Part shown: piece after piece, positions 1 through 26,982 of the stretch | Layout of the letters: the number at the start of each line of letters is the position of its first letter | How positions within the stretch are numbered: position 1 is the stretch's first letter | Virus record (IMG/VR): IMGVR_UViG_3300037470_000185 | Location: 1 to 26,982 of that record | Direction: 5' to 3' (one strand) | DNA from: a virus | Lineage: Duplodnaviria; Caudoviricetes | Length of the DNA stretch: 26,982 nucleotides | Notes under the pieces: generated by a model | The model's input: the letters and a program-made list of their open reading frames with translations, nothing else | Database searches by the model: none | What the model was told of the DNA's origin: nothing | Made by a program: the position numbers and the translations under genes

Positions 1-107
1 CCAAGAAGATTCTGGCTGCTGCCAGGCCCAATATGTGATTCGGGCATAACGCCAGAAATAACGGGCGGCTTTAGCCGGACACCACCAGCCGCCGAAAAGG
101 AGATTGC

Positions 108-407
108 TTGAGCCGCAAGAAACCAATTACCCCGAATAGCCAAATACGCTCCGCGCTCCGGCAGCTTTTTCTCCGCAGCCGCGAACGGGCGAAGTGCATA
201 AAAGATGCGCAGGGCACATGCTCCTGTGGAAAGAAGCAGAGCAAGGCCAAGGGGCGCGAAGTGAAGATCAACGTGCATCATGTCCACGGGATAGATTGGG
301 ATGGCCTGATTGATTTGGTGCGTGAAAGGCTACTTAGTGGAGAAATGGTGGTCAAGTGTTTGGATTGCCATGACAGGGAGCACACGGGAAAGGCCGGGCC
401 AGATTGA
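108..407 (+). CDS. HNH endonuclease-like Zn-binding protein
   Basis: TTG start after AAGGAG. Has IRSALR N-terminal motif, CSCG, VHH and CLDCHDREH, an HNH/Zn-finger pattern common in phages. Confidence 0.6.
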   Translation: MSRKKPITPNSQIRSALRQLFLRSRERAKCIKDAQGTCSCGKKQSKAKGREVKINVHHVHGIDWDGLIDLVRERLLSGEMVVKCLDCHDREHTGKAGPD

Positions 408-428
408 GGAGAACCTGACCCGGCGTGA

Positions 429-611
429 TTATCCAGCCAGGTGTAACAGATGATCCCGCAGCAAAATAATAGCCGCCGCCTGTTGCTTGGTTGGCCCCCT
501 GGTATTTTCTATCCTGTTTACTGCCTGTTGAGACATATCCAGGATTTTACCAAGCTCCACCTGTGTGAGCCGCATTTCTTTCCGAATGGCCCTGTATTCT
601 TCCCCGGTCAT
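429..611 (-). CDS. XRE-family helix-turn-helix regulator (60 aa)
   Basis: YRAIRKEMRLTQVELGKILDMSQQAVNRIE is an HTH_3 pattern. Start at 611 overlaps the stop of the upstream gene (ATGA). Confidence 0.8.
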   Translation of the reverse strand: MTGEEYRAIRKEMRLTQVELGKILDMSQQAVNRIENTRGPTKQQAAAIILLRDHLLHLAG

Positions 612-883
612 TTTGCCACCCTGGCGAACCTGGGAACAGTCTCGCAAGACAATTTGCCGGTTGCACGGTCCAGGCTCCGGTCAATCACGAAAAATACATC
701 GTGCAGAAAATCCTTATCGCTGGCGTTGAGAAGCCCGTCAAGGTCAAGCGGGCAGCCGTTACAGTGACATGCCGTGATGTACATCTGCATGGCGAGGCGG
801 TCACGATGGGCGCATTTAAGGGCGCGGTCTGCGATGAGAGAAATCAGGGCTTGCTCCTCGGGTGTAACATCGTATTTGATCAT
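608..883 (-). CDS. conserved phage hypothetical protein (DUF6874-like, from recall)
   Basis: ACHCNGCPLDLDGLL...FLHDV...DRATGKL...PRF pattern. GGAGG RBS upstream. Confidence 0.55.
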   Translation of the reverse strand: MIKYDVTPEEQALISLIADRALKCAHRDRLAMQMYITACHCNGCPLDLDGLLNASDKDFLHDVFFVIDRSLDRATGKLSCETVPRFARVAK

Positions 884-886
884 GGC

Positions 887-1435
887 CTAGTCCTCCTTGA
901 GAACATCCAGCAGCATTTTAGTTTGAGCATCCCGCGCAGCAGCCCCCGCAGCAGCCCCCGCAGCATCCCCCGCAGCAGCCCCCGCAGCAGCCCACGCAGC
1001 AGCCAGCGCAGCATCCCACGCAGCATCCCCCGCAGCAGCCCCCGCAGCAGCCCCCGCAGCATCCCCCGCAGCAGCCAGCGCAGCATCCCACGCAGCATCC
1101 CACGCAGCAGCCCCCGCAGCAGCCCACGCAGCAGCCCACGCAGCATCCCGCAATTCTTCGTTTTGAGTTGTCAGATACTCACGGACTAAAACAGGCATGT
1201 CCCACAGATCGGCAACCATCATGGCGTAATCACAGGCGAGTTTTCGTATTTCTTTGTCGCGGCCATCGACTGCGCGTAAAGACCACAGGGCATCGTCCAG
1301 GCCGTTACTATCAAGGATTGTCAGTATATCCAGCGGCTCGTCGTCCGCTTTGGTTTTGCCGAGGTGGGTAAGCAATTTCTTCCAACCATCCTCGCAGGGC
1401 GAGTGGGTGCGAATTTTATTCAGTGTTGTTTGCAT
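887..1435 (-). CDS. phage protein with (W/G/L)-(A/D)-A-A tetrapeptide repeats
   Basis: Globular N-terminus (TTLNKIR..SPC.DGW.KLL..LGKTKADDEPL), 19 tetrapeptide repeats, AAGGAGG RBS. Confidence 0.8.
   Translation of the reverse strand: MQTTLNKIRTHSPCEDGWKKLLTHLGKTKADDEPLDILTILDSNGLDDALWSLRAVDGRDKEIRKLACDYAMMVADLWDMPVLVREYLTTQNEELRDAAWAAAWAAAGAAAWDAAWDAALAAAGDAAGAAAGAAAGDAAWDAALAAAWAAAGAAAGDAAGAAAGAAARDAQTKMLLDVLKED
923..1150. repeat. 12-bp degenerate tandem repeat, 19 units (cgcagca[g/t]cc[c/a][c/a/g])
   Basis: Read directly. Encodes RDAA-WAAA-WAAA-GAAA-WDAA...RDAQ on the minus strand. Confidence 0.95.
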
Positions 1436-1438
1436 AAT

Positions 1439-1549
1439 TTACCCCTCCTTTTCAAGGTCGTTGATTGCGGAAACCACGCTGGCCAAGATAACCAACGCAG
1501 CGAAGAAAACAGCCGCGAAAACATAATACACGAAAAATTCGCACCACAT
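1439..1549 (-). CDS. small single-TM membrane protein (36 aa)
   Basis: MWCEFFVYYVFAAVFFAALVILASVVSAINDLEKEG. AGGAGGGGTAATT RBS, nearly identical to that of the next gene. Confidence 0.55.
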   Translation of the reverse strand: MWCEFFVYYVFAAVFFAALVILASVVSAINDLEKEG

Positions 1550-1551
1550 AA

Positions 1552-1695
1552 TTACCCCTCCTGATAATATGGAATACAAAAAACCTGTGCCGAGACACCG
1601 GACAGGCAGTAAGAAACGGTTTGAAACAGGCGGCCATGAAACCAGAGCGCACACAGGGAGTAGGTCTTTGTCTGGAGCTGGATTGAGAATTTCAT
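1552..1695 (-). CDS. 47-aa hypothetical or leader peptide spanning a structured element (not in the ORF track)
   Basis: AAGGAGGCCGCC-ATG, translating to MKFSIQLQTKTYSLCALWFHGRLFQTVSYCLSGVSAQVFCIPYYQEG*. Confidence 0.4.
   Translation of the reverse strand: MKFSIQLQTKTYSLCALWFHGRLFQTVSYCLSGVSAQVFCIPYYQEG
1578..1606 (-). terminator. intrinsic terminator inside the leftward operon
   Basis: Minus strand reads CCTGTCCG-gtgtct-CGG(C)ACAGG followed by TTTTTT. Confidence 0.55.
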
Positions 1696-1708
1696 GGCGG
1701 CCTCCTTG

Positions 1709-1933
1709 TCACAGGCATAGCGCGTAAACAGCGGCGCGGAACGTCTCTTTGAAGCTGTCGTTTGTTATGTACATGACTTGTATCCGCTCTACTTTTCTGA
1801 TCTCGTTTTCCATATAGGCTAAAACAAGCTCGGTTCTTTGTTCATCCGTGGCATTCATGTAGGCTTTATCCGCACCATCGGCGATGATTGCCGCCGCGAT
1901 CGACTCCGCAATTCTTTTGGCTAGGTTGTCCAT
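1709..1933 (-). CDS. hypothetical protein (74 aa)
   Basis: ATG at 1933 after AAGGAGAGACC (MDNLAKRIAESIAAA...). The longer 160-aa call overlaps the next gene. Confidence 0.6.
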   Translation of the reverse strand: MDNLAKRIAESIAAAIIADGADKAYMNATDEQRTELVLAYMENEIRKVERIQVMYITNDSFKETFRAAVYALCL

Positions 1934-1970
1934 GGTCTCTCCTTGCCCGGTATAGGCTCCGGGCTGGCCG

Positions 1971-2201
1971 TTACTGTATAAACCCGCAAGGGGAATCCAC
2001 TGCGACCATAAACCCAATCGAATGGTCATAAAACCCATCAACGGCGTCCCCCTCTTCGGTAACAAATTCTCCATCCCCAATGTACTGATAAAAGGGGCTG
2101 TCTGTGTGGTAACGCTCATAGAGTTGCTCCCCTTCCGGTTCAATTCGTTCAAAAATGGGGATATAAAACTTGCCTTCTTCAAGCTCGTCAAAAGTTTTCA
2201 T
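1971..2201 (-). CDS. small, highly acidic and aromatic-rich hypothetical protein (76 aa)
   Basis: GGGAGATAGACC-ATG. Many D/E/F/Y residues. First gene of the leftward operon. Confidence 0.65.
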   Translation of the reverse strand: MKTFDELEEGKFYIPIFERIEPEGEQLYERYHTDSPFYQYIGDGEFVTEEGDAVDGFYDHSIGFMVAVDSPCGFIQ

Positions 2202-2242
2202 GGTCTATCTCCCGGGTATGGTCAGCTATATGCCTCCCTTTG

Positions 2243-2277
2243 ATTATATTCTTACATCTATTGGGCGTTAATGTCAA
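2243..2277 (-). promoter_or_regulatory. leftward sigma70-type promoter with overlapping imperfect palindrome
   Basis: TTGACA (2277-2272), 17 bp, then TAAGAATATAAT. Imperfect inverted repeat cttacatcta...ttaatgtcaag spans it. Confidence 0.6.
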
Positions 2278-2325
2278 GCGGTAATATGAATAAATAATGA
2301 AAAAAGATTAGGGCGGCGTTTTTTC

Positions 2326-2354
2326 TTGATTTTAGGGGGTATCCGCTGTAGGAT
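2326..2354 (+). promoter_or_regulatory. rightward sigma70-type promoter
   Basis: TTGATT-17 bp-TAGGAT, divergent from the leftward promoter across an AT-rich spacer. Confidence 0.55.
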
Positions 2355-2360
2355 TATTTA

Positions 2361-2540
2361 TCGCGGTTGCAGTTGATCGGGCCGAGCATTAATTCTCGGG
2401 TACGCGGGAACCAACTATCCGCCCCCTCTGCGGACCGTGGTGCCCCGCCAGTGAGGGTGGGAAAAGGGAACGCCACCGCTTAAAGGCAATTAGCTCGTGG
2501 CGCACCATCCCGAACCAATGCGCACCTCACTGGCGGGGAT
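2361..2540 (+). ncRNA. candidate structured leader or small RNA
   Basis: Perfect 14-bp stem 2443-2456/2525-2538, inner stem cgccac/gtggcg, plus hairpins ccgag/ctcgg and tccgc/gcgga. Confidence 0.4.
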
Positions 2541-2559
2541 ATTTAAAAGGCCAAATAAC

Positions 2560-2757
2560 ATGCCAAGAGTGTGCGAGATATGCGGGAAGAGTTTGTCACG
2601 GTACAACACCGGGACAGCCTGCTATTTCCATTCGCACAACCCAGACGACCCAGAAAACATAGAACCACCTACCGCGATATGCACCAGCCGGACGTGCTAT
2701 GGTTTTGAGCAAGCGTATCAAGACTACTATGGATTTGGGAGCAATAGGGGGAGATAA
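2560..2757 (+). CDS. small Zn-finger protein (65 aa)
   Basis: MPRVCEICGKSLSRYNTGTACYFH gives CxxC...CxxH. Confidence 0.55.
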   Translation: MPRVCEICGKSLSRYNTGTACYFHSHNPDDPENIEPPTAICTSRTCYGFEQAYQDYYGFGSNRGR

Positions 2758-3089
2758 TGAAAAAGCTCGCAACATGGGTAATGCTATTCTTTACAGTGCT
2801 TTTCGGTAGTTGCTCCACGGCGGCGGCTGGAAACTGGCGGCAGGCCAACGCAACAATCGAGCGTAGCGGCTTTGATGATGTTGTCCACGCAGGGTTCGGC
2901 CTGGGCATATCGTACCTGGTGCATGAATACTCAGGGCTTACCGGTTGGCAAGCAGATGTTGCGGCGGTGGCGGCGGCTATTGCGATTGGAACGGCCAAGG
3001 AAATGACGGACAAGCACTTCGACGCTGGCGATGTGGCGGGTTATGGGATCGGCGCGGGGATTGGGTGCGTGCTGACTTGGGAGTTTTAA
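2757..3089 (+). CDS. membrane or exported protein, YfiM/DUF2279-like
   Basis: N-terminal signal or lipoprotein-like segment (MKKLATWVMLFFTVLFGSC). H...G.AKE..D....D motif among Gly/Ala-rich hydrophobic helices. Confidence 0.55.
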   Translation: MKKLATWVMLFFTVLFGSCSTAAAGNWRQANATIERSGFDDVVHAGFGLGISYLVHEYSGLTGWQADVAAVAAAIAIGTAKEMTDKHFDAGDVAGYGIGAGIGCVLTWEF

Positions 3090-3091
3090 TC

Positions 3092-3358
3092 ATGTCAGAG
3101 AATGCGGCAATAAGTTATCTCAATTCACACGGCAAGCGCGATGGGTTAACGGACAGGGCTAGGCTAGTTTTTGATAGTTGCATAAATGTCAGCCAGCTAA
3201 CCATGGCTATGAGTTATGCGAGACGGTGCGCAACAAAGCAGCAACCGCCCAAAGTTGCATATAATTGGTTTCTGGCTGTGAGTTGGGGGTGGATTTACGA
3301 GCAGGAAATGTTGTACGCATATGAGCGGGCGCGAATATGGTTGACGCGCAAGAGGTGA
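3092..3358 (+). CDS. hypothetical protein (88 aa)
   Basis: ATG at 3092 after GGGAG, directly following the upstream stop. Confidence 0.5.
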   Translation: MSENAAISYLNSHGKRDGLTDRARLVFDSCINVSQLTMAMSYARRCATKQQPPKVAYNWFLAVSWGWIYEQEMLYAYERARIWLTRKR

Positions 3359-3362
3359 AAAA

Positions 3363-3440
3363 ATGATATATCTTATCCTCCTATATTTTGTGTATCTTTG
3401 GGTGTGTCCTGATAGGACTTATAACCGGCCCCGTGTCTGA
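3363..3440 (+). CDS. possible 25-aa hydrophobic peptide
   Basis: GAGGTG RBS. MIYLILLYFVYLWVCPDRTYNRPRV*. Confidence 0.3.
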   Translation: MIYLILLYFVYLWVCPDRTYNRPRV

Positions 3441-3491
3441 CCATGCCCGAATACAAACTAGCAAAAATATTATGGCGAGTGGCGAAAATGC

Positions 3492-3520
3492 TTGCAACTT
3501 TGCTCGAAAAGGAGTATGGT
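3492..3520 (+). promoter_or_regulatory. putative late promoter
   Basis: TTGCAA-17 bp-TATGGT, upstream of the packaging genes. Confidence 0.5.
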
Positions 3521-3619
3521 TTTATCAGTTCGCAAGAAAGCTATATAGGGCATCGTAAAATAGGCAAATAAGCGCCGCGCCTGTTAGGCCCCGCGCGATA
3601 AATAACGAGTTGCGCTACC

Positions 3620-3673
3620 AAGCCCCGCTCTGCTGCTGGAACAATCCAGTGGTAGGCCGGGGCTTTTTGTTTT
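3620..3673 (+). terminator. intrinsic terminator between late promoter and terS
   Basis: About 20-bp hairpin (aagccccg..ctgctgctgga/tccagtggtag..cggggctt) with several G-U pairs, then a T-rich tract. Confidence 0.7.
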
Positions 3674-3708
3674 GGGGCAGGGCGGTAACAGACGGGCGAG
3701 GATGAGCA

Positions 3709-4218
3709 GTGGCTCCCAAGACAAAAGAACACGGCAACTCAAAGTATACCGAAGCCCTTACGATTGAGATTTGTGAGCGCATAGGCAACGGGGAGCCGCT
3801 GGCCCAGATATGCCGAGACGAGCATATGCCGCAGCTCACCACTGTTTATGATTGGCAGCACGCACACCCGGAGTTTGCCGAAAGGGTCGCGCGGGCGCGA
3901 GTTGCAGGGTTTGATATGATCGCCCAAGAGGCTTTGACTATCGCTGACACCCCCATTGTTGGGATTGTGTCTAAGTTGGGGAAGGGAGAAGCCAATAAAG
4001 ACGGCACCCCCGGCGAGTTGGTGGTGGTAGAGCAGCGGCGCGAGGACATGCTTGGCCACCGCAAGTTGCAAGTGGATACCCGGCTCAAGCTGCTGGCGTG
4101 CTGGGACCCTAGGAGGTATGGGGCCAAGGTCTCCCAGGAGATTACCGGGGCAGACGGAGGACCGCAAGAGCATAAATGGGTTGTAGAGGTGGTTTCATGT
4201 GGGGCCGATCAAAAATAG
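3709..4218 (+). CDS. terS: terminase small subunit (Sf6/P22-like)
   Basis: SKYTEALTIEICERIGNGEPLAQIC..MP..TVYDW HTH, KLQVDTRLKLLA..PRRYG, and EITGADGGP tail. Lies directly before TerL. Confidence 0.92.
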   Translation: MAPKTKEHGNSKYTEALTIEICERIGNGEPLAQICRDEHMPQLTTVYDWQHAHPEFAERVARARVAGFDMIAQEALTIADTPIVGIVSKLGKGEANKDGTPGELVVVEQRREDMLGHRKLQVDTRLKLLACWDPRRYGAKVSQEITGADGGPQEHKWVVEVVSCGADQK

Positions 4219-4294
4219 TTGCTCCATTCTATCAAAAATAAACTCAATGATTTCAACAAAAGTGTTCAAAATAGCGAGGTTTACAGCCTAACAA

Positions 4295-5749
4295 ATGCCG
4301 ACAATACAGATACCCAAAAAACTTCATCGAGTCCTGACCACCAAGGCCCGGATTATCGTATTGTTGGGCGGGCGTGGTTCGGCGAAATCTGAGAGCGCGG
4401 CGCGGATATTGTTGATGCGATGCCAAACAGAGGCGGCGGACATTCTGTGCGGACGCGAATACCAGAACAGCATAGACGATTCGGTGCATAAACTCCTCAA
4501 GGGACTGATTGGGAGAATGGGACTGGCTGGTTTTGATGTGACCGACCAGAAGATAAACTGCGGCACAGGCGGCGGGTTTCGGTTTCGTGGTTTCTCCCGC
4601 AACCCGGAGGCGGTTAAGTCGGCCCAGGATTTTAAATACGCCTGGAACGAGGAGGCGCAAACCCTCAGTCAAGAGTCAATCGACAATTTACTCCCGACGA
4701 TTCGGGCAGCTGGCAGCCAGTTGATATTTACGGCAAACCCTGGGTCAAGTGCCGACCCATTCAGTAAGCGGTTCATCGTCCCATTCTGGGCACAACTCCA
4801 GGCTGTAGGATATTACGAGGATGATATGCACCTCGTAATCATGATTAACTGGCGAGACAACCCATGGTTTCCGGCAGAGCTGGAGGCGCAGCGGCAATGG
4901 GACTTCGCTCATCTTCCCCGCGCCAAATACGATCACATTTGGGAGGGCGAGTTTAACGACTCCATAGAGGACGCCCTTATCCTGGCCGAGTGGTTTGACG
5001 CCTGCGTTGATGCCCACAAGACGCTCGGCTTTAGGCCCGAGGGGATCAGGTTTGCAGCGCATGATCCATCCGACACCGGCCCCGACAATAAGGGGTGGGC
5101 AATGCGGCACGGTTCCGTGCTGGTTGGCCTGGAAGAAATGGACCACGGAGACATAAACGAGGGGGGAGATTGGGCAACCGGGTTGGCTCTGTCTCGTGGC
5201 GTTGACGCCTTCACCTGGGACTGTGACGGGATGGGCGTTGGTCTCAACCGGCAAGTGACTACAGCATTTAACGGCAAGAACAAGATTGTTGCCATGTTCC
5301 GAGGGTCTGAGGGTGTTGATAACCCAGATGCAATTTTTGAGCCAGCCGAAAAGGCAGCGATTCAGGACCAGAAGACAAACGCCGACGCGCTGAAAAACAA
5401 ACGGGCACAATATTACCACCAGCTGCGACAACGGATTTACCGAACTTACCGCGCCGTGGAGCATAAAGAATACCACGACCCGGACACGCTGTTGTCGTTT
5501 GATGGTGGGTTGGCTTTATTGCCTAAGCTCCGCTCTGAGTTGTGCCGGATGCCGGTTAAACCGAACGGGAATGGCAAGTTTGAGTTGTACACCAAGCAGG
5601 AAATGAAATCAAAATTCAAGGTTGATAGCCCAAACCTGGGCGATCCGGTAATGATGTTGATGAGGACACCATACCAACCAGTCAACGCACAGACGGTTAA
5701 GCGCCCCCCGGTGCTCAGGCCGCACGGAACAACAGGAGCTAGGAGATAA
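4295..5749 (+). CDS. terL: terminase large subunit (PBSX/Sf6-like)
   Basis: Walker A GGRGSAKS, Walker B YAWNEEAQ, TANP coupling motif, C-terminal nuclease acidic residues (HDPSD, SPNLGD). Confidence 0.95.
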   Translation: MPTIQIPKKLHRVLTTKARIIVLLGGRGSAKSESAARILLMRCQTEAADILCGREYQNSIDDSVHKLLKGLIGRMGLAGFDVTDQKINCGTGGGFRFRGFSRNPEAVKSAQDFKYAWNEEAQTLSQESIDNLLPTIRAAGSQLIFTANPGSSADPFSKRFIVPFWAQLQAVGYYEDDMHLVIMINWRDNPWFPAELEAQRQWDFAHLPRAKYDHIWEGEFNDSIEDALILAEWFDACVDAHKTLGFRPEGIRFAAHDPSDTGPDNKGWAMRHGSVLVGLEEMDHGDINEGGDWATGLALSRGVDAFTWDCDGMGVGLNRQVTTAFNGKNKIVAMFRGSEGVDNPDAIFEPAEKAAIQDQKTNADALKNKRAQYYHQLRQRIYRTYRAVEHKEYHDPDTLLSFDGGLALLPKLRSELCRMPVKPNGNGKFELYTKQEMKSKFKVDSPNLGDPVMMLMRTPYQPVNAQTVKRPPVLRPHGTTGARR

Positions 5750-6409
5750 ATGCCTACACCACCTACCGCGCCGCAAAGATCGATACCGTTTGCTGGAGTT
5801 CTTGACTTCACGTCGTTGCCCCCCGCCGCCAATAACGCCGGGGTGATGGCGCAATGCAACCCGCTCGTTGCCGGGCAGAATTATTTCTACATGGTTTCAG
5901 ATGGGACTTACTGGAGACCCGTAGGCGGGGACCAGATACTTTATAACCTATCTGCCCAAATTGATATGGCGGTTAATAATTCGGATCAGCTTCTTGTCTC
6001 TGTCCCTCTCCCGACAGGACTGTTGCCAGACGGCAGGAGCACCATAGAAGTGGTGCAAGGATGGGATAAGCTTTTGGGAACGTCGGACACCCTAACCACG
6101 ACCACCAGAATCGGCGCCGCGAATACCACCTCAGACGCTACTGTTTTTCCACCCAGTGCTATTGCGTCAACGAATATCACGATGGGTTTTGGTCATCGGT
6201 TTGCGCGGATATCTGCTACGGAGGTGCGAAAACAGGGAAGCCCAACGGTAACCGCGTTTTCCAGTGTATCGGCAAACGTGCGAACAGCGGCGGTGACGGT
6301 AGGGAGCATGGATACAGTTACGAATTATCTGGGAATCTATGGGAGAATGACCACCGGCTCAACTGAAAAAGGCGAACTGCATGCACTGACTGTGAGGTTA
6401 ATAGGATGA
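5750..6409 (+). CDS. beta-rich putative virion protein
   Basis: AGGAG RBS. LP.A...G...SDGTYWR motif typical of phage fibre/decoration proteins. Thr/Ser-rich. Confidence 0.55.
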   Translation: MPTPPTAPQRSIPFAGVLDFTSLPPAANNAGVMAQCNPLVAGQNYFYMVSDGTYWRPVGGDQILYNLSAQIDMAVNNSDQLLVSVPLPTGLLPDGRSTIEVVQGWDKLLGTSDTLTTTTRIGAANTTSDATVFPPSAIASTNITMGFGHRFARISATEVRKQGSPTVTAFSSVSANVRTAAVTVGSMDTVTNYLGIYGRMTTGSTEKGELHALTVRLIG

Positions 6410-6441
6410 AAACGAATCTTACTCTTTTAAAGGACATGAAA

Positions 6442-6972
6442 ATGCGCAAACTTATAATCCTTGCAGTTTTGGTGATCCTGGGCACCACCTCCACAGGAAT
6501 GGCTGCCATGACTTGCGTTGATGGCAAGGCAGACGGCACCGTTAAAAACGGTATCCGATCCTCCAATGGACGGGTCGTGCGGTTATACGCAACATGCACA
6601 CACGACACAACACCAGGCACCGCCGTAGCCGCGCTAACCACCAATATGCAGGCGGCTATTAATAATGGGTTGTATGTCTACAGATTTTCAATTATCCCTG
6701 GGGCCACAGGGCCAACCGACAATAGCGACCTACAAATTTTGGATGCAGACGGGCTGACCATCGTCGCGGCAGCTGGAAATGGCGCGAATGTAATTGATAA
6801 CACAGCAAAAACAAGCGTGATTTATGGAGATGGACCCACGCCGGGAAGCACCAACCTTTACCCTTTAGGTGATGGCACTGCGTGGGCAATCACCGTCACA
6901 AACAACGCGGTAAATAACAGCTCGTGGACGCTGGTAATGCAGGCGACCAGAGAAGGTGGGGATAACCGGTAA
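6442..6972 (+). CDS. signal-peptide-bearing beta-rich protein (176 aa)
   Basis: AAGGA RBS 7 nt before ATG 6442. MRKLIILAVLVILGTTSTGMA|AMTC signal peptide. Stop overlaps the portal start (TAATG). Confidence 0.7.
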   Translation: MRKLIILAVLVILGTTSTGMAAMTCVDGKADGTVKNGIRSSNGRVVRLYATCTHDTTPGTAVAALTTNMQAAINNGLYVYRFSIIPGATGPTDNSDLQILDADGLTIVAAAGNGANVIDNTAKTSVIYGDGPTPGSTNLYPLGDGTAWAITVTNNAVNNSSWTLVMQATREGGDNR

Positions 6973-9095
6973 TGGCGCTTGATCTGGCCGAAATAAAGCG
7001 GTTGCATGACAAAGCCTATCAGGCGGGCCAAGTTACGCGCCAACGCGCGGCTGATGATATGTGTTTCTATTTCATCACCCAGTGGTCCAGTGAACTACTT
7101 GATGATACGCAGCTTACCTATCGGGGTGAGTTTAACATCCTGAAAAAAGCAGGTAGGCAAATTCTTTCCGACCTAGCAGAAAACCCTGTACAAGTTGATT
7201 TTGAGCCTGTGGACGAGACACGGGACGATGCCGCCGAGTTGCTGGATGGACTGTACCGCACCGATGACAACGCCAACACCTCATTGAACGCATATGCCAA
7301 CGCAATGCAGGAAACCGTTGTCTGTGGCGTGGGGGCGTGGATGCTGTTCACTCGCTACGAGAGCAACCGGGCTGGCAACAAGCGGCAAGTAATTGACCGC
7401 TGGCCGATCTTCGAGGCAAACAACAGCGTCTTTTGGGATCCAGGCGCACGGCTGATGGATAAGTCTGATGCCGACTATGTATCTGTTCTGTGCTCGTATT
7501 CGGAGGACGGTTACAAAAAGCTGGTTAAGGAACTGACCGGGGAAGAAGTCACCAACGTCGCAGAATCATTCAAGCACCCGGAGCAATCCTATACGTTCCC
7601 CTGGTATCTGAAGGGCAAAACCGTCTATGTCGCCAAGTTTTACCACAGGGAGAAGGTTGACGTAAAAATCCTGACCATGCTTGATCCATTTGGGCAGACG
7701 CTGGAGCTGGCCGAGTCTGAGCTATCCGATGTGATGGATGAAATGCTCGATGAAGGGTACACCATCGAGAGCGAACGAGAGATTGAGCAGTATCAGGTTA
7801 CAGAATATATCTGCTCGGGTTGCGAAATTCTTGAATCAAAGGTGATTGCAGGGCAGCATATCCCGATTATTCCAGTTTATGGGGAACGGGCCTATGTTGA
7901 GGGCGAAGAGCATTATGAGGGAGTAACCAGGCTAGCAAAAGACCCGCAGATGTTGCGTAATTTCCAAATGTCCTACCTGGCCGACATTGTGTCTCAGTCT
8001 CCCCGCGAGAAGCCCATATTCCTGCAAGAGCAGATCGCTGGATTTGAAGATTACTATTCGATGACCGGGGCGGATAATAATTACGCCTATCTTCTGCAAA
8101 ATAGAAAGGCGCTTGATGGTACCGACCTACCCATTGGCCCTATTGCCATGTTGCCAGCCCCGCAAGTACCACCAGCCCTGGCCGGATCATTGGAGTTGTC
8201 GCGCCAGGCGGTGGAGGATGTAGCAAACCCTGGAATCCCGCAGGATATTGCCGACCCTGATTTGTCCGGCAAGGCAGTTCTCGCTTTGGAGCGGCGGCTT
8301 GATATGCAGTCCATGGTATACCAGGAACACTACAAGCACGCAAAGCGCAGGGATGGCCAGGTTTATGCCTCAATGGCGGCAGCAGTGTATGATGTGCCCC
8401 GAAAAATCAAAATGACGTTACCAGATGGCACCACCAAAGAATCAATGGTGATGCAGACAGTCATCGACAAAGAAACCGGAGACCTCGTAACGCTCAACGA
8501 TTTAAGCAACGCAGAGTTCGAGGTGTATAGCCAGATCGGCGCAAGCTATAGCAGCAAGAAAGAGCAGACCATTGACCGACTGCAAGAATTGATTTCTACC
8601 GTGCCGGAAGGAGACCCGCTCCGCAAGGCGTTGTATCTCAAGATGCTGACCTTGATGGATGGCGTGAACTTTGACGATATCCGGGAATACGCCAACAAGC
8701 AACTTGTTCTCCAAGGCTTCAAGACCCCAGAGACCGATGAAGAGAAGCAGCTACTTGAAGAATCGCAGAAGAATCAGGCCCCAGATGCCGCAATGGTCCT
8801 TGCTATGGCCGAGGACAAGAAGGGCGAGGCCCAACTCCTGGAGCAGCAGCGCAAGGGCATAGAAATGCAACTTGAGGCGGCAAACGAGAAGCTGAAACGG
8901 TTGATTGAGTCTTTTGATTCTCAAACAAAAAGGTTTGATGTGCAAGTGAACGCCGCAGTAGCGGACGCACAAATTGAGAATACGCGAACTGACACTTTTG
9001 CAAAGCAAATCGAAGCCGCAGCAAACGAGATTCCTTTGCGCAATCCTTACGAGATGAGCACAGAGGAGCTTTTTTCAGAATTACAAGCCGGGTAA
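6972..9095 (+). CDS. portal protein (P22 gp1-like)
   Basis: 707 aa. EETVVCGVGAW-type segment, HIPIIPVYGE, EGVTRLAKDPQMLRN, SGKAV, C-terminal coiled-coil barrel. Synteny supports the call. Confidence 0.95.
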   Translation: MALDLAEIKRLHDKAYQAGQVTRQRAADDMCFYFITQWSSELLDDTQLTYRGEFNILKKAGRQILSDLAENPVQVDFEPVDETRDDAAELLDGLYRTDDNANTSLNAYANAMQETVVCGVGAWMLFTRYESNRAGNKRQVIDRWPIFEANNSVFWDPGARLMDKSDADYVSVLCSYSEDGYKKLVKELTGEEVTNVAESFKHPEQSYTFPWYLKGKTVYVAKFYHREKVDVKILTMLDPFGQTLELAESELSDVMDEMLDEGYTIESEREIEQYQVTEYICSGCEILESKVIAGQHIPIIPVYGERAYVEGEEHYEGVTRLAKDPQMLRNFQMSYLADIVSQSPREKPIFLQEQIAGFEDYYSMTGADNNYAYLLQNRKALDGTDLPIGPIAMLPAPQVPPALAGSLELSRQAVEDVANPGIPQDIADPDLSGKAVLALERRLDMQSMVYQEHYKHAKRRDGQVYASMAAAVYDVPRKIKMTLPDGTTKESMVMQTVIDKETGDLVTLNDLSNAEFEVYSQIGASYSSKKEQTIDRLQELISTVPEGDPLRKALYLKMLTLMDGVNFDDIREYANKQLVLQGFKTPETDEEKQLLEESQKNQAPDAAMVLAMAEDKKGEAQLLEQQRKGIEMQLEAANEKLKRLIESFDSQTKRFDVQVNAAVADAQIENTRTDTFAKQIEAAANEIPLRNPYEMSTEELFSELQAG

Positions 9096-9102
9096 TCCCG
9101 GT

Positions 9103-9160
9103 GTCCCTAGCTGGCGGGGAGTATGCCAGCGACCCTAACTGACGGGGCGTAAGTCAGGAC
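9103..9160 (+). promoter_or_regulatory. tandem stem-loops upstream of the scaffold gene
   Basis: 28-bp direct repeat: CTGGC-GGGGAGTAT-GCCAG and CTGAC-GGGGCGTAA-GTCAG, with a compensatory base-pair change. Confidence 0.6.
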
Positions 9161-9184
9161 AACCGAACTGTAGGAGAAAACAGG

Positions 9185-10117
9185 ATGCCAGACGAAGAAG
9201 AAGTAGCAGTAGACGTAGAAGTTGAGGAAGCCGTTGCAGATCAGGACGCGGCCAAGGAAGAGACCGGACAGGACGCCGAAGAACATCAGGAAGAACCGGA
9301 TGGAGAAGCTGAGTTTTGGCAGAACATCGACAAAGACGAGGCAGACGAAAGTGTTCCGGTAGCATCCCATATTCGGCTGAAAGAAAAGCTGAAGGGCCGG
9401 ATTAAAGAGCGCGACTCCGAAATTGACGAGTTGCGCAGGGAGCTGGCCGAAGTTAAGGCTGGTCGGGTAGTACCTACGGCAACACTGAAGCGGCCACGGG
9501 TAGAAGAGTTCGACACCGATGAAGAGTTTGAAGCGGCGCTTGACCAATACGAGGAGCAGCGGCTTTCTCAGTTGGCAGGCCGAACAAATCAGGCAGAGCA
9601 GCTCAAGAAGCAGAAGGAAGAAAGAACTGCCTCTGTTGATTCGCACTATAAACGCGCCGATGACTTTGTATCGAAGTACGGAATCGCCCCGGAGAAGTAC
9701 AAGAGCGCGGACGAGTCGATCAGGAAAGCGGTTGACGTTGTAATACCTGGGCAGGGGGAGGCCATTACCGACCACCTTATTTCCCTGCTTGGCGAAGGAT
9801 CGGAAAAGGTTTTGTTCCGTGTTGGAGCAAGGCCGGAAATACTGCGTGAGTTCCAGTCCTTGCTTGCAGAAGACAAGACCGGGCTTAAAGCAGGAATTTT
9901 TCTTGGAAAACAAATGGAATTAGTCACTAACCCAAAAAAGCGGACCACTAACGCCCCGCCACCATCTCGCCAACTGAAAGGCGATGCTGCCCCGAATGCG
10001 AATGCCGCTGCCCTGAAGAAGGTATATCAGGAAGCTCACAAAAGTGGCGACAACCAAAAGGCGTATGCAGCCAAGAAGCAGGCAAGATCGGCAGGCGTGA
10101 ATGTGTCCACATGGTAA
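9185..10117 (+). CDS. capsid scaffolding protein (P22 gp8-like)
   Basis: Acidic N-terminus, coiled coils, P..EEF.TDEEF motif, basic C-terminal helix. Lies between portal and coat. Confidence 0.88.
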   Translation: MPDEEEVAVDVEVEEAVADQDAAKEETGQDAEEHQEEPDGEAEFWQNIDKDEADESVPVASHIRLKEKLKGRIKERDSEIDELRRELAEVKAGRVVPTATLKRPRVEEFDTDEEFEAALDQYEEQRLSQLAGRTNQAEQLKKQKEERTASVDSHYKRADDFVSKYGIAPEKYKSADESIRKAVDVVIPGQGEAITDHLISLLGEGSEKVLFRVGARPEILREFQSLLAEDKTGLKAGIFLGKQMELVTNPKKRTTNAPPPSRQLKGDAAPNANAAALKKVYQEAHKSGDNQKAYAAKKQARSAGVNVSTW

Positions 10118-10133
10118 ATAAGGAGTAGTCACC

Positions 10134-11414
10134 ATGGCATCATTGACCACCGGCAAAGTCGCCGAAGTAATGTTTGAAAAGTTTATCGAGACCTATGACC
10201 AGCAGACCGACTTGCTGGACAAGGTAAATTTCCATGAGCCTGACGGGGAGCAGATGCAGAACAGCTCCAACGTCATCTGGACCCCTGTTCAGCAGCATGC
10301 CCCGGTAATTTCTGGGTGGGACGTTTCCAACCAGGAGACAGGCATCATCCAAGAGACCTACCCCGCAGTTCTGGGCACCCCGTCCAACGATTGGGTAGAA
10401 CAGCGGGCAGACGATATGCGTACCGAACGGTTTTGGGCTGACCGCGCCAAAGTATCCGCACGGAAGCAGGCCATGTACCTGAACACGCAGATTGCAAGTT
10501 CCATCAAAAACCAAGGGTCTCTGTTTTATCGGTCCAACGTGGATTCCGGCTATGAGTTTATCGCTGAGGCCCAGGCCATGATGAACGAGCGGCAGCTGAT
10601 CGACAATGGCCGGACCTTCATTCTCAATGATCGGGACCAGTTGCATTTTTCCAAAGACCTTGCCGCACGGCAGACCTTGCAGGGCCGCCCGGATGAGACT
10701 TGGAAGAATGGTCAGATCGGAAAGAATATTGCCGGGTTTGATCTGTTTACCGGCTCTTATTTGCCGAACATCACCGGTGCCGCTGATCCTGCTGTTACCG
10801 TAACCGGCGATCAGAGCTTTGCGCCGCAGGCAGGGTCCGTAAACGCGACCACCCTTGTCGTTACCAACGTCGATTACCGCGAGGCTTCGATTGTTGTCAA
10901 TGACAGCTCTCTCCTGGCCGTAGGCGATAAGATCACCATCGAAAACTCCGGTGTTCCTGTCTACGCACTCGGTAAGGGAGACAAGACCAACACCGGCCAG
11001 GCAATGACCTTCACGGTTATCGAGTTGACTGACTCGACCCATATCAAGGTATACCCGAAACCCATTGCCGCAGATGATTCCAGCCTGTCTGTGGTTGAGG
11101 CCGCATACGCCAATATCGATACACAGATTTTGAACGCTGCCACCATCACCCGGCTGAACACCGATGCGTCGAACAAGGTCAATTTGTTCTTTGACAAGAT
11201 GGCTGTTGAGGTCATCGGTGGCACCATTCCGGCCAGCCTGTTCAGCCAGTTCAACACTGCTAAGGTGCTGAGTGACACCATGAGCAACGGCTTGGGCGTA
11301 TATCTGCTGTATGACGGCAACATTGCCACCATGAACTTCCGGTTCCGGCTGTTCACCTGGTGGGGCGTAACCATCGCCGACCCGTCAAATTGTGGATGCG
11401 CTGTAACCTACTAA
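10134..11414 (+). CDS. major capsid protein (P22 gp5-like)
   Basis: 426 aa. MQNSSNVIWTPVQQ, G+IGKNIAGFD, VTNVDYR, GDKIT insertion domain, C-terminal RFRLFTWWGV. Confidence 0.93.
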   Translation: MASLTTGKVAEVMFEKFIETYDQQTDLLDKVNFHEPDGEQMQNSSNVIWTPVQQHAPVISGWDVSNQETGIIQETYPAVLGTPSNDWVEQRADDMRTERFWADRAKVSARKQAMYLNTQIASSIKNQGSLFYRSNVDSGYEFIAEAQAMMNERQLIDNGRTFILNDRDQLHFSKDLAARQTLQGRPDETWKNGQIGKNIAGFDLFTGSYLPNITGAADPAVTVTGDQSFAPQAGSVNATTLVVTNVDYREASIVVNDSSLLAVGDKITIENSGVPVYALGKGDKTNTGQAMTFTVIELTDSTHIKVYPKPIAADDSSLSVVEAAYANIDTQILNAATITRLNTDASNKVNLFFDKMAVEVIGGTIPASLFSQFNTAKVLSDTMSNGLGVYLLYDGNIATMNFRFRLFTWWGVTIADPSNCGCAVTY

Positions 11415-11420
11415 CCAATG

Positions 11421-11444
11421 AGGGGGGCCTAGTGCCCCCTTTTT
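11421..11444 (+). terminator. intrinsic terminator after the coat gene
   Basis: aggggggc-ctagt-gccccc followed by ttttt. Confidence 0.65.
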
Positions 11445-11462
11445 ACCAAAGGAGTAAACGAT

Positions 11463-11831
11463 ATGTCCCGTATTTTGAGAATGGGTGAACTTTATCACCG
11501 AAACGACGCAGATGCCACCGATGATCTGAATACCACATGTGCCGCTGATGTTTTGGCTATCCCTGTAACGCACGCCTACGTTGCTAAAACGACAGGCGCT
11601 GATGCTGAGGCTCTGACCCTGGCTGATGGCGTACCCGGCCAGGTGTTGGTTGTCAATCTGACCACTGATGGCGGCGGCGATGGCACCTTGACCCCGGCCA
11701 CCAAGACCGGCTTTTTGACCATCGTCTTTGCTGACGCACAAGATCAGGCCGTCTTGCTGTATGTTGATGACACTATTGGGTGGATTCTGATTGGCGCGAA
11801 AGGCGCAACTCAACCGCCTGTAACCACCTAA
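11463..11831 (+). CDS. putative capsid decoration or fibre protein
   Basis: Directly after coat. Beta-rich TLADG.PG...GG..TLT.AT...W domain, similar to the tailspike C-terminus. Confidence 0.6.
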   Translation: MSRILRMGELYHRNDADATDDLNTTCAADVLAIPVTHAYVAKTTGADAEALTLADGVPGQVLVVNLTTDGGGDGTLTPATKTGFLTIVFADAQDQAVLLYVDDTIGWILIGAKGATQPPVTT

Positions 11832-11870
11832 TCCTTGATGCTTTAAGCATCCTGAACAAAGGAGCAAGAA

Positions 11871-12842
11871 ATGCGTAAAACAAGAGATTTTTACCATACC
11901 GGGTTGCAGACCTCCCGGAGCCAGATTCAGGCAGCGTTGAACCTGACTGGCCCTGGCGATATCTGGTTTGTCGATTACCGGAACGGCAACAATTCAAATG
12001 GCGGGCAGTCATGGGCCGATGCTTTCAAAACCTACTCGGCAGCTGTCGCCGCAGCCACCGACAACAATAACGATGTTATCCTGATCGATGGCGACTCTAC
12101 CGTTGTTGAGACGGCAATGGTGTCTATCACCAAGAACCGCCTGCACACCATCGGCATCAACGGAATGCTCGGTCACTACGGCCAGGGGGCAAAGATTTCT
12201 TGTGCCGCCTCTTCTGGGGCCGCCAACATTGCCACGGTGCAGAACACCGGCATCCGCAACACCTTCATGGGTATCAAGTTCATCGGCAGCCACACCGTTA
12301 CAGAGGGGATTTACGCTGTTGCTGAGGGCGGGGAGTTTGCCCGGTATTTCAACTGCGAATTCTACAAAGACACCGACCTTGATGCAACAACCGCCGCCGA
12401 ACTGTTGCACAACGGTGACAGCGCCATGTTTTACGACTGTACGTTTGGGTCTACGGCAAATATCGTGGCTGATAATTGCATCCGCCCGAATGTGAAAGTC
12501 ACGGCTACTCTGGCCGGCAAGAAATGCAGGGACACCTATTTTGAGAACTGCCTGTTTTTCTCCAAGGCAGGTGGTACCGAACATGTCGCGGTATACGGTG
12601 CGAACGCCACGGATGTTGAAAGAATGTTGCTGATGAAGGATTGCACCTTTGTAAATAACATCCTTTCAGCGGCTACTCCGGCTCACGCGGTTGGATTCGG
12701 AGCAGCACAGACGGAAGGTGTGGTTATCTTGAAGAACTGCACCTCTGTAGACCATACCGTTATGGCGCAGGCCGCTGTTGGCATCTATGTTGATGGTGCA
12801 GTTCCCACATTTGCTTCTTCCGGCGTATCGGTCGCAAGCTAA
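11871..12842 (+). CDS. right-handed beta-helix (pectin-lyase-fold) protein, probably virion-associated
   Basis: IWFVD..NGNNSNGGQSWADAFKT..AAV cap. Repeated F.NC.F, F.DC.F and KDCTF rungs. Confidence 0.75.
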   Translation: MRKTRDFYHTGLQTSRSQIQAALNLTGPGDIWFVDYRNGNNSNGGQSWADAFKTYSAAVAAATDNNNDVILIDGDSTVVETAMVSITKNRLHTIGINGMLGHYGQGAKISCAASSGAANIATVQNTGIRNTFMGIKFIGSHTVTEGIYAVAEGGEFARYFNCEFYKDTDLDATTAAELLHNGDSAMFYDCTFGSTANIVADNCIRPNVKVTATLAGKKCRDTYFENCLFFSKAGGTEHVAVYGANATDVERMLLMKDCTFVNNILSAATPAHAVGFGAAQTEGVVILKNCTSVDHTVMAQAAVGIYVDGAVPTFASSGVSVAS

Positions 12843-12848
12843 CCACTT

Positions 12849-12880
12849 GGGGCCGGGGGGCCTAAAAACTCCCTGGCCCC
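12849..12880 (+). other. GC-rich intergenic hairpin
   Basis: ggggccgggggg-cctaaaaa-ctccctggcccc with G-U pairs. No T-tract follows. Confidence 0.5.
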
Positions 12881-12893
12881 GTTGGAGGATATA

Positions 12894-13349
12894 ATGTCAG
12901 TAATATTGTTTAAGAGGGGAACCGGATCGCCGGTAAAAGTAAACGAACACGGATTTGAACACAGCGTAGCGTCTGGGGAGTATTTTTTAACCAAGGACGC
13001 AGCAATCAGCGCGGATAAGGTTGCCGCCGAGGCTGTTGAATTGCCCAAGGTTGAAGAAGAGACACCGCTTGAGGCAGAAAAGGCCGAGGTCGAAGAGGTT
13101 GCCCTTGAGCAAACCGAACTCCTTGAGGAAGAGGTGGAGATCCTCGACGCCGATGACTTAGAGGAGGTGCTTGAGGCAGGGGGTTCCCCCGGCGAAGGCT
13201 TGGGCGCGGAAGAAGGCGGCTTGGCGGAGGAAGGACTCACCGAAGAGGTGGAGGTGCTTGACGAGACCGCGACCGAAGAGCGTCACGAAAAAACCGAAGA
13301 AGCAAAAGTCCCGCGCAAAACGCGGAGGAAAAAGGGCGACCTCAAGTGA
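12894..13349 (+). CDS. Glu-rich low-complexity protein with basic C-terminal tail
   Basis: GGAGG RBS. Short globular N-terminus, long E-rich tract, ends KVPRKTRRKKGDLK. Occupies the coat-to-gp4 slot. Confidence 0.7.
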   Translation: MSVILFKRGTGSPVKVNEHGFEHSVASGEYFLTKDAAISADKVAAEAVELPKVEEETPLEAEKAEVEEVALEQTELLEEEVEILDADDLEEVLEAGGSPGEGLGAEEGGLAEEGLTEEVEVLDETATEERHEKTEEAKVPRKTRRKKGDLK

Positions 13350-14071
13350 CAACGAAAGTTGACCGAATAAACGCCGCATACGTCGAGTTGCGTATCTCTG
13401 GCCTTACCTCCTCACCAACGGCGGAAGACCTGGAGCTTGCCCTTGGAGTGCTTGAAAACATGGCGGCTGAGTTCGAGGCGAATAACATCTGCTTGGGCTA
13501 CGCCTTTGAGCAGAACCCAGACCTGAACACGCCGCACAATATAGAGCGTCGGTTCTGGAGCGGCCTTTCGTTGTGTCTCGCTGCCCGGTTAATTGATAGC
13601 TTTGGTAAAGAGCCGACTGCCACCTTGCTGCCAAGGATACAAGCAGCATTCTCTTTTTTGTCGGCCAGGACAGCCCCCTTAAAAAGGACACGCTACCCTT
13701 CTCGGCATCCTGTTGGCGCAAAGAATCGATTTGTTGGGCGGCAGAACTTCTACGAGACAATTGATGAAGCCCCGCTCGGTTGTGCAACCAATGAGATGTT
13801 CTTGGGGGATGTTGACAATTTCACCGAGGATTTTACCGCCTGGCTGACCTCTGGGGAAACGATCAGCTCTTACACCATTACGGCCAATACAGGCTTGACG
13901 ATTGTTTCCAATTCCAACACTGATACGGCAGTATCTTACCAGATACGCGCGGTTGGGACTAACGGAGAAAACTCAGACGCATTGTTACAATTAAAAATCG
14001 TCGTAACCTCTTCCGCAACTAGGAAAGTCACACGGATTATAAACTTCAAGCTGAACAGCGCGACTATATGA
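13346..14071 (+). CDS. head-to-tail adaptor (P22 gp4-like) fused to a C-terminal Ig-like domain
   Basis: TK.D.INAA...LENMAAE..LGY.F..LAARL..YPSRHPVG matches the gp4 pattern. About 90 extra aa (DFTAWLTSGETISS...). Confidence 0.85.
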   Translation: MTTKVDRINAAYVELRISGLTSSPTAEDLELALGVLENMAAEFEANNICLGYAFEQNPDLNTPHNIERRFWSGLSLCLAARLIDSFGKEPTATLLPRIQAAFSFLSARTAPLKRTRYPSRHPVGAKNRFVGRQNFYETIDEAPLGCATNEMFLGDVDNFTEDFTAWLTSGETISSYTITANTGLTIVSNSNTDTAVSYQIRAVGTNGENSDALLQLKIVVTSSATRKVTRIINFKLNSATI

Positions 14072-15465
14072 ATGTCAACTTGATAAAAGGCGACAAGATC
14101 GACGCAAATGTTGATTACCGGGACGCTTTGCCGGTGAACATGTACGCCGTGAAGAAAGAAATCCTTGGTGCAAAAGGCTACATGCTTGCATGCCCCGGCA
14201 TCACTCAATTTGGCACTGGAAGCGGGGTAGATCGAGGGGCAATTTACAACGAGCGACTTGAAAAGCAATTCCGGGTATCAGGCAGCGAATTGATAAGCGT
14301 TGGGTCCGATGGCGCTACTACTACTTTAGGTGGTATTTCAGGAATAAAACAAGCAGCCATGCCATATAGCTTCAACACCCAGGCAATCATCGTAGACGGA
14401 AAGATGTGGCTGTATAGTTCAGGGCTGCTTACGCAAGTAACCGCTTCTGGGATTGGTGCCCCTATAGATGGCACATGGATAGACGGTTACTATTTTTTAA
14501 CGGACGGAGAAAATCTGTACCACACGGAGCTTACAAACGAGGCGGCGGTAAATGGTCTAAGTTACGCAACAGCAGAATTTATGCCTGATGATTCTCTTGG
14601 GGTAGGGAAAACACAAGATAACAAGGTTATTGTTTTTGGACGCTATACCCTGGAGTATTTTGTGAACGTAGCTACGGATAACTTTGCATTCAAGCGCCTT
14701 GAGACACGCGCGCAAAAGATCGGCATTGTTGCCACACACGCAAAATGCGAGGCAGCGGGAGATTGGTATATTGTCGGAGGCAGAAAAGAAGAAGCTCTGG
14801 GTGTTCATATTGTTGGGGCAAGTGCGGTAAAAAAAATCTCTACCAGAGAAATTGATAAGATCCTTTCAAGATACGCCGAAACAGAACTTTCAGACGTGAG
14901 GGTTGAGGCTAGGAGGGAAGACGGAACAACTTTTGTTATTGTCCACCTTCCATACGAAACTTTGTGCTTTAACCGGGAGATTGCCGAGGAGTTTGGGATT
15001 GAGTACGCATGGACACTCCTGCAATCAGGGGTTCAGGTTGAAGGGGCCTATATGGGGATTAACTGTGTGTTAGACCCACGGAACGGGAAGTTTGTTCTTG
15101 GCAGCCGGACTACATCAAATATCGGGCACCTTGACGATGCAACCTTTGCTCAATTCGGGGATATTCAAGAGGCGGTTATCTATTCGCCATTCGTAAACCT
15201 GGAAACGAAATCCGTTGACAAAATCCAGCTTGAAACTATAGCTGGCCGTAACATTATTAACGATGCCAAGGTGTTTGTTTCTATGTCGAGGCATGGGGAT
15301 GTTTTTGGACAAGAATACTCCATGGCTTACGGTGCTCCGCACGATTACCAGAAAAAGTTTATCATGCGCAGAATTGGTTACGTAGATTCGTGGGCAGGCT
15401 TTAAGTTTCGGGCCGCGACGAAATCGAGACTATCTTTTGCAAGCTTTGACGTGCAGGCTACATAA
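14068..15465 (+). CDS. tail hub / packaged-DNA stabilization protein (P22 gp10-like)
   Basis: LIKGD...DYRDALPVNM, PGI....G.DRG..YN, YATAE..PD, VFG..TLEYF, RRIG.V...GFKFR. Confidence 0.92.
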   Translation: MNVNLIKGDKIDANVDYRDALPVNMYAVKKEILGAKGYMLACPGITQFGTGSGVDRGAIYNERLEKQFRVSGSELISVGSDGATTTLGGISGIKQAAMPYSFNTQAIIVDGKMWLYSSGLLTQVTASGIGAPIDGTWIDGYYFLTDGENLYHTELTNEAAVNGLSYATAEFMPDDSLGVGKTQDNKVIVFGRYTLEYFVNVATDNFAFKRLETRAQKIGIVATHAKCEAAGDWYIVGGRKEEALGVHIVGASAVKKISTREIDKILSRYAETELSDVRVEARREDGTTFVIVHLPYETLCFNREIAEEFGIEYAWTLLQSGVQVEGAYMGINCVLDPRNGKFVLGSRTTSNIGHLDDATFAQFGDIQEAVIYSPFVNLETKSVDKIQLETIAGRNIINDAKVFVSMSRHGDVFGQEYSMAYGAPHDYQKKFIMRRIGYVDSWAGFKFRAATKSRLSFASFDVQAT

Positions 15466-16523
15466 TGGCAACCACGCAGTCTCAAATAAAAAATTTCTAT
15501 CTTAGCCCTACAGAGCTAAAAGCCCTTACCGGATGGCCTGATGTTGTCATAGAGTTTTTACTTAGCCTAGCTGATAGCGTTATTATTACAAGCCAGGGAA
15601 TAGACGCTACGACAGTATCGTCAGAGATAAACTTGTTGCCTAATATTCCGCCATGTCCAGGGGAAGATGTTTCTCCAAAGCAAATAGTTTTTTCGCAGGA
15701 AGACAACTTGCTCCCACCATCGACAAACGATCATGGAGTGCTGTCTGGATTAGGTGATGATGACCATGCCCAATACTTACTTCTTAGCGGCAGAACTGGC
15801 GGACAGGTTGCTTATGGTGGCACGGGGGCAAGTGAGAACCTTGATCTTAACTCGACAAGCCACGCCACAAAAGGGAATATAAGAATTTACGATATTCCAG
15901 TTTTAAGCAAAGTTTCTGGAAATGGGATAAAGGTTGACCTATCAACCCCGACATATGGTTTTAGGGATTTACTAGGAGAAATAAAAATTCTAACTCCAGG
16001 AGCGAATGACCCCACATTAGCCACGTTTCGAGATGGTATAAAAGGATGGACTTTTAGTAATGCCGTAATGAATGAGGTATGGAACTATTATCACATTCCG
16101 CATGACTATGTGCCAGGAAGCGATATTTTTCTGCATTTTCATTGGGCGCAAAATGTAGTTGATTCTGGTGGGCCCGCCGGAGTTCCCGGTGATGTAAAAT
16201 GGCAAGCAGAGGTAATTTACGCGAAAGGTCACGATCAGGAGGCATATCCGGCATCATTTACCACATCTATCACACAAACGGCCAGTGGAACTCAATATCA
16301 ACATTTACTTGGAGAAGTTCAATTATCTGCAAGCTCTCCATCGGCAATACAAATTGATTCAGATTTACTTGAGCCGGACGGCGTAATAAAAATACGATCA
16401 TTTCGCGATCCAGTAGACGCAGCAGATACATTAAATCAAGTGCCATTTCTTGACTATGTAGATATTCATTATCAGTCAACAAACATAGCCACAAAGTCAA
16501 AAGCCCCAGACTTCTATTCATAG
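15465..16523 (+). CDS. tail protein in the gp26 (needle) position with a foreign-looking C-terminal domain
   Basis: Follows gp10. DHG.LSGLGDDDHAQYL fibre motif and H.PHDY.PG.DI..H.HW domain. AT-rich. Confidence 0.6.
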   Translation: MATTQSQIKNFYLSPTELKALTGWPDVVIEFLLSLADSVIITSQGIDATTVSSEINLLPNIPPCPGEDVSPKQIVFSQEDNLLPPSTNDHGVLSGLGDDDHAQYLLLSGRTGGQVAYGGTGASENLDLNSTSHATKGNIRIYDIPVLSKVSGNGIKVDLSTPTYGFRDLLGEIKILTPGANDPTLATFRDGIKGWTFSNAVMNEVWNYYHIPHDYVPGSDIFLHFHWAQNVVDSGGPAGVPGDVKWQAEVIYAKGHDQEAYPASFTTSITQTASGTQYQHLLGEVQLSASSPSAIQIDSDLLEPDGVIKIRSFRDPVDAADTLNQVPFLDYVDIHYQSTNIATKSKAPDFYS

Positions 16524-16582
16524 GTGCAACATGATAACAGTAAAAAATGGCTTAATAACCGGCTTCGCATAAGGAGACAATC

Positions 16583-16924
16583 ATGCAAGTAACCCCTAAA
16601 CCGCTTATCGCGTCACAACAGCTTACCGATTCCAACGCCACATACTACACGGCAACCAATGTGCGGACGATCATTGATAAAATGACCATCTGCAACACCA
16701 CGGCAGGAGCAGTAACGGCCACCATTGATATTGTAGATAGCGGTGGGGCGGCTGGTGTGACGGAACGGCTTATCTCCGCGCGAAGCATTGCAGCCGGAGA
16801 AACGTATCCGTGTCCTGAAGTGGCTGGGCACTACCTATCGAATGGTGATACTATCCAAGGTCTTGCCGGTGCTGCGGCTTCGCTTACCATACGGGCCAGC
16901 GGAAGAGAGGTATCCGGGGTATGA
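16583..16924 (+). CDS. small beta-sandwich virion protein (113 aa)
   Basis: AAGGAG RBS. YT...T.IDK.T.CN......I..GETY.CPE..GH.L..GD.I pattern seen in podovirus tail modules. Confidence 0.65.
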   Translation: MQVTPKPLIASQQLTDSNATYYTATNVRTIIDKMTICNTTAGAVTATIDIVDSGGAAGVTERLISARSIAAGETYPCPEVAGHYLSNGDTIQGLAGAAASLTIRASGREVSGV

Positions 16925-17949
16925 TAAACACTACCTCTTTATGCAACGTTTGCTACAAGAAAATCCCCGCAAAGATTTCAATAGAATCTGGCGCAGTTCA
17001 TATGCATAAAAAATGCAATGTCCACGGGGAATTTAGTTCATTGATTGACAAGGATGCAAAAATATTTACCGAAAATTACAATATAGGAACAGAGGGTATA
17101 AACAAGGCGATACTGGTGCCAGTAACAGATAGATGTAATATGGCGTGCAGCTGGTGTTTCACTAAGGGGGTTAAAACAGAAGAGAAAAGCGCGGAATATT
17201 ATGATAGGTTTCTAGTTGATTTAAAAATTTCTGGGTACTCGTTTCTTCTTACCGGTGGAGAACCAACAGAAAGGAAGGATTTCTTTGAATTCTGCAAGTA
17301 TTTATATTTGGCCGGATGGCCCGTTGTAACAATGACAAATATGATAAATTTTGCCGACGAACTGTTTGTAAAAGAATGCTTTAACGTGGGCCTAGTTAAC
17401 AATGGTTTGCTACACGCTGATTTCTCAATGCAACATCCAAAAAATTATTCAGGAGAGATTGCCGCAAAAAAATTCAAAGCAATTACAAACCTAGAAAAGT
17501 TTGGCATAAAAGCGAATTGCGTACAATTTTCAATATCAAGTCTTGACGAATTGGGGTACATAAGAGAATTTTTTAATGATACAAAGCACCTATACCACCA
17601 CATAAGAATAAGAACAATGTTCGGCAATTGGAAAGACTCTAGCGATAAAATATTTTTAAGTGATCTGCATAATTCATTCGTGGAAATATTTGGGGATTTA
17701 TCACCGATAAAAACCAGATTCCCGGAAAGTTCAAACATATATAGCCTTTACTTTTCTGTAGGATCAAACGGGTTTTCTTTAAGTTCAGGACCGACCGTGG
17801 AAAATGTTGACATGTTGTCCGCCAGAAGGCCCACCCACATGCTGGCCCTTGACGAAAGATATTATAGTTTCCCAGTTGCTCAAATAGTAAACGAAGGGAT
17901 ACATAAAGGTTGGTACAACGGATTCAAGTTGGAGGCTAACAATGCATGA
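16921..17949 (+). CDS. radical SAM enzyme with N-terminal rubredoxin-like metal ribbon (Tes/GDGT-MAS/MJ0619-like, lacking auxiliary-cluster Cys)
   Basis: C72xxxC76xxC79 (VTDRCNMACSWCF), LTGGEPT and MTN motifs. N-terminal C8xxC11-x20-C32xxH35. Overlaps both neighbouring genes. Confidence 0.9.
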   Translation: MINTTSLCNVCYKKIPAKISIESGAVHMHKKCNVHGEFSSLIDKDAKIFTENYNIGTEGINKAILVPVTDRCNMACSWCFTKGVKTEEKSAEYYDRFLVDLKISGYSFLLTGGEPTERKDFFEFCKYLYLAGWPVVTMTNMINFADELFVKECFNVGLVNNGLLHADFSMQHPKNYSGEIAAKKFKAITNLEKFGIKANCVQFSISSLDELGYIREFFNDTKHLYHHIRIRTMFGNWKDSSDKIFLSDLHNSFVEIFGDLSPIKTRFPESSNIYSLYFSVGSNGFSLSSGPTVENVDMLSARRPTHMLALDERYYSFPVAQIVNEGIHKGWYNGFKLEANNA

Positions 17950-18733
17950 TTTTTGCGAAGAAGGCCAAACAAAAAGAACTACCATATTTGATAGGGGTAT
18001 ATTAGAACACGCTAGGTTAGCGTGGTGCGGAATAGCAATAGCCGCTGGCGCAGCAATTGTCGGAGGAGTTATAGCTTCTGATTCATCTAGAAAGGCCGCT
18101 AACACTGCTGCGGACGCTTCAATGAACGCAACAAATACCGCAGCGGCATCACAAACAGAAGCCGCAAATACCGCAGCGGCATCACAAACAGAAGCCCTAA
18201 ATTATCTCAGAGAGATTGAAAGGGTCCCGCAGCAGTTCCGCCAAGAAGCACTAATGAAGCTTGGTGGGCTATCCGGACTGGAGGGCGGAGAGGGAAGCCA
18301 AGCGGAATTAATCGCAAGGGCGGAGAAATCACCCCTATATGCTGCTATCATGGGCGGGAGAAAGGCGGGTGAATCCGCTATCTTGCGCAACGCCTCGGCA
18401 ACCGGGGGGCTTCGCTCCGGTAATGTCCAGGGGGATATGTATGATTTCAATACGAACTTAAAAACCCAAGCCCTGCTTGAATCATACAACCAACAGCTTA
18501 CGGGCTTGCAGGGGTTAGCGCAACTGCCAAGTAACGCAAATAATATTGCTTCCACCATGTCTGGGGTAGGGACAACCTTGGCGGGCGGAATATCCGGGGC
18601 GGGCACGGCCACGGCAAATGGCATTATTGCTGGTGGGCAGATCCAACAGCAAAACATCCAAAACCAGGGCGACATCTGGGGCAAAGCTCTTTCTTCCGCC
18701 ATTACCGGCTACGCAAATAAGGGGGTGGTATAA
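17942..18733 (+). CDS. DNA ejection protein (P22 gp7-like) with an N-terminal leader
   Basis: GGAGG RBS. Hydrophobic AWCGIAIAAGAAIVGGVIAS segment, ILRNASATGGLRSGN motif, Gly/Ala/Gln-rich C-terminus. Confidence 0.85.
   Translation: MHDFCEEGQTKRTTIFDRGILEHARLAWCGIAIAAGAAIVGGVIASDSSRKAANTAADASMNATNTAAASQTEAANTAAASQTEALNYLREIERVPQQFRQEALMKLGGLSGLEGGEGSQAELIARAEKSPLYAAIMGGRKAGESAILRNASATGGLRSGNVQGDMYDFNTNLKTQALLESYNQQLTGLQGLAQLPSNANNIASTMSGVGTTLAGGISGAGTATANGIIAGGQIQQQNIQNQGDIWGKALSSAITGYANKGVV
18132..18196 (+). repeat. perfect 32-bp direct repeat with 33-bp period
   Basis: caaataccgcagcggcatcacaaacagaagcc occurs twice (NTAAASQTEA x2). Confidence 0.95.
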
Positions 18734-20073
18734 TGGCTAATCCTTTTTATATAAAACCCGCCTCAATGCTTCCTGGGTTTACTTCATTTTTGAGCGGGGT
18801 AGAGTCGCGCGCAGACTACGAGCGGGAGAAAACAAAAAAAGCTAAGCAGGAGACCATTAGGAAGCAGGCCGCCGGTCTGGCGCAGTCAGGTAATACCGAC
18901 GAGCTATACAAGCTCACCCTTGAAAATCCGTGGCTGACGGATGAGGTCACTAAAGCCTCCAAATGGCACAACGAGGAAATAAAAACCGACGCTATAGAAT
19001 CAGCAAGGCGCGTGCTAATGGGGGAATCTCCCGGGCAAGTAGGCATTGAGCATGCTGAAAAAGTCATTCAAGCTGGAGGCGACGCAACCAAACAAATAGA
19101 GCAGATCAAACAAGACCAACTAGAGCCAGAAGCAGCTATAAAAAGAGCAGAAATGTTCCTTCTCTTTCACGACCCCCAAACGTATAGGGCGCTGAAGGGA
19201 TCCCAAAAAAACAAAGGTCCGAAACAGCTGATTGTGAACGATCAACTTGTGACAATTGGCGAAGATGGAAAGGGTATAGCCTCTCAGATTGAGGGATTGC
19301 AGGGACTAGACGCACCGAAATCTGACTATGATAGGTGGAAACAGAACCCGGCTGAGTTTGCACAGTTTAGGTCCGCTAGAAGAGTTGGGGAAGGCGCGAC
19401 CAAAGAAACTGATGCGGAATTTTTTAGACGAGATCCGGAAGGGTATCGGAAATATAAGGCTGCTGGTAGAAAAGACAGCATGGTTGCAATAGAAAACCCG
19501 GACGGGACAACTTCTTATGTAGAGGGTGGGGCAGGAAGACCTCTAACCGCCCAACAAGCAAAACTTTTATCAGATGGAGAGCAGCTTAAGTTTGTCCTTG
19601 ATCCGTTGGAAGATTTACTCACAAACCAAAAAGAGCTGTTTGGTCCGGTTCGTGGGGCTGTCGGCAGTGCAAACCCATACAACGAAAAATCACGCACAGC
19701 CGACGCAACGTTGCGAAGGGCGCGACAAGTTGTCGGCTCATTTATGGAGGGTGGGGTTTTAAGAAAAGAAGATGAAGAGAAATACGCCAAAATGTTGCCT
19801 CAGTTGACAGATACACCCAAAATTGCACGAAACAAATTAAATGGCGTTAAAGATTTGCTTACAAAAAAGAGAGCGCAACTTGCTGCGGATTACGAATCGG
19901 CGGGATTTGACATGTCTGGGCAAAAGAAGCCTGCTGGCTCAACACCACCAGGGGGAGGAATGCCATTACCCCCCGAAGCGGCCAGCAAATTGCAAGCAGG
20001 AAAAATCACCGTATTCAAGAACGGCCAAAAATGGACGCTCGGCCAGAACGGCCAGCCCCAGAGGGTGCAATAA
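18733..20073 (+). CDS. DNA ejection protein (P22 gp20 position)
   Basis: Helical charged 446-aa protein coupled (TAATG) between the gp7-like and gp16-like genes. Confidence 0.7.
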   Translation: MANPFYIKPASMLPGFTSFLSGVESRADYEREKTKKAKQETIRKQAAGLAQSGNTDELYKLTLENPWLTDEVTKASKWHNEEIKTDAIESARRVLMGESPGQVGIEHAEKVIQAGGDATKQIEQIKQDQLEPEAAIKRAEMFLLFHDPQTYRALKGSQKNKGPKQLIVNDQLVTIGEDGKGIASQIEGLQGLDAPKSDYDRWKQNPAEFAQFRSARRVGEGATKETDAEFFRRDPEGYRKYKAAGRKDSMVAIENPDGTTSYVEGGAGRPLTAQQAKLLSDGEQLKFVLDPLEDLLTNQKELFGPVRGAVGSANPYNEKSRTADATLRRARQVVGSFMEGGVLRKEDEEKYAKMLPQLTDTPKIARNKLNGVKDLLTKKRAQLAADYESAGFDMSGQKKPAGSTPPGGGMPLPPEAASKLQAGKITVFKNGQKWTLGQNGQPQRVQ

Positions 20074-22376
20074 TGGCACAGGGTAGAGTTGAGGTTTTTG
20101 TTCCCGAGAGCAGCGAATGGGACGTTGTGGATGTTGCTGATACTCAACAGCTGGGGCCAGACACCGGCAGCGAATGGGATGTGGTTGATGAGTCTGGGCC
20201 ACACGATGCTATCATTGCTCAATACCATGCCGGGGAGCTACCAGACCGGAAGAAGTCAATCGTTGAGGAGTTGGCTAAACGTGGCGTTATTGCGTTGGAT
20301 CAATTAAAAAGCGGAGCACGGTCTGTTGTCGAAGGGGCAGCAGGGTTGCCGCTCATGGTGGGAGATGCGGCCAACACCCTTATAAATTATGGAATCAGCG
20401 GAGCAAACGAGCTTACCGGTGCCAATATCCCAGAGCTAAGCATGCCGTCCGAAACAACCAACCAAATGCTGGATGCTACCGGAGCACAAGAAGACACAGG
20501 TATTACTGGCGACATAATCAGGGGGGCAGCAGGGGCAATGACTTTCCCGGCGGCGGCAATAGCAACCCCAGCAGCAAGTGCAACTGGTACAGCTTTAAAG
20601 ACAGCCTTAGCCGCAAAGCCCGTTGCTCAGGTTATTTCGGGCTCGGGGTCCGGCATGGGCTCTGGCCTTGTTCGTGAAGCAGGAGGTGGGGAGGGGGCGC
20701 AGATGGTAGGTAGTCTTGTCGGCGGCATGGTTCCATATGCCGCCAAACAGACACCGGCTGCGTTCCGTAGTGGCGTGACCGGAAAGCGTGGCCCGGAAGG
20801 GGTTGCTGAAAACCTAAAGACATTCGGGGAAGCCAACACGACCCCCTCTGTAGGGCAGGCTACACAAGGAAGGGCGGCACAGGCGGCGGAAAGCTTCTTG
20901 TCTCGCAGTCCAGGAAGTGCCGGGGTTATTGCTGACAAGGCAACAACACAGGGCGATGATATTGCCAGGATGATCGAGGAGATTGCCGGTAAATCAGGAG
21001 GCAAGGCCCAGACCGGCAAGGCCATAAAAGAGGGCGTTGCTGATTTCGTTACACGGTTTAAAGAAAAGTCGGGGGAGCTTTACGGGCTGGTAGACGGGGT
21101 AATCTCACCCAAACAAAAAGTTCCTGTGAACAACACCATTTCCACATTGCGGAATCTCACATCAAGAATAAAAGGGGCCACAAAAACCTCAGAGGAATTT
21201 ATCAATCCCAAGCTGGCCAGGATAAAGCAGAACCTCATTCAGGATACAGGGGAAACTATCAAGGCCCGCAGGGACGCCGTGAAAAGCACCATGGACCAGA
21301 TAAAGACGGTACGGGGACAAATAGACGATATAGAGCGCAGCATCATTGACCAGGCCAGCGCGGAAGAAACAGTTGCGCAACGGCTTGGCGGCAAAATGAA
21401 AACCGGCAAAAGAGATAGTTTGGCAATTAAAGAGCTTACCGAAAAAAAAGAAGCTTTGACAAAGCGGCTGTCTTCTGAATTGCCGGAAATGCTTAAAGAT
21501 GATCTTGCGGAGTTAACGAAGGGCCGACAGATGCCCTACCAAGCTATGAAAGAATTGCGAACCAGAGTTGGGTATCTTCTGGACTCTTCCGAGATTATGT
21601 CTGATGTTCCAAAGTCTGAATTGAAAAAGCTGTATGGCGCAATTTCCCGCGACATAGAGGGGGGGCTGCCCCCAGAAGCAACGAGCTTTCTGAAGAGGGC
21701 GAACACATTTTATAAGGCCGGGAAGGATAGAGTTGACACATTGGAAAATGTGTTGTCAGGCAAGACATATGAGAAAATATACAATGCGGCGATTGGAGAA
21801 ACCAAAGACGGGCCGACCCTAATAAACAAGGTGTTGCGTAGTATGCCCAGGCAAACAAGGCAGAAGATGGCGCACGAATTCTTGCGGACCATGGGGAAGT
21901 CAACGGCGGGCAAACAAAACGCGGCGGTTGATGCTTTTTCAACGGAAACGTTTCTCACCAATTGGGGCAAGATGGATAGCAAGGCAAAGTCGGCTTTGTT
22001 CTCGAATATCAGCCCGGATTATATCAAGTCCATTGATTCAATCGCAAAGGTTGCGGAAAATATAAGAGCCGGATCGAAGGTGTTTAGTAATCCGTCAGGG
22101 ACACAACAGGCCGTATCTTTGCAGCAAACTATCGGTGGAGCAATGGTTTTATTGCTAACCGGGAACGTGGGGCCAGCGATAGCGGCAGTGATAGAACCCG
22201 CAATCGCCTATGGTGCGGCAAAATGGATGAGAAACCCCAATATTGTTAAGTGGTTGGCACAAAATAACCGTAGACCAGTAGAACGTCTACCTATTTTAAT
22301 AAACAGTTTAGCAAGACAACACAGAAACGACGCAGAAGTTCAGGATTTTGCAGAAACCATCCAAGGAGAAAAGTAA
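20073..22376 (+). CDS. DNA ejection protein (P22 gp16 position, 767 aa)
   Basis: TAATG-coupled start at 20073. Gly/Ala-rich hydrophobic region, PSVGQAT, NPSGT near the C-terminus. Confidence 0.75.
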   Translation: MAQGRVEVFVPESSEWDVVDVADTQQLGPDTGSEWDVVDESGPHDAIIAQYHAGELPDRKKSIVEELAKRGVIALDQLKSGARSVVEGAAGLPLMVGDAANTLINYGISGANELTGANIPELSMPSETTNQMLDATGAQEDTGITGDIIRGAAGAMTFPAAAIATPAASATGTALKTALAAKPVAQVISGSGSGMGSGLVREAGGGEGAQMVGSLVGGMVPYAAKQTPAAFRSGVTGKRGPEGVAENLKTFGEANTTPSVGQATQGRAAQAAESFLSRSPGSAGVIADKATTQGDDIARMIEEIAGKSGGKAQTGKAIKEGVADFVTRFKEKSGELYGLVDGVISPKQKVPVNNTISTLRNLTSRIKGATKTSEEFINPKLARIKQNLIQDTGETIKARRDAVKSTMDQIKTVRGQIDDIERSIIDQASAEETVAQRLGGKMKTGKRDSLAIKELTEKKEALTKRLSSELPEMLKDDLAELTKGRQMPYQAMKELRTRVGYLLDSSEIMSDVPKSELKKLYGAISRDIEGGLPPEATSFLKRANTFYKAGKDRVDTLENVLSGKTYEKIYNAAIGETKDGPTLINKVLRSMPRQTRQKMAHEFLRTMGKSTAGKQNAAVDAFSTETFLTNWGKMDSKAKSALFSNISPDYIKSIDSIAKVAENIRAGSKVFSNPSGTQQAVSLQQTIGGAMVLLLTGNVGPAIAAVIEPAIAYGAAKWMRNPNIVKWLAQNNRRPVERLPILINSLARQHRNDAEVQDFAETIQGEK

Positions 22377-24430
22377 TGACCAACATGCTTAAAAGATTCT
22401 GGCCGGTTATCATCCTGGCTCTGCTGATTACCGGCAACGCCAACGCCTACAACATAGTGAAGAATAACGCTATTTATGTACCAAACCCGGCAAAACTAGG
22501 GGTAATCAGCCTTGGCAGTATGTATGTGGGAAACCCCGACACCGATCCAACGGTAGTAGAAAATCAAAAAACCATCTACGTCAAGGACGAATCGGGAACC
22601 GTAACGGCGGTATCTCAGCCTCTCACAATAGGGGCCGGTGGTCTTCCTCTTTATAACGGCGATCCCGTAACCGTGCTGACTGATGGTGATTACTCCCTGA
22701 TGATTTTGAACTCGTTAGGATCACAAGTTTACTACATTCCCTCCGATCTTGATTCAACCCTTGATACGGCCTATGTGGCGGATATTGCAACGCTCCGCTT
22801 GTCCACGGGTGTAACTGGACAATCCATACAGCCGCAAGGATATTACGCCTACGGTGACGGGGCAGGCGGGCCTATCCGGCATTGGTCTGCCACATCAACC
22901 GCGACTGACAACGGCGGCTCCGTTATAAGACCAACCGCGATTGGTGTAGGAGACCCCGGACGGTGGATATGGGAACACACCGGACCGATTTATGCAGTTT
23001 GGTTTGGGGCAAAATGTGATGGGGTTACAGACGACACCGCCGCAGTGGTAGCCGCGAGGGGGGTAGCGATAAGCACCAATGAGTATTTGGTGTTCTCCGA
23101 AGGTACTTGCCTCCTTGAGGGAGTTGATACATACGGGGCGTTGTATTCCAGCAGTAGTACTCTGAAGATACGCGGGGCTGGTCAGTGGAACACTACCCTA
23201 ACAAACACCAACGCGACCGGGATACTTTGCAGACTTAATGGGTCATTTTGTGAAATTAGTGATATTGGCATCGACAACGGGACAAGCACTGGAACTGCCC
23301 TTAAGGTAAACGGGCAGCTTTCAAAAATAAAGAATGTGCGCGTTGTAAATGGTCTCGGGTGGCAGGTAGAGCAAGATGGCAACACCCTCGGTACAACCTC
23401 TGGATTATATTTGCAAAATGCAGCCCAAGGTATGGCGATTGGAGAGACAAGCCCAACTGCGTATCTAACCTTGGATGATGTTACTATAGAGCCATTAAGT
23501 GGTACTGCACTTAAAATTCGACAGGGCACAAATATAAAATTCGGGAAACTTTATTTTGAACCAGTGGGTGACGCTGGTGATATTACCAAATTCCTTGATT
23601 TGTCAGGGTGTAACCAAATTGATTTTTATTCGACTGGTGCAGAATTAGGGGGAACTCATAATCTTACCGATCCAGCCTATTTCGACATTGCTGCTTCTCA
23701 AGCTGTCAATTTTGACGGATTCAGAGTATACCATACCGGCACAGAAAGTAAGACACTTTTTAGGTTAACTGGTACTTATTCTAATGGCGTGTCCTATAGA
23801 AACATGAGCATACAGTCAACAAAAGCTGGCATGGTACTATTTGATAACGCGGCTAGTGGGTCTTGCTATAATCTTACATGGGATAATATCAGCACGGATA
23901 TAACTAATGCCGCAGGAGCAGTTGGGATTCAGGACACGACTGTTAACTATTATTTGTCAGTAAATAATTGGTTTGATAGGGCTTACCCAACATCTTTTGT
24001 TTTAAATTCTCTTTACGCTAAATACTATAATGTGCATGGTGCTATAGATATAACAAATAGAAATGGGCAGATATTGGAGAATTGCACTGGAGCTAAAAGT
24101 GGAACCGGAGTTGATTATTACACCAGCGTCCCGCAGTTTGTTACTGAAACAATCACAACAAGTACCGCAATATCGAGAAGGGGGCACACTATTGTTTCGG
24201 GAAACGACGGGGCAATATCGGTAACTCTTGCTGATGGTATTGTACCTGGGGAATTCAAGACAATTTATTGTGCGGGCGTATCTGGTGGTAATGTTACTCT
24301 AACGGTAGCGACACACGAAACATCTACCCCAGAAGTGTTTGTTTTTGATACTAATGGGGATTCAATTACTCTACAGTGGATGACATCTAAATGGGTTACT
24401 ATTAAAAACAATGGAGTAACTGTTCCTTGA
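22376..24430 (+). CDS. tailspike: signal peptide + P22-type head-binding domain + beta-helix + C-terminal domain
   Basis: G.MYVG.PDTDP....NQ..IYV.DE.G.....QPL.I.AGG...YNG...YSL.I....GSQV.YIP matches the P22 gp9 head-binding pattern. WFGAKCDGVTDDTAA marks the beta-helix start. Confidence 0.9.
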   Translation: MTNMLKRFWPVIILALLITGNANAYNIVKNNAIYVPNPAKLGVISLGSMYVGNPDTDPTVVENQKTIYVKDESGTVTAVSQPLTIGAGGLPLYNGDPVTVLTDGDYSLMILNSLGSQVYYIPSDLDSTLDTAYVADIATLRLSTGVTGQSIQPQGYYAYGDGAGGPIRHWSATSTATDNGGSVIRPTAIGVGDPGRWIWEHTGPIYAVWFGAKCDGVTDDTAAVVAARGVAISTNEYLVFSEGTCLLEGVDTYGALYSSSSTLKIRGAGQWNTTLTNTNATGILCRLNGSFCEISDIGIDNGTSTGTALKVNGQLSKIKNVRVVNGLGWQVEQDGNTLGTTSGLYLQNAAQGMAIGETSPTAYLTLDDVTIEPLSGTALKIRQGTNIKFGKLYFEPVGDAGDITKFLDLSGCNQIDFYSTGAELGGTHNLTDPAYFDIAASQAVNFDGFRVYHTGTESKTLFRLTGTYSNGVSYRNMSIQSTKAGMVLFDNAASGSCYNLTWDNISTDITNAAGAVGIQDTTVNYYLSVNNWFDRAYPTSFVLNSLYAKYYNVHGAIDITNRNGQILENCTGAKSGTGVDYYTSVPQFVTETITTSTAISRRGHTIVSGNDGAISVTLADGIVPGEFKTIYCAGVSGGNVTLTVATHETSTPEVFVFDTNGDSITLQWMTSKWVTIKNNGVTVP

Positions 24431-24506
24431 GTATGGAGCATTAACCGCCGAGAAAACCACCTGTAGGGCGTGGTGACACCGGCAGGAACAAAAAGGAAGT
24501 AAAGAC

Positions 24507-24878
24507 ATGCCCCCTAAAATAACACTTTGCCAAGAAGAGGCCTTCGTCGATAGGCGAGTCCCGTGCCCTATAGGCAGCGAGACCTTGAAGCAGTTACAGG
24601 AGGGCCTTGGCTCTGTGCAGGAGAAAGTGGTAGCCCTACAGAGTGCGGTGGAGGCACATACCACCGCCGCGCTGTCGGGCTACCCCCTGGATAAAGACGG
24701 GAGGGCGGACACCCTGGGGCACCGCAGCTACCACGAAGCCCTCATCATGCAAGCAAAATCCCGCACGGATTTTTGGCACAAGCTCGGGTTCGAGCTGGTG
24801 AAGTGGGGGCTTATCGGTTTCTTGTTTTGGGTGGTCACACAACTTTGGGCGAGCTTCATACTAGGACCAAAAAAATGA
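24507..24878 (+). CDS. holin-like membrane protein
   Basis: Coiled coil, GHRSYHEALI, C-terminal TM (WGLIGFLFWVVTQLWASFIL). Coupled to the lysozyme remnant. Confidence 0.5.
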   Translation: MPPKITLCQEEAFVDRRVPCPIGSETLKQLQEGLGSVQEKVVALQSAVEAHTTAALSGYPLDKDGRADTLGHRSYHEALIMQAKSRTDFWHKLGFELVKWGLIGFLFWVVTQLWASFILGPKK

Positions 24879-25117
24879 GCGCAATCACCATCGCGGGGAA
24901 CTTAATCCGCAACCATGAGGGTTTTTCCAAGTTTGCCTACCAATGCATGGCGGGGGAATGGACCATAGATTTTGGGCGCAACATTGATAAGAACGGCGGG
25001 CCGGGGATCACCGAGGAAGAGGCTTTGTTTTTACTCTCCAACGATCTGCGAAGCATCCACGCCGCTGCCATGCAAAATTTCCCCTGGTTCTCGGGGTTGA
25101 ACGAGGCCGGGGCGTAA
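24875..25117 (+). pseudogene. truncated GH24 (T4-like) lysozyme
   Basis: HEG...Y.C.AG.WTI(D)FGRN...GITEEEA..LL.ND...FPWF..L. Stops at 80 aa with no C-terminal lobe (no M.FN.G motif). The usual TIG reads TID. Confidence 0.75.
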
Positions 25118-25119
25118 TC

Positions 25120-25365
25120 ATGGGACCACAATCATTCGCAGACCTTGGCTGGTGGGCATTGGGCGGGGCTATCTTTGTAAGCGTCTCGGCCTGTGCCCTA
25201 CTTTTGAAACTGCTGCTGGCCAAACTAAAGGAGATTTGTAAGCTGTTAAGCGACTTCCAGAAGGTTATGAGCAAGCACGACAAGGCCATCGTGGAACTCC
25301 AGACACGATGCGCGATGAACCACAGGGCACCTATCACTAACAGGATTCAGGGTGAAGAGGAATGA
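25120..25365 (+). CDS. small N-terminal-TM coiled-coil protein, holin-like
   Basis: WWALGGAIFVSVSACALLLKLLL TM segment followed by a coiled coil. Confidence 0.5.
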   Translation: MGPQSFADLGWWALGGAIFVSVSACALLLKLLLAKLKEICKLLSDFQKVMSKHDKAIVELQTRCAMNHRAPITNRIQGEEE

Positions 25366-25739
25366 CCGTTCTTTTTGCGCCGCCTGATTATTGGCTGCTC
25401 ACCAAAGACCAACGCGCCGACATTTCTAATGGTTGCGGGACCAGGGGGCTTCTTGGTCTTCTGGTCCCGGATACGGTATATTTTCTATCAATAAAAAGTG
25501 CTTGCGATATACACGATTTCATGTACGCTATTGGTATAACCATTAAAGACAAGCAGGAAGCAGACCGGGTTTTCCTTAACAACATGATGCGCATTATAGA
25601 CCACGAAACAAGGTGGGACTGGCTGAAGGTTTTAAGGTTGCGCCGGGCAAAAACCTACTATCAGGCCGTGAAGAATTTTGGGGGTTTGGCATTCTGGAGC
25701 GGAAAAAACGCACCAGAGAACAAGGGAGGATCCGCATGA
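25362..25739 (+). CDS. phospholipase A2-like protein (DUF1353/prokaryotic PLA2 fold)
   Basis: NGCG, AC.IHD..Y, AD..F..NM and Y.AV..FG motifs. Confidence 0.7.
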   Translation: MTVLFAPPDYWLLTKDQRADISNGCGTRGLLGLLVPDTVYFLSIKSACDIHDFMYAIGITIKDKQEADRVFLNNMMRIIDHETRWDWLKVLRLRRAKTYYQAVKNFGGLAFWSGKNAPENKGGSA

Positions 25740-25933
25740 ACCAGCTCAATATTGACCACTACAAATGCAACAGATGCGGGGCGTGTGAATTCACGTTGAA
25801 AAACCTCCATGAGAAGGCCATAGACGGGCGCTTGTTTGTTTCCGACACAAACCTACGGAAGCACTCGGCAGAGATCACCACGGCGATTGTATCGTGCAAG
25901 AACGATGCCCTGTATCTTTCGCTGGCATTGTAA
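25736..25933 (+). CDS. ferredoxin-like protein (single [4Fe-4S] type, 65 aa)
   Basis: GGAGG RBS, ATGA coupling. IDHYKCNRCGAC (CxxCxxC) and distal AIVSCKNDAL (the CPxxAI position). Confidence 0.6.
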   Translation: MNQLNIDHYKCNRCGACEFTLKNLHEKAIDGRLFVSDTNLRKHSAEITTAIVSCKNDALYLSLAL

Positions 25934-26322
25934 TGACTACTAGCAAGGACCAGGCCGCTTTCCTCCTGGACGTGTGCAAGCTGATCCAATTCGCAACTTC
26001 CCTCGGCTGGCGAGTAACAGAGGGAGAATTTAAGCGGACCCCCGAACAGCAGAGAATCTACTTTGACAAGGGCCTGTCAAAAACCCTGAACAGCAGACAC
26101 CTTGTCGGCATGGCCGCAGACCTCAACTTCATTCGTGAATCTGACGGGCTGTATATCGGGGCGCTGAAAACCAGGGCGGCGCTCGGGATGCTCCGCCCTG
26201 TTGGCGAATTCTGGGAGTCGCTTTCACCGCTTAACAGGTGGGGCGGGAACTTTGACCGGGATTGGTCAAGAGACGACAGCTTTCATGATGTCCCTCATGT
26301 GGAGCGTTTAGATTCAAAGTGA
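25933..26322 (+). CDS. M15-family peptidase endolysin
   Basis: RTPEQQ, SRHLVGMAAD (SxHxxGxAxD), RWGGNF, DVPHVE. TAATG-coupled start. Confidence 0.88.
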   Translation: MTTSKDQAAFLLDVCKLIQFATSLGWRVTEGEFKRTPEQQRIYFDKGLSKTLNSRHLVGMAADLNFIRESDGLYIGALKTRAALGMLRPVGEFWESLSPLNRWGGNFDRDWSRDDSFHDVPHVERLDSK

Positions 26323-26564
26323 GCAGCAAAGCCTACCGGCAAAAGCACCGGGAGCAGGGGCTATGCATTGATTGCATATTGCCCGCTGAACCGGGACACA
26401 CAAGATGCGCGTTTCACCGGCAGAAGGCACAGTCGGTCATAAATACAATTAAAAAAAATCGGCTGGAGCAGAGAAGGTGTTACGGATGCGGAAGGCCACT
26501 TTTCCCTGAAGACCCTAAAAATTGCTTGAAATGCTGCAATAGAAAGGAGTCCCAATGGAGATAA
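26319..26564 (+). CDS. double Zn-finger protein
   Basis: GLCIDC...RCAFH and RCYGCG...CLKC. Confidence 0.65.
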   Translation: MSSKAYRQKHREQGLCIDCILPAEPGHTRCAFHRQKAQSVINTIKKNRLEQRRCYGCGRPLFPEDPKNCLKCCNRKESQWR

Positions 26565-26982
26565 AGATTGCGGAGCTGCCAGCAAACTACAAGCTGTACG
26601 ACACCGGGGATTGGCACCTTGGTCCATTAACGTGCCATTTTGACGGGGTTTGTGACCTGATCGAAAAAATTGCCCAGGATGAAAACGGGTTTGTGGTTCT
26701 CAAGGGCGACCTTGGCGACGCTATCACCCCGGAAGACAAGCGATACGCCCACGCCTCCATGGACTTCAAGCGGCTTCTTCTAACACCAATGGAGCAAGCG
26801 GAAAAACTGGTTGAAATTCTTCGGCCAATCAAAGACAAAATTCTCACCTCTGTTATCGGAAACCACGAATATACCCACATAAACACCGTTGACATGACGA
26901 AGTATATTTGCAACTCTCTGGGGGTGCATTACGGGGCTGCTGCATGTAAAATACACGCCGTTATAGGCGGCAAGTTGGCCCA
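26555..26982 (+). CDS. calcineurin-like metallophosphoesterase (partial, runs off the window; not in the ORF track)
   Basis: AAGGAG RBS. Translated by hand: GDWHLG, GDLGD and GNHE motifs in an open frame to the end of the window. Confidence 0.85.
   Translation, partial: MEIKIAELPANYKLYDTGDWHLGPLTCHFDGVCDLIEKIAQDENGFVVLKGDLGDAITPEDKRYAHASMDFKRLLLTPMEQAEKLVEILRPIKDKILTSVIGNHEYTHINTVDMTKYICNSLGVHYGAAACKIHAVIGGKLA

Follow-up and report, generated by a model that had tools for sequence, protein, structure and literature searches.

A compact Tes-fold radical SAM enzyme encoded beside a gp7-like ejection gene is a candidate modifier of the ejection-protein tip

This study examined a virus record of 26,982 nucleotides, scanned at full length and hereafter called the window, and identified a small radical SAM enzyme whose gene occupies a swappable slot beside the gene of a gp7-like pilot, or ejection, protein. 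Many uncultured phages with short tails carry this pairing, and the pilot is a small protein predicted to pierce the host membrane. The enzyme has a compact form of the GDGT-MAS/Tes fold with intact cofactor motifs, its gene is coupled to the pilot gene, genes of other protein-modifying enzyme classes alternate with it in the slot, and the N-terminal tip of the pilot co-varies with the slot occupant. Because the tip changes whenever the enzyme changes, the enzyme likely modifies the tip. These sequence patterns make it probable that the pilot tip is the substrate of the enzyme and is capped or cross-linked before packaging. That the chemistry takes place on a sulfur residue or on a cap, as proposed below, is a considerably more tentative suggestion.

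Pfam and PHROG profile matches revealed a P22-like morphogenesis operon in the window, with terminase, portal, coat, gp4-like, gp10-like, and tailspike genes. The window pilot is the first of three ejection genes, with the gp10-like gene upstream and two larger genes and the tailspike gene downstream. The genes around the enzyme are the following.

16583..16924, plus strand: 113-aa gene upstream of the enzyme gene, with a 4-nt overlap (context only)
16921..17949, plus strand: radical SAM enzyme gene; 342 aa, compact Tes/GDGT-MAS fold, stand-alone leader-type group
17931..17949, plus strand: ribosome-binding site GGAGG (17931-17935) and 8-nt stop/start overlap
17942..18733, plus strand: gp7-like pilot/ejection gene; 263 aa, phrog_598 'DNA ejection', E 4.1e-8
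18733..22376, plus strand: two larger genes that probably encode ejection proteins, gp20-like and gp16-like from their position, with weak PHROG matches (context only)

The preliminary description had reported a radical SAM gene with CxxxCxxC and GGEP motifs that overlaps a gp7-like gene by 8 nt within the ejection operon, and the open reading frames, motifs, and profile matches confirmed this report. The end of the enzyme frame (16921-17949) and the start of the pilot frame (17942-18733) share 8 nt, and GGAGG lies six bases upstream of the pilot start as a strong ribosome site, an arrangement that suggests translational coupling of the two genes. No alternative in-frame ATG, GTG, or TTG occurs in the pilot gene before codon 61; the polar extension is therefore a true part of the pilot reading frame. 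A wrongly chosen pilot start was ruled out by the same absence together with the strong ribosome site. Judged by family match and position, the window pilot is a P22 gp7-like pilot/ejection protein, and 701 homologs of it were found.

The GC content of the enzyme gene was 0.375, compared with approximately 0.5 in most structural genes; in the pilot gene it was 0.41 in codons 1-30 and 0.53 in the remainder. The window enzyme and that of a near relative (L003) differed by 13 synonymous codons and 1 non-synonymous codon. The pilot gene carries a 33-nt tandem duplication at 18131-18196 in which 11 residues are repeated, and the L003 pilot is 22 residues shorter than the window pilot. Elsewhere in the window, unannotated genes with no Pfam or PHROG match are inserted between the terminase and portal genes (5750-6972) and after the coat gene (11463-12842), and a 182-aa open reading frame on the minus strand (887-1435) contains a long Ala/Trp/Asp/Gly repeat tract.

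The enzyme matched PF23545 (E 6.9e-15) and PF04055 (E 8.1e-8; 33 bits against a cut-off of 29.5), and its structure model (pLDDT 95) matched radical SAM structures. With its CxxxCxxC motif and partial TIM barrel, the enzyme is a member of the radical SAM superfamily. The following features were located in the gene.

16942..17025, plus strand: rubredoxin-like metal site C8-x2-C11-x20-C32-x2-H35, invariant in 74 sequences
17134..17157, plus strand: radical SAM cluster motif C72-x3-C76-x2-C79, invariant in 74 sequences
17254..17265, plus strand: SAM-binding motif G112GEP, invariant in 74 sequences
17518..17520, plus strand: Cys200, the sole other invariant cysteine of the stand-alone family and a candidate active-site residue

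The closest solved structure to the model was that of the lipid-tail enzyme GDGT-MAS/Tes (PDB 7TOL, 7TOM; NF045702), which shares its fold. In GDGT-MAS, according to the accessible part of PMC9433317, a rubredoxin-like site has the same spacing. The fold match, PF23545, and this site upheld the likeness to Tes/GDGT-MAS claimed in the preliminary description. Membership in Tes/GDGT-MAS was nevertheless rejected because the auxiliary-cluster ligands are missing. GDGT-MAS/Tes, which joins lipid tails at their terminal carbons, comprises approximately 500 residues and has both [Fe4S4]N, bound by three Cys and a His, and [Fe4S4]C, whereas the phage enzyme, at 342 residues, lacks ligands for both: no cysteine lies between H35 and C72, a region in which GDGT-MAS has a Cys-rich stretch, and none follows C200 in the window enzyme, with later cysteines variable across the family. 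The enzyme scored 68.7 bits on the NF045702 model (cut-off 450) and 70.3 on the TrsS model (cut-off 490). In GDGT-MAS, the accessible text of PMC9433317 states, [Fe4S4]C holds the first radical and is used for the C-S intermediate; because this cluster is absent, Tes-type coupling is not simply transferable to the phage enzyme. Unlike GDGT-MAS, the enzyme is encoded by a phage beside a virion gene.

Membership among SPASM-type RiPP maturases was likewise rejected because the cluster ligands are missing: no Pfam match to a SPASM/twitch domain and no C-terminal cysteines were found in the enzyme, and all RiPP maturase models scored it far below their cut-offs. A co-fold in which the enzyme, modelled from a 39-row alignment, was combined with residues 1-55 of the pilot, SAM, and a 4Fe-4S cluster scored 0.02 against a mark of 0.32 and was given no weight for or against the proposed pairing. 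Among enzyme relatives, one (P0300) contains an intein with a homing endonuclease and another (P0367) a C-terminal S24/S26 peptidase domain.

Three scans yielded 73 loci with at least 40% identity to the window enzyme, here called the stand-alone family. We scored the window and 40 of these loci; the other 33 repeated the same or a nearly identical contig, ended at or close to the enzyme, or were incomplete. A small open reading frame lay 3' of the enzyme in all 41 scored rows and started between -19 and +5 nt from the enzyme stop, except in L020 (+131). In that locus (7990-8200), the junction of enzyme end and pilot start is duplicated, possibly a trace of recombination at the boundary. By a test whose thresholds were chosen after the sequences had been viewed, 39 of the 41 downstream proteins had a hydrophobic Gly/Ala-rich tip, compared with 1 of 16 other window proteins. 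Five of ten downstream proteins tested matched phrog_598, and the other five had no PHROG match. The expectation that homologs would precede pilot-type genes was thus borne out, and because the adjacency recurs across a family at 40-68% identity, it exceeds chance.

At L037 (6992-8393) and in at least three near copies (L011-L013, L042), the enzyme gene lies between terminase and portal-type genes and precedes a 122-aa protein with a Met-Phe start and a Gly/Ala-rich segment. One exception (L034), a core enzyme with an aberrant end and no pilot-like open reading frame behind it, could not be placed, and L050 has only 33 bases downstream of the enzyme. No replication or DNA-modification context was found among family members with enough flanking sequence. 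Four family loci are in genome bins labelled Nitrospiraceae, Geobacteraceae, Sulfurovum, and Clostridia, and bins can misplace phage contigs. A tblastn search of 50,697 cultured phage records gave no match to the window enzyme or to a GNAT-clade enzyme, and scanning with the alignment of the leader group added no further loci.

The N-terminal tips of the stand-alone pilots were of two types. In 30 of the 41 rows, the pilot was leaderless and started with Met-Trp, Met-Phe, Met-Tyr, or Met-Val. The remaining 11 had a leader ending in aromatic-(Cys/Met)-Gly, with Cys in 6 and Met in 5. The window pilot belongs to the second type.

17942..18022, plus strand: 27-residue polar leader, low in GC like the enzyme gene
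18023..18031, plus strand: Trp28-Cys29-Gly30, the window version of the aromatic-(Cys/Met)-Gly motif and a predicted modification site
18026..18076, plus strand: hydrophobic Gly/Ala-rich segment, mean hydropathy 2.24, a predicted membrane-entering tip

The tip label was taken from the pilot and the tree was built from the enzyme. In a quick IQ-TREE search, the 30 leaderless rows formed one clade (SH-aLRT 96), and the 11 leader rows fell outside it in two groups; enzyme positions 65, 67, 138, 202, and 227, among others, separate the leader and leaderless groups. Three pilot-body clusters each include both tip types. The window pilot body is 77% identical to that of L038, a locus with a leaderless tip and an enzyme of only 40% identity, and DNA similarity between the two resumes only at window position 18157. 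Because the pilot-body clusters mix tip types and L038 shares the body without sharing the enzyme or tip, enzyme and tip have moved together as a cassette.

We compared these loci with two control sets. For the first we took 80 viral loci from the pilot family to which the window belongs, of which 78 were usable (one had no usable open reading frame and one was cut off). The gene directly upstream of the pilot belonged to a 115-aa family in 49, was a cupin, alone or together with SET, in 10, the radical SAM enzyme studied here in 4, a GNAT in 2, an Asp/Asn-hydroxylase in 2, a DUF2824 gene in 1, and another gene in 10. The second set consisted of the 80 best among 592 loci of a different pilot family; there the slot held a cupin (with or without SET) in 51, GNAT/DUF2824 clusters in 7, a gene related to the 113-aa non-enzyme gene in 10, and unassigned genes in 12. 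The cupin label rests on 3 of 7 members scoring above the cut-off of Cupin_2. The proposed alternation of slot occupants was accordingly observed, with GNAT, DUF2824, cupin/SET, and Asp/Asn-hydroxylase genes in the same position. No enzyme filled the slot beside roughly 10 of the 78 pilots in the first set and at least 10 of the 80 in the second, and relatives of the 113-aa gene adjoin the pilot gene directly where the slot is empty; because such pilots exist, modification is not universally needed.

Several occupants merit description in their own right. The 115-aa family (L222:3088-3444 and 48 other loci) is the commonest, is unannotated, has an invariant His, and precedes pilots with Met-Gly or Met-Ser starts. 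It is possibly GNAT-like: its nearest named cluster in the ESM Atlas was DUF2824 (0.92, 148 shared features), yet hhalign gave E 0.2, no profile match was significant, and the link to GNATs is weak. Cupin-SET fusions in either order lie upstream of the pilot in L221, L230, L249, L274, L323, and L364; in PHROGs the cupin part carries the label 'tail fiber' (phrog_12032, phrog_24280), apparently a mis-annotation. Asp/Asn-hydroxylase-like 2OG oxygenases occupy the slot in L236 (2867-3445) and L285 (506-1054), and both pilots start with Met-Pro-Trp. A different leader-type pilot is paired with an unassigned 121-aa gene in L319 (1891-2256) and L351 (1669-2031).

Pilot starts in these sets differed at residue 2. 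After removal of identical starts, residue 2 was small in 59 of 60 pilots of set 1, 62 of 68 of set 2, and 0 of 29 leaderless radical SAM pilots; it was aromatic in 1 of 60 and 3 of 68 controls, compared with 25 of 29 leaderless pilots (starts were picked by script, and the counts share ancestry). Fisher tests that ignore relatedness gave p values of 7e-17 and 1e-22. The co-variation of the pilot N-terminus with the slot occupant that had been suggested was therefore found, and it follows the enzyme clade and not the pilot body. Exceptions were L349, with a Met-Phe start and no enzyme; L327 and L346, with Met-Val starts beside a GNAT; and L343, also with Met-Val; L319 and L351, with their different leader, were further exceptions. 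Bacteria remove Met1 if residue 2 is small and keep it if residue 2 is bulky. By this rule, control pilots would expose Gly, Ser, Thr, Ala, or Pro, and stand-alone pilots would keep Met.

A sister clade of the enzyme was found in association with acyltransferases. The scan gave 29 loci; six weak partial matches were dropped, and the 23 kept, together with L133 and L079, made 25. A GNAT was adjacent or fused to the enzyme in 25/25 loci, several of them near copies, as judged with a profile for which 12 of 15 seeds came from these same loci (Pfam alone confirms 8 of 14 GNAT candidates tested). Seven representatives were fused to a C-terminal GNAT-like domain, six of them above the Pfam cut-off. 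A pilot profile match was present in 21 of the 25 loci, a B12 radical SAM gene lay upstream in 8, and the cassette lay downstream of the pilot gene in 6. GNAT-clade pilots mostly start with Met-Ser or Met-Gly, and a leader that ends in Met-Gly is present in those of L416 and L417/L418. L237, counted in control set 1, belongs to this clade. The GNAT of the sister clade was absent from the same strand at all 73 stand-alone loci.

FastTree analysis of 61 sequences separated 55 phage enzymes from six outgroups (support 0.999) and placed the GNAT clade (20 sequences; 0.994) as sister to the stand-alone group (35; 0.98), within which the leaderless set had a support of 0.83 and the leader set 0.30. 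In L400 (2880-4001), L403, L404, L405, L407, L408, L409, and L420, a phage B12-dependent radical SAM gene is coupled to the Tes-fold enzyme gene, a GNAT gene, and the pilot gene, which makes a cassette of three enzymes within a virion operon. A glycosyltransferase-2-like gene lies within the cassette in L079 (2721-3296; Pfam E 3e-4, below the cut-off) and in L415 (4669-5244; no match).

The preliminary description had likened the slot to that of P22 gene 14 and T7 gene 13, which we take to be a DUF2824 family member and a GNAT-like slot gene, respectively. DUF2824/GNAT genes do occupy this slot ahead of the pilot in L278 and L348; they differ from the window slot gene in enzyme class, and the literature examined described no function for small genes of this type before pilot genes. 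The further appeal to N-terminal processing of P22 gp7 is weaker than stated: in the accessible part of PMC8402733, mature gp7 was N-terminally sequenced, and deletion of its leader left about 60% of the burst, which makes the leader nearly dispensable. Of the overall interpretation, RiPP-like radical modification of the ejection protein, the Tes likeness, pilot adjacency, slot alternation, and tip co-variation stood, and the Trp-Cys handle did not.

Comparable logic is known elsewhere. In the HXS anti-phage system, as described in the accessible part of PMC13128918, a radical SAM enzyme matures a full-size protein that acts at DNA entry; HXS is a host defence with a different enzyme family, and the phage enzyme scored 24.2 on the HxsC model against a cut-off of 267.9. 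In polytheonamide biosynthesis, B12 radical SAM methylation by PoyC gives the N-terminus a hydrophobic cap that is believed to help the peptide insert into membranes (PMC11285071, accessible part). The GNAT clade resembles such proteusin tailoring in its B12 radical SAM genes. In contrast, the proteusin in that part of the source is a short secreted peptide with a large leader and no Tes-fold enzyme, and it is not a virion protein.

We weighed four other explanations. The cross-link or thioether of RiPP type at Trp-Cys after the leader, as first proposed, is highly improbable. Trp28-Cys29 does sit after a polar leader, and a leader with aromatic-(Cys/Met)-Gly was seen only with the enzyme group (the control hits were 1/79, the window's own twin, and 1/80, not a leader). 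Trp, however, was present in only 2 of the 11 leader-type motifs, in the window and its near twin L003, and Trp-Cys was consequently rejected as a conserved site, given also the replacement of Cys by Met and the leaderless majority. The enzyme moreover lacks a SPASM domain. The protein encoded beside it is a structural protein, with a leader in 11 of the 41 pilots and none in 30. A non-catalytic chaperone that shields the hydrophobic tip until packaging would suit the many unrelated folds in the slot and a P22 gp7 that appears unblocked (PMC8402733, accessible part), yet the catalytic cysteines and GGEP are invariant in all 74 sequences and every nameable occupant is of an enzyme class, so we consider this role quite improbable.

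A free lipid, acyl-CoA, or acyl-ACP substrate, as for Tes, with the product then moved to the pilot by a GNAT or host enzyme or co-packaged, appears unlikely. The closest structure is that of a lipid-tail enzyme, and the sister clade brings an acyltransferase at every locus, a B12 methylase at 8 of 25, and a glycosyltransferase-like gene at 2; against this, the stand-alone loci have no such GNAT nearby, their pilots lack the small residue 2 of GNAT-associated pilots, and the Tes auxiliary clusters are missing. We hold it similarly unlikely that the slot serves as a hotspot where accessory genes insert, with the enzyme acting on DNA or on a molecule of the host and the pilot tip only hitchhiking. 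Phage GNATs modify host proteins and DNA (accessible parts of PMC7824862 and PMC13552765), the enzyme gene and the leader share a low GC content, similarity to L038 resumes only inside the pilot gene, and some slots are empty. Since the tip-coding bases touch the enzyme gene, co-inheritance by a crossover inside the pilot gene can yield part of the co-variation. Nevertheless, the cassette remains beside the pilot on either side, accompanies a similar tip to another operon position in L037, and keeps a bulky residue 2 among enzymes that share only 40-49% identity with that of the window and among pilot bodies that are unrelated; apart from the unplaced L034, replication and DNA-modification contexts were absent wherever enough flank was available. 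The six downstream cassettes and the L037 position are the parts of the pattern that linkage explains least well.

Under the preferred reading, modification of the pilot tip, enzyme and pilot would be made together, and the enzyme would bind the tip. With less confidence, we propose that a 5'-deoxyadenosyl radical abstracts hydrogen from a group at the start of the hydrophobic segment. In the GNAT clade this group would be an acyl cap that the partner GNAT has added; in the leaderless clade it would be Met1, which is retained there, and in the leader group it would be the Cys or Met residue within aromatic-(Cys/Met)-Gly (Cys29 in the window). The resulting covalent hydrophobic cap or cross-link would replace N-acylation and may aid entry of the tip into the host membrane at ejection. 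A bolder and rather doubtful extension is that the slot genes of short-tailed phages constitute an interchangeable tailoring cassette of acyltransferase, cupin, 2OG-oxygenase, SET, B12 methylases, and a Tes-fold enzyme that joins the terminal carbon of the cap, whether an acyl chain or the side chain of Met or Cys, to a neighbouring pilot subunit or a lipid.

A search of the accessible literature found no description of enzymatic tailoring of ejection-protein tips, and the accessible parts of PMC13434306, PMC8954989, PMC11784390, and PMC9728967 held no relevant content. If the inference holds, this form of virion maturation would have no described precedent, and it would bear on how pilot proteins stay soluble in the capsid and then enter the host membrane. 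The enzyme types are paired with matching tips, and the pairs are thus open to co-expression and swapping. The enzyme would also show the Tes fold acting on a protein, in a minimal form that dispenses with the auxiliary clusters. If the cassette reading is also true, the virion protein would carry a covalent membrane anchor made by chemistry borrowed from tetraether lipid synthesis.
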